Shown here: positions 1-64,000 of the stretch, one piece after another
Position numbering within the stretch: position 1 is the stretch's first letter
Layout of the letters: the number at the start of each line of letters is the position of its first letter
Source: Selaginella moellendorffii
Lineage: Eukaryota; Plantae; Lycopodiophyta
Direction of reading: 5' to 3'
DNA length: 64,000 nucleotides
NCBI RefSeq assembly: GCF_000143415.4
Contig: NW_003314340.1
Location: forward strand, 62,001 to 126,000
Translations under genes and position numbers: made by a program
Notes under the pieces: generated by a model
Seen by the model: the letters and a program-made list of their open reading frames with translations, nothing else
Told to the model about the DNA's origin: nothing
Databases searched by the model: none

Positions 1-213
1 GCGGATGCCGTCAAAGACGCCGCGAGCGTTTTGGAGGCTGCCGCATTTGCCATACATCTGGACGAGCAAGTTGGAGAGGAAAGTGTCGAATTCGAGACTC
101 TTGTGCAAGTGGAGGAGCTGTGCGTGGAGCTGCGTCGCTCGAGAAAGGCTTGTGCATGACTTGATGCGCTCGACCCACTGGCCAACGCCCAGTTTCTCGT
201 GTATGCTTCTCAT
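1..213 (-). CDS. 5' end of a PLS-class PPR protein gene, runs off the left window edge
   Basis: Manual translation from ATG at 213: MRSIHEKLGVGQWVERIKSCTSLSRATQLHAQLLHLHKSLEFDTFLSNLLVQMYGKCGSLQNARGVFDGIR, with the typical PPR 'N.L..MYGKCGSL..AR.VFD' motif. Confidence 0.8.
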   Translation of the reverse strand, partial: MRSIHEKLGVGQWVERIKSCTSLSRATQLHAQLLHLHKSLEFDTFLSNLLVQMYGKCGSLQNARGVFDGIR

Positions 214-364
214 GGCTTTTCTTGGCAGCGGCCTGGAAAATGAGAAAACCAAGTTAAGTCTCGTGGCGGGTGCCGCACAGGGTGCATGGGGAATGTAGGG
301 AGAAGGACGTGATGCTCACAAACTTGTTGTCAACTTTCATCATATATATTGATTGATCTATGAG

Positions 365-1590
365 AAATTTAGACAAGCTGGACATGGACAAGATTAGTGT
401 ATTTTTTTGTATCTTCTTTAACCTCCACACTCCATGACTCCATTCAATAAGTTTATACCACTATTTGTCCTTTTGTCATTCCAAAGTCCCCAATCTTCTT
501 GATCATCAGTTCCAGTCAAGCATGCAATCTCCTTGGCATTGCTCCCCACCACTTCGCAGGCCCAGTATTATACTGGAGAACTAAGTAACCATTCTGCCAC
601 TTCTCAAGCTTGAATACTCCGAATGGCGGCGAGACAAGCTTGATTTCTCCAATTGCACGCTAACCTTTAGCAACTGTGATGCTAATCGCTCCTCGTCTGA
701 TCGAAGAGCCTTCAACCCATACCATTCACCCCCGCGAGAAATTACAGTACTCCGCCGAGCATCGATCCATTCGCGCTACATCAACACAGAGTTCCAAGCT
801 CCGATATGGACCATAGGCACAACAAGCTTGTATCGTCTTGCATTCTTGTCACTCACCATGGCCATTCCAAAGGAATATTTTGGTAAGATTCAAAATTGGG
901 TAGTGCCTTTGAACAGAAAAGATCACACACAAATACTGTCCATATAGTAGTGAAGTCCTTCCAACTCGCAAAGAAGAAGAAGGCAAGGTTGCTCTCAAGA
1001 TCGTAGGCCATAGAGCCTTTATAGTAAAGAGGAGTATAACTCTCCTCCTGGACAGTTTGCCAGTGCTGCCGAGGAAAGCTCGATCAAAGACGACGAGGAA
1101 ATGGATGATGAGGACGAGGACTGGATGTCCTGGAAGATTGGCGAGGATGTTTTGGAGATACTCATCAAGTTCCTGTGGCTCCATCCAGGCCATTGTCTCT
1201 TACAATTGGCCGATCTCTTTGAAGAGCATGCTCCTTGTGCTGCACTTTCGAAAGCTTTGCTTGGCATCCTGAGGCCTGGAGCAATGCGAGCTTTTGTGGA
1301 CACAAATCCATCAAAAAGTCCAATGGTATTTCCTTCCATGACAACTTCCCACCATTGCGACTTTGTAGAACAAGATCAAGCTTGAGATTAGTTGGGATTG
1401 GACTTGCCAAAAGCATGAGCTTCTTAGAATTTCGCCTCGGGGATATCTTAGAGATGGTTCCAGTGGAGGACTTGGTTGTTAGTGTAAGGCCCTTCACACA
1501 TCCCTTTAGCATACTTCTCCCAAGCATATTCTCTAGAAGCAATAATGGTTATGCCTAGTCTTTGAAATCGCTTCCATGGTTCTTGCCATT
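365..1590 (-). pseudogene. Broken paralog of the F-box-like gene at 13711-14772 (micro-inversion, insertion, frameshifts)
   Basis: The minus strand shares nucleotide blocks with 13711-14772 (e.g. cttgtccatgtccagcttgt at the 3' end; peptide LKLDLVLQSRNGGKLSWKEIPLDFLMD). There is no continuous ORF. Confidence 0.8.
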
Positions 1591-1759
1591 TTCCAGGGCA
1601 CTCTATGTCACTGGTGCCATGCAGCGGATAGCAGACCTAAGCCAGAATCTAGCGAGCTGCTAGATAGAAAACACTTCTTGATTGCTTAGACCCTAAACCT
1701 ACGATTATAGTGACCAACCTAGATTTCTCCAAGGAGGTTACGTTGCAAGCATAGACATG

Positions 1760-2501
1760 TCGTTCCAGCACACGACATAGTCATTGTAGATGACTGCTCC
1801 GCTGGTAGGGTCAGCCGCCGAGGATCGTCGTGCATGACACGGAGTTTCGCTCGTGGCAAAGAGCTACAAGGCCAAATCAAGATGCCCTCATTGGGCATAT
1901 GCTGCTGCATGGAATCTCGTCAAAACGTGCGACGGTATTCCACTCGGGAATCAAACCAAAAAAACTCCTTGAATTCTTGAAGATGCCCAAGGGTGGCAAC
2001 AGTCGCCAGCATGGCGCTCCAGGAAGTTAAGTCCCTCGCGGGCATACCATCAAAGACATCCTTCGCTTCCTCAAAACGGCGCATTCCAGGAGCCCAAGTG
2101 GCATTCCATCAAATACCTCCTCAATGCCCACTGTGGGCATTCCACGACACTGGATCCCTTTCCTCCAAATCCATGCCATCAAAAACAGCCCTCGCTTCTC
2201 GCCGTCATGTTCCATGACACCGAGGCTTTGCACGGGACCGCCTGGCCTCCTCCAATTCCCCGTTCTGGGCATGCACCGATAGCAGCAAGTTCCACGAGAA
2301 GATCTGGATGGTGTCAAAGACGCTGCGAGCGTTTTGGAGGCTGCCGCATTTGCCATACATCTGCTTGGAGAGGTAAGTGTTGAATTCGAGGCTCTTGTGC
2401 GACTGTGCGTGGAGCTGCGCCGCTCGAGAGAGGCTTGTGCATGACTTGATGCGCACGACCCACTGGCCAACGTTCCCATCGCCCAGATTCTCGAAGATCA
2501 T
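1760..2501 (-). pseudogene. Degenerate duplicate of the PPR gene at 1-213
   Basis: ORF 2205-2501 (VGQWVVRIKSCTSLSRAAQLHAQ..MYGKCGSLQNARSVFD) is near-identical to 1-213 but has deletions. Downstream PPR-like pieces are out of frame. Confidence 0.75.
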
Positions 2502-3385
2502 GTAGGCTTCTCATTTGACGATCTTGCCAGACAAGCTTTTCTCGTGGCAATGGCCTGGAAAAATCGTCACGAGAAAACGAAGTTAGAGTCATAGCGAATT
2601 TATTCGCGAGCGACTAGGCTACCAACTTAAAACTTTACTCGAAGTTTCACCTCGTCGTTTCGTGGAAGTCATTGTTCTTCGAGGATCATGCTGACGTTCT
2701 AGCGTTGCCAAAACAATGATGCCGTTTGCGTGCTGCAGTGCCCAACATTATCTTCACACACCTTTGTGGATCATTCATGCTCGCCAGATCGATGCACTGA
2801 CCACTGTTTTCTGGAATAAACAAATGCAAGCTGGTCAGAGAAAACATCTATTGGGGACAAAGATACCTCGAGCGTTCAAATCCAATGCCCTCCGAATTGT
2901 ATCCGCCACTGGCATCGTCCCAGGCCCTCATCGGCTCAGCGGTCCAGCGGCTGGAACAAATCCAAGGTGTGACGCCACGAAGGGTGCCCCGCTAGCACGA
3001 GGCTATTAATGCCGTCCTTCTCACCAAGCCACATACTTGTACGTCTTAAACTCTCTCCACTACAAAAGGCGAGACTGTCCGAAGAATTCGGAGCCCGCTG
3101 AATGGAGAATCCACTAGCGCTTGCAAAGAGTTCCTGGCTGTTTAGTGTGCTCGTGGAGCGCGTGATGGCTATGCTGCTCGCTACTGATCGTTGCCTCGAG
3201 CTGTTTGCAGATGGATATGAGAGTCTAGAGAACTGGGGGTCGTGCGGGATGGTAGGCGCTCCCTCGGCATTGGAAAGAGTAGCGGAGATCGGACTGGTCC
3301 AAGACTAGTTTGTGCATTCAGCACTGATCTGCAAAGAAGAAAAAAGGATCAGTATATTTAGATCTATGTAGATCTATCTACCTTG

Positions 3386-4747
3386 TCAATAGTAGAGTGT
3401 TCGAGTCCGATGGAATCGAAGGTTTTTGTTTGCTCCTATTCCCGACGACCACAGCCACCAATCCACTTGCACGCTCAGGACCTGGAAATTTTCAATGTCA
3501 CGAACAGTTTGGTATGATATCCAATCGACTCATACCTCTTTCCCAGCCTTCGATCTTAGTTTCTCGCGGAGCATCTCCACTGCTGCGATTGTACAAGCAC
3601 GAATTTCAATCTCTTCCTCCGTGCCGGACGACAGCTCCTCGAGATTGTCTACTATTCGAGCAAGTTTCGGGCTGTAGTTGAGGATTCCCCACTGCCGAAG
3701 AACAGCAGGAACAATGTAGTCCGCAAACATCGTTATAGCAGCAATGTCCGCGAATGCTCCCAAGCCTTGGCCCTTGAAAGCTCCCCAAAGATCAGCAACA
3801 AATATCTGAGCTCTCTTGTAAAGGAAGACTTGATGCCCCTTGTACACGGAATGGTCCCTGAAGCCTGGACGTGTACAAGGATCAAAAGAACAGCTCATAC
3901 ATATCCAAGAACAACTGATTACCAGGAAAATGCATAGCAACCAGTTCCACAAGAGCGACAGCCGAGCCGCGTGCAGCAAGGATTAAGTTTACTGCTTGTC
4001 CATCGAAGCTTCTCTCTAGTTCAGTCCCCACCTAGAAAAAACAAAAGAGAGAAAAAAAAATTAGTGTGCGTGTCAGTGCACAAATTGAATCTAACCTCTG
4101 CTAATAAACGGGCACGTTCGTCCTGTAGAGGAAGTGGGCGTGGCCATTCAAGTAATTCACGCAACTGAATGCCTGCGTTTGACACACGCAGCTAACTAAT
4201 CAGCAAAAAAACTTGACCGCAAAAGCTAAAAAACAAGCGCTTACCTGTGAAAGACTTGAGACTCTTAGCATCGAAAATGCTGTTATCTCTTTGCAAAGCG
4301 CGCTTGAGCCCCGCCGCCAAGTGATCGTAGTGAAGGTCGCCATCTACAAAAAACGACAGTGTCAAGCAACAAAAGAACAACAAAAGAACAACAAAAGAAA
4401 GGAATGATCAAACCTGGCCAAAAGCAGAAGTTGAGAGTGTCAAGGACCAACAAGTACTGTGCCGTGAGAGGACCACCATCGAAGTAATGGATGCCTTCGA
4501 AGTCCCATGAAACCGCTGGGAGATCTCCGTGCAGACCATCCACCACCTTTGCAATGCCTGCACAATCACCACGGAAGATCATCCAAAAGAAGGAAAGAAA
4601 GAAAGAAAAAGTTCTGGATGAAAAATTCTCACCGGCGGGATCGATGGAAACATGAGACGCGTGATCGGCTACCCATTCCGTCGAGGATCGAACAGCCAAG
4701 GAGGAGAATGGCGCTGCCACGGCATTGCGCTCTCCGTGATCCGCCAT
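3386..4747 (-). CDS. QNG1: Queuosine-5'-phosphate N-glycosylase / queuosine salvage protein (DUF2419, C9orf64-like), multi-exon
   Basis: Exonic peptides YLLVLDTLNFCFWP, YKRAQIFVADLW, TMFADYIVPAVLR and EIEIRACTI. The last exon translates by hand to VLSVQVDWWLWSSGIGANKNLRFHRTRTLYY* (stop 3386-3388). Confidence 0.9.
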
Positions 4748-4887
4748 AGCCTTAGGGTTTAAGCGGCACTAGGCATTAACCAAAAAAAAATGGCCCTGTA
4801 CACTCAAGAAAGAGAGAGAGGAAGAACCGAGATTTCTACTCTAGGAAGAAAGAAACGAGGGATCGAGCGAGAGAATCACGCTGTCTC

Positions 4888-5189
4888 TCAGCTCCTGGTG
4901 CCGCCGATGATCTTCTTGATGGAATGCAGCAGCTTCGTCCAGAAGGACACTTCCGGCTCCTCTTCGCCGGGCTCTTCCGCGATCTCGATGCCCGACTCGA
5001 TGTCGACGTTGCCGCCGCGCGGTGGCGATCTGCGAGAACACGCACGAAAAACGCCTCAAGCATCGATATTTCGGAGGAAACAAGCGCAAGAACGAGGATT
5101 CTCGCCGCCGATCGATCGCAGCGCAAGCAAGAAGGCGCCTACCTGTGCTGCCATGGCGCCGGCGGGATTGCGCCTCGGACGCGTTCCAT
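4888..5189 (-). CDS. Putative small two-exon orphan protein (~62 aa)
   Basis: Joining across the GT..AG intron (~5142-5030) gives MERVRGAIPPAPWQHRSPPRGGNVDIESGIEIAEEPGEEEPEVSFWTKLLHSIKKIIGGTRS*. No family recognised. Confidence 0.4.
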
Positions 5190-5424
5190 CGCTTGGCGCA
5201 TTTGAGCGAGAGACCGAGACGAAGAACAAAGGAAATGCGCGGCAAAACCCTCAAACGCATGGCAAAATATTTCACCTTTTATTCAAGTGTAGGTCTCAGA
5301 GATGGAAGATAGAAATTTGGAGATAACGCTCATGATCATAGAGCATTTCTATAGATACCTTTGTTCGTGCCACTTCTTCTTAGTTCTCCCTTGAGAGAGT
5401 TCTTCTTTGGAGCCCGGATGATGA

Positions 5425-6550
5425 TCAAATCTCTAGCAAGCTCGCCGATTCATCGTCACTGCCATCGCTGCCACTGCTGCTTCCGCTTCCACCCTCGGAG
5501 CTGCTGCTGCTTCCACTCTCGCTGGAGCTTGCCTTGGACTCTGGATGATCCGGCACAGCAGGATGGCTCTCGATCGAGAGCGGCGGCGGCTTGGAGTTGA
5601 GCTGCCCGTCCTCGTCCTCGCTCACATCCACGTCCTCGAGCTCGTAGTCACTCTCGTGCTCCGCCATGCCCTCCTCCATGTTGTTGCTCACGTCGATGTG
5701 CTCGACGTTGTTGGCTAGAACACCACCGCTCGGCTTGAGCTTCTTCGCGTCCGCGGCAGCATCGTCTTCCATGTCCACCGGCGAGAACTCATCCGCGTGT
5801 GATCGCTTCGGCGGAGGAGATGGCGCTGCGGCTTTCGATTTTCCTTTGCTCCCAGCAGCTTTCTTCTCGTTTTTCTTGTTGCTCGCTGCGGCCTCGGGCT
5901 GGCCACCAATGACAATCTCTTCGATGTGTTCCTGGAAGAAAAACCAAGAGCACGAAACTAAGAACAAGCCCAAGAGCATAGAAGCAAGGAAGAAAGTTCG
6001 AGGATCACATACCCGAGGGCCTCTATAGACGTTGGCATCGTCTCCGGCGCTAGCACTGCTCGTTCCATTCAGATGCAAAGGCGATCGATTTTCCGGAGCT
6101 GCGAGAGCCGAGGAGGAGGAGGCCGCAGACTCGCCAGGCAACCGGAGATGCCTGAGGCTCTTCACTGCCCTGTGGAGCCTTTCTAATCTGAAAGTCCTTC
6201 CATCAAAGAACAAGATAGCATCGGAGTCTTTGCAGTCCTCGCTAATACCTTGAAACGCGACCTTGGGCTTCCCTGGCTGATTGTTTGAGAGCTCCACAGT
6301 CACCTCGGCGCCCTTGTCTTTGTGGAGCGACCCTGGCCGGCTCGTATCGATCGAAGCAGGCTTGAATTCATCTAAGCGCCACAGGCAAAGAAAGAAATCT
6401 CAGCTGGAAATATCGATCGAGATCGAGATCGCACTTACAGCGCAGGAAGTAGAAGCGCTTGGACGGATCCTTGAGACTGGATCCGAGCTGTAGAGGATAC
6501 CAGTGCTCCGCCTGGGGCGCCGTGGAGGGCTCCTTGGGGCGCGCAGCCAT
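5425..6550 (-). CDS. EAF: ELL-associated factor (EAF) family RNA polymerase II elongation factor
   Basis: N-terminus MAARPKEPSTAPQAEHWYPLQLGSS..FLR|YEFKPASID..FQG..AILFFDGRTFRLERLHRAVKSLRHLR; acidic Ser-rich C-terminus; two short introns. Confidence 0.88.
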
Positions 6551-6628
6551 AGCTCGCTCAAGAACCCTAATTTCGTGGGCTTTGGCCAAGAGACCTAATC
6601 TCGAAACGCCAGGGATTTTGGAGCGAGG
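6551..6628. promoter_or_regulatory. 78-bp bidirectional promoter/UTR spacer with telo-box-like and site II-like motifs
   Basis: Divergent ATGs at 6550 and 6629. The spacer holds AACCCTAA (~6563) and TGGGCT (~6576). Confidence 0.55.
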
Positions 6629-7195
6629 ATGGAGGGCAAGATCGATGCCGATGGCTGCACCTATACCAGGATTCGCCGCAAGACTTGCAATACCGTGGAG
6701 GATCCAGAGACGAGGAAGCCGATCTTGAGGTGTGAGAGGCTCGAGCAGCTCCTCCGCCACTGCCCTGGGAGGTAATCTCTATTTCTTTCTTCCAATTTCG
6801 ATCATCATCGATCTAGGAAGCCCGAGGTCGTGGAGTCCAAGAGAGAGGAGACAGAGGAGGACGTTCCAAGCGAGGAGGAGGGCGATCACCAGCACAGCCT
6901 TGGCTCTAGCAGCGGCAATCCATTGTCACGATTCTCCGAGGCGCTGGAGGAGCATCTATCGGGCGAGATCGAGGGATTCATGCGCGCGGCGGAAGAGATG
7001 GCAAACGAGCTGTTTGGGAACTTTGGGATCTTCAAGCACGGCGAGAGAGAGAGGGGCAGCGACGAGGAGAGATTCCACCGGAGAGCTCCATCGCCGCAGC
7101 CATTCGGGCGAGGAAGAAGGGGCGAGGAGATGGAAGGAGAAGAAAAAGAAGGGGAGGATTTCGCGGACTTTCGCAAGGGCTTTAAAGAAGTTTGA
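6629..7195 (+). CDS. Mal d 1-/Fra a 1-associated protein-like, two exons
   Basis: MEGKIDADGCTYTRIRRKTCNTVEDPETRKPILRCERLEQLLRHCPG-intron-PEVVESKREETEED...KEV*; the Cys spacing and 'EVV.S..E.TEED' match the family as I recall it. Confidence 0.7.
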
Positions 7196-7242
7196 GCACA
7201 AAAATTAGGGTTCTTACTTTTAGGGTTCTTGAGAGTTTCTAG

Positions 7243-8377
7243 CTACTGCGCATTGAATCGGTTACACGATCGCCGGATCTCGCCCGCCCCGCCGGTCTTG
7301 ACGCCCAATCTGGAGAGCTTGTCCATGGATGCCGCGAAGGAAAAGAAGAACAGCGCTGGATCTCGAGCGAATAGCCTGACGATTTCCCTGGAGGGGAAGG
7401 AGGCGAGGAGGCTCTCGTCGGATGTGAGCAGCGATCTGCCGGCTTCCAGGTTCTTGAAGTAATGGTTGTCGAAGGTGAAAGGCGCGGCCTTGTCGAAGAA
7501 CTCGATGGCCGTCACAGGGGCTCCTGGCGGGCAGTCCTTCTTGAGTTCCTTCGCGAAGGACGGATCGAGAGAAGGGTCTGTGCCGTCCAGAGAGGTGTTG
7601 ACTCCATAGAGCCTCTGGCTGAATTGCGAGCAGTGGGAGACCCCGAGCGTGTGAGCGCCTGGAAAAAGAGAAGATCATCGAGGCTTTTCGAGCTAGCAGC
7701 TACATATCCATACCAGAGAGCGTGACGAGATCAAGTAAGTTGAGTCCTTTGCTGTGGAAGTTCTTGAGCAGCTCGTCCAGACCAGACCTTGGCGATGGGA
7801 TTTCTCTAAGCGCGCTATCCGCGCGTGACACTGTTCCATCCCTCCGTCCGAGCGCCAGATTCCAGCCCGGCCCTCCCGCCTGGAAGAGTTTATAAAGATC
7901 AAAACAAGGACACAGAAGCATGCTGGAAACTTGCCAGGATCAACATATCTCGAGTGACCATCGCAAGTATATCAGCACACGAGACCACACCCGGGCACTG
8001 GGCTTCCACGGCTTGCTTCGCGAGATCGATCGTATCAAACGCATCCTGGACTAAGTCCCGGTTTGCCACGGAGTCTCTCTCGACCGAGGACTGCGGAGTT
8101 TGGCCGATGAGGATCGATCCATCGCAGCCCTGCATTGTTTGTGGGATTGGCAAACGCGCTCTACCCGATCAACACAAACCTCTACGAAGCAGTCGTGGAA
8201 GAAAAGCCGAAGAACTTGTGCTGGGTGATTGGTCAGCTGCTGGAATCTCCTCAGTGAAACTTGCGCGACGATGGATGCGATGCCTGGGCAGCTCGAGTCG
8301 TAGAAACCGGGCCAGAATTGGTGGGAAGAGCTTGGAAAAATCACTGCGATTGCAATCAAAACAGCCAGAAATCTCAT
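7243..8377 (-). CDS. Class III secretory peroxidase (4 exons)
   Basis: Signal peptide, [10 protein letters not shown]|GCDGSIL, VSCADIL, GRRDG, LSG|AHTLG, FDNHYFKNL, GEIRRSC. Confidence 0.93.
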
Positions 8378-8813
8378 CTTGGTTGGACTCCGCAGCTCAA
8401 GTTACTGTCATGCAATTTAGTTCATTATAATATAAGTGGGATTCTTGAGGTGGACTATTCTGATGAGTGGATCTTATTATTATCTAGCTTTAGCAGTTCT
8501 GGCAATGATTCTCAGGGTTTTGTACCACAAAGTTGCTCATCGAGTAGACAAAGTGAAATTATTGTTTGTAAAAATTGTTTGCTGGAAGTAATGTGAAATT
8601 TCTTCACACCCTTTTAAATTAATGCTAAATCTTAGAATATACTCTATGGACATTCCATATTGCGCTGGAAGTATCTTCTTATTAAAGGTTGAAAGAAAAA
8701 GAAACAGTGACAAAAACGTCTCTCTCTTTCTCTTCGCTCTCTTGCTTTTCCTCTTTCTTTTGCCTCCTGCACATAAAGATTTTGCTATGCAGTCCTTTAT
8801 TTGATTAACTCCC

Positions 8814-10820
8814 TCAGCCATGCTGCTCAAACCCTTCAAGACACTTGAAGAGCGGCTCCATCAGGCTCCCATTGCAGAATGCATCGTATATTTTGTCCAG
8901 GTCCTGCTTGGGAGCTCTTCCTTCCAGGCCACCCCCTGTGAGCATCTCCGTGCCCAGTTCATGACGAACAAACTGGTACAGCGGGTATGAGACGCACTTC
9001 TCTATGATATGAGTCGCAGGTTTGTCCAGGGACTCTTTCCTGGTTGTGGCAATCGCCTCCTCCAGTTTTGGTTTCAATCGATCTTTAAACTCGCCAAATT
9101 TCCTGACCGAGCAGCCCTGCGTGGTGGGATTGGCGAGAAAGACTTGCCTCAGCTTGTTTAGTAGTGTGGAGGAGCCGTCCATTGCATCGTCAATGAAGCT
9201 GAACGTATACTGCTTCTCCACTTCGAGCAGCATGCTCTCAACACAGGCAGCCGGGAAGAACTCATCCCCGATCGAGGAGAGAACTTTCATCACAGCTCCT
9301 TGCAATGCCACCTCCAGATGCCTCAGATCGATCGCCTGGCAGATGCCCAACAAGTACGTGGACAGCATCATCTTGAGAATCTCAGCGGCCTCTTCGGATT
9401 TCCTCGCGGAGACGAGTCCGAGAGAGTTGACTGCCTGATTGTGGTGCTCGGCCGTCTGAACGTGGGTGGTGACGGGATTCGCCAAGTATGCAAGCTCGGA
9501 CATGTAGGCAGCCATGGCAATCTCTGCGCAATGGAATCCATAATCAAGGGACGAGTCCGCACCAGCTGACAGGTTGGAAGGCAGCCCGTTGTTGAAGCTG
9601 GCATTGACCAGCTCCGAGAATTGAGCAAAGACGAGCTTCCCGATTGCGGCCAGGGCGATTCTCACGTTGTCCATCGCGACACCGATGGGAGTGCCTTGGA
9701 AGTTTGCACCGTGCAGCGCCTTGTCACGCGCAACGTCGATCACGGGATTGTCGTTGACCGAGTTGATCTCTCGCTCGATGGAGCGAGTTGCATGGCGGAT
9801 GACTTCGATCTGGGGGCCTAGCCATTGCGGAGAGCTTCGTATTGCGTAGTGGTCTTGCCTGAACTTTTTGAGGTTGTCAACCTGGTTCAGTCTAGCTGCG
9901 GACGCCATGAAAGCGCTGTCTTGAAGGACGTGGTTCATGACTGCCGCAGCTTCGATCTGCCCAGGGTGGCGCTTCAGCTTGTGGATGAGCGGATCTACAA
10001 ACTCGCTGCGTGCGTGGATGACTTCGCAAAACATGGCAGTCAGGACTTCAGCAAAGACGACGAGAACGTTGGCATCGAAGCAAACGAGAGATCCCAGAGC
10101 TGCACCCGCCGAAGTCCCATTCACAAGCGCTATTCCTTCCTTGGGCCGCAGTTCGAATGGAGCTTCAACTCCCGCAAGCTTGAGGGCTTCTTGAGCAGAG
10201 GTGACGCTTCCATCTCTGGTGAAAGCTACTGAATCTGGTCTTCCGGTTAGAACGGCTGCAATGTAGGCCAGCGGCATGAGATCCCCCGAAGCAGTGATTG
10301 ATCCTCGGAGAGGAACTTTGGGCGTAACTTGAGCATTGATGAGCTTGACAATGGCATCCAGGATCTCCCAACGTGTTCCCGAGTAGCCTTGCACCAAACA
10401 GTTGGCCCTCACCAGCATGGTGGCGCGCGTGACATGAACAGGCAAGACATTGCTTGGATTGGTGCCCATGATGCCAGCATTCAAGTAGCGGATTAGCTCC
10501 TGCTGTAGGCCCGAGAAATTTGCCGTCCTTCGATTGCAGTGAGCTCCGAAGCCAGTGGAGATTGCATAGGTATCGACTCCTTTCGCGACACTCTCCATGA
10601 CCCACTCTGCGCATTTGTCCACTCGAGATTTGGCACTCTGGACAGCAAGCTCAACATGGACGTGGTCAGCGCGCCTAGCAACTGCTGTGACTTGCTCGAT
10701 TGTCAGGGCAGTGCCCTCGAGCGCTATCATGCTGGCGTTGTCTAAACCCTTGACCATCCTACGAACTTCCTTCAAGTGGCTATCAACTCCATCCATGGGG
10801 TATGCATCTGCACTTCCCAT
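8814..10820 (-). CDS. PAL: Divergent intronless PAL-family MIO enzyme (aromatic amino acid ammonia-lyase/aminomutase)
   Basis: 668 aa from ATG 10820. MIO motif GSITASGDL plus ALVNGT, NSVNDNP, NFQGTPIG and NNGLPSNL; several active-site substitutions (see findings). Confidence 0.93.
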   Translation of the reverse strand: MGSADAYPMDGVDSHLKEVRRMVKGLDNASMIALEGTALTIEQVTAVARRADHVHVELAVQSAKSRVDKCAEWVMESVAKGVDTYAISTGFGAHCNRRTANFSGLQQELIRYLNAGIMGTNPSNVLPVHVTRATMLVRANCLVQGYSGTRWEILDAIVKLINAQVTPKVPLRGSITASGDLMPLAYIAAVLTGRPDSVAFTRDGSVTSAQEALKLAGVEAPFELRPKEGIALVNGTSAGAALGSLVCFDANVLVVFAEVLTAMFCEVIHARSEFVDPLIHKLKRHPGQIEAAAVMNHVLQDSAFMASAARLNQVDNLKKFRQDHYAIRSSPQWLGPQIEVIRHATRSIEREINSVNDNPVIDVARDKALHGANFQGTPIGVAMDNVRIALAAIGKLVFAQFSELVNASFNNGLPSNLSAGADSSLDYGFHCAEIAMAAYMSELAYLANPVTTHVQTAEHHNQAVNSLGLVSARKSEEAAEILKMMLSTYLLGICQAIDLRHLEVALQGAVMKVLSSIGDEFFPAACVESMLLEVEKQYTFSFIDDAMDGSSTLLNKLRQVFLANPTTQGCSVRKFGEFKDRLKPKLEEAIATTRKESLDKPATHIIEKCVSYPLYQFVRHELGTEMLTGGGLEGRAPKQDLDKIYDAFCNGSLMEPLFKCLEGFEQHG

Positions 10821-11276
10821 TTCACAAGTCCTAGATCTGATCTCACACACACCTGAACCGTCTTCGTTCTAATGGCGAAAAGTAGTCGAAATGGGCTCTC
10901 GTTAGCTCTTTCTACGTGGCTCTTGCTGTTTCCTACGCGTTAAGGGAAAGTTGCCATCGGCATGGCGAGCAGGCAAGATAGGAGTAGGGCAGACAAGCCA
11001 TGGCACGCTACCAGGCGCCGGAAGAACTGCCTGAATGCCCAAGATTCCAAAAGGTTACTCAATAACACAAAGTATGTGACTTTGCATTTTTAACAAAGGG
11101 TAGACTGTCATGGCTGTGAAGCACCAGCTAATCCCCCATGCAATTGAGCTCACCCACGTTCAAACACGAGGGAATTTTGCTCGCCACATTAAAAGTTTAG
11201 CATCAAATTCTTTCTTAACCTTCTATGGTTTATATGAAACTTGATGACATCCAACTATTATGTCTCCACTCATTTA

Positions 11277-12634
11277 TCATTTGGTTTCACAAGACAAGTA
11301 TGCGCTCCACGCGTCTTCGAGGAGACGTCTCAACCTCTCCAGTGTCCCTGTTGGTAAAGTTATGGTGACTTCAATCCCCTGGGGTGATCTTGGATGAGGA
11401 TTGAACATGCAAAGTCCATCCAATCCAAGCCTCTCCAATCCAACATGCCGCACGGCTTCTGGTCTCCCCCATCCCAAATCAATCTCGTAGTACCGGAACC
11501 GCGGCGAGCTCGAGCACAACATGTTACAATTCTTGCCAAGCTTGTCCGCTGCAATGCCCTTGGAGCTAAGCTTCTTCGTGATCCCCTCCATGCCAAAGCT
11601 CGTCGAAACTGCATCCTCCAGCAAGCTTGCAGCATGGCGGAGGCCACCTTTCCGGAGCTCACCAGCAGTCGTCGTTGACACCGCGTGGAGCACTGCATTC
11701 CCAAAGAACTCGTCCGGCAGCTGAGGAGCTAGCCTTTTCCTGCAGTTGGCAGCCATGGAATTGGTGGTGCTCGTGGAATCGGGCAGATCCCTCGCTGCAC
11801 ACATGTTGATCCAGATGTGAGCACTTAGCACTTTGAAACTCGATAACCCGGCGCCAGCCATCTCCTTGATCTTGTCAATGTAGTCTCTCTCGAAGCAGAA
11901 GATTCGACCGCTCATCGCTATGTTACCGGACTTTGGAAGATCATGGCCGCTTGCAACCGGCGAGAAATCACTTGCTCTCGGGTAGTCCAGCTGCTGGGGC
12001 CCGAGATCTCGATCAATGCGAGGAACTTGGCTAATCTCACCTTTGAGACAACTCTCTGCCCAAGATACTAGGAAATGCACCCGGCCAGTTCCATCAGCTA
12101 ATGCATGGTCCGCAGCCCAAAGCCACCGAAATGCCTCCGCACGAGAACCTTGTCACCTAGATGAAATCCAGGGGATGAAATCCTCAAGAAACGCTGGTCA
12201 CTGGTTACCTGGATGCTTAGCAGCGGGCTTCCGAGTGGTGCCGCAGAGCTTCCATACTTGCCACTTCGAATCAGAGCCGAGAAGTCGGGCGATGGCTGAG
12301 AGTAGTCGAGCTTGTCAAGCGGAAAGTCGGCTCTTGCCACTGTCCACTCGACACCAGCGGCATTGCAGTCGATTCCATACGAGTTGCCATCGCTGGAGAG
12401 CGCCAGGCGCCCAGCTGCAGGGTAGAAGTGGAGCAGAACTTTAGAGAGTGAGAGCCTCGCTTGGTGGATCAAGCTCAGGTTCTGCGCGTCCGAGCGAGAG
12501 CCTGGATAGAACGCAACACCTTGCATATAGGGATGGAAGATGTATTTCATATCAAACTGGGAGAGAGGAAGGAAGCAGCTTGGAGTTGGGGATAGCGGCT
12601 CAAGCATGAGGCGCTCAATCTCCTCGACCTTCAT
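11277..12634 (-). pseudogene. BAHD acyltransferase, 2 exons, with a +1 frameshift just before the HXXXD motif (pseudogene or sequencing error)
   Basis: LSKVLLHFYPAAGRL, conserved IQ|VT intron, HALAD motif, FFGNAV and DLGWG. Exon 2 in frame hits TGA unless one T of GCTTTGG (~12119-12121) is removed. Confidence 0.85.
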
Positions 12635-12774
12635 GATCTTTGTGGAGTGTAGAGCCCTTTCAAGAAATCGCGTTATATTGTTCTCTTCAAACGATTAGAT
12701 TTTAATAACTAGACAAGATTTTCTTAGCTGCGAGGAAGATCTCCGCTGGAAAATGGAAACGGAAGCACGCTCGC

Positions 12775-13570
<796 letters not shown>

Positions 13571-13710
13571 CGCCGATCCTCCAGCGCTCCCGCCCGCCCG
13601 CCCGCCGGCAAGATCCCTAAACCCTAGGTTCGCTCTAAGCCCTACGATCAGCCCTAAATCAAACGGCCCAAATTTGGAGAACGATCGTTATAAAATTCCT
13701 TGATCAGGTT

Positions 13711-14772
13711 ATGGTTAAGAAAAGAGCGATGTGTGAGGAGGTGTTTAGGCTGTTCCTCAGGGATATCTTAGAGATGGTTCCAGTAGAGGTTTTGACTGGT
13801 AGTGTGAGATTGGTTTGTCAAAGTTGGGCAGCGTGCTCACGCGAGATTCTAAAAAACTTATGCTTTTTGCAACTCCGGACATGGAAGTTCGTAACTAGTA
13901 TCAGGCTTGATCTTGTTCTAAGACAGAGCAGAGACGGGGAATTGTCATGGAAGGAGATGCCATTGACATTTTTGATGGATTTTGTGCGCAGGCAAACTCT
14001 CCCGCGGGGTTATCATCCTCTTTACCCTAGAGGCTCCATGGCCTACGATCATGACAGCAACCTTGCCTTCTTCTTGTTTTCTAGTTCGAATCGCTTCGCT
14101 AGTATATGGACAGTATTTGTGTGTGATTTTTTCTCCAAACGAGTGAAGGCACTGCCCAGTTTTGAATCTTACAATAAGTATTTCCTTGAAATGGCCATAG
14201 CGAGTGACAAGAATGCAAAACGATACAAGCTTATTGTGCCTATGGTCGATGGTGGAAAATGGGACTCTGTGTGGATGTTTGACTCGAGTGCAAATGCATG
14301 GAAGGAAATCGACGGCTCGGCAGAGTACTGTATGGTCAGTGCAATTTCTCACGGAGGTGAATGGTATGAGTTGAAGGCTTTTCGATCAGAGGGCACTCAT
14401 GAGAAGCTATTAGGATCACAGTTGCTAAAGCTTAGCCGCGGGGAGTGTACAATTGGAGAAATCAAGCTGGACTGGCTGTCATCCGTAAAGCTTGAGAAGT
14501 GGCAGGATGGTTTCTTAGTTGCTCAGTATAATCCTGGTCTTGCAGTTCTCAGGCTTTGGGAAGTGGTGGGGAGCAAGGTTAAGGAGATTGCATGCTTGAC
14601 TGGAATTGATCATCCAGATGAGTGGGGCATCAAGGCTTGGAATGACAAGGTTTATATAGCGTTACTGAGGCAATTAGAGTGGTATAAACTTATGGAATGG
14701 AGTCATGGAGTATGGAAGGAACTCTTGGCTACAAAAGGATGCAGTAAACTTGTCCATGTCCAGCTTGTTTAA
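13711..14772 (+). CDS. Intronless F-box-like protein with beta-propeller-like C-terminus
   Basis: N-terminal LRDILEMVPVEVLTGSVRLVCQSW has the F-box pattern; VFVCDFFSKRVKALP and MFDSSANAW resemble F-box-associated repeats. Confidence 0.75.
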   Translation: MVKKRAMCEEVFRLFLRDILEMVPVEVLTGSVRLVCQSWAACSREILKNLCFLQLRTWKFVTSIRLDLVLRQSRDGELSWKEMPLTFLMDFVRRQTLPRGYHPLYPRGSMAYDHDSNLAFFLFSSSNRFASIWTVFVCDFFSKRVKALPSFESYNKYFLEMAIASDKNAKRYKLIVPMVDGGKWDSVWMFDSSANAWKEIDGSAEYCMVSAISHGGEWYELKAFRSEGTHEKLLGSQLLKLSRGECTIGEIKLDWLSSVKLEKWQDGFLVAQYNPGLAVLRLWEVVGSKVKEIACLTGIDHPDEWGIKAWNDKVYIALLRQLEWYKLMEWSHGVWKELLATKGCSKLVHVQLV

Positions 14773-15116
14773 TCCTGTTAACACTTCTCATTGATCAATC
14801 AAGATGGTTTATCTACGATGCAGTACTTCCAGAGATGCGCCAGGTGGTGTTTAGGCTGCTCCTTGCTTACAGCACATGGATCTTTAGTTAGTATTAAAAA
14901 TTTACTTTGTATATCAACCTCCTCGGTACTGAAGCAATCAGACTGAAGCATAACATTTCTTCTTGGCTCCAGAAATCTGCTTGTTCTTCCTGCCAAAACA
15001 CTCATTGGTGAGAACGAGCGCACATACTCGACAGCCAGTTTTGGCCAGCTTTGCCGCTGCCATTGCAATGGCATTGCCTCAACATCCCGCGCTCTGTAAC
15101 CGATCCAAGAGAAATG

Positions 15117-16300
15117 CATAATACAGCACCCCCCTCTCTTATGTGGCTGCCTATTTGCCATGTTCACTCGCCTCCTCTGTAGTCACACCTAGCTCTGCAC
15201 CCTAAATGTTTAACGACTAACGTTAAATTTTAATTAGTAGATGTTGTTAACTAATATGTTAATGACTATAATTTTATAATTAGCCAGTGAATGAACTTAT
15301 AAGTATATAACCTATTATTGGTTTAGGTTTTTCTATATTTTCTTTTTTATTTTATTCATTCTCTTTAGTGACCACAAGATCTCTTAAAACTAATACATGG
15401 TTTGCAAATAGTAATCTTACATTTACTCAAATGCTTAGAGTAATGTATTGTTGGTGCATTAAAATGCCATAAAATCAAACTTATATTTAGTGTAGTATTA
15501 AAAGTGAGCACACAACAACAAATTGGTATAACTTTTGTTGTGATATCTATATTATCACATTATAACAAGGTAGTCAAAAGATTGGTGGTCCAGGAAGAAT
15601 TGTGGAAATTGATGAAAGTAAGTTTGGTAAGCAGAAATATAATCATGGTAGAAGAGTAGAAGGTCAATAAATTTTTGGAGAAATTAAACATGATTTAGAT
15701 CAAATATTTATGGTTCTGATGGCTGATCATACTGCACAAACTTTAACTAATATATTATATACATATGTTAAACCAGGTAAGCTCTATTTCTATTATTATT
15801 CTTAACTAGTAATTATAATTAATTTTTTAGAAACAATTATATATAGTTATTTTTGGGCTGGTTATGATTCAAAATGGTTGAATCAATTGAACTTTATTCA
15901 TTATACAGTCAACCAATCCCAGAATTTTATTGATCCCATAACTAGAATTCATACAAATTGTATTGAATCAACATGGAATGCAGTGAAAAGATCCTTTCCT
16001 CACTAATATAAGAAAAGGATTATACAACTTTTACTTTCAAGAATATATTTAGCAAAAAATATATATTGAAAGAAAGGAAGTTGCATTTAATATTCTATGC
16101 AGTCATATTAAGCTATACAATCAAGATAATGCTGTTAAGTAGAATAAATAGTATAATTGATTTTTTTACTTTTAAATACTTAAAAATAATTTAAAACAAT
16201 ATATTAGAACAATGGCATGCCCGTGTAAGCTATGAGGTGGCATGCAAATCCAAATAAGCAAATGGGGCCCACCCTAAATAAAGGGGGTGCTATTCTACCC
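15117..16300 (+). mobile_element. Decayed Merlin / ISXO2-like (IS1595 family) DNA transposon
   Basis: Hand translation of 15390-16005: TWFANSNL.., KIGGPGRIVEIDESKFGKQKYNHGRRVEGQ*IFG...VKP|intron|TIIYSYFWAGY...HYTVNQSQNFIDPITRIHTNCIESTW. Imperfect inverted ends share an AGCACCCCC..ATTTGC core; the segment is AT-rich. Confidence 0.85.
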
Positions 16301-16429
16301 ACTGATTTCTCCATCGCATTGCCCTCGAGATCCCTCCCTTCCCTACTCCAGCTGCTGTCGATCCATTCCCTAGCATCAGCGCCCCAATGCAATGGCGCGG
16401 GCAGTGTGGAGAAGAAAGCCTGCTAGAAC

Positions 16430-18335
16430 ATGAAGATTCCCACCAAGAATTAAAGAATTCTTGTTTTAAACATGTATCAAAACGGAATTTCTCAAAAATC
16501 ATTTTAAAAAGGTGTGCGTGCAGTGCTGGTAGTAGGGTGCACGCGAAAGAAGCTCGTGCTATTTGCAACTCCGGGCGAGTTCTACATGTAAGTTCCCAAC
16601 TAATCTCAAGCTTGATGTTCTACGACAGAGCAAAAACGGGGAATTATCATGGATGGAGATACCATTGAACTTCTTGATGGATCTTGAGGTACAAAGTGGC
16701 CTCTTGAGAGTAACCTTGCCTTCTTGTTTGGGAGTTCGAATATATAGACAGTATTTGTGTGTGATCCTTTCTCCAGGAAAGTGAAGGCACTGCCCTGAAA
16801 ACTAGCAGAAAATATAGTGAGTGGCAATGATGCAAGACGATACAAGCTTGTTGTGCCTATGATTGCATCACCCAATTCTGTGTCAATTAACTACATTAAC
16901 TCCATTTATCAATTAAATTTGATTCCTACTTTAATTTAACTTACAGGTAGGAGCTCCTTCGCCTTCTCATTCTCCTGGAATGCCTGGTGGATTAGAATGT
17001 GGGCAAAGTGGTGGTATAGTTCTGTTCACAGGTCTACGAAATTCTCACCATTCCCACTCCACCGTCCGGTTGGAGACAAGATAGTTCTGCAATATGATGC
17101 AAAGGTAGAAGCCTTTTTCTAGCCTGAATTTAGATTCTCGTCCTATAAGGTTTCTGTGTTTGATTCTATCGTGAAGACGGTGTCTAGGAAGGGCTCTGCA
17201 TTTAAAATGGAAAGGTTTTCAAGCTAGGAGAGCATGTAGACAGTTGGAGAAGTTTTCTTTTCGAGTTTGACATGCAGTTTGATTCAGCCAATGTGGCATC
17301 TACAACTGTGACTTTGTAAGAAACCTTGTATCAAGGTTCGGACTACTAACGACTTTACAGGTGAAACAAGCCTTACTTTAGACGTTGATCCTAAATGGGA
17401 TGTTTGACAATGCTCCACACTGACAAGAGGAATGAAGGTTTGTTTCCTTACCTTTGAAATATTAGAAGGTTGTAATGCAGTGCTTTGTATAGATTACATC
17501 TTGAATGAGTCTTGCAACTTGTATGGCTTCACGCCTCTGAGGTATGAATTTTCTCAACATACAAATACTTGAATGACAAAAGATCTTCACCTTTGCTAGT
17601 AACTCTGCTGCACAATTATGGTCACAAATATATTTTTAAGTCACTATAAATTTGTTTTCATATTGTATGGTCAATAGCTCAACTGAGTACTTTGCAAACA
17701 GTGCAATTTCTAGTGGAGGTGAATGGTGGGTTAGGGGAGCAATTAAAATCCCACTTGCTAAAGCTTTGTTGCAGGGAGTGTACAGTTGGAGTAATCAAGG
17801 TGGACTAGTCTCAATGGTGTCATGGAAGTTGGACTTTTTGATAGATTTTGTGTCCAGGCAAAGAGTTAAGGGCTAACTATAGAGGTTCCATGGCCTACGA
17901 CCAGTTTTAAATCTTGGAGAGAATATCCCCAAGCTTGTGCTTTTAGGGTGTTTGAAGCAAAATACAGGCGGATTGTATAATTGGAGAAATCAAGCTTAGC
18001 TCACCGCCATCCTGAGAATTATTCATGCTTGGCAGGATGGTTTCTTAGTTGCTAGTCCTGCAGTCCTCAGGGAAGTGGTGGAGAGCAATGAATGAGATTT
18101 AGAATCAAAATCCAGATGTTTGGGGATGAACTTCAGTGGGGATGAACTCCCACCATCTTACCATCAGCTCAAATGGAGGAGCTGCAACTAGAGAGTGTAG
18201 GGAGTTTTAAGTTCATAGTTGTACCCCTTGGTCCTGAAGCCAATAAAGTGGTATAAACTGTCTAGCAGCAGCTCTTGCTTGGAGAAGATACGGGAAAATA
18301 CACTGATCTTGTCCGCGTTCAGCTTGTCTAATCCT
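16430..18335 (+). pseudogene. Second broken F-box paralog, interrupted by ~0.8 kb of unrelated sequence (~16880-17690)
   Basis: FPTNLKLDVLRQSKNGELSWMEIPLNFLMD and SAISSGGEW, plus nucleotide blocks matching 13711-14772, up to cttgtccgcgttcagcttgtctaa. Confidence 0.78.
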
Positions 18336-18367
18336 GTAGCCTCACAACCATTGACATTTTTCATGGA

Positions 18368-20008
18368 TCAAACAAGATGGTTTGTATATGATGAAGTTGA
18401 CGACAAGTTTGTGAGCATCACGTACTTCTCCCTACATTCCCCATGCACTCTGTGCGACACCCGCCACCCTCTTTGCAAATCCCCATGCAGCTGGCAAGCG
18501 CCCAACAGGCTCAGCTGCGCGGTCAGGAAAGGTGGCAAACTCTCGAGCAGCTCCTCAGCTCGATCCAGCTGACCCGCCCTGGACAAAACATCAACCATGC
18601 ACCCAAAATGCACAGCCTCGGGGCAAATCCCGTGATCTCCTCTCATAGAAGCGAAGAACTCCCATCCCTGATCCACCATTCCATAGTAGCTACAGGCCGA
18701 GAGGATGTTTACAAAGGTGACGCTGTTTGGGGCGAGGCCCTCGAGCGCCATGCCGCCGTACAGCTCCAGCGCCTCCGCGGACCGCCCGTGCTGGGCGTAC
18801 GACGCGATCATGGCCGTCCACGCCACGACGCTTCCCGTACAGTGGCGGTCGAACACCGCCCGCGCCTCGCCCAGGCTGCCCCGCTTGCCGTACATGTCCA
18901 GCAGCGCCGTGGCCACGAACCCGTTGGTCATGAGGCCCATCGCGTCTGTACGGTCGTGGATCTGCCGGCCCAGCTGGAGCGTCCCCGCCATGGCGCACGC
19001 GTCCAGCAGCGTCACAAACGTGAACTCGTCCGACGCCACGCCCTCGTGGTCCATCCTGACGTGGACGTCCAGTGCCACGCTGGAATGCCCGTTCTGGGCA
19101 TATGCCGCGAGCATCGAGTTCCAGGACGTGAGCGAGCGGCGGAGGATGGATCTAAACACCGCTTCCGCCTCCGCCACCTCGCTGCTCCTCCCATACATCG
19201 TGACCAGCGAATTCGCCAGGAAAACGTTGGATCCCAGCCCACCGGCGATGATCCTTTCGTGGATTTGCTTTCCCAGCGCCAGGGATCCGGGGCAATCGCA
19301 GCACGCCACCAGCGCCGCCACGAAAGTGATCTCGTTGCTCGCGATCCCCTCGAGATCCATGCGACGGAAGAGGAGGATGGCCTCGCCGCCATGCCCGGAT
19401 CCCGCCAGCGCCGCCACCATGGAGCTCATGGACACCACGTCGCGGGAGTTCGTCTTGGAGAAGACCTCGCGCGCCTCGGCGATGCTGCCGCAGCTCGAGT
19501 ACATGTTGATGAGCGCGGTGGCGACGACGAGATTGGATTCGTGGCCGCCGCTGCGCAGCCGCGCGTGGATCTCTCGCCCCTGCCGGAGATCTCTCTTGCC
19601 CGAGAGCGCGCCCAGGATGCTGCTAAAGGTCATCTCGTCCGGGGCGACGCCCTCGCAGTCCATCTCGCGGAGGAGGCGCAGGGCCAGGACGCCATCGCCG
19701 TTTTGGACGCTGGCCACGATCATGATCGTCCACGAGTAGACGTTGCGATCCTGGATGGTGAGGAAGACGGCGGTGGCGGAGTCGAGATCGCCGCAGCGGC
19801 CATAGGCTTCGACGAGATTGTTGCAGAGGAATCGGTCGCGGTGGATGCCGCTGGAGACCATCCGGGCGTGGATTTGATCGCACTCTTCCAGGAGCTGGCA
19901 TTGCTTGAGCAAAGAGACGCATCTCCTCACGCCCTCCGCGGCATTGGGATTGCTCGCCGGGAGAAGAGTGGCGCCACTCGGCTGTGGCGGGAAGAGTGTT
20001 GTGCTCAT
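18368..20008 (-). CDS. PLS-class PPR protein with truncated E domain (546 aa, intronless)
   Basis: Repeated P/L/S motifs (LVEAYGRCG, VYSWTIMI, PDEMTF), HFGCMVDVLSRAG, LLGACQLHG. Confidence 0.92.
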   Translation of the reverse strand: MSTTLFPPQPSGATLLPASNPNAAEGVRRCVSLLKQCQLLEECDQIHARMVSSGIHRDRFLCNNLVEAYGRCGDLDSATAVFLTIQDRNVYSWTIMIVASVQNGDGVLALRLLREMDCEGVAPDEMTFSSILGALSGKRDLRQGREIHARLRSGGHESNLVVATALINMYSSCGSIAEAREVFSKTNSRDVVSMSSMVAALAGSGHGGEAILLFRRMDLEGIASNEITFVAALVACCDCPGSLALGKQIHERIIAGGLGSNVFLANSLVTMYGRSSEVAEAEAVFRSILRRSLTSWNSMLAAYAQNGHSSVALDVHVRMDHEGVASDEFTFVTLLDACAMAGTLQLGRQIHDRTDAMGLMTNGFVATALLDMYGKRGSLGEARAVFDRHCTGSVVAWTAMIASYAQHGRSAEALELYGGMALEGLAPNSVTFVNILSACSYYGMVDQGWEFFASMRGDHGICPEAVHFGCMVDVLSRAGQLDRAEELLESLPPFLTAQLSLLGACQLHGDLQRGWRVSHRVHGECREKYVMLTNLSSTSSYTNHLV

Positions 20009-20330
20009 GAACCCTAAAACTTTTTAAAAAACAGACTTTTCTTTTCCACACCAAAATCATATCATTTTGCAATCTTAGAAATTTTTTCCTTTTCATATGA
20101 TTATCTTGTATGATGGAGAAAGAAGATGCAATCATGGTTCCTCGGCTTATAGAATTCTTTGTTCAGTGAGTTCTTCTGTGCCATCTTATCGAATGAAAGG
20201 TTAAGAACACCTTCAAGATGTTCAAGATGGCACCCATTTTGCTCAAAATCCTTTAGGTAGAGAGGATTACCCTTTGGCCAACTTTTTTTTTCCATATGAA
20301 AGAATGGTCGGGGAATAATCTGGATGGAAA

Positions 20331-21281
20331 TCATGGGGGGACATTGGAGATGAAACTTTGGGCAAGTTTCTTGCCGAGCTCAACCTGCGAAGCAGTAGTG
20401 AGATGAACTCCATCTTCCTGCAGAGCCAAGCCGTGTGCATCCACGTAAAACACATTCGCAATGTGGATTTGTTGCTGGGCCTGACGAACCAGCTGAAGAA
20501 GACGGGGGTGAGGATGATTGTGAGCAGTGATTCCAACCTGTTTTCCCAAGCCTTAGATCTTTCCCAAACAACAAAATCAAGAGAGCCACTCACCTGGATG
20601 AATGGCAACTGATCCCAGCCTAGATCAGACCTTACGTTGCCAATGAAAGCCTCGAGAGCTCTCTTGTAATTCCTCGCGAGGTGCTCCGAGAGCGTGTCAG
20701 TCTCGCCTTGGTACCACAAGAGCGCTCTCAAAACGCCACCTTTGCGAATGGCTTCCTTCGCCCTCTTGATCATCCGCTCGTATAGAAAGCTCCCTTTCGT
20801 CCATTCCGTGATGGAAGTGGCGCCCTTGGCGCAAGGCACGAGGCCCAGGAATCTACTTCTCTGCTGGTTGATCAATGCGGCTCCAAACGTCAAGCCAGGC
20901 CCAATCCCACAAACTTTGCCTGGATCGAAGGGAAAGCTTTGAGAGACAATCGCGAGCTCTAGGATCTAGAACGATATCGCTTAGCATCAAGAACTTACCA
21001 GTATCAATGTCTCTGTGCAATGGCTCCGCGGCATCCTCCCATTCCAGATCCACATTGAGCCTCTTGATTGTGCCATTTGGTGCCCAGCTCTCCTGTGGAA
21101 CAAATCCATCCCATTCCCTGCGCTGCCCTACGGCATGGACGCCGCCCCTCCCGGCCATGTTGCTCTGCCCGGAGAGGATTACCACATCCAAGCTCTCTCC
21201 CTCGCCATCGCTCCCAGGTTGCAAATCCATTCCAACCATGAAACTCAAAAGAACCCCCAATGCATACTTTGAGGGCCACAT
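20331..21281 (-). CDS. SGNH carbohydrate esterase (SASA/DUF303 family), 3 exons
   Basis: Signal peptide, ILSGQSNMAGRG, EPLHRDID, LLWYQGETD, DGVHL. Confidence 0.9.
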
Positions 21282-21363
21282 GATCTAATCGAATATTTCA
21301 CCCTTTGCAGCGAATAATACTTTGATACTTAATTCAAATTCTTTGTTTAGGGCTGTGGAGAAA

Positions 21364-22458
21364 ATGGCGACAGTCTTGGAGCGCCCCGCTTCGATCCCGC
21401 CGCGACTGAAGCGATCAGCTGGAGTGAATCCCAGATCGGCGAGGCTGGCGATGGCTTCTTCATCCGGAAAAGGTAAATCTCCCGCTGGATTTACCGGTTC
21501 TTGCTTCAAGCAGCCGCAATGGCTACTCCCCAGCGGCGGCGACGAGGGCGAGCTCTTTCGTTTTGTGGAAGTCACGCCAGAGGAGAAGATCCTAAGAAGC
21601 AGCGCCTACAAGGTAAAGCTCGTCACTAGCACGAGTCCCAGTTCTAGTTTTTCCGAGCCTGGAGGACGGATTTGGCTGGCTTTGATAGGCCAGAGTGGAG
21701 AAACCGCGCTGCGATGCGTGGATTCGGGGACACGGTTCCAAAAGGGGGATGTTGATGTGGTGGAGTTCCTGGGACCGGACTTGGGAAAGCTTGAAGCCAT
21801 ATGGATTGGACCAGAGAGAGGTACTTCGCAGAAAAAATCGCTTTTTTCTTACTACAAATCCAAGTTTTGAGCTGAAACTTCTATAGGTGCCTGGAGGCTT
21901 GAAGAAGCTGTAGTGACCGTAGCTCCTGGAAACGAAGCCGCGAGCTCCAGAGGCGTGAATTACATTTTTAGAGGCGATGGCGAGCTGCTTGGCGATGGTG
22001 GTGATGTTTTGGCCGTAGAACTCAAGCCACAGGTGATTGATTCGGATCCAGCAAGTTCTCCACGACCAAACGATGATGCCAACACGATGAAACAGTATGA
22101 GTCCTTAAAGCGTTCTCTCTTGGTGTCACACGCGACTCTGGTTGCTCTTGGAGCTGGAGTTCTAGCACTGTCGAGCTCCAGGGACGTCGCACTAGCCTTT
22201 TCACTGGGTGGAGCTCTTGGGTTTCTTTACTTGCTTTCGCTGGAAGGGGTGGTGGATCGGATTGGCAAAGGCGAGACTACATTCAGGAAACCTTCCGTGC
22301 TGCTTTTGCTCGTAGCTGTGATATTCTTTGCGGCTGTGATCAAAGGCTCTGTCATACTCCAGGACAGGGAACTTAGCCCCGGGTTGCTAATGGGAGGAGT
22401 GGCTGGGTTTTTTATGTATAAAGTTGCAGTCTTCATGGCTGCCACCAAGAAAGATTAA
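21364..22458 (+). CDS. Probable plastid protein with PLAT/LH2-like domain and C-terminal multi-TM region
   Basis: Transit-peptide-like start, YKVKLVTS..RFQKGDVDVVEFLGPDLGKLEAIWIGPERG|AWRLEE, then YESLKRSLL and about 4 hydrophobic helices. Confidence 0.75.
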
Positions 22459-23505
22459 AATCAAAAGCTCTTTGAAGGTCACATGAGACTTAAAAGATGA
22501 ATTATTATAAGAAGCTACTCGATGGAGCAATAGCGTGGACAAAGAAGAAGCTTTCACACACAAAGAGATCGCGAACAAAAGAGCGTGATACTCGCTTAGC
22601 TTATCTCGCTCATGGATCCCACACGGAAGATCACCAAGATCGAGTGTTTCTTGCACTGAGGATCCGGGAATTTGGAGTGGCCTGGGATTCAACTAGCAAT
22701 TCAAAAGACAGCCTTTTCCTTCGTTCCCAGGCCCCGCCTCCACAACGCTGTCCCCCCGGACCACCAACACAAACAATGGCGATAGAATATCCGGGTGGCG
22801 GACGACATCACACACAAACCCTAAATTAAAAGCCTGCATGGCTCTGGCGAGATAACAACAGGAACGTGAGACCAAGCGCAACCACCAGATGCCAAACCCA
22901 AATCCCAAAGCCACGTCATTGTTATCTCCAAGGAAAAGCGATCCCATGCCTCGACCGCGACGCCCACGCCGCGTCAGCCCTAGAAACAGGGGCAAGGGCC
23001 CTAATTTTGCCCTAAAAGCTGGCTTTCGAAAAGATAACGGCTAGGATATCCTATCCATCCATTCCCAGCCAAATCATGGCCGTCTTACACACTCGACAGT
23101 GTGCGCGCTTTAAAAGCTACACAAACAAGGCGCAGACAAGATCTATCGGGCCTGTAAACGGCTGCTGGCTCGCAGGCCAATGCACGGGCGGCACGTGGCC
23201 CCCGGGGGGTGCACACGCGGCAATGTCATAACGTTCAAAATATCCCGCCAGCTAGGACTCCACGTGCCGCAGACGTGGCTTGGTAGGGCTTTCCGTTTTT
23301 ATTTACGTTGGGTTAAAAAAGGGGTGTTGTTACTTCGTGTGTGTTTGTCCGAGGCTCTCGCTCTTTCTCTCGCGTGCGCGTGTTCTTCGCTAGGGTTCTT
23401 CCAGATCGTCGCGAGGCGCTTGTGCTAGAGGAGGATCCAATCGCTGGAGTGTGCCGTGCTTTCGCCGATTCCTGGGAGGCGCTGATTGATCTACATTTTG
23501 GGGGA

Positions 23506-24330
23506 ATGGAGAAGATCGATGCGGCCGTCAGGAGGATGGCCTCCAAGCCCGCGGCCGTGGCCACATTCACGCTCCTCACGGCGCTGCTGCCCTGGATCAT
23601 CACATTCACGCCCCCGCTGCTGAGATCTCTCGAGGTTGGTTTCGCGACCGAGGCGTGGCGCCTGGTGGTGGCGTGGCTCACCACTCCCGTGCTCTTCGTG
23701 CTCGTCAATTTCGTCATCCTCTCCATCTGGGCGACCTCGTCTGGGGGCCTGGCGGAGGGAGGAGGAGGAGGAGGAGCGCTAGCCGGAGGAGGAGCGGGAG
23801 ATCTCCTCGCCGTCGCCACCGCCGCTCCTCCTCCGCCAACCAAGCGCAAGCTCGAGACCACCCAGACGCTCGTCTTCCTCCCGCCAGTCTCGGTGGGCAA
23901 GCCGGATCCACAGATCTCGGTGTTCTCGCGGATAATGCCCCCTCCATCCTCCGTGAAGGAGATCTTCGATCCAGAGCCAGCGCGCGAGTCCCCTCCAGCG
24001 GCAGCGCTGGAGGAGAAAGGAGGAGACGATGAAGTAGCTGCCCCCGGTGGAGCAGCGGCGCCACCTCCAGCGCCAGCGCCGGCACCCATTGGAATCCTTC
24101 CACCACCTCTGCCGAGCTTCCTAGTCGCGCACCGGGAGAAGCTCAAGAAATCTTCCTCGGCGGGGACAGGGGCGACGAGGAAGAAGAAGGTCGTGAGGAC
24201 GCGGTCGGACAAGAGTGGAGTGGTGATCAAGGATCTGGGGTTTGGGGATTCCAGAGACGTCCCGGACGATCTCACGCAGAGGGTGGAGTCTCTAATTGCG
24301 AGCGTTCGTGCGCAGTTGAGGCAAGAGTAG
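23506..24330 (+). CDS. DUF4408/DUF761 (cotton-fibre-expressed / pathogen-induced A70-like) protein
   Basis: WLTTPVLFVLVNFVILSI and C-terminal DDLTQRVESLIASVRAQLRQE; G-boxes (CACGTG) upstream at ~23192 and ~23261. Confidence 0.75.
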   Translation: MEKIDAAVRRMASKPAAVATFTLLTALLPWIITFTPPLLRSLEVGFATEAWRLVVAWLTTPVLFVLVNFVILSIWATSSGGLAEGGGGGGALAGGGAGDLLAVATAAPPPPTKRKLETTQTLVFLPPVSVGKPDPQISVFSRIMPPPSSVKEIFDPEPARESPPAAALEEKGGDDEVAAPGGAAAPPPAPAPAPIGILPPPLPSFLVAHREKLKKSSSAGTGATRKKKVVRTRSDKSGVVIKDLGFGDSRDVPDDLTQRVESLIASVRAQLRQE

Positions 24331-27300
24331 CGGCTGGCTGGCTGGCGGTGGCGATCGAGAGAACGAGCGAGCGACCGAGCACTCTTCTCCCTCTCTCTCT
24401 CTCTCCCCTCTCTTTTACTCTTCCTTGTTCTTCGTTTCGTCCTCCATGGATCTACGATGAGACTACTCCACCAGCATTATCGTCGCCAACACCACCACCA
24501 CCACCACTTAGACGGGAATGAATCCAAAATGGTCTGACTGGGAAGAAGGGGAGGGGTTGTTTTTTTACTCCTATCGCCGCCACCATTGGAGCTCTTCTCT
24601 TCTCCTCCGCCATAGCTGCTGTACAGGGAAAGAGATGGATTGGGTTGCATCCATTGGCACTTGTTCGCGAGAGGTATGAGCGAGCTTATCTAAATTTCTG
24701 GTTTAGAGCTCTCTGGATTGGATTGGATTGGACGGCAACTTCACACCGCACTGCACGCTGCTGCTCTGCTGCTGCTCCTCGCGCCCCGCACTGGCCGCTG
24801 TTCACTGCTGCAAGGAGAGAGAAAGAGGAAAGAGGAGAGGAGGAAAAAAAAATGGCTAGAAAAGAAAGGGAAGTTTTGATGAGAAAGATAGGGAAGTGGA
24901 TCACCCATCCATCCATCGCTGGCTCCTCCCATCAATCCACGCTTTGTGTGAGTGAAGTGAAGTGAGTTCTCTCTTTCCAAAGTTTTGATCCCTCGCACGC
25001 ACGCATGCTGGCTCGCTCGCTCGCTCGCTCGATCGAAGAGTTGGTCCATCTTTTCCATTGTCCTTAGTCTCTTCTAGCTCAGTGTTTCCTTCTTTTCCTT
25101 CTCTTTTTCTTTCTGTACGGGGCTTGTACAGAGTTCTAGTGATTGATCGGATCCTCTTCTCTCGGAGGTGAGGAATAACGTGTGCATTGCTAGAAGAAAG
25201 ACGAGGTTTGTAATCAAGCTACCACTGCTCAATGAGAAGAGAACGATCGATCGGTCACTTGATCGTCGACACATAGCAGATATAAATCTCGCCTTGGACC
25301 TTTGATATCCGGATGAAGTTGTGCTGTTCCAATCTCTCTCCCCCTCAGGTGGTCTCTTTCGCGCCGTCCTGGATTTCTTGCGCGGCTGGCCCCTCCTTGT
25401 TGGGCGATTGACGACGAAACTTTGCTCGGCTCTCTACTGTGGACGAGTCTTTTTCTAGACGTAGCTAGCGCGAGAATCGTCCACGGGTCAGTTGGGTGTT
25501 CTTGTCAAAGGTGGTATTTTCATGTGCACAGCACACACCAAAAAAAAAAAAAATGATTGGATCAGCACCACGGAACCATGGGGACTTTGATCTCTAACTG
25601 GCCTAGCTATGAGTCAATCCTCTACAAAAACACACACAAACCACACACTGCCGTGCAATGGCCCAAAAGAGCAAGCAATGGTACGGTGCTCTAGTTCCAC
25701 TGTTCTCTTTGTGTTGGGAGGAAGACAGCTAGAAAGCCTCACTCACGGTTTGTGTCAGCTAGTTAGGTGCGACACCTTGTTTTTCCAGACCAAAGTTTCT
25801 GCGCTTCTAGAATCCGGAGACCAAAGTTTTCCAGGAACTATTAAGCCCGCTCGCTCCAAAGTTTCCTTCGCTCTTTTTGTTGTTGGATCGACCGTGTACT
25901 AGGTACTGCTCCACCGAGCTCGATTCATCAATCTACACGCAAAGCCTCCAAAGCCCACCAATTTTCCACGGCCGCCATCTTTTTCTCTCTCGAAAGAAAA
26001 CCTGTCGTGCTTGATCCCTTCTCGCTCTCTCTCGGTGTTCGTTTCGTCTGCGATCAAGTGGACCACTTGGAAAGTCCCGAGAGAGGGGATGGAGATGGTC
26101 CCGTCCATGCCAAAGTAGACTTTGGTCCAGCACTTGGAAGACAGGGGGAAAGCTTTGTTTAATGGCGCTCTCAATCTCATCTCTCGCGGGGCTTTGGTAC
26201 GTGGCTCGGCGATCCTTGCAAGCTGTGAGGAAGATTTTTTTGCAAACTCCAATGGAGCAGGTCGTGTGGACAAGCTCGAGCTTGTTGTAGCTCTGTAGGA
26301 TCTGTGGAGCTACTAGGAAAAACTTAGAGCCGGGAACCAACAAAAGAATCGCACGCGTCGTCTCGTTTCCCTTGTTTGTTCCCCGCTTTTCTGTCTTGCT
26401 TTTTTTTGCGAGCCGAGCTTTCTTTTCGTCCAGCTGAGCCTGGGCTTGGTCAGCTTGAATTCCGTGCTGATTGATGGCCCCCCTTTTGCTGCTGCAAGAG
26501 CACAGAGCTAGCCATGGAAGACTTTGAAACTTTGGATTCATCCTCTTCCTTCCTCTCGGCCTGGCTTTCTTGTAGGAGTGAGCGATGCTCGCGCTGTGAA
26601 TGCACGTTTTGGACAGTGACTGGGTTTTTCCATCCCAGGAGTTATCAATCTCTTTGGACTTGTTATACTTACGAAATCATTGCTGGGCTGGCTGTGATCG
26701 CTGTCTCACCACCATTCTTTTGTTAGTACATTGCTTTACTTTTCCACTAGAAAAGTGCTCCTGTTTCGTCGATTGATCTTCGATCTCTCTCGCTGCTGCT
26801 GCTGTCGTCAACGATGATCATGCCGCCTTGCTGGGATTGAGAAAATAAAGGAGTAAACAATGAACTCACTCAGGATCGAATGGAGCAAACTTAATCTGAT
26901 CACCACCATCATTGCTGATGTTTGCTAGAGCAAGGATCACCCCAGGCTTGCGGACAGTGGAATTTCTATACTATGGTTCTTACAGATCTGGACAAACAGG
27001 TAAGTTCCTTGTCCGGACTGATCACCAAAGCTCTGATCGGTACTTACACATTACTACCAAAAGAAAAAAAAAAGTTTTTGCATTGTTTTCTTCCTCCAAC
27101 GGATAAGTCCGATCGAAAAGGATGTTTCGCGCAGGAGATCCCATCACAGTCGATCCTTACTCACGGTGGTTTAGATTTATAGACGATCCTAAAGACCCCA
27201 AAATTTCGGGAATTCAATACGGCAACGGGCAATTAGGATCATGAAAATTCACATGGTTTTTTTGGTGATATGAAAGCTGCTAGCTCGTCAGGAAATTGTG

Positions 27301-30054
27301 CGACACGTCAAAGAGAATGCGCTGCTTTCTTTCCAGGACTACAACCAAGCTCCCAGACGAAATGAGCTGCAAAGAATTTAAAGAGGGTGCTGATCCAGAA
27401 AAGGTCGCACGGCCATCTGGATTTTTCCACCTTGGAGCTTTACGAGACGTAAAGCACTTCAGATGCAAGGAAAGTTCGCTGGACAAGTTCTCTTCCATCT
27501 ATGGCGCCATTTCGAAGCTTGAGAACAGATTCTGAGAAGATCAATATGGTAAGCTGGAAATGTTTTTCTTGCTCTTGTAAATTCGTAAGCCATGACGAGG
27601 ATATATATGTGGGATGCATTCAATTCTCGCTCCTGCTGAAACTCTACTAATTCCGGAGAATAAATTTACAACACATAGCATTAAACCTTGATTACAAAAC
27701 GTTAACTGTAGAATATACGTGGATATTTTAAAAATAAAACATTTTGCCAGATTCCACAAATGCCCAAATCGTCTGGTTGCGCTTCAAGAAGGCTTGCTTG
27801 GGATCTTGTCAGGAAAGCTAACGGTTGTTTAAGAGCTAGAGAGCCCAGTTCAGAGAGGGCTTTAGGGACCAGACAATTTTGGTGCCTTCAGGTGATAATA
27901 GACAAAGGTGACGACAATGACTGGAAAGCATTGTCATAATCAATTCTTGCAAGTGCCTCCACCAGCATTGCCATTGCGACCACCACCATCACCACCACCA
28001 CCACTAGAAAAATTCGCATGGTCTTCCTGCCAACGTGAGCAATGTGTTGTGCTTGGATTCGGACTCAGATGGATCGGTCCCCATTGCAGGCACACATAGC
28101 GACTCCACACTTCCAGTGGATGATCCTGAGAAAAAAGTTGTTGCAAGAGAAGAAGCAGAACGCGCTTCCAGAAAGCATGTCAGGAAGCGTAGGAGGAGCC
28201 CCGCCACAGATCAAAGGCCTTTAATCATCCACTAGAATAATTGTCAGGTTGCGAGGTGTAGGAGGTGGGAGAAGGTGATGTCTGGGAGCAGAGCTGCTCA
28301 AAAACCGGGAAGCGTCTTGGAATGGCTACTTAGGTATGCGACATTGAATCTAGTGTCCCAAAGGATTAGGTTTGCTTTCCGAAGAAAAGAATTCTCTTTT
28401 CAAGGTTGGATCGTCTATGTTAAAGATTATAACATTAACTTTTTGCTTGTTTTAAAGAGGGTGAAGTGGCAGGATCAGGAGATAGAGCATCTTACTGCTA
28501 GCACTGAAGGTACCGGGATCAGTTGGGAGCGCTGGTGTTTGCATCAAGTTGAGATCTTGTGTCTTCCGAAGAGGAGAGCATTGGCGGCTAGGGTCATTAT
28601 GCTTGTGTGTAAAATCTTGTACCTTGCTTCAGTAAGAGCTCTCCCCTTGAGCATTTTTTTCCGCAATGGTGATGCTTGTGAGTAGCTGGTACCTTCCCTC
28701 AGGATAGCTGGAGCTCGAATGATTAGGCTCGGAGAAGAGCGGATAGCCCGGGTCAAGAGGATGTCCTTGGGGATGGTATAGAGCGAGTGAAATCCAGGTG
28801 CAAAACTTTTAAAGCTATTGATGTAGCACTCGAGATTGGCACCTTTCGTATGAGCTCCAGCAGCAATCCATACTTGAGGCTGCTGTCGGCACCATTGCAT
28901 AGGTGGCCGTGAATGCAACTTTGTCAACTGGGACACCTCATTAGCCAAAAAAGCTTTGCTCCGATGCCACTGTATGTAGAAGGATATCATGAGCCCAAGC
29001 AATGTCATCGTATTTGTGCCTCTTCAAGGTTGCCACACTTGCCATACACTGCATCATCTGTTTCCAGACCTCACACAGTGACCGTAGCATGAACTTGTCG
29101 AGTTTGCTCATGCTGTAGGCATAGTTCTTCACAGATGATGTAGCCGACTTCCTTCTCCTCTTTTGGCCAAGAGGGAGCTCCGGGTCGGCTAGCCGGCTGC
29201 CAGGGGGCAATACAGCTCTATGGATTGGAGCCCCTAGAAAGAAAGCCAAGAGTACAAGCTGGCACAATGATTCTCAGGCAGCAATGATTCAAATCTTCTT
29301 TGAGATACTCCTGACCAAATGTTCATGAGGTTTTGCAAGTCTGTGCTGGTGAGGCCTGGCATTCTTCTCAAAGGTGAAATCACCAGAGATTTTCCTTTAG
29401 AAAATTGAAAAACAAAACTTACAAGCTGGCAACGAGGATGCTTGTCATCCTGTAGCCTTAGCCTGGCTATGAGCTTCCTCCTAGAAATTAAGCTGGCAAA
29501 GATGGTTCAACTTTGAGATCACTCAGTAGTGGCTAGCATTGTTGATTTGTATTCTTTTTATTATTTGTATAGGATTGATCAATGCTACCTGTTGCATTAT
29601 TTGTGTATGGTACCTATGCAGATTACAAAATTTAGCATGGATGACAATGTGCCATGTGGCAGTATGCATACAAAACTGTAGAATTTGATCAAGGCACTGA
29701 TCATCAAATGAGTTCCACAAAGGATCTTGGACTGCTTAAAACCATATCTTATTTTAAAACAAAATTTATTTATTAAAATTAGATTCTTGTCAAAACTGTA
29801 CTTGAAGGTTATAATGTAAAAGTTACATTAAAAAGAAACCAAGCGTTGCTGCAATGTGCAGCAATTTATTGAAATTAATTCATTCTTTTTTATCATATTT
29901 AATATAAGGCATATAAATATATTTAACGGTAGTTAGTGAGAATAGATATTTTTAATTTATATAGGAATATTTAACATATCCTTGTAACATTTTTCAGTTG
30001 ATTTCCTTAAGAATATACCTTTCGGCTGATCTGAATCTAGGGCTCTTGAGTGAA

Positions 30055-32129
30055 ATGCCACTGGCGCTCTCCACATTTCAGCCCAGGGCGAGTCCCCATC
30101 CCCGCAGGAGCGATGGCGAGTTGGAGCTATCAATGGATGCGCTTGGGCGGCAGCTGCGCCTCCAAGATCGCAGCCGCAGCGTGGATCCATTGCAGGGTCT
30201 GGGGCGGCTGGACAGGGCGATGCAGCAGCTGGAGAGCCAGGAGAATCCCTTCGACGATCTCTTCGCCGAGTACGCGGGCGTGCTCCGCCGCTGCGGCGAT
30301 TGCAAGGCCCTGGCGGAGACACGGCGCGTCCACTCCCACCTCCTCTCCCACCCCCGCCTCCGCGACTCGCGAATCCTCTTCTCCATGCTCATCGAGGCCT
30401 ACGGCAAATGTGGCAGCCTTCGCGAGGCACGCAGCGTCTTCGATTCCATGCCCTGCCACACGGGATTCTCGTGGAACTTCCTCATCAAGGCGTGCATCCA
30501 CTGCGGCCAGTGCCGCGACGCCATCGCCGTGTTCCGGAGGATGATCCAGCAGGGGCAGCGCCCAAATCGCGTGGGGTTCTTGGTGGCGATGGAGGCGTGC
30601 TCGTGCTTGGAGGGGCTCGCGGAGGGGAAGGAGATCCACGCGATCGTTGTGGCGGCGGGGCTCGAGGGCGAGCCAAATCTCGCTACTTCGCTTCTCAACA
30701 TGTATGGGAGGTGCCGGAGCATTGGTGACGCGAAGAGTTTGTTTGATCGGATGGAGGAGAGGGACGTGGTCGCCTGGAATGCCATGCTTGCGGCATTTGC
30801 CCGCAATGGGCATTGCAAGGAAGCACTGCGATTCTATCACAGGTTTGTTTCCTTTTCCTTCTCCTTGATCCTCTTCGTTCTCTCTCATTTTCATTTCTTC
30901 CTCCTCGATCCTCTTCGTTCTCAGCAACTTTTCTTCCTCCTCAGATCATGTTTTCTGACGATCTCGACTGGTCTAGGATGTGCTTGGAAGGAACCAGACC
31001 AAGCGCCGTCACCTTCGTCTCGGTCCTTGATGCCTGTGCCGCCATTGCCGCCATCTCCCAAGGCCGGATCATCCACGCACACCTCCTCGAGGCCGAGATG
31101 GAGTCGGACGTGATCGTCGGCACCGCGCTTCTCAGCATGTATGGCAAATGCGGCAAGCTCGTCGAGGCCCGCGAGTTCTTCGACGGCATGAAGCAACGCA
31201 ACGTCGTCACCTGGACCGCCATGATCGCGTCCTATGCCCAGCACGGCCATGGCGCCATAGCTCTCGACTTCCACCTCGACATGGAGCTCGAGGGCATCCG
31301 TCCAAACGGCGTCACCTTCATGGGCATTCTCTTTGCTTGCGGCCACACGGGGAAGCTCGAGCTAGCGAGGTACTACTTCCTGGTGATGCGTGGAGACCAC
31401 GGGATCCGGCCTTTGAACGAGCACTTTCGATGCATGGTGGATCTTCTGGGACGAGCAGGGAAGATAGACGAGGCCGAGGAGCTCATCACCTCCATGCCGC
31501 CATCGCCAAGCGTCGTGGTGGCCTGGACGAGCTTCCTCGGCGCGTGCCTGGTCCATAACCGGCAGGAGCAAGGCGAGCGCGCGGCTGCCAGGATCATGGA
31601 TCTGGATCCCGAGCTCTCGACGTCCTACGCGGTGGTGTCAAACATCTACGCCGCGGCCGGGAAGTGGAAGGAGAAGGCCCGGATCCGGAAGCTCATGGAG
31701 TCGAGGGGCGTGAAGAAGGAGACGGGGCTGAGCGTGATCGAGGTCCACGGCAGAGTCCACGAGTTTAGATGCGGGGATCGATCGCACTCCAAGTCGGAGG
31801 CCATCTACGCGGAGCTGGAAAGGTTGAATCGCGAGATGAAGAGTCTTGGATACGTCCCGGACACGAAGGTGGTGCTCCACAACGTAGACGAGGCCAGGAA
31901 GGAGAAGCTCCTTTGGTACCACAGCGAGAGGCTGGCCATCGCGTATGGGATCATCTCCACACCCCCAGGGAGCTCACTCTGCGTGATCAAGAACTTGAGA
32001 GTTTGCTCCGACTGCCATGCCGCCACCAAGCTGATGTCCAAAGTCTGTGGGCGAGAGATTGTTGTCCGGGACGTGAATCGGTTTCACAGGTTTCACGACG
32101 GGAGCTGCTCTTGCGGGGATTACTGGTGA
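30055..32129 (+). CDS. DYW-class PPR RNA-editing factor, one intron (~30843-30977)
   Basis: PLS repeats, E domains, HSERLA, CSDCH and the C-terminal CSCGDYW. Splice CACAG|gt...ag|GATG joins the two ORFs. Confidence 0.93.
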
Positions 32130-32439
32130 GATCTGAGCTCTCTTGTAAGTTTCTGAAAAATGTGTAAAATATAGAATTATTTTTTATTCCAGCACCATCA
32201 CCCAACTGACCACTTCATTGCAAGCTCCTGGAGCAGTTCCCCAACTCCATGTCAATCAACATGAGAACTCAAGCACACTGCCCAGTCGAAGTCTAGGAAA
32301 CACGGCTGCCCTGATATTGTTTACACGGGCTGCAAGGCTTGGAGCTTCATTAGAGCGTCCCAAACTGCAGCCCGGATTGTCTCTCTCTCAGCACCACCAT
32401 GCATCATCCCCAGCTTCCCAGGCTGCTTGTCGCAGGATA

Positions 32440-33620
32440 CCGGCTACGACTAGTAAGTTTTCAATTGAACAACAGCCATGGAGGCGGCCTGGCCGTTATT
32501 CCTGGCAAGTTCTGTGGTGTACCAAGCCCGAGCTACGACGTCGCCAGCCTGGAGCGGATTGAGAGAGCTTTGAACCAAAATCTTTTCAAGGACATGAGAG
32601 CGGAACGTGGTCTGCCGTTTGCATTTGGAGCCCGAGCATTTGCAACTTTTATCGACACTTTCAACTCCGAGGTGTCCTTCGAGGCAGAATTGTTCGCTTC
32701 AGCCATGGAGCTTCGTGACCGCATGCAGGAGTTCTATCGGACGAGAGAATGTCACCGAGAAGCATTCGTTGACTTGACTATAAGATCTACAAGGTCGTTG
32801 ATAACCAGGAGCTCGAGGCAGTGTCTCGGGAAAAGATGGCGGGATCACTGCAGCGTGAGGAGTGCTCCTGATGTCCAGGTGAAAGCTACACTACAGGGTA
32901 CACCGGTGACTCCTGCATGGTGAAACCAGAGATGGGATTCAACGGCGAGGCAGTTTTGGAGGCCCTCTTTCATTATGCGAACGATGCTGCACAGAGCTCT
33001 GGTGTAAGTCAGCACTACTGCACGGGGTGTCCAGAGAGCTCGTTGGCACCAACAATCGCATTGGCGGGGCTATATATCACGACAAGGCTATTTATCAGCC
33101 ATTGACCCTGCTTGTTTGCTCTAGTTAATTCATTTGCTCTAGGTAATTTCACGCTGTGGATAGAAGCTTACTTTCAGTGCCCGCAGTTGATGCGTCGTCT
33201 TCGTGCGATACAACAAGCTCTGGATGAACTAGTGAAGATGCACACAAGCGCTTTTGCACCAACTGTCTCGAGAAAGCAGCCTTGACTGGCCGTATTCTCT
33301 TAAAGAAAGTTTGGAGAACACAGGGTTGTAAAGTTTTCTCGGGAGTATGGGGGGAACTGGCGGGATAGCACCGGAACTCACGGATGGAAGATGGTGGATA
33401 TGCAGGGCCTGATGGCTGGGAAATGACTGCAACAGCTTGAACAGTTTGGAGAGTGTCTATACTCTTTCCTTCGTCCGTAAACTCTAGAACAAGGCCAGCA
33501 ACACATAAAGAGCTTTCTTTCCTGCGGGCGGCCACTAGGCGACTTGCAAGACCTAGAGTATTCGATCTCGACTTCTCATCTAGAGTTCTAATTGGCTTAC
33601 CACGCGATGGCCACTCCTGA
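32440..33620 (+). pseudogene. Decayed Crinkler-type nuclease-fold + kinase gene
   Basis: Fragments FATFIDTF..ELRDRMQEFY..HREAF, VKPEMGFNGEAVLEALFHY and RVVKFSREYG..IAPEL..GRWW, split by stops and frameshifts; family assignment is from memory. Confidence 0.5.
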
Positions 33621-33949
33621 AATCTTTCGGATCGAGGAAGAAATCCTCGCAAAGCTACGTCGATCAAACCATCTGCGCCGACCTCGAACTGTGCTGCCGG
33701 GCGGTCACTGTGCTCAATCCAAACCTTCGACGCTGTGTATGAACAAAAAATTTCTTCCCAAAAACCCTAACACGAAAATAAACAGGAATTATCTTTGAAT
33801 CCCTGCCATCTTTCCAGCACCGATTGGCATGCGTATGGGTTCATTGTGACTCAGTGATCAAGAACTTTGGAGCTGATTGAGCGAGAGATTTCCCTTCCTG
33901 GTTCAAGAACTTACATATGCATTCTAGCCCTAGGTTATCTCGAAAGAAA

Positions 33950-34800
33950 ATGGGTTCCTTGGTCAGCAAAGAAGAAGATTGTTTGAAGAAGCGCAAGCTC
34001 ATCTTGGTGCTTTCTCTCGACCACACACTCTTGAATTCGGCAGCTTTTAACGAGGTTGATAAGGAGGAAAGTAAGTACTTGGAATTTCTGTACGCTCAGC
34101 AAAATGAAGGTCAACGCAAGCTTCTTCACAAGGGTTTTAAGAAATGGACCAAGATTCGGCCTTTTGCACTGGAATTCCTCAATCATGCTAGTAAGATCTT
34201 CGAATTGTACATATGCACCACTGGATCACATAAATATGCGATGGCCATGACCAAGCTGCTAGATCCAACGGGAAAGCTGTTCAAGGGTCGGGTTTTTTCC
34301 AGATTGGAGGGCCAGGGGAAGCCCAAGAAGTACTTGGAAAATGTTGTTCCAAGGAAGGAATCAATCACTTTGATCGTGGACGACAGTCGAAGCGCGTGGC
34401 CGAAGGACCGCCAAAACTTGATCCGTGTCACTAATCGTTACCACTTCTTTAAGTCCAGCTGTCGCAAGCGTGGTTTGCCGGAGACGGGTTGCTGTACCTT
34501 TTGGCGGATGGACGAAAGCGAAAACTTTGGCTCTCTGACCAATGTGCTCCAAGGATTAAAACGGATCCACAGTGAGTTCTTCCGGGATAATCTTCTCCCG
34601 AGGGACGTCCGGGACGTAGTGAGAGAGCTGGATGACGGACACTGGCGTGCTCCCCTCTTTAGTTTCGAAGCCAAGAGCAGGGAGCTGAATTCATGCATTA
34701 GTATGGCAACACACGTTGTGAAGTGGGACACTGCGGAAACCAAAAAAGTGCAAAGTTCGTGGTCTAGCGTTCATGGATGCAAGCTTCGTGCTATCGATTG
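33950..34800 (+). CDS. RNA Pol II CTD phosphatase-like (FCP1/CPL4-like NIF domain), catalytic Asp missing, C-terminus degenerate
   Basis: KLILVLSLDHTLLNS, TKIRPF..EFL, YICTTG..YA..M.KLLDP, LIVDDS..AWP, RYHFF. The BRCT region appears eroded and the true end is uncertain. Confidence 0.75.
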
Positions 34801-34872
34801 GGTCGCGCAAACGAGGCTGACCATCTATAATTTTATTGTGAAGTACTCAACTATCATAGCGGGCATTTTGGG

Positions 34873-36558
34873 TCATGGATTTACACGACGGCAGTGCTTC
34901 CGGATCTCACCCTCGCCAGGAGCTTTCAAACCCACCCTGCTGAGCTTGATCATGGCCTTGGCGAAGGCGCGGAAGAACATGGACGAATCGGCGGCGTACG
35001 CTCGCACCAACCCCGCGGTGGAGGCGTCGAAGAGGAGCTGCTGATCGGTCTGGAGGAGCCCATTGCTGGCCAGGAGCTGGACGTAGTAGCTGTTGTCAAA
35101 CAGGACCTGGGTCTGGCGATCCAGGCTCACCGTGAAGGTGGTATTCCCAACCCTGGGGCAAATCTTTTGGAGCGAGTCCAGCAGCGAGAGGTTGAGCGTG
35201 GGATCTGGCGCGTTTGTTGCGGAGAAGTTGTAGAGGCGGTCCTCAAAGGCGGGGCAGTGTGCTCGACCGATAGTGTGCGCGCCTGTGAAAGAACTTTACA
35301 ATCTTTAGCAAATGCCGAAACTAGGCAAACGCTGTATAATTAAAGAGGAAATGTTTTACTAGCCTGAGAGGGTGACGACGTCGTGGGTGTTGAGGCCCTT
35401 GGCGAGAAATGCCTTTCTCAAGTCCCGGATTCGGAGATCCGGTGGTGGAATCTCATTATCGGCTTCCGTCGCCAGCGAGACTCGCCCGTCCAGACGTCCC
35501 GTCGGGACACTCCAGCGAGGTCCTCCACTCTGCTCTAACCCGGAAGGCATTTCGTGTCACTAAAAGGAGATGGAAAGTTTCTTTTCTATCAGGACTTACG
35601 ATCCAAACGGCGTCTCGAGCAGCCAGTGCGAGGATGTCCGAGCACGACACGACTCCCGGGCACATCCGCTCCAAGCGCTTCTTGGCGTCGTCAATCACCC
35701 GGAAGCCAGTGATGGAGTTGTTGTTCACGTCGCTCTCCTTTTCAGGGATGGGTCCGCCGGGTTTTCGATCCAGCAGCACCGATCCATCACAACCCTGCAT
35801 TGTCGAGTTACAGATCGATCAATCTTTTCCAAAAGTCTCCAACTTACTCGGACAAAGCAGTCATGGAAGAAGAGCCGGAGGATTCCGGCGGCCAGCAGCG
35901 GGTTCCGCCGGAAGCTGTCCACCATGGTCCTCCGGACGACGGATTCCGCTGAAGGGCAGCTCTGGTCATAAAATCCTCTGACCACTTGGTTCTGGTTCTG
36001 AGCTTGTTGTTGATTCTGGTTCTGGTTCTGAACTTGTTGTTGATTCTGGTTCTGGTTCTGAACTTGTTGTTGATTCTGGTTCTGGTTCTGAACTTGTTGT
36101 TGATTCTGGTTCTGGTTCTGAACTTGCGGCTGATTTGGGTTCTGGTTCTGAACCTGCTGTGGAAACTGGTTCGGATTCTGCACCTGCTGCGGAATCTGTT
36201 GCGGAGGTTGATTCGGAATCTGTTGCTGAGACACAACCTGATCGGGCTGCTGAAGTTGCGAGGGGTTTGGATCTGGATACGGGTCTGGATTTGACTCCCG
36301 CCAGTACCGCTCACGATCGTCTCGAAACGCTCCTCCTCGAAATGCACCACCGGACCATGATTGATCATCATCACCATAAAACATTCCCTGTTCTTGGCCA
36401 CCTTGATCATTGTTGGAGTAGAACATTCCTTGCTCTCCTTCGTATTGAGAAGACACCGCCACCCAACATTGCGGGAGGAGAATTACGAGCAGCCACAATG
36501 CGCAAGATCTATGGAAGTACACACCACCACCACCACCACCACCACAGATCAAATGCAT
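34873..36558 (-). CDS. Class III peroxidase with long Q/N-rich N-terminal insertion (4 exons)
   Basis: Signal peptide, low-complexity region, [19 protein letters not shown]|[22 protein letters not shown]|AHTIG, FDNSYY, GEIRKHC. Confidence 0.9.
35988..36150. repeat. Coding 30-bp tandem repeat ([10 protein letters not shown] units)
   Basis: aacttgttgttgattctggttctggttctg repeated about 4 times nearly perfectly, plus degenerate units. Confidence 0.95.
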
Positions 36559-37062
36559 GATACCTCAGCGCGCCGGGGCCGCTACATCCGGCCTCTGCCG
36601 CTGCAAAGACTTTGCGATATATACTCGCAGTGATCAACGCTTCCATCCATCAATTTCCGCAGCGAGCGTCGGGTGGAAGCGGACAAGACGACGCAGTGCC
36701 AAAGCGTGCCCGAGAGGATGAATCGAGAGAGAATACGGCAGACGATGGAAAGCAAGCGAGCAGCGGCGACCAGCGAGCACCAGCCTTTTGCACGAAATCT
36801 TTCTTTATCTTTTTCCGTTGGAAAGCCACTGTCAGCTGAAAAGGGAGCTCCCCTCCGCCCAGCGTCACTTTGGTAAAAGCGATGAACATTCAAAGCCTGT
36901 GCTTCGGCTGGAGGAGTCTCTTTTTCCTTTCGAGTGTTGCAGCAATTCGGTGAAATCCATCCATCTCCGACACTCGAGAAACTAATCGCATGCTCGGAAT
37001 CGGTGTCAACTTAAAATAAAACCAATGGCACGATTAGAAAGCGAAAGCCAAAAATCGCGTTG

Positions 37063-37170
37063 AGCTAAACTAAAGGTAGCAACTCGAAACATAGAAACCT
37101 GCGATGTAGCTAAACTAAAGCTAGCAACTCGTAATGTAGAAACCTGCGACGTAGCTAAACTAAAGCTAGC
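37063..37170. repeat. ~44-bp tandem repeat, ~2.4 copies
   Basis: agctaaactaaag(g/c)tagcaactcg...tagaaacctgcga(t/c)gt is repeated. Confidence 0.8.
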
Positions 37171-37175
37171 TGAGA

Positions 37176-38316
37176 CTACTTACCTCCACATGAAAACCTG
37201 CGACGCGGAGGTATGCTGACAAAGAATGGCTTGTCCGAGATCTTCTTCCACCCCTCTTCTTTGTTCTTTTTTCTCCTCAATCCACTGTACTCCGTCTGGA
37301 GCCGCAGCGTCTTTCCCTTGAACACGTTCGTCCGGTCCTTGAAAGTTGTCGTGAAATCGCTGTCGGCGTGCTGGAACAGCTTCTTTTGCTTCTCCTCTTG
37401 CCTCAGAGTCTCAAACCTCGTCACGTATGGTCCAACCGTCGTTATGTGCATGTGTCTCCACAGCTCTGGCGGTGGCTTCTTCTTTATCCGTCTCGACCTC
37501 TTCATGTCGTCTGCGCAATCCCGCATTTTTCTCGCCTCCTTGATTTTGGCCTCCACCTGGTTTGGCGCCCCGAGAACTGCGAGACATGGAGAGTAATACA
37601 CTCCTTTGATAGCTTCAGTGCCCAGCTGCAAGACATAGTTCGTAAGCGATCTAAAGACAAAAGAAAATCAAAAACAAAAACTCGTACTAAGCAATGGCTG
37701 TTTTCCATGAACTTGTGCATCTCCTCCTGTGTTTTCCTTGCCGCTTCTTTGTATCTGTAGTTGCACTGCTCCTTGTAATTCTCAGATAGGTGCTGCTTCA
37801 CGTCAGTGGCCTTGGCCATCACGTCCAGCAAGAACTCTTTCCTAGCGTAGAAGCTGTGGACATACTTTCTGCTGTAATAGCCTCGAAACCTCTTCTGTAT
37901 CAACGTGGCCTTGTGGTTGAAGTACGCCATTCTGAGAGCCGTGTCCCTCGCCCGGGTAATGGAGTGATGTCTTTCTCGTCCCAAATGACCACGATACACA
38001 CGTTGGATATGAGTAGCAGCACAATTCCATTTCCTTAGCATTTTATACACCATTCTTCTTCGCCATGCGCACTGCGGGACAATTACCACAGCTCAAGAGG
38101 GTCCAGAAACAAAAACAGAAGTAGCATACCTGAAGCAAAATGACGGCATTGTGTTCATCACAGCGGTGCTCCTCCGCCACCCTGACGTTTGGCCAAGTTT
38201 TAGCTCCAAAACAAGCGAACACGGAGCAAGAGAGAAAAAACAACTACTGACTTTGAAGTGTCGACATATGCCTGTAAAACTTCCTCAAACCGCGTTCTTG
38301 CCCGTCCCATCTCCAT
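37176..38316 (-). CDS. SPATA17: IQ-motif protein, SPATA17-like (motile cilia / sperm)
   Basis: Three IQ motifs (ATHIQRVYRGHLGR, ATLIQKRFRGYYSRK) followed by HSFYARKEFL and SHCL|LGTEAIKGVYYSP, matching the SPATA17 'HYLLST..IPG.Y.SP' pattern. Confidence 0.75.
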
Positions 38317-38693
38317 GTTTTTCAAGCCTTCTTTTTCTTCTACACCATCTGGATCAAAGAAAAAAAAAACAGAAACAATCAGAAATAGAGAAACACGACA
38401 TACCTGATCGCTCTTCTTTTTACATGGAGATGAAAGAGCTCTCTCCCTAAACCAGCGCCAGGGGTAGCCACGGTAGGAACCGGATCAAACTCGTCGCCTC
38501 TGAAAGATCTCTCGAGTAAAAACGCTATGGAGCGAAGGAGCCACGGAGTGCTGAATGCGCCAATAGTCTCCATTGGTGCCCTTTGAGCGCCATGGCGGAC
38601 GGATTCTTCGCGATAAACGGTCCAGATGTGCGGACACAAGACCTAACGCCAATTTCAAAAGAGCAGCATATGCTTACGAATTTTCTTCCCTCT

Positions 38694-43440
<4,747 letters not shown>

Positions 43441-44668
43441 AGCTCGCGAAGAACCCTAACTAGGGCTTAGCGCAACAAAAAGGATGATACTCCAAAAAAG
43501 AGGGTAAGTATACCTTTAAGATTGCGTATCAAAATAAATGTGATGCCTCTTTGCGTGGAATAAACTTCCTCGTCGCCAACCTTTGTCACCAAGGGACGAG
43601 CAAATTGCCATAGAGATTCATACGTTGTTGTCCCAGATGAAACTCCAAGTGTTGCTATTGCTGGAGATGTTGATCCGGAACAATTAGACTCCATTGTCAT
43701 GATCGATATACAAGCATCTAAATCAATGTTCTATTCACGTACGTTGACTATCGGATCCAATTTTCGCAGTCTACAGTCTTGGAGGATTCCCAGCTTCATG
43801 GAGCACAGATACGAGTTCTAGGGCAGATTCGCACGTCTCTTGGGGATAGCTTTGAATTTCTAGAACCTTGGTGCCATCAATGTCTATATTTATGAATCAA
43901 CATGCCTAGCATAAGACTCCTCACCACGTCCCTAGTTTTTTTGAGTTCGTACAGTAGAACAAATGTTAAATTCGTGGTTGTTGAATGTTTGTTTTAGTTA
44001 AGCTGGATTCGACCGTTTCCAGAAGCCATTTCTTTTTCCTTGATCAAAGCTCTGATCCGTCAATTCCAGCCGGATAGTGTCGGGGGATTGATCCTCTCGG
44101 ATCATGAAACCCACGTCGTTTGTGTGTTGGAGAGCGAACTAGAAAAGAACTCTCTGCGCGAGCCGATATAAGTCGCAACCCTCCAAAAGCATTGTCGATC
44201 CAGACGTTGCGGCGACACGATCGATCAAAAAATTCAAAGAGCCCAAGTCAAGAAACACTTGTTTGGTTGATTGCTGATCGTCCACCTAAAGGGTTTTATT
44301 CGCCAGTGCCTGTCTATACAACGTATCTCTTCTCTGGGCCGTCGGATGTGAGGCTTGGGCGGACGGCTCCACGCAAAAGGTCCACACTTTTAAGAACAAA
44401 TTTTTACTTTTTTTTTGCGACTTTTTTTTTTTTGGCTGTCCAAGTCATGGTGCCCAATCTCTCGATTATCCGATTTATCTCTTTCACCCAACGAAAGCTC
44501 GAGTCAAATTTGGTGTCCGGAGTTTGGATCTTCCAAGTGGTGATCCAGCAGCCGTAAACAATAGAGATACTTCTCTTCACAGATTATATAAGTTTGTGTT
44601 TTGTGCTAATCTCTCTCCCTCTCTCTCTCTCTCTCTGTCTGAGCTCTCTCGGAGCTCTCTCGGAGCCA

Positions 44669-44936
44669 ATGATCATGGCCGCTTCATCGCTTCTCCGTGC
44701 TCGTTCCATGCTGCTCCTACTGCTGCTTCTAGCATTCGATGCCTCCCTCTCTCAGGCAGCATTGTACAAGGATACATCGCAGCCAATCCATGCTCGGGTC
44801 CAGGATCTTCTCTCCCGCATGACACTCGAGGAGAAGATTGGGCAGATGACACAGATCGAGCGAGAGAACGCTACCGGATCCGTCATCACCAAGTACTTCA
44901 TCGGTAAGACACGAGAGATACCAAAAAAAAAAGTGA

Positions 44937-44986
<50 letters not shown>

Positions 44987-47400
44987 CAGAGAGATCTCTC
45001 CCTTTACGACATAAGTTCTTCCTAAAGGTTTTTAAGATCTCTTGTGATCTTAGGGAGTGTCTTGAGCGGCGGAGGGAGCGTTCCAGCGCCCCGCGCCTCG
45101 GCGGCGACATGGGCGGCGTTCGTCGATGGGCTCCAAGACGGGGCACTGGCGACGAGGCTGGGGATTCCAATCATCTATGGCATCGACGCTGTTCACGGCC
45201 ACAACAATGTCTATGGAGCCACCATTTTTCCTCACAACGTCGGCCTTGGATCGGCCGGGTAAGCAAGAACAAGCCTTGTGGATCACTCGATATCGCTTCT
45301 CTTACTTTGGCTCCCGGCAGAGATCCCGACTTGGTTAAACGCATTGGCGCGGCCACGGCATTGGAAGTCCGAGCAACTGGGATCCAGTACACCTTTGCTC
45401 CTTGCGTTGCGGTAATCTTTCCTAAGCATTTTCCTTGTTCTTCGTGTTCTTAGACGACCTTAGTGTTTTTCTTTCTAGCCAAGCGATTTTTTTTTTTTCT
45501 CCTCGGTAGTGATGTATGAACTGAAGTCATTGTTCTTTCCAGGTTTGCCGGGATCCAAGATGGGGCCGATGCTTCGAGAGCTACAGCGAGCACCCGGAGC
45601 TGGTCAAGGCCATGACGACGATTATCTCGGGGCTTCAAGGCGAGACCCCGGCCAAAGGAGTTCCATACGTCGGAGGAAGGTAAGTTCGATCAAACTTGAT
45701 CTCCATTGGAAAGAGTTCTTACACTTTTTTTGGCTTTCCAGCTCCAAGGTCGCTGCTTGCTCAAAGCACTATGTTGGCGATGGCGGGACGAGGAGTGGAA
45801 TCAACGAGAACAACACCGTGGGCAGCTACAAGCGTCTCGTCGGAACTCATATGCTGCCTTACTTCGATGCCATCGACAAAGGTGTGTCGACAGTCATGAT
45901 CTCCTACTCGAGTTGGAACGGGATTAAGATGCACAAAAACCGGCATCTGATCACCGATATCCTCAAGAAGCGCCTGCGATTCAAGGTGTGTGAAAATCTG
46001 TCATGCTCGAAGAGAAGTTTCTTGAGATTGGCTTTGGCTGAAAACTTTGCTTTTCTTTCTCGAGTTCTCAACTTTGCTTTTCAGTTCTTGGTTGGATTGA
46101 AAACTTTGGTTTGTGTTTTGGACTGAGTTTTCTTTCTCCTGTACTTGGCTGGATTGGGTTGAAACCTTTGCTCGTGAACTTTACCAACAGGGATTCGTGA
46201 TCTCCGACTGGCAAGGCATTGACAGGATCACCAACCCGGCGGGTGCCAACTACACTTACTCAGTGCTCGTCTCAGTGACTGCTGGGATTGACATGGTGAG
46301 AAAATCGTGCTTCTTCTCTCCCAGTTTACCAACTGGAGCTCTCTTTTTTCTACTCATTTCGCCAGAAGTTAATGACTTTTTGCTTATTCTTCTTGCCAGA
46401 TCATGGTGCCGTACGAGTACACCAAGTTCATCGACACTCTGACGTCTCTGGTGAAGCAAGGTTTCATCTCGCTGGACAGGATCGACGACGCGGTGCGAAG
46501 AATCCTCTTTGTGAAATTCACGGCGGGCTTGTTCGAGCATCCAAAGTCCGATAGCTCGTACCGCAGCCAGATCGGGGTAAGCCGCCCTTGAAGCTCGAAC
46601 TTTCGCATTCTTATCACGTAAACTTTGCTGCCAGGCTCACAGAGATCTCGCGAGAGAGGCCGTACGGAAGACCCTGGTTCTCTTGAAGAACGGCAAGAAT
46701 GCCAAGTATCCACTGCTGCCACTGAGCAAAACAGCCTCGAAGATTCTCGTCGCTGGCAGCCACGCGAACAATCTCGGGAATCAATGCGGAGGATGGACCA
46801 TCACCTGGCAAGGCGCTAGCGGCAACACAACTCTTGGTACACCAACTCGAAACTCTTAAAACTTCCATCACCATGTCCTCAAGAACACATCCATTGACAC
46901 AGCTCTCTTCCAATCTTCCAGGAACTACAATCTTGCAAGGGATCTCCAACACCGTGAGCAAGAACACCCAGGTTGTCTACGAGGAATCCCCGAGCTCCTC
47001 GTCGGTGAAAGGTGGCGGCTACGACTTTGCGATCGTCGTGGTCGGGGAGCCGCCATACGCCGAGACCCAAGGTGACAATCTCAACTTGACGATCCCACAG
47101 GACGGAGCCAATACCATCGAGAGCGTGTGTTCTTCCGTCAAGTGCCTGGTGATCCTCATCTCCGGGAGACCCCTGGTGGTAGCGCCGCACTTAAGTTCCA
47201 TGGACGCTCTCGTGGCGGCGTGGCTACCCGGTAGCGAGGGCCAGGGGATCGCCGACGTGATCTTCGGCGACTATGACTTCCAGGGGAAGTCGTCGAGAAC
47301 TTGGTTCAAGAGCGTGGAGCAGCTCCCCATGAACTACGGCGATGTCGAGTATGATCCATTGTTTCCTTTTGGATATGGACTGAAGATGGGAAAAAAGTGA
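44669..47400 (+). CDS. Glycoside hydrolase family 3 beta-glucosidase / exo-beta-glucanase, secreted, multi-exon
   Basis: [34 protein letters not shown], nucleophile [24 protein letters not shown]. Confidence 0.95.
44933..44995. repeat. (GA)n microsatellite in GH3 intron 1
   Basis: Direct reading. Confidence 0.95.
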
Positions 47401-47831
47401 TCTAGAGCGAAACAAAAACAAGGAGAGAGAGTGAGTGGAGCTGCGCTACTGTACCATTCTTTTTTTCGGTGGATCAACTTGCTGGCTGTTTGGATCTTTG
47501 TGAATAATTTAACGTCACGATCACGGTCTGATAGAGAGAAAAAAAGGCCATTTCGATCAACACCAGAACCCTTGTTTCAATCAATGAAAGTTCCAGAGAG
47601 ACGAACCTGGTGCTTGGGTGTGTCTGAGTTGAGTGAGTGAGTGAAGTTGGACTCTTCAATTACTGTTTCGAGCTATCCCTTTTGTTTGGAAAGAAAATGG
47701 TCACACGAAGAACCGGACAAGTTACTCTCATTGTGGAAAGCTCCCGACAGCTTGGCTATGGATTTGTCCGTCGAAAACACCATTAAAGTCCTGGAGAAGG
47801 AGAACGAAGAGAAATAAATCGATAGAGATAG

Positions 47832-49712
47832 ATGGTCATGCCTACCGGCTTGACATGGATACTTTTGATCTTGCTCGCTATCACTGCGTCGCAGGCAGCA
47901 AATCCCTCCCATCTCGTTCGAAATCTTCCCGGGCAGCCGCAAGTCCAATTCAAGCAGTACGCTGGCCACTTGGTTGTGAATGCGTCGGCGCAAAGAGCGT
48001 ACTTTTACTGGTTCTTTGAGGCCGATCACCAGAATCAAACATCGCAACCATTAGCTCTGTGGCTTTCAGGAGGTAAATCAATTAACAGCAAGCATGGAGA
48101 AGAGGAGTAAACTTACTGAATGCCTTGCCAGGACCTGGTTGTTCTTCCGTTGGAGCTGGAGCTTTCGGAGAGATCGGACCTTTCTCCGTCGATATTAGTG
48201 GTACTAAACTGGAGAAACGCCGCGATGCATGGAACAAAGGTGGGCTTTATTGTCGTTTGATTGAGCTTCTGGAGATAAAGGAGAGTTTTTGCAGCGGCCA
48301 ACTTAATATTTCTGGAGTCTCCTCATGGCACTGGTTTCTCTTACACCAACACCACCTCCGATTATACAATCTACAACGACGAGATGACTGGTAAGAGCAT
48401 CCAAGTAAAAATCGACTTACTTTCCTTACGAGAATTCTCTGTAGCCTCCGATAATCTCCAGTTCCTGCTTGAGTGGTTTAGAAACTTTCCAGAGTACTCG
48501 AAGAACGAGTTTTACTTGTTGGGGGAGAGCTACTCCGGTAAGTTATGCTACCGAGTCACTGTGATCTTTGATTTCAAGCAGTACGCAGGTCACTATATCC
48601 CGACTCTGGCTATGAAAATCTTGGAGAACAACGCTAATGGTAAGAACATCATCAACCTGAAAGGATTTTCGGTAAGATACTGTGAAATGGACGACAGAAA
48701 AGAGCAAGGAAGTAACCCTTTTTACCGCAGCTAGGAAATGCCTGGACTGATCCTGCTCATGACATGCGAGGCGATGTTGAATTTTACTACAGTCACTCTC
48801 TCATTCCAGAGCAGACTTACAACGAGCTGATCCAAAACTGCGATTTTTCCACCATGCGCCCAATCCTCGGAGGTTCCATGAATCCAAACTGTCAAGCAGC
48901 TTCGGCCATCACGAACCGCTTGATAAGTGGACTTAGTCACTACAACATATACAAACCTCCGTGTAAAAACGGGTCGTCTATCACGGTAAACTCCATTTGT
49001 TCTTTTCCATGCGATCTGAGGACAAGCTGGCTTGTATTTACAGTCTCAGTCCCTACACACAAATATGCTGGTGAATGCTTACAATCCTTGCGATGATAAA
49101 ACGGAAAGTTACCTCAATCAGCGAAGCGTCCAAGCTAGTTTGAATTTAGCAAGTTCAGGAAACTCAACAAACTCGTGGAAGCTCTGCAAGTAAATACTTT
49201 CATGCAAGTATGATCCTTATTTTACCAGCTTTGATCTTGTTTTGCACCAGCGCGAAGGCATCAGAGTATTACCAGGCATCCGATATAATTGTGTCCATGC
49301 TACCGCTCTACAAATCCTTGATCCAGAAAAAACTTCGAATCTGGATATACAGGTACTTTGCAAAAGCTTACCATTTTGGTTTTTCACCTCTCCTCGCAGT
49401 GGTGATGCCGATGGAGTGGTATCAACACTCTCAACGAGAAGCTGGATCAAAGAGCTGAATCTGACCTCGCAAACGCCATGGTTTGCCTGGAGCCACAAAG
49501 ACAAGGTGAAATAAATCCCCCGTGATATAGTCTTCAAGAAAAATCTTACACGAAAGGTAATTTCGCAGGTTGCTGGCTGGTCGCAAGCTTACAATGGATT
49601 GACATTCTTGACGGTGCTCGGAGCCGGTCATATGGTGCCCCAAGACAAACCACAGCAAGCTTTGTCCTTGTTTGAGCATTTCCTCAAAGGAAAAGTGCCA
49701 CCAGCCAATTGA
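47832..49712 (+). CDS. SCPL: Serine carboxypeptidase-like protein (clade II type), multi-exon
   Basis: NLPGQP, LWLSG|GPGCSS, GESYSG (Ser), YSGDADGVV (Asp), GAGHMVP (His). Confidence 0.93.
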
Positions 49713-50481
49713 TACCACTTACATGGATGCCCACTTTCATGTGGTTATTCCGATGAATTCTCGATTACCACCTCCTCTCCTCCTTACACGCAACCTCATC
49801 GCCTCCTTTATAAGAACACATTAGAAAGGTCCAGACAGAACATAATGAAAAGATACCTGAAGATCTTCATTCCAAATTAAGACATGGTTGCTTATCAATA
49901 TTCGCAGCATGCCTTGAACGAATTCAGTTACCTCAGAAAAATCTACACGTTTTGAACCTGTTTGTAAGGATCCAACCAACATCGAACAACATCAACATAT
50001 GAAGCGAGAGTCTACCTTATCGTTCAAGTGAAGCACGCCTACAGAGAACTCCCCGTTATTTGGCAACTAGCATTCCCACTGTGGACGAGTTCTCTTGGAC
50101 ATTTGTTCTCCGGGAAAGACGTTCCGAGTCGCTCACGCATGGCAGCGACATCACCAAGGTATCTAGTTAATGCATAATCAACGCATCTTTCTACAAAAAT
50201 TAAAACTGTACCTTTGGTAAGAACTTGCGTCAACTTGACCCTTCTTGATGAGTACGAAACTCCAAGATCGAGTGATTCCACCCAAACGAATGGATTCCAA
50301 TCGACAGGGCGTGAATGTTTGAGCCTTGCGGCAACTTCGCTGCCTGGAAGATATCTTCGTGTTCCATTCTGTTCTCACAAAACGTGTCATCCTCAAACCA
50401 TGAAAACCCTTACTTCCATTTCATCTATAGCAACTCTGACCATGGCCCTCATTGTTTAGCAAGAAGTCCCCGTCACTAGAA

Positions 50482-51300
50482 TGTAAAGACCTGCCTCGGT
50501 TCTTATAGGGTCTTATGAAAGGAGAGTGGAAACAAAACACTTCTGAATGACATATATACATGATTAATAGTTATGATTATCCTACACCTGGATCAGTGAT
50601 GTGGCAACTCATGCCACGTAGACTCTCATGTCATGGAGAGCATATATCTCTAACACTCCCTCCATGACATGAATCTGAGATCACTCTCCCTCTGCATCCA
50701 AGCACTCTCATGTCCATGACAGAAAATCTGTCCTCTCAGACCCTCTAGCTCTGCCTCTCTGGAACCCATGACTCTTTGCCTCCTGGATCGTTCCATGGCT
50801 GCTAGATCTCCCTCTCATGTCCAAAGCATAGCAAGGATGGACTAGGGAATACCTCAGTCCTACCATCGTCTCATCCTCAAGGCCAGAACCCTAACTCTGC
50901 CTCGTGGGAATACTCAGCACCTAGCCCAGCACTCAGCCCCACAACAGCTCTCCAGCAGCAATGCCTCAGCACCCTGCGCCCTCTCGTGCCTCTCAGCTCT
51001 TGCTCAGGAACATCCCTGCCTCTGCTCTAGCATGTGCCCTAGTGCCTTGGCACCCTCTCAGCCCTAGAACCCCTCTACAAGCTCTGCTTCTCTCTCTCTC
51101 AGCACCTCCTTAGCACCTCCTGCTCGCTTGGCTCCTGGCTAGTCACTGCTCAGTGTCGCCTGCCGCTGGTCCTCAGGCCAGTGTTGTGTGTGTAGGGCCT
51201 CGCTCACCAGCACCTGTGCTTGGTGCCTCCTCACTGCTGTGCCTTGTACTGGCTGGGCTTTGGTGCCTCGCTTGCTTTGTTAGTAGTCAATATGATAACC
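50482..51300 (-). mobile_element. Truncated LTR-retroelement end (short ~170-bp LTR plus PPT)
   Basis: TG...CA-bounded segment 50482-50654 abuts ctccctcc (minus-strand GGAGGGAG|TGTTAG, a PPT-LTR junction). No second LTR was found. Confidence 0.45.
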
Positions 51301-51329
51301 AGCCAACCAATGTTTCATCTTCAGGGAAG

Positions 51330-53560
51330 AAACTACTGTTGCTGCATTAGGGCTCAACGAATAGAGATGGCAATGAAGCTAATAAGCTTTATTTGGACCA
51401 ACAGAAAAAAGACAAAGTGGAGGGTATTTGTTTTCATTGCCACAAGATTAGATATTAAAGTAATGATTGCTCTTTTGTAAAGGGGTCGAAGAATGCTAAG
51501 TTGAATGTGGTGGAATCCATTATAAATACAGCTCATATGTATATTGTGGTGCCTCTTTTACATCCCGTGGCAAAAGTTTAAGAACCAAAGTCTCAAGTCT
51601 ATATCAACTTTATAAACTCAATGGTTCTATGGGGAATCAACTTGTGAAGGCCAAAAAGGGCATTCAAGGTAGTGCAATTAATATTATTTTCAATCCAGAT
51701 GCTATACACAACTTTTTGAGTTCCAAAGTGGTGCAAAAACTTGGCTTGTTTATGGAAAAGAGATTGGTAGTTTATATGAAGTGGTCATGGCAAATGGATA
51801 TAACACTCATGTTCACAATGAATAAGTGTTCCTTTAACAATTCAAAGAATTCTTGACCATCCTTTATTCTAAGTTATGAATATTGGCCACATAGATGTTA
51901 TTCTTATGAAGGAATGATTTTATAATAGAAAGTCAAGAATCAATTAGGAGTGCAATGCTTTATATATCAAAGTTGGTGGTATTGTGAAAGAAATTGTTAG
52001 AACATACAATGGTGATACTCCATTAATTAATGCTTTAAAGTTGGTAAAGTGCATATATTAGATAGATGGTTCTTTTATGGTGTATCCTTATTGTTTCAAG
52101 TTGGGCATCCTCTTGTGTATATGAATCATAGAATTGGCCTACTTGAGATAAAGAGTTGTATGTCGTGATTGCTACTATGAAGGAATGGCAACATTATCTA
52201 TATAGATTAAACTTTCATATGAATTCATACCATCAGTCTCTCTAGTATTTTAGTTGTTTAAAAAGATCTTTAATGCTATATTACTCATTAGCAAGAGTTC
52301 CTATAAGAGATGTCAGTTAAAAACCAATACAAGTATGGAGGTGACATTATCCAGAATAGTAAATTTTATCTCATTTATGAAGCTATCTAGCAATCTTTTA
52401 GATGAGATTAAGGTGTTTGTTAACTTCAACTCCTTTATCTCAAAGGGTTTTAAGCAAACTAGTGATAAAGTTCATTGAGATTACATGGCCGTAACTAAAT
52501 GGTGTCAATAGTTGGGGAAGAACTTTTGAGTCAATTATATTCGGGATGATGTCTATGTAAGCTCCTGAGTTTGGACTTCCCGGGAGGTCACCCAGCCCAG
52601 TACTATTCAAACCCAAGGACGCTTAACTCCAAATATCCCAATATTCAAACCCAAGGACGCTTAACTCTAAATATCCCAAAACCCTTAACTGATTGAAAAA
52701 GAAGGTGCACTCTTATTCATGGGCCCTTTCCCTCTATATTTGAACCCCATGGACCATCTCTCAAGTCGTTCCCTTTGGTTGTTTACAATCCACCACGCTT
52801 CCCTGCAAGTTCACGCCCTCATGAACGGAAGCTGAGAGCCGCAGCTCTCCCAAGAGCCCCACTCTCTTGACACCCTACCCCTTGGGTCGAGCCCAGCAGG
52901 AGCAAATTAGACCAGCCAGATGTGACACCCTACCCCTTGGGTCGAGCCCAGCAGGAGCAAATTAGACCAGCCAGATGTCAATCAACATGTGGTGTGATTC
53001 CCTTAGCCAACCAATAGAGTCGGACCCGAGACCTCTCTGATACCAAATGTAAGCTCCTGAGTTTGGACTTCCCGGGAGGTCACCCAGCCCAGTACTATTC
53101 AAACCCAAGGACGCTTAACTCTAAATATCCCAAAACCCTTAACCGATTGGAAAAGAGGGTGCACTCTTATTCATGGGCCCTTTCCCTCTATATTTGAACC
53201 CCATGTACCGTCTCTCAAGTCATTCCCTTTGGTTGCTTATAGTCTATAGAGTTGTTGTAGTCTGGTAAAGAAAGAGCAGCACACTTGTTAGCTCATGTAG
53301 CCTTACAGTGGTTCCCAAAGTGGCATAGAGTATAGATATTTCTAGGAGTAAACATGGAAAAATAAATAGAAAAGAGTTAACTTATAAATAAAAAAGTGAC
53401 ACACTTTTTGCTTCTGCCCACTAGCACCTTTTGTGTCCACTGCTATACTCAAAAGAAGGTAGCTAAATGAAAAATCTACAAATCTATCATCATTATTGGC
53501 TAAGTATACAAAAGAGCCTTCCCATATTAGAGTGGGGAAGGATCATAACAACCACACCCT
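51330..53560 (+). mobile_element. Heavily decayed Ty3/Gypsy pol remnant (host of the Cassandra insertion)
   Basis: Residual protease-like (DAIHNFLS ~51700) and RNase H-like (KEWQHYL, HQSL ~52180-52240) peptides among stops. Confidence 0.6.
52556..53241 (-). mobile_element. Complete Cassandra TRIM with 5S rRNA-derived LTRs
   Basis: LTRs at 52556-52787 and 53048-53241; 5-bp TSD GTCTA (52551-55, 53242-46); PBS TGGTATCAGAG; PPT-like GGGAAGCGTGGTGGAT. Each LTR contains GAGTTAAGCGTCCTTGGGTTTGAATAGTACTGGGCTGGGTGACCTCCCGGGAAGTCC, which is 5S-like. Confidence 0.93.
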
Positions 53561-53949
53561 TGTATGTTATGAAGTTACTCGCAACCTATAAGGCTTGAGA
53601 AATGTATTAGGCTTTTAACACATTCTATGAGGGAGTATCCCCTTGAGGTGGTGGCATCCTATTGGGAAGATCGAAGAACATGAAGTCAATCTTCCCATAA
53701 GGTGTGAGTTGACTATAAAACACAAATCTCTAAGCCCTAAAGTGGAGCTGAAAGGGTGCCACGTGGTAGTGGCCGAAGCAAAAGCCAAACAAGTGTAACA
53801 CATTTGGACTAAAAGCTCCAACTTGAAAAGTTGAGAGCGGGAGTGGAACTCCCAACAAAGTGTTCGAAGAACGAGCACAAAGCGAGTAATAAGTGAGTCT
53901 CTAAAAAAGGGACACAAAAGGACTAACATATGACACGTGGAAGTGTCTA

Positions 53950-54270
53950 AAATGGAGTTCGAGATGGATCTAAAATGGAGTCCGAGATGGACCCGAGATA
54001 GAGTTCGAGATGGACCTGAGAGGGAGTCCCGAGAAAGACCTAAGATGTAGTCTGAGATGGACCCGAGATGGAGTCCGAGATGGAGTCCGAGATGGACCCG
54101 AGATGGAGTCTGAGATGGACCTGAAATAAAGTTTGAGATGGAGTCCGAGATGGACCCGAGATGGAGTCCAAGATGGAGTTCGAGATGGAACCAAGACCAA
54201 GACCGAGACCGAGACTAAAACAGAGACCGAGACCGAGACTAAAATAGAGACCGAGTCCGAGTCCAAGTCC
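53950..54270. repeat. GAGATGGA-core 11-12-bp minisatellite in 5' LTR
   Basis: Many gagatggagtcc / gagatggaccc units, then gagacc hexamers. Confidence 0.9.
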
Positions 54271-56984
54271 AAATATTAATACAGGTTGTTAGGTGAAAGC
54301 CCAAAGTGATTGTCCCCAGGGGTGGGGGGTTCCAAAATTATAATAGGGAGAGTGTGGGGGTTGGACCTCAGTAGAGCCAGTTTGGCTAGGAAAGGTTAAT
54401 TTGGCCTAAGAAGGCTATACCCAGGTGTTGGGTGATGAGATATCCACTGGGAAGTCCAAGGCTAAAGTGAATACAGACTGACAAGTGCGGTAGCTTAATG
54501 AAATGTTCAAGAGCCGACTCTAATTCCCCTAGGAGATCGAATGGTCGATGCTCCCAATCCAAGTGGAAGGTAGGGAGAGTCCCATGAGGCTCGCATAGGG
54601 CCACAGTGTTCTAAAATGTTGTCCCAAAGTCCCAGACTATGGAAAGGGAGAAGGGTAGTCCTTTAGTGTAGTGACCAAGGCTATAGTCATATGGTGTGGA
54701 AGTCCCAAACAACAATGGGACTTAGTGGTCGGGCTTGTGGGCCTTAACTCAATGGCAATGTCGACAAATACGGCCATGGACAAAAAAGGATTTGGTGGGG
54801 ACTGGAAAAGGGATATTGGGGAAGGTTGTTCCCCATGTCTATGGGCATCCTAAGGATGCTAAGGAGTGGATCTGGGATGACTACTCATGGATAGATGGCT
54901 TAATCTGTGAAAGACGGACTGTGATGCAAGTGGTGTTGGACCACTAGTGTGGCAAAGGTGAATGGGCATAGCTTTAGTGTAACGAGTTGATATATCAGTG
55001 GTACCTTTGGGTGTCGGTCATGCAATCGAACACATGGAGCACTTGGACCAAGTGTAAAGGTTGAGTGACATGGATGCCACTCTCGAGGCTAGCAATCCCC
55101 AAGTCTTGAATTGGACTTATGGAGGTTGTGAATAAGACTCCTCCAAGTGGTCGGAGGTGTGGTTAAGTGATTAAAATAGAATGGAAAAATTAGTCTTTAC
55201 AATTTGGTATCAGAACTATTCCTTAATTCGACTTTTATTGGTGCTCAAGTATATCACTACTAATGTTGGCATCAGAAAGTCCTAGGAGTGGGCCTATATT
55301 TAGAGAGTAGCAGATTGGAAAGACATGGCTCTCCACTACAGTTCATGTGTGAACTTATAGGTGAGGTGGTGGATAGAAAAGGGCCAATAATGGAATGACT
55401 TTGGGATTTTGGGAATAGTATAAAATTTTCCTCAAAGAGTTGAGGATGTGATCCAGATGAATGTTTGACTTAGCAAATTGGTTATTGTAATTGCGGTAAA
55501 TAGCTATAATTGGGACCACGAGAAAGATGAAGACTCCAAATTAATAAAAGAGTCATAAGATTATCCTCATATAGTTGAGGCTGGTGCTCATGAATGTAAG
55601 ATCAGAATTAATGACTGTGAGAGGTCAAATACAGATGAGGACACAAGTCCTTGAAATAGTAGCCAAGGCTACCTTTTTATAAATGCTGGAACACACCCAA
55701 GGAGTTGGGGATATGCTCAGAGGATGAGTTGGTATTCTCATTATATGGACAGATAATCTTAAGGGGCAAAAGTAGCCCATAGAAAATGAGGAATAATTAA
55801 GTGTTAAAGCAACATTTGCAAAGATGGTTCTTATGAGTAGGATATGAATACAAGAAGATGTATTCTGGTGAATTGACACCTCAAAAGTAGGACCTCATGG
55901 GTCATTAGATTAGCAAAGTCTAAAAAGTTGGATGACTCAAGTAGAGTTTGAGAATGGTCCTAAGGGATTGGTAGAAGCATTTAAACTGAGGTGTGTTGTG
56001 CCCCAGGAAGGATGGGGAGGATCATAAAATCCAAATATGAGAATAGTTGGTATCTCATTGATGGCGGAATATGCCATACTAAAGTCGTGGGAAAAGTGTT
56101 CCCAAAAGAAAGCAACTTTGACACAAAACTATGTGTAAACACTATGGTGTAGTGCTAACGGATAGTTGGCTTGAAAAACGATTATATTGGTCTTGGCAAG
56201 AACCTAGACACAAGTAAGAAGTGTCATAAAAGTAAGCTCGTGAAGCCGATAGTGTGCAAACACTAGAGATGAGTTATAGGACTTAACAGCTATAAGGCAA
56301 CTAAGCAAAAGGTGCAAAGTAATTGATTAGATACGTAGAAAGTAACTACCCAAGACTTCTTATTGGGATGAGGAAGTTAGAGTTACCCTTGTAGGGGATA
56401 AATTATTTATGTTGCGATATAGTAAGTCAATATCATAAAAGGAATGCTCATTGTCAAAGAAAGCTATTATTGGGACACCCTAACACTCTAAAACACTAGG
56501 AAGTGGTATTTGGTATTATGAAAGTATCAAATAAGACCTAATGGATTAAGTCCCTAACGAATGATGAATAGAAAATGTTATGCAACGTCCAAGGTTACGG
56601 AGACAGGAGAAGTCCATTTATCAGAATTGGCCAAACCCAAAAAAGGGTTTTGGCAAGGCTAGTGATGGGCATATAAAAGGCTATAAGTAGTAACGTTAAT
56701 CCTGGGGTTACAAAGTGAGTATATATGGATTAAGGAACCACTCCCTAGGCTATTGGGTAGGTTCATCCTTAATAATACTTGCTAAGGTATGGTAGAAAGT
56801 ACAAACCTGTCCTCTTAGTCGGGAGGAAAATAACCGAAAGAAATGTGTGAAGCCAAAAAGTAAATAATAAAAGAATAAAATCGAACTACAGGAATCAAAG
56901 GGCATAGGGTGGTTATGCAAGTTGGAAGTGGAGAATCAAGTGGGTGCTCAAACATGTTGCTATTAACAACTGTGATGCCATAGA

Positions 56985-57365
56985 GAGACTGAGATGGAGT
57001 CCGAGATGGAACCGAGATGGAGTCCAAGAAGGACCCGAGATGTAGTATGAGATGGACCCGAGATGGAGTCTGAGATGGACCCGAGATGGAGTTTGAGATG
57101 GACTTGAGATGGAATTCGAGAAGGACCCGAGATGTAGTCTGAGATGGACCCGAGATGGAGTCTGAGATGGAACCCGAGATGGAGTTTGAGATGGACCCGA
57201 GATGGAGTTTGAGATGGAACCTGAGATGGAACTTGAGATGGAGTCCGAGATGAAGTTCGAGATGGACTCGAGATGGAGTCCGAGATGGAACCAAGACCGA
57301 GACTGAGACCAAGACCGAGTCCGAGTATAAAGTTGAGATTGAGATTGAGACTGAGACCGAGTCCA
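56985..57365. repeat. GAGATGGA-core minisatellite in 3' LTR
   Basis: Same units as 53950-54270, different array length. Confidence 0.9.
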
Positions 57366-58399
57366 AATACTAATACAGGCTATCGGGTGAAAGCCCAAAG
57401 CGGTCGTCCCCCTGGGGGGGGTTGCAAGGGGTTCCAAAAGTATAATAGGGAGAGGGTGGGGGTTGGACCCCAGTGGAGCCAATTTGGCCTAAGAAGGTTG
57501 TACCCAAGTGTTGGGTGATGAGATATCCATTAGGAAATCCAAGGCTAGAGTGAATACGGACCGACAAGTGGGGTAGCTTGGTGAAGTATTCAAGAGTCAG
57601 CTCTAGTTCCCCCAGGAGATCGAATGGTCGATGCTCCCAATCCAAGCGTGGGTGGCACTACTTACTTGGATACCTGGCATGGCTCAATGGAACTTCGCTC
57701 TAACCCTATGGCTAGAGCACCCAAAGGCGGAAGGCGGGGAGAGTACCCATGAGGCTTGCATAAGGCCACGGTGTTCCGAAATGTTGTCCTAAAGTCCCAG
57801 ACTATGGAAAGGAAAAGGGGCAGTCCTCTAGTGTAGTGACCAAGGCGGTGTGGAAGTCCCAAAGGACAATGGGACTTAGTGGTCAGGCTTATAGGCCTTG
57901 ACTTAGTGGTAGTGTTAGCAAATACAGCCATGGACAAAAAAAGACTTAATGGGGATTGGAAAAGGGATATTGAGGAAGGTTGTTTTTGTTTATGGGCATC
58001 CTAAAGATGCTAAGGAGTGGATCTGGGATGACCACTCATAAATGGATGGCCTAGTTTGTGAAAAACAGGATTGTGATGTAAGTGGTGTTGGACCACCAAT
58101 GTGGCAAAGGTGAATGGGCATGGCCTTAGTGTAATGGGCTGATATGTCGATGGTACTTTTGGGTGTTAATTATGAGATTGGACACATGGAGCACTTAGAT
58201 CAAGTGCAAAGGTTAGATGGCATGGATGTCACTTTCGGGGCTAACAAGCCCTAAATCCTGAATTGGACTTATGGAGGGTGTGAATAAAACTCCTCCAAGT
58301 GGTTAGAAGTGTAATTAAATGACTAAAATAGAATAGACAAATTAATCCTTATATTGATCCAAGCCATGGATCCATCAATCAAGTATGTAGAGCTCTCAA

Positions 58400-61300
58400 C
58401 TAGTAGCATCTAGAAGTTGCATGTAATCCTTAATGAGAACAACAACTTCCTTAACATTAGTCATTGGGGATAGAGGGTGAATATGAAAAATAATTATTAA
58501 AGCTATAGTTAAAAATAAAATTCATCTTTATTAACCTTTGTGCATAGCTATAGGAGAGCACTTCTAGGTTGTCATTTGTAGCTGTAGAGAGGGATGGGAA
58601 GAATGTTTTGGTCTACCAAGAAGACTAATGGCTGCTCTTTGTAACATCTATGAAAAAAAAAATGAAATTAGAATGATAATAAAAAAGTTCCAAATTAAAG
58701 TCCTTACTCTCATGAAAAGCTTCACAATATCCCCTTTAAGAGTTGTGAGTAGACGTTGGAATCTCTTATGCTAGAATCTCTTGTACAATTTCCTCTATCT
58801 CAATGATATTTGTATTTGGCATCTCCTAAACAATTTCTTGAGTATGGATTCTTGGGTTTTGTTGTTGAACTTCAATGACATAGAGATTTAGCTCAAAGTC
58901 TAATGTTAGCATCTACTCTATGAGTTCAAGGTACCATGGGCACAACTCCCTCTCATGTGTATAAGGATAGTAGAATTTTGGCTTATACATCCCAAGCTTC
59001 TTGCCTTTAGCCAAAAGCCTGTGCAAAACACTAGCTATGTATATGGGTGCACCAAAGCAATATTTTAAATATTTATAAAGTAAAATATAAATATAAATAC
59101 CAATATATAAACAAGAATTGAGAAATACTTATAAATGATGTGCTTCACAAGAAATGGTTGTCTTGACTGGTTCTTGAACTCAGCCAAGCTCATTTCTCAT
59201 CCTAGACTTATAATATCTCCTCACCAGTGGTAATACTCTAAAAAATATATGCCTTCCCCTTTATCATCTTCTCCAATATTGTTTTGTAACATTTTTCGTT
59301 ATTTTGCAACCAAGTGTTGAGAAGTTCCAATTAGATATTTTGTTTGGCAAAAGATGTTTTACTCTTGGAGATGTTATAAATAAGCTCCTCTAATGCTTTA
59401 TCAATATTTACACATATAGAGCTATGAAATATTTCATAAATTTTAGAAGAACTTATGAATGCAAGAACAAATCTTAGCAATGCTATTGAGCCATTCTTGG
59501 TCATATTGTATATCTTCAATTGAGAGCAACTTTTCACTTTTGTTTTCTTTGTATTCAAAATTTGCTACTTAATTGCATACCACTCCATCTCCTTTTGTTA
59601 CTTGTCCCTTCAAGTATTTTTAAAGAATAAGGCTCTTTTTCCCTTGATTATGAGCAGCAAAAAAATATTTTGTAAGTTGATGCATACTTCAACACTAATT
59701 TACCTTAGCCTAGATAGCAATTAGAAAATTAAATAGTAGCTACTACCAAGTATGCAATTCTTAGCCTTTCCTAGTTGCTAACTTAACTTGAATTGTTTCA
59801 AAGACCTCGTAATTCTACAGTTTTTAGACCTCCTCTAGCGAGAGCATGTAGAGTAGATAAATTAAAGGTGCTCAATGTTGTGTACCAATGTATGAGCTTG
59901 AAACATGAACTGGTTTATCCTACAAAAACATAATATGGAGTAAGTTTACAAAAGATAAATTCTTACATATTAATCTTGTGGCATGCTATATTGAGTTTTA
60001 CAGTGGGCTCTAGAGTCATGGGTTTGATAAATGTGATTGAAACATTAATATATTATTCTTTATCATCTCAGAACTTCTCTTAAATGCACTCCCAAAATGC
60101 TAGCCACTTATGGTTTCTATTGATTACCTAGAACAACTTTCAATAAATCTTGTAGTCTCCACATGTTGTCTTAAAAATCCATCAAACTTACGAGACTTTC
60201 ACAGCTATAAATGATCCCATTTTTACTCAAGTTCAATAGTCACTAGCTCTATCCAGCTAGTTCCAGGGAAAGTTACTGAAATGATAAAGGTACCAACTAT
60301 GCTCCCAAACCTGATTTTTGCAAAGGAGTTGTAGATAACCATATTGAGGTTGTAAGCTGAGCACACTTAATGGCTTTGAACCAACTAGCACAAAGGAAAT
60401 AGAAAACACTTAACTGCTCCTACTGCTCTTGAGGCTGGTGGTGCCAGGGGAGCTGGTGGTGGTGAGGGATTGTGCATGCATGATTTTGACACCATCTTGA
60501 ATGATTGTGTTTGGGATATGATCATCCAAGCTCAAGAATGAATAGTTAGTAAAGTGTTATAGAAAATAATGACCACACTATTAGCAACCTCTACAGTAAT
60601 GTAGCTATCACACTACTAATAGCCTCCATAGTAAGTTAATCTACCTCATCATGAGCAGCCTTAATAGCCAAAGGCACAACTCTCCCACCACCACCAATAT
60701 TAGACACAAGCACCCCACCATCAGTAGCCACAGCCTCAAGAGCACTAGTACCAACAGCCTTAATTATAGCAATTTGAGTGTCTATTTCAACATCCATATT
60801 ATTATTATGCTCTTCATTGCCTCCTTTAGCATAACCAGCAATAACTTTATTGATTACTTAGGATGAATTTCCACTCAATTGGCCAAACCCACAGTGATCA
60901 AAACCCTTTTCCTAGAGATAGGAACTATTGAGGTTTGCCTCGATATTTCCTCTAAAATAGAAAGCAAAATATTATAATGTATAAGTTGTAAAGTAAACCA
61001 AATCTATAGTGTTATAAGTTCAAGTCCCCTCTTAGAAGTTTCAGCCAGTCAAGCTTGATTTATATTTGCTCTCATAAGCAAATTGTGTAAATAAAAGAAA
61101 TTAAAAATATATTGTAAACTACAAAAAATGCAAAGAAAAAAAATGAAAAGTCACTAAGAGAAATCAATGCACATAAGAACTAATCTCACCTTACCTCTCT
61201 AAAATTCATAAAAACAAAAATTCTTGAGATCAAGAAAGCCTTAAGACTGACAAAAACATGGGAGAAGTCAGTTCATAATGTTTTGAAGTTCTTAAATGGG

Positions 61301-61700
61301 AACTATTACTTTGGTTGTAAGTATGAAAAATAAATTTCTTGCAAGCTTAAAATGTTTATATATATACTTGACTATCTACAATGATGTTGGTTATATTTAT
61401 TTATTTTGATTTTTTTAATAAAAAAAGTAAATAATCTTAAGGATTTATATTACATGATTTAATATATGTATATATTATTAATTTGAATAATCTTCTCTAA
61501 ACTTTTGAATTGTTTCTCAAGATTTCAAATCCATTTATTTCCAGATGAACATCTTTTAGAAGCTATGTTAAAAAGCACTAAAAATCACTAATAATCTTAA
61601 ACATATAATAATAATTTTGATTTCTGTAAGTTATACAGCTAAATTGCCATCTTTTCTTTGTGTGAGAATTCTTTTACCTTGTTTTGAATCAAGCTCTAGG
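58400..61700. other. AT-rich decayed sequence, probably an old transposon relic
   Basis: CpG-poor, no sizeable ORF, residual splice-like junctions on the minus strand; family not recognised. Confidence 0.35.
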
Positions 61701-61784
61701 CTTGGGCTATCCAGCAGACTTTCCATAGAATAATACATATACTCAGTAATTCTATCCTATAAAAACAGTGTAACTGTACCAGAC

Positions 61785-63383
61785 TTACCCGTCCAAATTT
61801 GCAAACATTTTCTGCAGCCGATCCGTGCAGGAGGTCATTGTCGGTCTAGCCTTAGGCTGCTCCTCTAGGCAGTCATCTCGAAGTTCTTCCAGCTCTTGGG
61901 TCAGAGTCACCTTGGACGTATGGATTAGCCAGCCTAGACCCCACACGTCGACTGCAGTATCGTGAGGGCCCAGAGGAATCTCCGGTGCATGACAGGCACC
62001 GGAAAGCGTCGCTGCAGCACATGGAGCTGGAGAAGTGCAGGACTCATTCCAGTCAAAGAGTACCCACTGGTTGGAAGCGAGATCCAGTCCAACGTTGCTC
62101 CAGCTCACGTCCCTGTGTATCACACGCCGCTCATGGGCGTAACACAGCGCATTGGAGACGTGAAGCAAGGCCCTTAACAGCTCGGGAACGGGCGTGGCTC
62201 GCTGGTTCGTATCGAGCCGCGGCGTGAACGTCAAAGTGTACAATCGATCTTCAGGATCACTGTTTCGTTTCCTCTTTCGGGGACAGGCCTTTGTATGACA
62301 CTTCTCTGCATTTGGGCAGCCCTGGATGCGTGAGTATGCATTCCACACCTTCTTTGCCTTCTCCAGGTTCATATATCCCTTGATGACCGAGTATCCTGAA
62401 AGAACCACGGACTTGCCACCCTTCTCAAGATCCACTTCCTGCACCATGACCGTATCAGAAATCTCGTTTCTCCTTGAGCATAGATCACAAAGGCCCGCCA
62501 GAACCCTCCCCAAGTTGAAAAGTATGAGCTGGGACCGCACCCTGTCAGTCATGCTGCTCAGATCCACCGTGACCAAATCTTTGCACTGCACCTTGCCCCC
62601 ACCATGGTAGAGTGCACCGAATGTCACGTTGGGACCCCTTGCATGGTAGCCAAGCAGATAGGGCACGTCCTTGTACACCCAGACCAGCTTGTCCATGAGG
62701 CCCTGCTTTGGATTCCCTGGCCCCCGAACTGCCTTTTCTTCACCCCGGAACAAAGAATAAAGAGCGCCCACATATCCAACGTAGTCAGGAAGTTGAGACA
62801 GTGTCTGCGTCTCGCAGTTTGTGCTCCTTGCGAAAGTCAATGACACAGAAGTCTGCAGGTACCCCTTGATTGCTTCGTGTATAAGCATGTTCCAAAACGG
62901 AATGTAAGAAAATTCGGTAGTGCCTTGAAGAGTATAGAACGGCGTTAGAACCTGAGGTTGAAGAGAAAGAGGAAACGCACCAACTTCGGGAGGTTTGATG
63001 ACGCTAAGAGCCAGAAGGCTTTCCAGGTCAACGCAATATGAATTTGGGGTGCCCTTGCTGAACATCCCAGCTAAATCATGGGACTTTAGAGTCGCATACC
63101 TCACGGGGCTCAGCAGAAGAGATAATCCCGCCGGTTTCGATACCAGGAATTCCTTGAGCAATGCAAGATCAGGAACAGCTGGAGTTGCGTATTTCCTGAG
63201 TATGTGGTATGTGGGATCATCAACAACGCCTGTCAGAAAAGTCTCAGATCGTGCACAACCGAAAGAGGGCATAAGCTCTATTTCGTTAAAGTGGGAATTG
63301 TCATTATCCCACTTGTAAAATAAGGTTTCCAAACCTTTATATAGTATATAAATATAACAAAATTCAACTGCATTGAGGCACAT
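61785..63383 (-). CDS. Crinkler (CRN8/D2-like) nuclease-fold + RD kinase protein; 5' end uncertain
   Basis: 532-aa uninterrupted ORF: LPDY..LFRGEEK..P...LMDKLVWVYKDVPYLLGY, then IHRDVSWSNV, WVLFDW, HAPEI and HDTAVDVWGLG. Confidence 0.8.
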   Translation of the reverse strand: MCLNAVEFCYIYILYKGLETLFYKWDNDNSHFNEIELMPSFGCARSETFLTGVVDDPTYHILRKYATPAVPDLALLKEFLVSKPAGLSLLLSPVRYATLKSHDLAGMFSKGTPNSYCVDLESLLALSVIKPPEVGAFPLSLQPQVLTPFYTLQGTTEFSYIPFWNMLIHEAIKGYLQTSVSLTFARSTNCETQTLSQLPDYVGYVGALYSLFRGEEKAVRGPGNPKQGLMDKLVWVYKDVPYLLGYHARGPNVTFGALYHGGGKVQCKDLVTVDLSSMTDRVRSQLILFNLGRVLAGLCDLCSRRNEISDTVMVQEVDLEKGGKSVVLSGYSVIKGYMNLEKAKKVWNAYSRIQGCPNAEKCHTKACPRKRKRNSDPEDRLYTLTFTPRLDTNQRATPVPELLRALLHVSNALCYAHERRVIHRDVSWSNVGLDLASNQWVLFDWNESCTSPAPCAAATLSGACHAPEIPLGPHDTAVDVWGLGWLIHTSKVTLTQELEELRDDCLEEQPKARPTMTSCTDRLQKMFANLDG

Positions 63384-64000
63384 GCCATTTTATTTTAAAC
63401 AAGGAAATGTCTACTCAATCACTTCTCCTCCCCCTGCCACTGCTTCACCTCTCTCTTCTCCTTGTCATCGTCGTTCAATTTCTTTCCATCCTTTTAATAT
63501 TGGCTCAGTTGCTCCGAGTCTAGGTGGAGCCCAAGTCCCCATTCAATCTTTACTTTCCCCTTATTAATAAAACAACTTCGTAGACTTCCAATAACATGCT
63601 GTAACACTTCTAGTATAATGTAAATCCTCTCAAAGAATTGTCTTTTAATATTAATACAATGGCATGGAACCCCATGCCATAATAAGTTACATTTTTAAAT
63701 AAATATATGCCATCTCAGACTGTTATTTTTTGCCTCCAACACCTATACAATAATCTTGGAATTTCATCACTCTCCACACTATCAGGATTTAAACCCAATA
63801 GTAATGCCATCTCTTCTCTAATACGTCCATGCTCATGTTCAGTGGTCGAAGAACCCATCCGGTTGAGCAGATTATGGAGATGCGGATAGTGCTTGGCTAG
63901 ACAATATACATGCCATAAATGATGACTGGTGTCTGTCCGATCAAATGGCTTCTGATGTCGCGAGTGGAATGTTATGGATGCTGAGTGTGTCATTGACCCC

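Follow-up and report, generated by a model that had tools for sequence, protein, structure and literature searches.

Three metabolic genes next to RPS9

The window, the whole 64 kb stretch of DNA analysed here, comes from the Selaginella moellendorffii scaffold GL377644.1, and the other haplotype (haplotype B) is represented by scaffold GL377632.1. Pfam searches and gene models placed a class III peroxidase gene, a PAL-family gene (hereafter PAL-like) and a BAHD acyltransferase gene next to each other within 5.4 kb, as the first-pass annotation of this DNA had described, with all three on the minus strand. According to the public scaffold annotation, the trio lies between EAF and Q_salvage genes on one side and a ribosomal S4/S9 gene (RPS9) on the other, which also agrees with that description. 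The features of the locus are as follows:

7001 to 8440, plus strand: antisense transcript, unspliced, over the full peroxidase gene (stranded reads of runs X23 and X24; contigs of runs X1 and X8)
7243 to 8377, minus strand: class III peroxidase gene (PF00141 on four exon ORFs; spliced model)
8814 to 10820, minus strand: intronless PAL-family (MIO) gene, 668 aa (PF00221; sense reads)
9531 to 9533, minus strand: His430 of PAL-like, which replaces Lys (Lys456 of parsley PAL; alignment)
10284 to 10292, minus strand: Ala-Ser-Gly MIO triad of PAL-like, residues 177-179 (translation; conserved as in 118 plant PALs)
10485 to 10487, minus strand: Tyr112 of PAL-like, selectivity switch (aligned to F137 of 1w27)
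11277 to 12634, minus strand: BAHD gene, frameshifted allele (PF02458 on both ORF pieces)
11466 to 11480, minus strand: DFGWG-type motif of BAHD, Asp-Leu-Gly-Trp-Gly (alignment to the DFGWG motifs of HCTs and rosmarinate synthase)
12093 to 12107, minus strand: HXXXD motif of BAHD, His-Ala-Leu-Ala-Asp (not in the frame of exon 1 in the window allele)
12119 to 12121, minus strand: T-run, one T longer than in haplotype B (haplotype DNA alignment; reads)
12775 to 13570, minus strand: RPS9 gene, flanking (annotation with PF00163 and PF01479)

The stop codon of the PAL-like gene is 436 bp from the ATG of the peroxidase gene, and the stop codon of the BAHD gene is 456 bp from the ATG of the PAL-like gene; therefore the earlier figure of about 430 bp for both spacers was right. 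From the RPS9 stop codon to the BAHD ATG the distance is 140 bp. The order RPS9-BAHD-PAL-peroxidase-EAF was identical in both haplotypes, so that the synteny check proposed for the other haplotype gave the same gene order, with the BAHD gene intact there. The PAL-peroxidase spacer of haplotype B carries an insertion of about 0.8 kb with a MatE gene fragment, and the tight spacing is therefore not maintained. A MATE gene as a component of a cluster was rejected, since only this fragment inside the insertion is present. Elsewhere in the 64 kb window there is neither a CoA ligase nor a P450, nor any further pathway or metabolic gene. All evidence for the adjacency of the trio comes from the two haplotypes of a single plant; no orthologous locus or cluster was found in any other organism, and a literature search by accession and topic found no published report on the locus.

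A fast-evolved PAL-family protein

The PAL-like protein (P0001) has 668 residues, and its haplotype B allele (P0121, XP_002985337.1) is annotated as 'phenylalanine ammonia-lyase'. The Pfam profile PF00221 (Lyase_aromatic) matched positions 8814-10850 with an E value of 1.5e-145, covering profile positions 1-451 of 466. In both haplotypes this domain is accompanied by the Ala-Ser-Gly triad and by Tyr110, Tyr351, Arg354 and Asn260 (parsley numbering), which together mark the MIO family, and by sequence the PAL-like protein is a predicted MIO enzyme with the MIO-forming triad. The best solved relative was parsley PAL1 (1w27; E 1.7e-222, full-length alignment), with which PAL-like shares the MIO triad, Tyr110, Asn260, Gln348, Tyr351, Arg354, Asn384, Phe400, Glu484, Asn487 and Gln488. 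All 11 catalytic residues checked were kept in addition to the triad.

On the other hand, PAL-like was only 55-57% identical to canonical PAL (parsley PAL1 and the S. moellendorffii PAL P0091), with a shorter N terminus and two gaps in the C-terminal domain, and among 5.8 billion proteins the nearest other one was 57% identical. Of 270 near-invariant PAL columns, 53 were changed in PAL-like, compared with 1-11 in six control PALs, which puts a number on the 'non-canonical PAL' of the first-pass annotation. The lack of introns was rejected as a sign of a retrogene, as the canonical S. moellendorffii PAL has none either.

The selectivity switch of this family is Phe137 in parsley PAL and His in PTAL/TAL. 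Tyr112 of PAL-like aligns with Phe137, a position that holds Phe in 115 of 118 PALs and Tyr in none, so that the canonical Phe137-Leu138 selectivity pair reads Tyr-Leu in PAL-like. Lys456, which is found in all 118 PALs and is likewise a mark of canonical PAL, is replaced by His430, and the adjoining Gly457 is replaced by Cys. Other changes were Leu256 to Ile and, in the lid loop, Thr119His, Ser120Cys and His121Asn. At the invariant Arg350 the window allele also has His, whereas haplotype B has the usual Arg. The changed residues numbered 3 of 17 in the active site, compared with 20% of all conserved columns; since changes in the pocket were not enriched over this background, they could reflect general drift and not a new specificity.

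The branch leading to PAL-like has a length of about 2.06 changes per site. The 668-codon frame is open in both haplotypes, and the dN/dS between haplotypes was 0.43 (purifying selection, one-sided p = 0.039). In the PAL tree, a clade with the Selaginella PALs was borderline rejected (AU p = 0.041) under long-branch conditions, and we therefore claim no origin for the gene. A word search with PAL-like residues 78-127, which hold the Tyr-loop and the switch, returned the query only, with no orthologues or grass tyrosine aminomutases (TAMs), and no PAL-like orthologue was found in any other organism.

To our knowledge, only two grasses have yielded plant tyrosine aminomutases to date, both enzymes hidden behind 'PAL' annotations. 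PAL-like is annotated simply as 'PAL' in the same way. OsTAM1 of rice and ZmTAM1 of maize have Tyr (Y125 and Y128, respectively) at the Phe/His switch and Asn (N446/N449) at the otherwise invariant Lys; reversion to Lys abolished TAM activity, and even in grasses the Tyr and Asn residues alone are said not to suffice for that activity (PMC13586772, commentary). When the TAM positions were matched by the numbering of these literature residues, checked via Narcissus PAL F128/K449 and not by direct alignment to the TAMs, Tyr112 corresponded to the TAM-type Tyr at the switch, and the Lys was lost, but His430 stands where the TAMs have Asn. PAL-like and the two (R)-beta-tyrosine-making enzymes thus have in common the plant PAL scaffold, the intact MIO triad, the Tyr at the switch and the loss of the same Lys. 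PAL-like is nevertheless a lycophyte sequence on a long branch of its own, outside the grass TAM clade and with many further conserved positions changed.

Taken together, the alignments suggest that the gene encodes an MIO enzyme that has evolved fast and yet is still under constraint, with the cofactor triad and the catalytic residues kept and with changes in the aryl pocket and the Tyr-loop (Phe137Tyr, Lys456His, Leu256Ile and Thr-Ser-His 119-121 to His-Cys-Asn). Such an enzyme may no longer be a plain phenylalanine ammonia-lyase, and its substrate would most likely be tyrosine or another ring-substituted aromatic amino acid, used as a lyase or as an aminomutase.

Alleles and transcripts of the BAHD and peroxidase genes

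The BAHD gene consists of exon 1 (12634-12209), an intron of 52 nt (12208-12157, GT-AG) and exon 2 (12156-11277), and PF02458 matched both 11277-12080 and 12098-12634. The intron, which is absent from the first-pass annotation, was removed in RNA reads and in the contigs of X1 and X8. The frameshift noted earlier in this copy is real: at 12119-12121 the window reads TTT where haplotype B reads TT, and the one-nucleotide insertion shifts the frame four codons before the catalytic HXXXD. The concern that the gene might be dead in all haplotypes did not hold, as the haplotype B allele (P0125) is intact, spliced and expressed. With 435 residues, PF02458, and HALAD and DLGWG at the HXXXD and DFGWG motifs, P0125 has what characterizes a BAHD protein of about 430-450 aa.

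Reads without the extra base at 12119 made up 4 of 4 in X23 and 2 of 4 in X24, both contigs also lack it, and the intact allele dominates the reads. That two of the four X24 reads keep the extra T suggests, at these low counts, that it is a real allele and that the frameshift is unlikely to stem from an assembly error. Alternative splicing as the cause of the break was rejected, since haplotype B differs by exactly one T, and no choice of donor or acceptor both restored the frame and left the conserved CGG-loop segment in place. The two alleles have 17 non-synonymous and 7 synonymous differences, and their dN/dS of 0.74 was not distinguishable from neutral (p = 0.33).

In an exhaustive HMMER search the nearest proteins were tandem BAHD paralogues of S. 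moellendorffii, 40% identical; a word-index search with exon 2 returned only its own fragment, the index being blind to a protein so divergent. NCBI names P0125 'rosmarinate synthase isoform X1'. The best solved BAHD relatives were indeed HCT and rosmarinate synthase of BAHD clade V (E 2e-41 to 1e-37, full length), which share the HXXXD and DFGWG-type motifs with this protein, but the identity was only about 30%. Arg356 (the 'handle'), Thr369 and Trp371, which belong to the shikimate site of HCT (Arabidopsis HCT numbering) and mark the HCT subgroup, were replaced by Leu, Ser and Ser in the phmmer alignment to 5kjt, a call of moderate confidence because the alignment is gapped near these sites. 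By sequence the protein groups, though divergent, with the hydroxycinnamoyl transferases (HCT and rosmarinate synthase) of the BAHD family, and it appears to lack the shikimate-holding residues of HCT. In the sequenced plant the gene is polymorphic, with a null allele in the window haplotype and an allele that is intact, spliced and weakly expressed in the other.

For the peroxidase gene, PF00141 matched four ORF pieces between 7243 and 8377. The coding exons (8377-8180, 8129-7935, 7879-7714 and 7658-7243) are separated by three introns, the first of 50 nt and the other two of 55 nt each, with a GC-AG donor in intron 2, and join into a single intact open frame of 324 aa. The spliced model has a signal-peptide-like N terminus, eight Cys, RLFFHDCFV with the distal Arg/His and GAHTLG with the proximal His, and so shows every hallmark of a class III peroxidase (signal peptide, RxxFHDCF, GAHTxG, eight Cys and three conserved introns). 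The dN/dS between haplotypes was 0.19.

The RNA evidence came from four runs (X1, X8, X23 and X24; read depths 1-12; tissues unspecified), of which X23 and X24 are stranded. In these two, the minus-strand genes RPS9, BAHD and PAL-like yielded first mates on the plus strand. Across the peroxidase bins (7201-8400), the depth in the sense direction (first mate plus) was 0 in five of six 200-nt bins and at most 1.25, and in the antisense direction (first mate minus) it was 3-12. No peroxidase splice joints were reported in X23 and X24, and there was no spliced peroxidase contig in X1 or X8, where contigs (7001-8438 and 7001-8384, respectively) cross the peroxidase introns unspliced. The antisense transcript starts left of 7001 and ends near 8384-8440; it is possibly the 3' tail of a plus-strand hypothetical gene at 6629-7195. 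By its sequence the peroxidase is an ordinary secreted class III enzyme, and its gene is sense-silent in the RNA examined and covered by an unspliced antisense transcript. Expression of class III peroxidases is often confined to particular organs or stresses, so that silence in these runs need not hold everywhere.

The PAL-like gene had sense-strand reads at a depth of 1-5 and a 2141-nt contig in X1, and both PAL-like and BAHD were transcribed in sense in X23, X24 and X1. In X8 a full BAHD contig was assembled and no PAL-like contig. By the share of words, a rough proxy for expression between runs, PAL-like was found in only some studies: in at least six runs from five studies, X8 included, the rest of the locus was present with PAL-like words absent or nearly so. 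The depth of BAHD was about 1-3% of that of RPS9 in all four runs. The RPS9 depth of 300-400 dropped stepwise to 58-82 in bin 12601-12800 and to 4-11 in bin 12401-12600; six RPS9 molecules end at 12559, inside the BAHD coding sequence, and BAHD contigs extend to 12775. The RPS9 3' UTR appears to reach about 12559, across the BAHD start codon, and much of the BAHD RNA signal may be read-through from RPS9, whose stop codon lies so close upstream.

Relationship of the three neighbours

The first-pass annotation had read the trio as a possible biosynthetic module. At the level of the enzymes this reading gained support, with a derived MIO enzyme and an intact BAHD allele; at the level of a cluster it gained none, and some of the evidence goes against it. 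Three adjacent non-homologous biosynthetic genes are present in both haplotypes, the number that the positional rule of plantiSMASH-type clusters asks for, but no co-expression, conserved synteny or shared pathway was found, and at this locus BAHD carries a null allele and the peroxidase is sense-silent. The co-expression check that had been proposed for the three genes showed none, provisionally in view of the few runs, with the peroxidase sense-silent and PAL-like absent from some runs in which the rest of the locus was present. The genome is compact, and both BAHD transferases and class III peroxidases come in large families, so that such neighbours may well arise by chance.

The neighbourhood is most likely due to chance, and we infer that a functional link between the three genes is absent. 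Our main reading, to which we give a probability of roughly 0.55, is that these are three real but separate neighbours in a very compact genome, with no demonstrated co-regulated cluster, and that the PAL-like enzyme has a changed substrate. The PAL-like gene in the middle is the main lead of the locus, since its product is highly unusual for a PAL-type enzyme and has a signature residue of the grass TAMs. Several points run counter to the main reading. PAL-like and BAHD are direct neighbours that are both lineage-restricted, fast-evolving members of phenylpropanoid families, as the neighbours in young plant clusters often are, and sense transcripts of the two occur together in the same samples. 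The RNA evidence is also thin, the share of words is a rough measure, and the pocket changes do not exceed the background.

It is possible that PAL-like and BAHD form a unit, in which BAHD would transfer an acyl group to or from the PAL-like product (e.g. p-coumarate or beta-tyrosine) with the peroxidase as a bystander, although we consider this proposal doubtful. The two genes adjoin and are co-oriented in both haplotypes, both are very divergent (57% and 40% identical to their nearest other proteins), and their sense transcription coincides in X23, X24 and X1, but BAHD was assembled in X8 without a PAL-like contig and five further runs had no or almost no PAL-like words. The TAM-type Tyr of PAL-like and the acceptor-pocket residues of BAHD, which are unlike those of HCT and rosmarinate synthase and fit a new acceptor, are consistent with such a pair. 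Against it, the BAHD depth relative to RPS9 is what read-through would yield, one BAHD allele is null and the allele dN/dS does not differ from neutral, and a CoA ligase for activation of the acid is absent from the 64 kb.

A precedent for the pair is found in Taxus, where a PAL-derived aminomutase is paired with BAHD transferases for the taxol side chain, and a PAL-derived MIO enzyme and a BAHD protein likewise occur at this locus. The Taxus phenylalanine aminomutase was, however, a weaker match to PAL-like (E 1.5e-179) than parsley PAL, and the 33 solved BAHD chains matched by the BAHD protein included no taxane acyltransferase. A fuller version, that PAL-like is a lycophyte aminomutase or lyase for tyrosine or a substituted aryl amino acid, that its Tyr at the switch and its loss of Lys arose independently of the grass TAMs, and that BAHD uses its product, appears improbable. 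If true, it would be the first two-gene module of an MIO enzyme and a BAHD transferase outside seed plants. PAL-like offers a cheap and direct test of whether the PAL scaffold gave rise to aminomutase or tyrosine chemistry more than once, and of which residues this chemistry really needs.

That PAL-like and BAHD are redundant paralogues drifting to pseudogenes, with no specific function, is unlikely, somewhat more so than the two-gene pair. The BAHD frameshift, the excess in number of non-synonymous over synonymous differences between its alleles (17 to 7), the loss in PAL-like of 20% of the near-invariant PAL columns, the His for Arg350 in one haplotype and the low expression would all fit such decay. 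On the other hand, the PAL-like frame has stayed open over 668 codons in both haplotypes after about two changes per site, neither its MIO triad nor any of the 11 catalytic residues has changed, its non-synonymous allele differences are below the neutral expectation (p = 0.039), and the haplotype B BAHD allele is intact with both motifs, spliced and expressed. A cluster of all three genes, in which the MIO enzyme would be followed by BAHD acyl transfer and then by phenol coupling by the peroxidase, is very improbable: three enzyme classes of phenolic metabolism do lie co-oriented within 5.4 kb in both haplotypes, as cluster-mining tools require, but the four runs contain no sense or spliced RNA of the peroxidase gene, which is overlain by an antisense transcript, class III peroxidases carry a signal peptide, as this one does, and work in the apoplast or vacuole, while PAL and BAHD enzymes are cytosolic, the expression of PAL-like and BAHD is uncoupled, the MatE-fragment insertion breaks the PAL-peroxidase spacer in haplotype B, and no orthologous cluster was found.

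With the three genes read as separate neighbours, the locus is a caution for cluster mining. Spacers of about 0.4 kb let three 'biosynthetic' neighbours pass positional rules, and stranded RNA shows that one of them is silent with an antisense overlap and that another is perhaps fed by read-through from a ribosomal-protein gene.

Gene order at the locus and in the second haplotype

The first-pass annotation had proposed that a peroxidase, a PAL-family enzyme and a BAHD acyltransferase form a biosynthetic mini-cluster. The available RNA and comparative evidence does not support such a three-gene cluster, and the value of following up the locus lies in the PAL-like gene. The layout behind the proposal was correct in all particulars: the three genes are adjacent, share the minus strand and lie about 430 bp apart.

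12634-11277, minus strand: BAHD acyltransferase, with a 52-nt GT-AG intron (12208-12157) that is removed in RNA reads and contigs
10820-8814, minus strand: PAL-family gene, a single open frame of 668 codons
8377-8180, 8129-7935, 7879-7714 and 7658-7243 (exons), minus strand: class III peroxidase, spliced model of 324 aa

The spacers in the window haplotype are 140 bp (RPS9 stop to BAHD ATG), 456 bp (BAHD stop to PAL-like ATG) and 436 bp (PAL-like stop to peroxidase ATG). Annotation also recovered the flanks described earlier as MdAP-like/EAF and RPS9: RPS9 lies next to BAHD, and beyond the peroxidase come a hypothetical plus-strand gene, EAF and Q_salvage. The other genes of the 64-kb window are PPR genes, a NIF phosphatase, a GH3 fragment and a kinase; genes for a CoA ligase, a P450, a methyltransferase or a glycosyltransferase were not found there. 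By a rough estimate from family sizes, "metabolic" triplets at spacers of about 0.4 kb would be expected several times per genome by chance. No publication on this S. moellendorffii locus was found in the literature searched. An AT-rich block at 15000-17500 (GC 0.32-0.41 vs about 0.53 around it) may be what is left of a transposon; it separates an F-box-less 353-aa ORF (13711-14772) from a PPR gene.

The PAL-like protein of the window hits its own entry on scaffold GL377644.1 of the Selaginella moellendorffii assembly GCA_000143415.2, in which both haplotypes are present. The second copy (haplotype B, scaffold GL377632.1, locus L002) likewise has the order RPS9, BAHD, PAL, peroxidase and EAF; its PAL-peroxidase spacer is interrupted by an insertion. 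This spacer is 1206 bp (L002:12008-13213), and the inserted DNA, roughly 0.8 kb long, includes part of a MatE transporter gene on the opposite strand. The MatE piece is not a whole gene; its match to PF01554 covers profile positions 53-135 of 161. The window haplotype has an AG-rich microsatellite in place of the MatE insertion.

Allele comparison between the two haplotypes; p is one-sided, for fewer non-synonymous changes than the neutral expectation
Gene; non-synonymous : synonymous; dN/dS; p
Peroxidase; 3 : 5; 0.19; 0.025
PAL-like; 14 : 10; 0.43; 0.039
BAHD; 17 : 7; 0.74; 0.33

RNA over the three genes

We mapped four RNA runs against 7001-13000, two of which (X23 and X24) are stranded. In the stranded runs, the minus-strand RPS9 gene yielded first mates on the plus strand at a depth of 300-400, vs about 1 on the other strand.

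The peroxidase has three introns, all short, the second of which (7880-7934) has a GC-AG donor (GCAAGT). Its product has a signal-peptide-like N terminus, the motifs [15 protein letters not shown] and eight Cys, and is therefore a canonical class III peroxidase. In X23 and X24, the depth of first mates on the plus strand across 7201-8400 was 0 in five of six bins (maximum 1.25), and that of first mates on the minus strand was 3-12. No splice joints over the gene were reported in the mapped runs, and contigs of X1 and X8 cross all three introns without splicing and extend to about 8384-8438. The reads with minus-strand first mates and the unspliced contigs therefore identify the RNA over the peroxidase as an antisense transcript:

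7001-8440, plus strand: unspliced antisense transcript covering the entire peroxidase, from stranded X23/X24 reads and continuous X1/X8 contigs

Sense peroxidase mRNA was not detected in the four runs, two of them stranded, across 7001-13000. The antisense transcript may represent an extended 3' tail of the hypothetical gene on the plus strand at 6629-7195, with silencing of the peroxidase as a possible effect. The peroxidase is most likely a bystander. A CT/AG-rich microsatellite at 8719-8770 draws many partial-match, loose-ended reads (59 and 51 in X23); these likely come from other loci, making the depth peak in bin 8601-8800 spurious.

Reads over the PAL-like gene in X23 and X24 had first mates on the plus strand only (depth 1-5), and X1 contained a PAL-like contig of 2141 nt. 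BAHD reads in the same stranded runs had first mates mainly on the plus strand (depth 1-10), with the intron spliced. In all four runs, the BAHD depth was about 1-3% of that of RPS9 (160 vs 13551; 69 vs 2079; about 3 vs 300-400). Ends of RPS9 molecules fall at 12559, within the coding sequence of BAHD, whose contigs reach 12775. Together with the steady 1-3% ratio, these ends suggest read-through from RPS9, which plausibly accounts for much of the BAHD signal. Within 12559-12775, the 3' UTR of RPS9 apparently extends over the start codon of BAHD (12634).

Co-expression of the three genes, which the cluster proposal implied, was not seen in these few runs: the peroxidase had antisense RNA only, and X8 contained a BAHD contig and no PAL-like contig. 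It is possible that the PAL-like gene and BAHD form a functional module as a pair. PAL-like words occurred in runs of two studies (P1 and P2) and weakly in P6 and one P9 run. In six runs from five studies (X8, X10, X11, X14, X15 and X20), between one fifth and one third of the whole stretch was represented, with none or nearly none of the PAL-like words. Word content is a rough proxy for expression in few samples; with the X8 contigs, it points away from co-regulation.

The BAHD alleles

The BAHD gene had been described as frameshifted in this copy, and DNA alignment with haplotype B confirmed one extra T in the run 12119-12121 of the window allele. The extra T puts the HALAD catalytic motif (12107-12093) and the remainder of exon 2 out of frame. 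The haplotype B allele (P0125, XP_024515137.1) lacks it and is annotated as intact (435 aa). Base 12119 was left out in four of four X23 reads, two of four X24 reads and the X1 and X8 contigs; therefore, the intact allele is expressed, and BAHD is not dead in every haplotype. The frameshift allele is likewise represented in RNA, by the remaining X24 reads. Given its dN/dS of 0.74 (p = 0.33), BAHD looks relaxed, consistent with one null allele.

The best solved relatives of BAHD are rosmarinate synthase and HCTs (E 2e-41 to 1e-37, about 30% identity). In the alignment, Arg356, Thr369 and Trp371 of Arabidopsis HCT are matched by Leu, Ser and Ser, which suggests that BAHD differs from a canonical shikimate transferase. 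In an exhaustive HMMER search, the nearest relatives were tandem "BAHD clade I" paralogues of S. moellendorffii (40% identity), along with unnamed transcript contigs (39%). BAHD genes are massively expanded in S. moellendorffii (PMC11449225).

Divergence and likely chemistry of the PAL-like enzyme

The best solved relative of the PAL-like protein is parsley PAL (E 1.7e-222), with Taxus PAM behind (1.5e-179). The two alleles are 98% identical, and the nearest other protein among 5.8 billion searched has 57% identity; the canonical S. moellendorffii PAL has 55%. A search with the Tyr-loop and switch region found no other protein. In a careful maximum-likelihood tree, the PAL-like branch (about 2.06 changes per site) joins an unresolved backbone, and a clade with the Selaginella PALs was borderline rejected (AU p = 0.041). 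Intronlessness was dismissed as a special feature, since the canonical S. moellendorffii PAL is also intronless.

Across 118 plant PALs, 270 columns are at least 97% conserved. Both PAL-like alleles have changes in 53 of them, vs 1-11 in six control PALs, which upholds the "non-canonical" label. In parsley numbering, the protein retains the Ala-Ser-Gly MIO triad, Tyr110, Asn260, Gln348, Tyr351, Arg354, Asn384, Phe400, Glu484, Asn487 and Gln488. Of 17 active-site residues, three differ, a rate similar to that of conserved columns overall (20%); at that rate, all 11 of 11 catalytic residues would be retained by chance with a probability of about 0.09. The case that the gene would be functional rests mainly on its intact frame despite the divergence and on the allele comparison.

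At codon 324 (9849-9851), the window allele has His in place of Arg350, which is present in haplotype B and in all 118 PALs; at codon 284, it has Arg in place of the His of haplotype B and parsley PAL. From these substitutions, the window allele may be gathering mildly damaging changes, along with the adjacent frameshifted BAHD.

Changes in the PAL-like protein include Thr119/Ser120/His121 to His/Cys/Asn in the lid loop, Leu256 to Ile, Lys456 to His, Gly457 to Cys, Gln485 to His and Asp489 to Ala. Phe137 is changed to Tyr at the switch, the known site of the PTAL/TAL His. According to a 2026 commentary on the work of Sakamoto et al. (PMC13586772), OsTAM1 of rice and ZmTAM1 of maize, both annotated as PALs, make (R)-beta-tyrosine and carry Tyr (Y125/Y128) at the position of the PTAL His and Asn (N446/N449) in place of the Lys that others have. 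It further states that a Tyr-to-His change lowered aminomutase activity, that an Asn-to-Lys change abolished it, and that the two residues are insufficient alone (PMC13586772). We deduced the equivalence to parsley positions from Narcissus PAL, whose Phe128 and Lys449 align to parsley Phe137 and Lys456 and share the numbers 128 and 449 with ZmTAM1. Like the grass TAMs, the PAL-like enzyme has the switch Tyr and has lost the Lys, which is replaced by His in the PAL-like enzyme and by Asn in the TAMs. The shared Tyr and lost Lys suggest tyrosine-directed chemistry, and judged from these residues the new activity would most likely be that of a tyrosine-directed lyase or mutase.

The canonical S. 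moellendorffii PAL (P0091, GL377620.1) itself has Val, not Phe, at the Phe137 switch (ELIRVLNAGI), shared with only one other PAL among the 118; S. kraussiana PAL has Phe.

Follow-up and report, generated by a model that had tools for sequence, protein, structure and literature searches.

Few plant enzymes of the PAL family are known to do anything but deaminate phenylalanine: Taxus PAM, grass PTAL and the rice and maize TAM, each of them concealed at first by a PAL annotation. Does the genome of the lycophyte Selaginella moellendorffii hide another? The 64,000-nucleotide stretch of DNA that we analysed (the window) exhibits an intronless PAL-like gene of 668 codons (positions 8817-10820, minus strand), for which the NCBI label is just "phenylalanine ammonia-lyase". 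Its residue pattern suggests that the enzyme is probably no longer an ordinary PAL, the enzyme at the gateway to lignin, and makes it a new non-PAL candidate outside the seed plants. The coding sequence and its transcript extend as follows:

8814-10820, minus strand: coding sequence of the PAL-like MIO enzyme, 668 codons plus a TGA stop at 8814-8816 (ORF listing, Pfam PF00221)
8700-11041, minus strand: approximate PAL-like transcript from RNA-seq depth, with a CT-rich tract at the end of the 3' UTR and a 5' UTR reaching to about 11041

The gene is intact. Direct translation of the enclosing ORF (8814-10850, minus strand) from its first ATG, at 10820, yields 668 aa, and the gene call on GL377644.1 has the identical coding sequence. 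Over 8769-10846 an RNA contig runs colinear with the gene, without gaps. Stranded RNA-seq reads, taken from three runs at about 12% of each, cover it at a depth of 1-6, with bin means mostly of 2-5, and the depth is about zero in the flanking intervals 8479-8675 and 11040-11236. The first mate maps to the plus strand, as it does for the adjacent ribosomal protein gene on the minus strand, which indicates sense transcription. The initial annotation had named lack of expression as a ground for abandoning its proposal of a non-PAL activity; this ground falls, given the sense-strand RNA in three runs and the RNA contig. The expression is nevertheless low, about 1/100 of that of the ribosomal protein gene, which counts against a new function. 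The absence of introns might evoke a retrogene; this origin is rejected because the canonical Selaginella PAL gene is likewise intronless.

The gene is a member of the PAL/MIO family. The protein matches Pfam PF00221 (Lyase_aromatic) over residues 39-504 with 486 bits against a cut-off of 27.3 bits (E-value = 1.4e-145). Among solved structures it comes nearest to parsley PAL (744 bits), against which the canonical Selaginella PAL scores 1021. An AlphaFold2 model (pLDDT 88.5, pTM 0.91) exhibits the PAL-type fold with the C-terminal shielding domain, and Foldseek aligns it to parsley PAL (PcPAL, 6f6t) and Taxus PAM (2yii) with TM scores of 0.91 and 0.92, respectively. The protein passes the equivalog cut-off of the NCBIfam phe_am_lyase model TIGR01226 (835 vs 519 bits). 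This says nothing on function, because a Taxaceae PAM-like protein passes the same cut-off as well (733 bits). On the NCBIfam PAM model TIGR04473 (taxol_Phe_23mut) it remains below the cut-off (618.6 vs 1250 bits), and the canonical Selaginella PAL scores higher (670).

Within 5.8 billion proteins covered by word, fragment and representative searches, no protein more than 57% identical to the PAL-like enzyme was found except its own allele. The same searches returned no orthologue in other species, which counts against a new function. A word search with residues 78-122 for other proteins with a Tyr switch returned the query alone, and a fragment search with residues 60-260 for pieces of transcriptome orthologues returned ordinary PAL fragments alone. 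The three top-scoring matches, from Gossypium, Musa and Hibiscus, were rejected as special relatives because BLAST revealed that their gene models carry partial internal duplications that inflate the bit scores; these models were left out of the trees. A literature search on the accession numbers, or on Selaginella with aminomutase, found nothing.

Residues were mapped by alignment to parsley PAL (1w27), residue frequencies were taken from 116 land-plant PALs, and pocket residues were assigned by alignment to solved structures of PAL and PAM and from the cited papers. The following features are relevant to catalysis and specificity:

10284-10292, minus strand: MIO-forming triad Ala177-Ser178-Gly179, within GSITASGDLMPLAY
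9837-9848, minus strand: Tyr325 and Arg328, corresponding to Tyr351 and the carboxylate-binding Arg354, both kept
10485-10487, minus strand: selectivity-switch Tyr112, corresponding to PcPAL Phe137, a TAC codon in the motif ELIRYLNAG
9528-9533, minus strand: His430-Cys431 replacing Lys456-Gly457 in the motif DYGFHCAEI, with CAT (His) at 9531-9533
10527-10568, minus strand: inner (Tyr110) loop, YAISTGFGAHCNRR, with the catalytic Tyr85 retained
9432-9449, minus strand: Glu458-His459-His460-Asn461-Gln462-Ala463, with Glu484, Asn487 and Gln488 kept, Gln485His and Asp489Ala changed

The initial annotation had read the MIO triad (ASG), the catalytic Tyr and the carboxylate-binding Arg as retained, and the alignment to parsley PAL agrees. 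Tyr110 (Y85), Leu134 (L109), Leu138 (L113) and the triad A177-S178-G179 are kept, and so are the equivalents of Asn260, Tyr351, Arg354, Asn384, Phe400, Ile460, Glu484, Asn487 and Gln488. The three pocket alterations it had listed are borne out by direct translation: the Tyr switch (TAC) in ELIRYLNAG, the change of DYGFKGAEI to DYGFHCAEI, and the altered inner loop at 10527-10568. The switch position is Phe in 114 and Val in two of the 116 land-plant PALs. Lys456 and Gly457 are each found in 116/116, and Lys456 is also kept by the Taxaceae PAM-like protein and six fungal PALs; the grass TAMs have Asn. The inner loop exhibits Gly111Ala, Val112Ile, Thr113Ser and the replacement of Thr119-Ser120-His121 by His-Cys-Asn, and a further pocket change is Leu256Ile (Ile230). 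Gly111, Thr113, Ser120 and Gln485 are each present in 116/116 land-plant PALs, and Thr119, His121 and Asp489 in 115/116; all seven differ in the PAL-like protein. By this alignment, the substrate pocket is rebuilt at sites otherwise invariant or nearly so, with the core kept, and the pocket changes are more than chance. The combination of Tyr137, His456 and Cys457 with a His-Cys-Asn inner loop is absent from all other PAL-family sequences examined here. The pocket is not alone in having changed: the PAL-like protein retains 220 of the 275 columns that are at least 97% invariant in the 116 plant PALs, and the other 55 occur along its full length, a spread that also fits general relaxation and counts against a new function.

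A shortened C-terminal region had also been claimed. The shortening is real but modest: the shielding domain has deletions of about 10 and about 8 residues and the C-terminal G-x-P tail is absent. The N-terminus is about 26 residues shorter in the alignment with parsley PAL. The larger deletion falls in a segment of 27-29 residues in 116/116 plant PALs, which has 18 residues in the PAL-like protein, 19 in the Taxaceae PAM-like protein and 15-22 in five aligned fungal PALs:

9243-9275, minus strand: shielding-domain loop (SSIGDE..FFPAA) shortened by about 10 residues and lacking the canonical K-K-T-L-T-T stretch

Both haplotypes keep the 668-codon frame open, and both alleles are present in the RNA reads. 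The two haplotypes differ at 1.2% of the coding sequence but far more in the intergenic DNA upstream, where indels are numerous. The allelic dN/dS is about 0.43, a fairly relaxed or only moderate constraint, with non-synonymous changes below the neutral expectation (p = 0.04). In the haplotype of the window, radical changes affect two sites that are invariant elsewhere, His284Arg and Arg324His, which count against a new function. The latter is the QDRY to QDHY change listed in the initial annotation. It is indeed present at 9846-9857, but as a polymorphism of this allele only, since the allele of the other haplotype (XP_002985337.1) carries QDRY. Arg at this position is invariant in the 116 plant PALs and in fungal PALs, and both bases at 9850 occur in RNA reads:

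9849-9851, minus strand: polymorphic codon 324, encoding His by CAC here (QDHY) and Arg by CGC in the other haplotype (QDRY)

The pocket changes fall on known specificity sites, position 137 being the PAL/TAL/PAM/TAM switch and position 456 being Asn in OsTAM1 and ZmTAM1. The PAL-like enzyme has in common with canonical plant PALs (parsley PAL1, 1w27; S. moellendorffii XP_002981929.2) the fold, MIO triad, catalytic residues and eukaryote-type shielding domain, but it is only 52-57% identical to them and differs by the pocket substitutions, the loop deletion and the shorter termini. At the switch it agrees with the grass TAMs. The initial annotation was correct in giving rice TAM a Tyr at the switch and something other than Lys at the second site: TAM activity has been linked to Tyr125/Asn446 in OsTAM1 and Tyr128/Asn449 in ZmTAM1, and a return to Lys (N449K) abolishes beta-tyrosine formation (PMC13586772, a highlight article). 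Like the PAL-like enzyme, these TAMs are PAL-derived, have a non-Lys residue in place of Lys456 and were once annotated as PAL. Their second site is Asn, whereas that of the PAL-like enzyme is His430, and His at position 456 is without characterised precedent, which counts against a new function. Even Tyr with Asn is insufficient: rice LOC_Os11g48110 has both without TAM activity, and sorghum has a protein with both yet accumulates no appreciable beta-tyrosine (PMC13586772). The PAL-like enzyme stands outside the grass TAM lineage by its lycophyte host and by its identity of at most 57% to any angiosperm PAL, and its inner loop is also remodelled. For the same reasons of host and identity, its Tyr switch has an origin independent of the grass enzymes, which supports this part of the interpretation in the initial annotation.

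Grass PTAL (Sorghum SbPAL1, 6at7) resembles the PAL-like enzyme in a polar switch residue able to contact the ring hydroxyl, but this residue is His, and Lys456 and the canonical inner loop are kept, in contrast to Tyr112 and His430. Taxus PAM (3nz4, 2yii) and its Taxaceae relative P0124 are, like the PAL-like enzyme, highly diverged PAL paralogues, with the hot spots Thr119, His121 and Phe137 all changed. The canonical-invariant sites changed in the PAL-like enzyme and in Taxaceae PAM overlap at 29 positions vs 14.8 expected (p = 4e-6), which speaks for a new function. They also exhibit the same shielding-loop deletion, a W-to-F change near the C-terminus and two hydrophobic inner-loop positions, and Taxus PAM superposes on the AlphaFold2 model with an rmsd of 2.0-2.2 A. 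In contrast, PAM has Cys at the switch and keeps Lys456-Gly457, where the PAL-like enzyme has Tyr and His-Cys. The hydrophobic inner-loop residues of PAM make its loop less flexible, and hydrophilic substitution gives the aminomutase lyase features (review PMC9002059). The PAM residues Ala77, Ile79, Cys89 and Leu97 correspond to Val82, Thr84, His94 and Phe102 of the PAL-like enzyme, so that two of the four (Val82 and Phe102) are hydrophobic.

From these comparisons we infer a possible substrate and product. An L-aryl-alanine would still be bound through Arg328, and the MIO group would still attack the amino group. Where canonical PALs have Phe and Lys, Tyr112 and His430, with Cys431, Ile230 and His459, may make the distal part of the pocket polar and able to form hydrogen bonds. 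Such a pocket would suit a substrate with a substituted ring, L-tyrosine being the simplest case. The reaction would end either in elimination (TAL-like, giving p-coumarate) or in migration of the amino group (TAM-like, giving beta-tyrosine). Migration gains in plausibility from the hydrophobic Val82 and Phe102, which occupy two of the four positions behind the lower flexibility of the Taxus PAM loop relative to that of a lyase. Some PAL activity probably persists. We give an even chance to the reading of a functional, transcribed PAL paralogue, specific to this lineage, that has taken on a new function, likeliest as a lyase and/or a 2,3-aminomutase with tyrosine or a similar compound as substrate. 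The wording of the initial annotation, a TAM/TAL or a new substrate, is kept at the rank of a sequence-based proposal, because Tyr with Asn is insufficient, the second site is His, QDHY is polymorphic and dN/dS is 0.43.

The enzyme might instead be essentially still a PAL, diverged and maybe less efficient or differently regulated, its substitutions merely tuning the kinetics. It would then be akin to the newly reported noncanonical PALs (PALnc), true PALs in which the active centre is conserved at an identity of about 60% to the canonical enzymes (El-Azaz et al. 2026; PMC13751647). PALnc resemble the PAL-like enzyme in an identity of about 55-60% to canonical PALs and in having gone unnoticed under a PAL annotation (PMC13751647). 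ZmTAM1, with Tyr at the switch, retains PAL activity (PMC13586772), all catalytic residues and the hydrophobic Leu134, Leu138 and Ile460 are kept here, and loss of the K-K-T-L-T-T loop fits changed regulation better than changed chemistry. The TIGR01226 score agrees with this account, but the PAM-like protein also passes that cut-off. About 10 near-invariant sites are changed, including the Lys456 that even fungal PALs keep, and the pocket is rebuilt where the active centre of PALnc, compared here by description, is conserved (PMC13751647). S. moellendorffii moreover already carries a tandem array of canonical PALs. We thus regard retention of plain PAL function as possible but rather doubtful. 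Another account takes the gene for a decaying or crippled copy, under relaxed selection towards a pseudogene or with a non-catalytic role, e.g. in hetero-tetramers with canonical PAL. The allelic dN/dS, the two radical allele-specific replacements at universally conserved sites, the low expression, the lack of an orthologue and the scatter of changed sites across the whole protein all agree with decay, as does the frameshift of the adjoining BAHD gene in this haplotype. Yet with 44% divergence of its protein, a neutrally evolving sequence would not hold a 668-codon frame in both haplotypes; 80% of the invariant sites are kept, with every catalytic residue and the MIO triad; non-synonymous changes are below the neutral expectation; and the model folds confidently. 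Decay is therefore improbable in our view. The adjoining gene is located as follows; its 1-bp insertion near 12119-12121 shifts the frame ahead of the HXXXD motif, and the nearest solved relatives of its product are hydroxycinnamoyl-CoA transferases:

11277-12775, minus strand: BAHD acyltransferase gene, with a 52-nt intron at 12155-12206

The likeness to Taxaceae PAM raises a further alternative, that both are survivors of an old PAL paralogue lineage that split before the canonical clade gained the 10-residue shielding loop. A tree with fungal outgroups has a basal trichotomy of the PAL-like gene, Taxaceae PAM and the canonical PALs. Without outgroups, the first two come together opposite all 38 canonical PALs with 92/92 support, and constraining them into a clade gives a log-likelihood 2.1 units better than that of the free tree. 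Their loop deletion is found elsewhere in fungal PALs only. Nine canonical-invariant sites carry identical replacements in both. However, nine among the 29 sites changed in both are not clearly above chance, and the two branches are both very long, their join being flagged by the tree tool as a possible artefact. Analysed singly, the PAL-like gene (PAM removed) attaches near the Isoetes, Selaginella and fern PALs, and Taxaceae PAM (PAL-like gene removed) near the moss PALs. AU tests do not reject a clade of the PAL-like gene with the lycophyte PALs (p = 0.075-0.25, with 0.23-0.25 among these values). The two proteins are only 46% identical, less than either is to canonical PALs, and the canonical Selaginella PAL outscores the PAL-like protein on the PAM model. 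A true clade with Taxaceae PAM is not accepted here, as the long branches part when analysed singly and the AU tests do not discriminate. The grouping is as likely as a lycophyte origin, though a long-branch artefact is possible. Descent of both from an old lineage is unlikely. It is quite unlikely that the enzyme would be a true aryl-alanine 2,3-aminomutase or Tyr-specific lyase and at the same time descend from a common ancestor with Taxaceae PAM that was devoid of the shielding-loop insertion; if so, plant MIO aminomutase chemistry would date from early vascular plants and would not be separate in yews and grasses.

Returning to the preferred reading of a paralogue with a new function, a TAL or TAM in this lycophyte would represent an independent third or fourth plant origin of tyrosine use or aminomutase chemistry, and a natural experiment on the residues that decide between lyase and mutase outcomes. 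According to a 2025 review, a monofunctional plant TAL is not yet identified. Should the enzyme prove an ordinary PAL, Lys456 and the Thr-Ser-His loop would be dispensable.

On the other side of the PAL-like gene lies a peroxidase gene model, over which the RNA reads are in the opposite orientation and which an unspliced contig spans:

7243-8377, minus strand: class III peroxidase gene model

An unbroken PAL-like open reading frame lies on the minus strand of the window, next to genes for a BAHD acyltransferase and a class III peroxidase:

8814-10850, minus strand: PAL-like ORF, first ATG at 10820, 668 residues (ORF listing and translation)
11277-12775, minus strand: BAHD gene, called at 212 aa in the window haplotype against 435 aa on scaffold GL377632.1
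7243-8377, minus strand: class III peroxidase gene model (gene call)

The PAL-like protein matches the Pfam Lyase_aromatic family (E-value = 1.4e-145). Among solved structures it scores highest against parsley PAL (PcPAL, PDB 1w27; 744 bits, where canonical S. moellendorffii PAL reaches 1021 bits), then against Taxus phenylalanine aminomutase (PAM; about 600 bits) and, lower still, fungal PAL (about 350). An identical protein is encoded on scaffold GL377644.1 (assembly GCA_000143415.2), and its sole cluster mate, with 97.9% identity, is XP_002985337.1 (EFJ13467.1, D8SPS4) on GL377632.1. Because both scaffolds exhibit the same gene order (ribosomal protein S4-type, BAHD acyltransferase, PAL-like, class III peroxidase, EAF), the two copies were treated as a single locus represented by its two haplotype alleles. 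Databases already list the gene under the name "PAL" (XP_002985337.1 is "phenylalanine ammonia-lyase [Selaginella moellendorffii]"); no paper discussing it was found in the literature searched. The protein passes the NCBIfam PAL equivalog threshold with 835 bits. A Taxaceae PAM-like protein (P0124; 1079 bits against the Taxus PAM structure 2yii) also passes, with 733 bits, and the threshold is therefore uninformative on function. The PAL-like protein falls short of the cut-off of the taxol PAM model.

The motifs quoted for this ORF by the initial annotation were all recovered, at the positions given, by direct translation. Residue-by-residue alignment to PcPAL gives the following correspondence.

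Active-site residues of the PAL-like protein (PcPAL equivalents in brackets)
Kept: Tyr85 (Tyr110), Leu109 (Leu134), Leu113 (Leu138), Ala177-Ser178-Gly179 (MIO triad), Asn234 (Asn260), Tyr325 (Tyr351), Arg328 (Arg354), Ile434 (Ile460), Glu458 (Glu484), Asn461-Gln462 (Asn487-Gln488)
Changed: Tyr112 (Phe137), Ile230 (Leu256), His430-Cys431 (Lys456-Gly457), His459 (Gln485), Ala463 (Asp489)

In an alignment of 116 land-plant PALs spanning bryophytes to angiosperms, Gly111, Thr113, Ser120, Lys456, Gly457 and Gln485 are each present in 116/116 sequences and Thr119, His121 and Asp489 in 115/116, while position 137 is Phe in 114 and Val in two. Lys456 is retained also in six fungal PALs and in the Taxaceae PAM-like protein. 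Given this conservation, the pattern of pocket changes is real and far from chance. Over the whole protein, 220 of the 275 columns that are at least 97% invariant in the panel are kept and 55 altered. The N-terminus is about 26 residues shorter. The C-terminal region, described as shortened, does lack its tail; otherwise the shielding domain has lost about 10 residues at one internal site and about 8 at another. QDHY, read as a departure from QDRY, is present in the window allele but not in the other haplotype, which encodes Arg (CGC); both bases occur in RNA reads. Two of the 55 alterations, His284Arg and Arg324His, are found in the window allele only.

The best non-self matches in a word search of 5.8 billion proteins exhibit 54-57% identity and are spread without preference over Sphagnum, Anthoceros, Ginkgo, Marchantia, lycophytes and ferns. 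The same search restricted to the inner-loop and switch region returned no protein except the PAL-like protein itself, a fragment-sized query found no orthologue pieces, and no match closer than a canonical PAL (56%) came from an exhaustive comparison with 1.84 billion cluster representatives. The protein belongs to the PAL family of MIO enzymes, and its combination of pocket residues was absent from the other PAL-family sequences compared. The representative search also returned a 2535-aa "phenylalanine ammonia-lyase, partial" labelled as from a Candidatus Omnitrophota MAG (P0123; 740 bits, two matched stretches); this metagenome-bin gene model is probably chimeric or a contaminant.

The switch position (137) is the established determinant of substrate choice in the PAL family. 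Tyrosine ammonia-lyase (TAL) activity is raised by Phe144His in Arabidopsis PAL and lost by His123Phe in sorghum PAL1 (2025 review). The rice and maize tyrosine aminomutases (TAM), OsTAM1 and ZmTAM1, have Tyr at the switch and Asn at the Lys456 position; in ZmTAM1, which retains PAL and TAL activity, beta-tyrosine production drops sharply with Tyr128His and is abolished by Asn449Lys (PMC13586772). The pair is insufficient, as LOC_Os11g48110 has both residues without TAM activity (PMC13586772). The PAL-like protein also exhibits Tyr at the switch and a non-Lys residue at 456, but His instead of Asn, and its pocket is further changed by Gly457 to Cys, Leu256 to Ile and Gln485 to His. Its Val82 and Phe102 occupy two (PAM Ala77 and Leu97) of the four inner-loop positions at which hydrophilic residues give the Taxus aminomutase lyase features (review PMC9002059). 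From these features we infer that the enzyme is most likely a lyase and/or 2,3-aminomutase whose substrate is tyrosine or some other ring-substituted aryl-alanine, and that it probably has some residual PAL activity. The reading of the initial annotation, a possible tyrosine aminomutase or TAL or an enzyme with a new substrate, is plausible but unproven.

A diverged but ordinary PAL is a somewhat unlikely alternative. It gains strength from the 2026 finding that noncanonical PALs with about 60% identity to their canonical counterparts are genuine PALs, although the active centre of those enzymes is conserved (PMC13751647). That the gene is a decaying or non-catalytic copy appears quite improbable. 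Its coding region is covered continuously, end to end, in three stranded RNA-seq runs, with depth near zero in both flanking intergenic bins and a read orientation matching that of the minus-strand BAHD and ribosomal protein genes. A 2141-nt assembled transcript contig is colinear with 8769-10846, so the gene has no intron. Expression is modest, about 1/100 of the ribosomal protein gene level. Of the 24 nucleotide differences between the alleles, 10 are counted as synonymous and 14 as non-synonymous (dS 0.021, dN 0.009, dN/dS 0.43), the latter being below neutral expectation (p = 0.04); five of the 14 replacements lie within the first 28 residues. An AlphaFold2 model (61-sequence alignment; mean pLDDT 88.5, pTM 0.91) superposes on PcPAL with TM 0.91 and on Taxus PAM with TM 0.92 (rmsd about 2.0 Å). 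Together with the retention of invariant columns, the RNA coverage, dN/dS and model argue for a folded enzyme under purifying selection through most of its history, with only moderate present-day constraint.

Haplotype divergence in the 5' UTR and upstream intergenic region (10847-11270) is far above the 1.2% of the coding sequence, with numerous SNPs and several indels (9-33 bp); RNA reads show a 36-bp replacement at 10847-10882. The 3' UTR contains a CT-rich microsatellite (8719-8770) with a 49-bp allelic length difference, where many RNA reads end loosely and bin depth is inflated by low-complexity reads.

In a tree without outgroup, the branch bearing the two alleles measures about 1.9-2.4 substitutions per site and joins a poorly resolved region with Isoetes, Selaginella and fern PALs. 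With fungal outgroups, the base becomes a trichotomy of the PAL-like protein, the Taxaceae PAM-like protein and the canonical clade (SH-aLRT 92). AU tests did not reject a clade with Selaginella PALs (p = 0.075), with Selaginella and Isoetes (p = 0.25) or with all lycophyte PALs (p = 0.23), and constraining the gene with PAM improved the log-likelihood by 2.1 units over the free tree. A careful tree places the gene and PAM together, opposite all 38 canonical PALs (92/92), flagged by the tool as long branches meeting; without the Selaginella gene, PAM joins near moss PALs. Analysed singly, the two long branches thus join the tree at separate points, the hallmark of long-branch attraction. The simplest reading is a lycophyte-specific duplication followed by rapid divergence, with which the data are compatible, the position being ambiguous.

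The PAL-like and PAM-like proteins have 29 of the 55 changed canonical-invariant sites in common (14.8 expected, p = 4e-6), Thr119, His121 and Phe137 among them, with the same residue at nine. In both, too, a shielding-domain loop is about 10 residues short; this loop measures 27-29 residues in 116/116 PALs and 15-22 in the five fungal PALs aligned. A conserved K-K-T-L-T-T falls within the missing stretch, presumably where the phosphorylation site reported for PAL lies. Common ancestry could account for the resemblance, as could convergent loss of constraints specific to PAL, or the two combined.

On the other haplotype, the BAHD neighbour is intact (435 aa, HALAD and DLGWG motifs); among solved structures it is closest to hydroxycinnamoyl-CoA transferases. 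The window haplotype carries a 1-bp insertion near 12119-12121, which puts the sequence out of frame ahead of the HXXXD catalytic His. Both forms occur in RNA reads; the insertion is thus a real segregating null allele, not an assembly error. Library strandedness was controlled internally with the ribosomal protein S4/S9-type gene (12695-13570, minus strand), which is very highly expressed (depth 300-400 in sampled reads). Stranded reads at 7100-8438, over the peroxidase model, run opposite to the PAL-like, BAHD and ribosomal protein genes, and a 2851-nt RNA contig there is genome-colinear and unspliced. Such a pattern suggests that these samples contain not peroxidase mRNA but an antisense transcript running in from the left, which may be the 3' end of a plus-strand 173-aa gene at about 6629-7195. 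A mini-cluster combining an aryl-acrylate source, a hydroxycinnamoyl-type acyltransferase and a phenol oxidase is thematically plausible, but is weakened by the BAHD frameshift and the antisense-type RNA.

Canonical S. moellendorffii PALs form a tandem array on GL377616.1 (L003) and its haplotype partner, with copies 97-99% identical. The array proteins compared (P0289, P0297, P0284, P0293, P0091, P0294, P0296) fall into three active-site types: one canonical, one with a swapped pocket (Ser109Ile, Phe137Val, Leu256Phe), and one that adds Tyr110Leu to these three changes and thus lacks the catalytic tyrosine.
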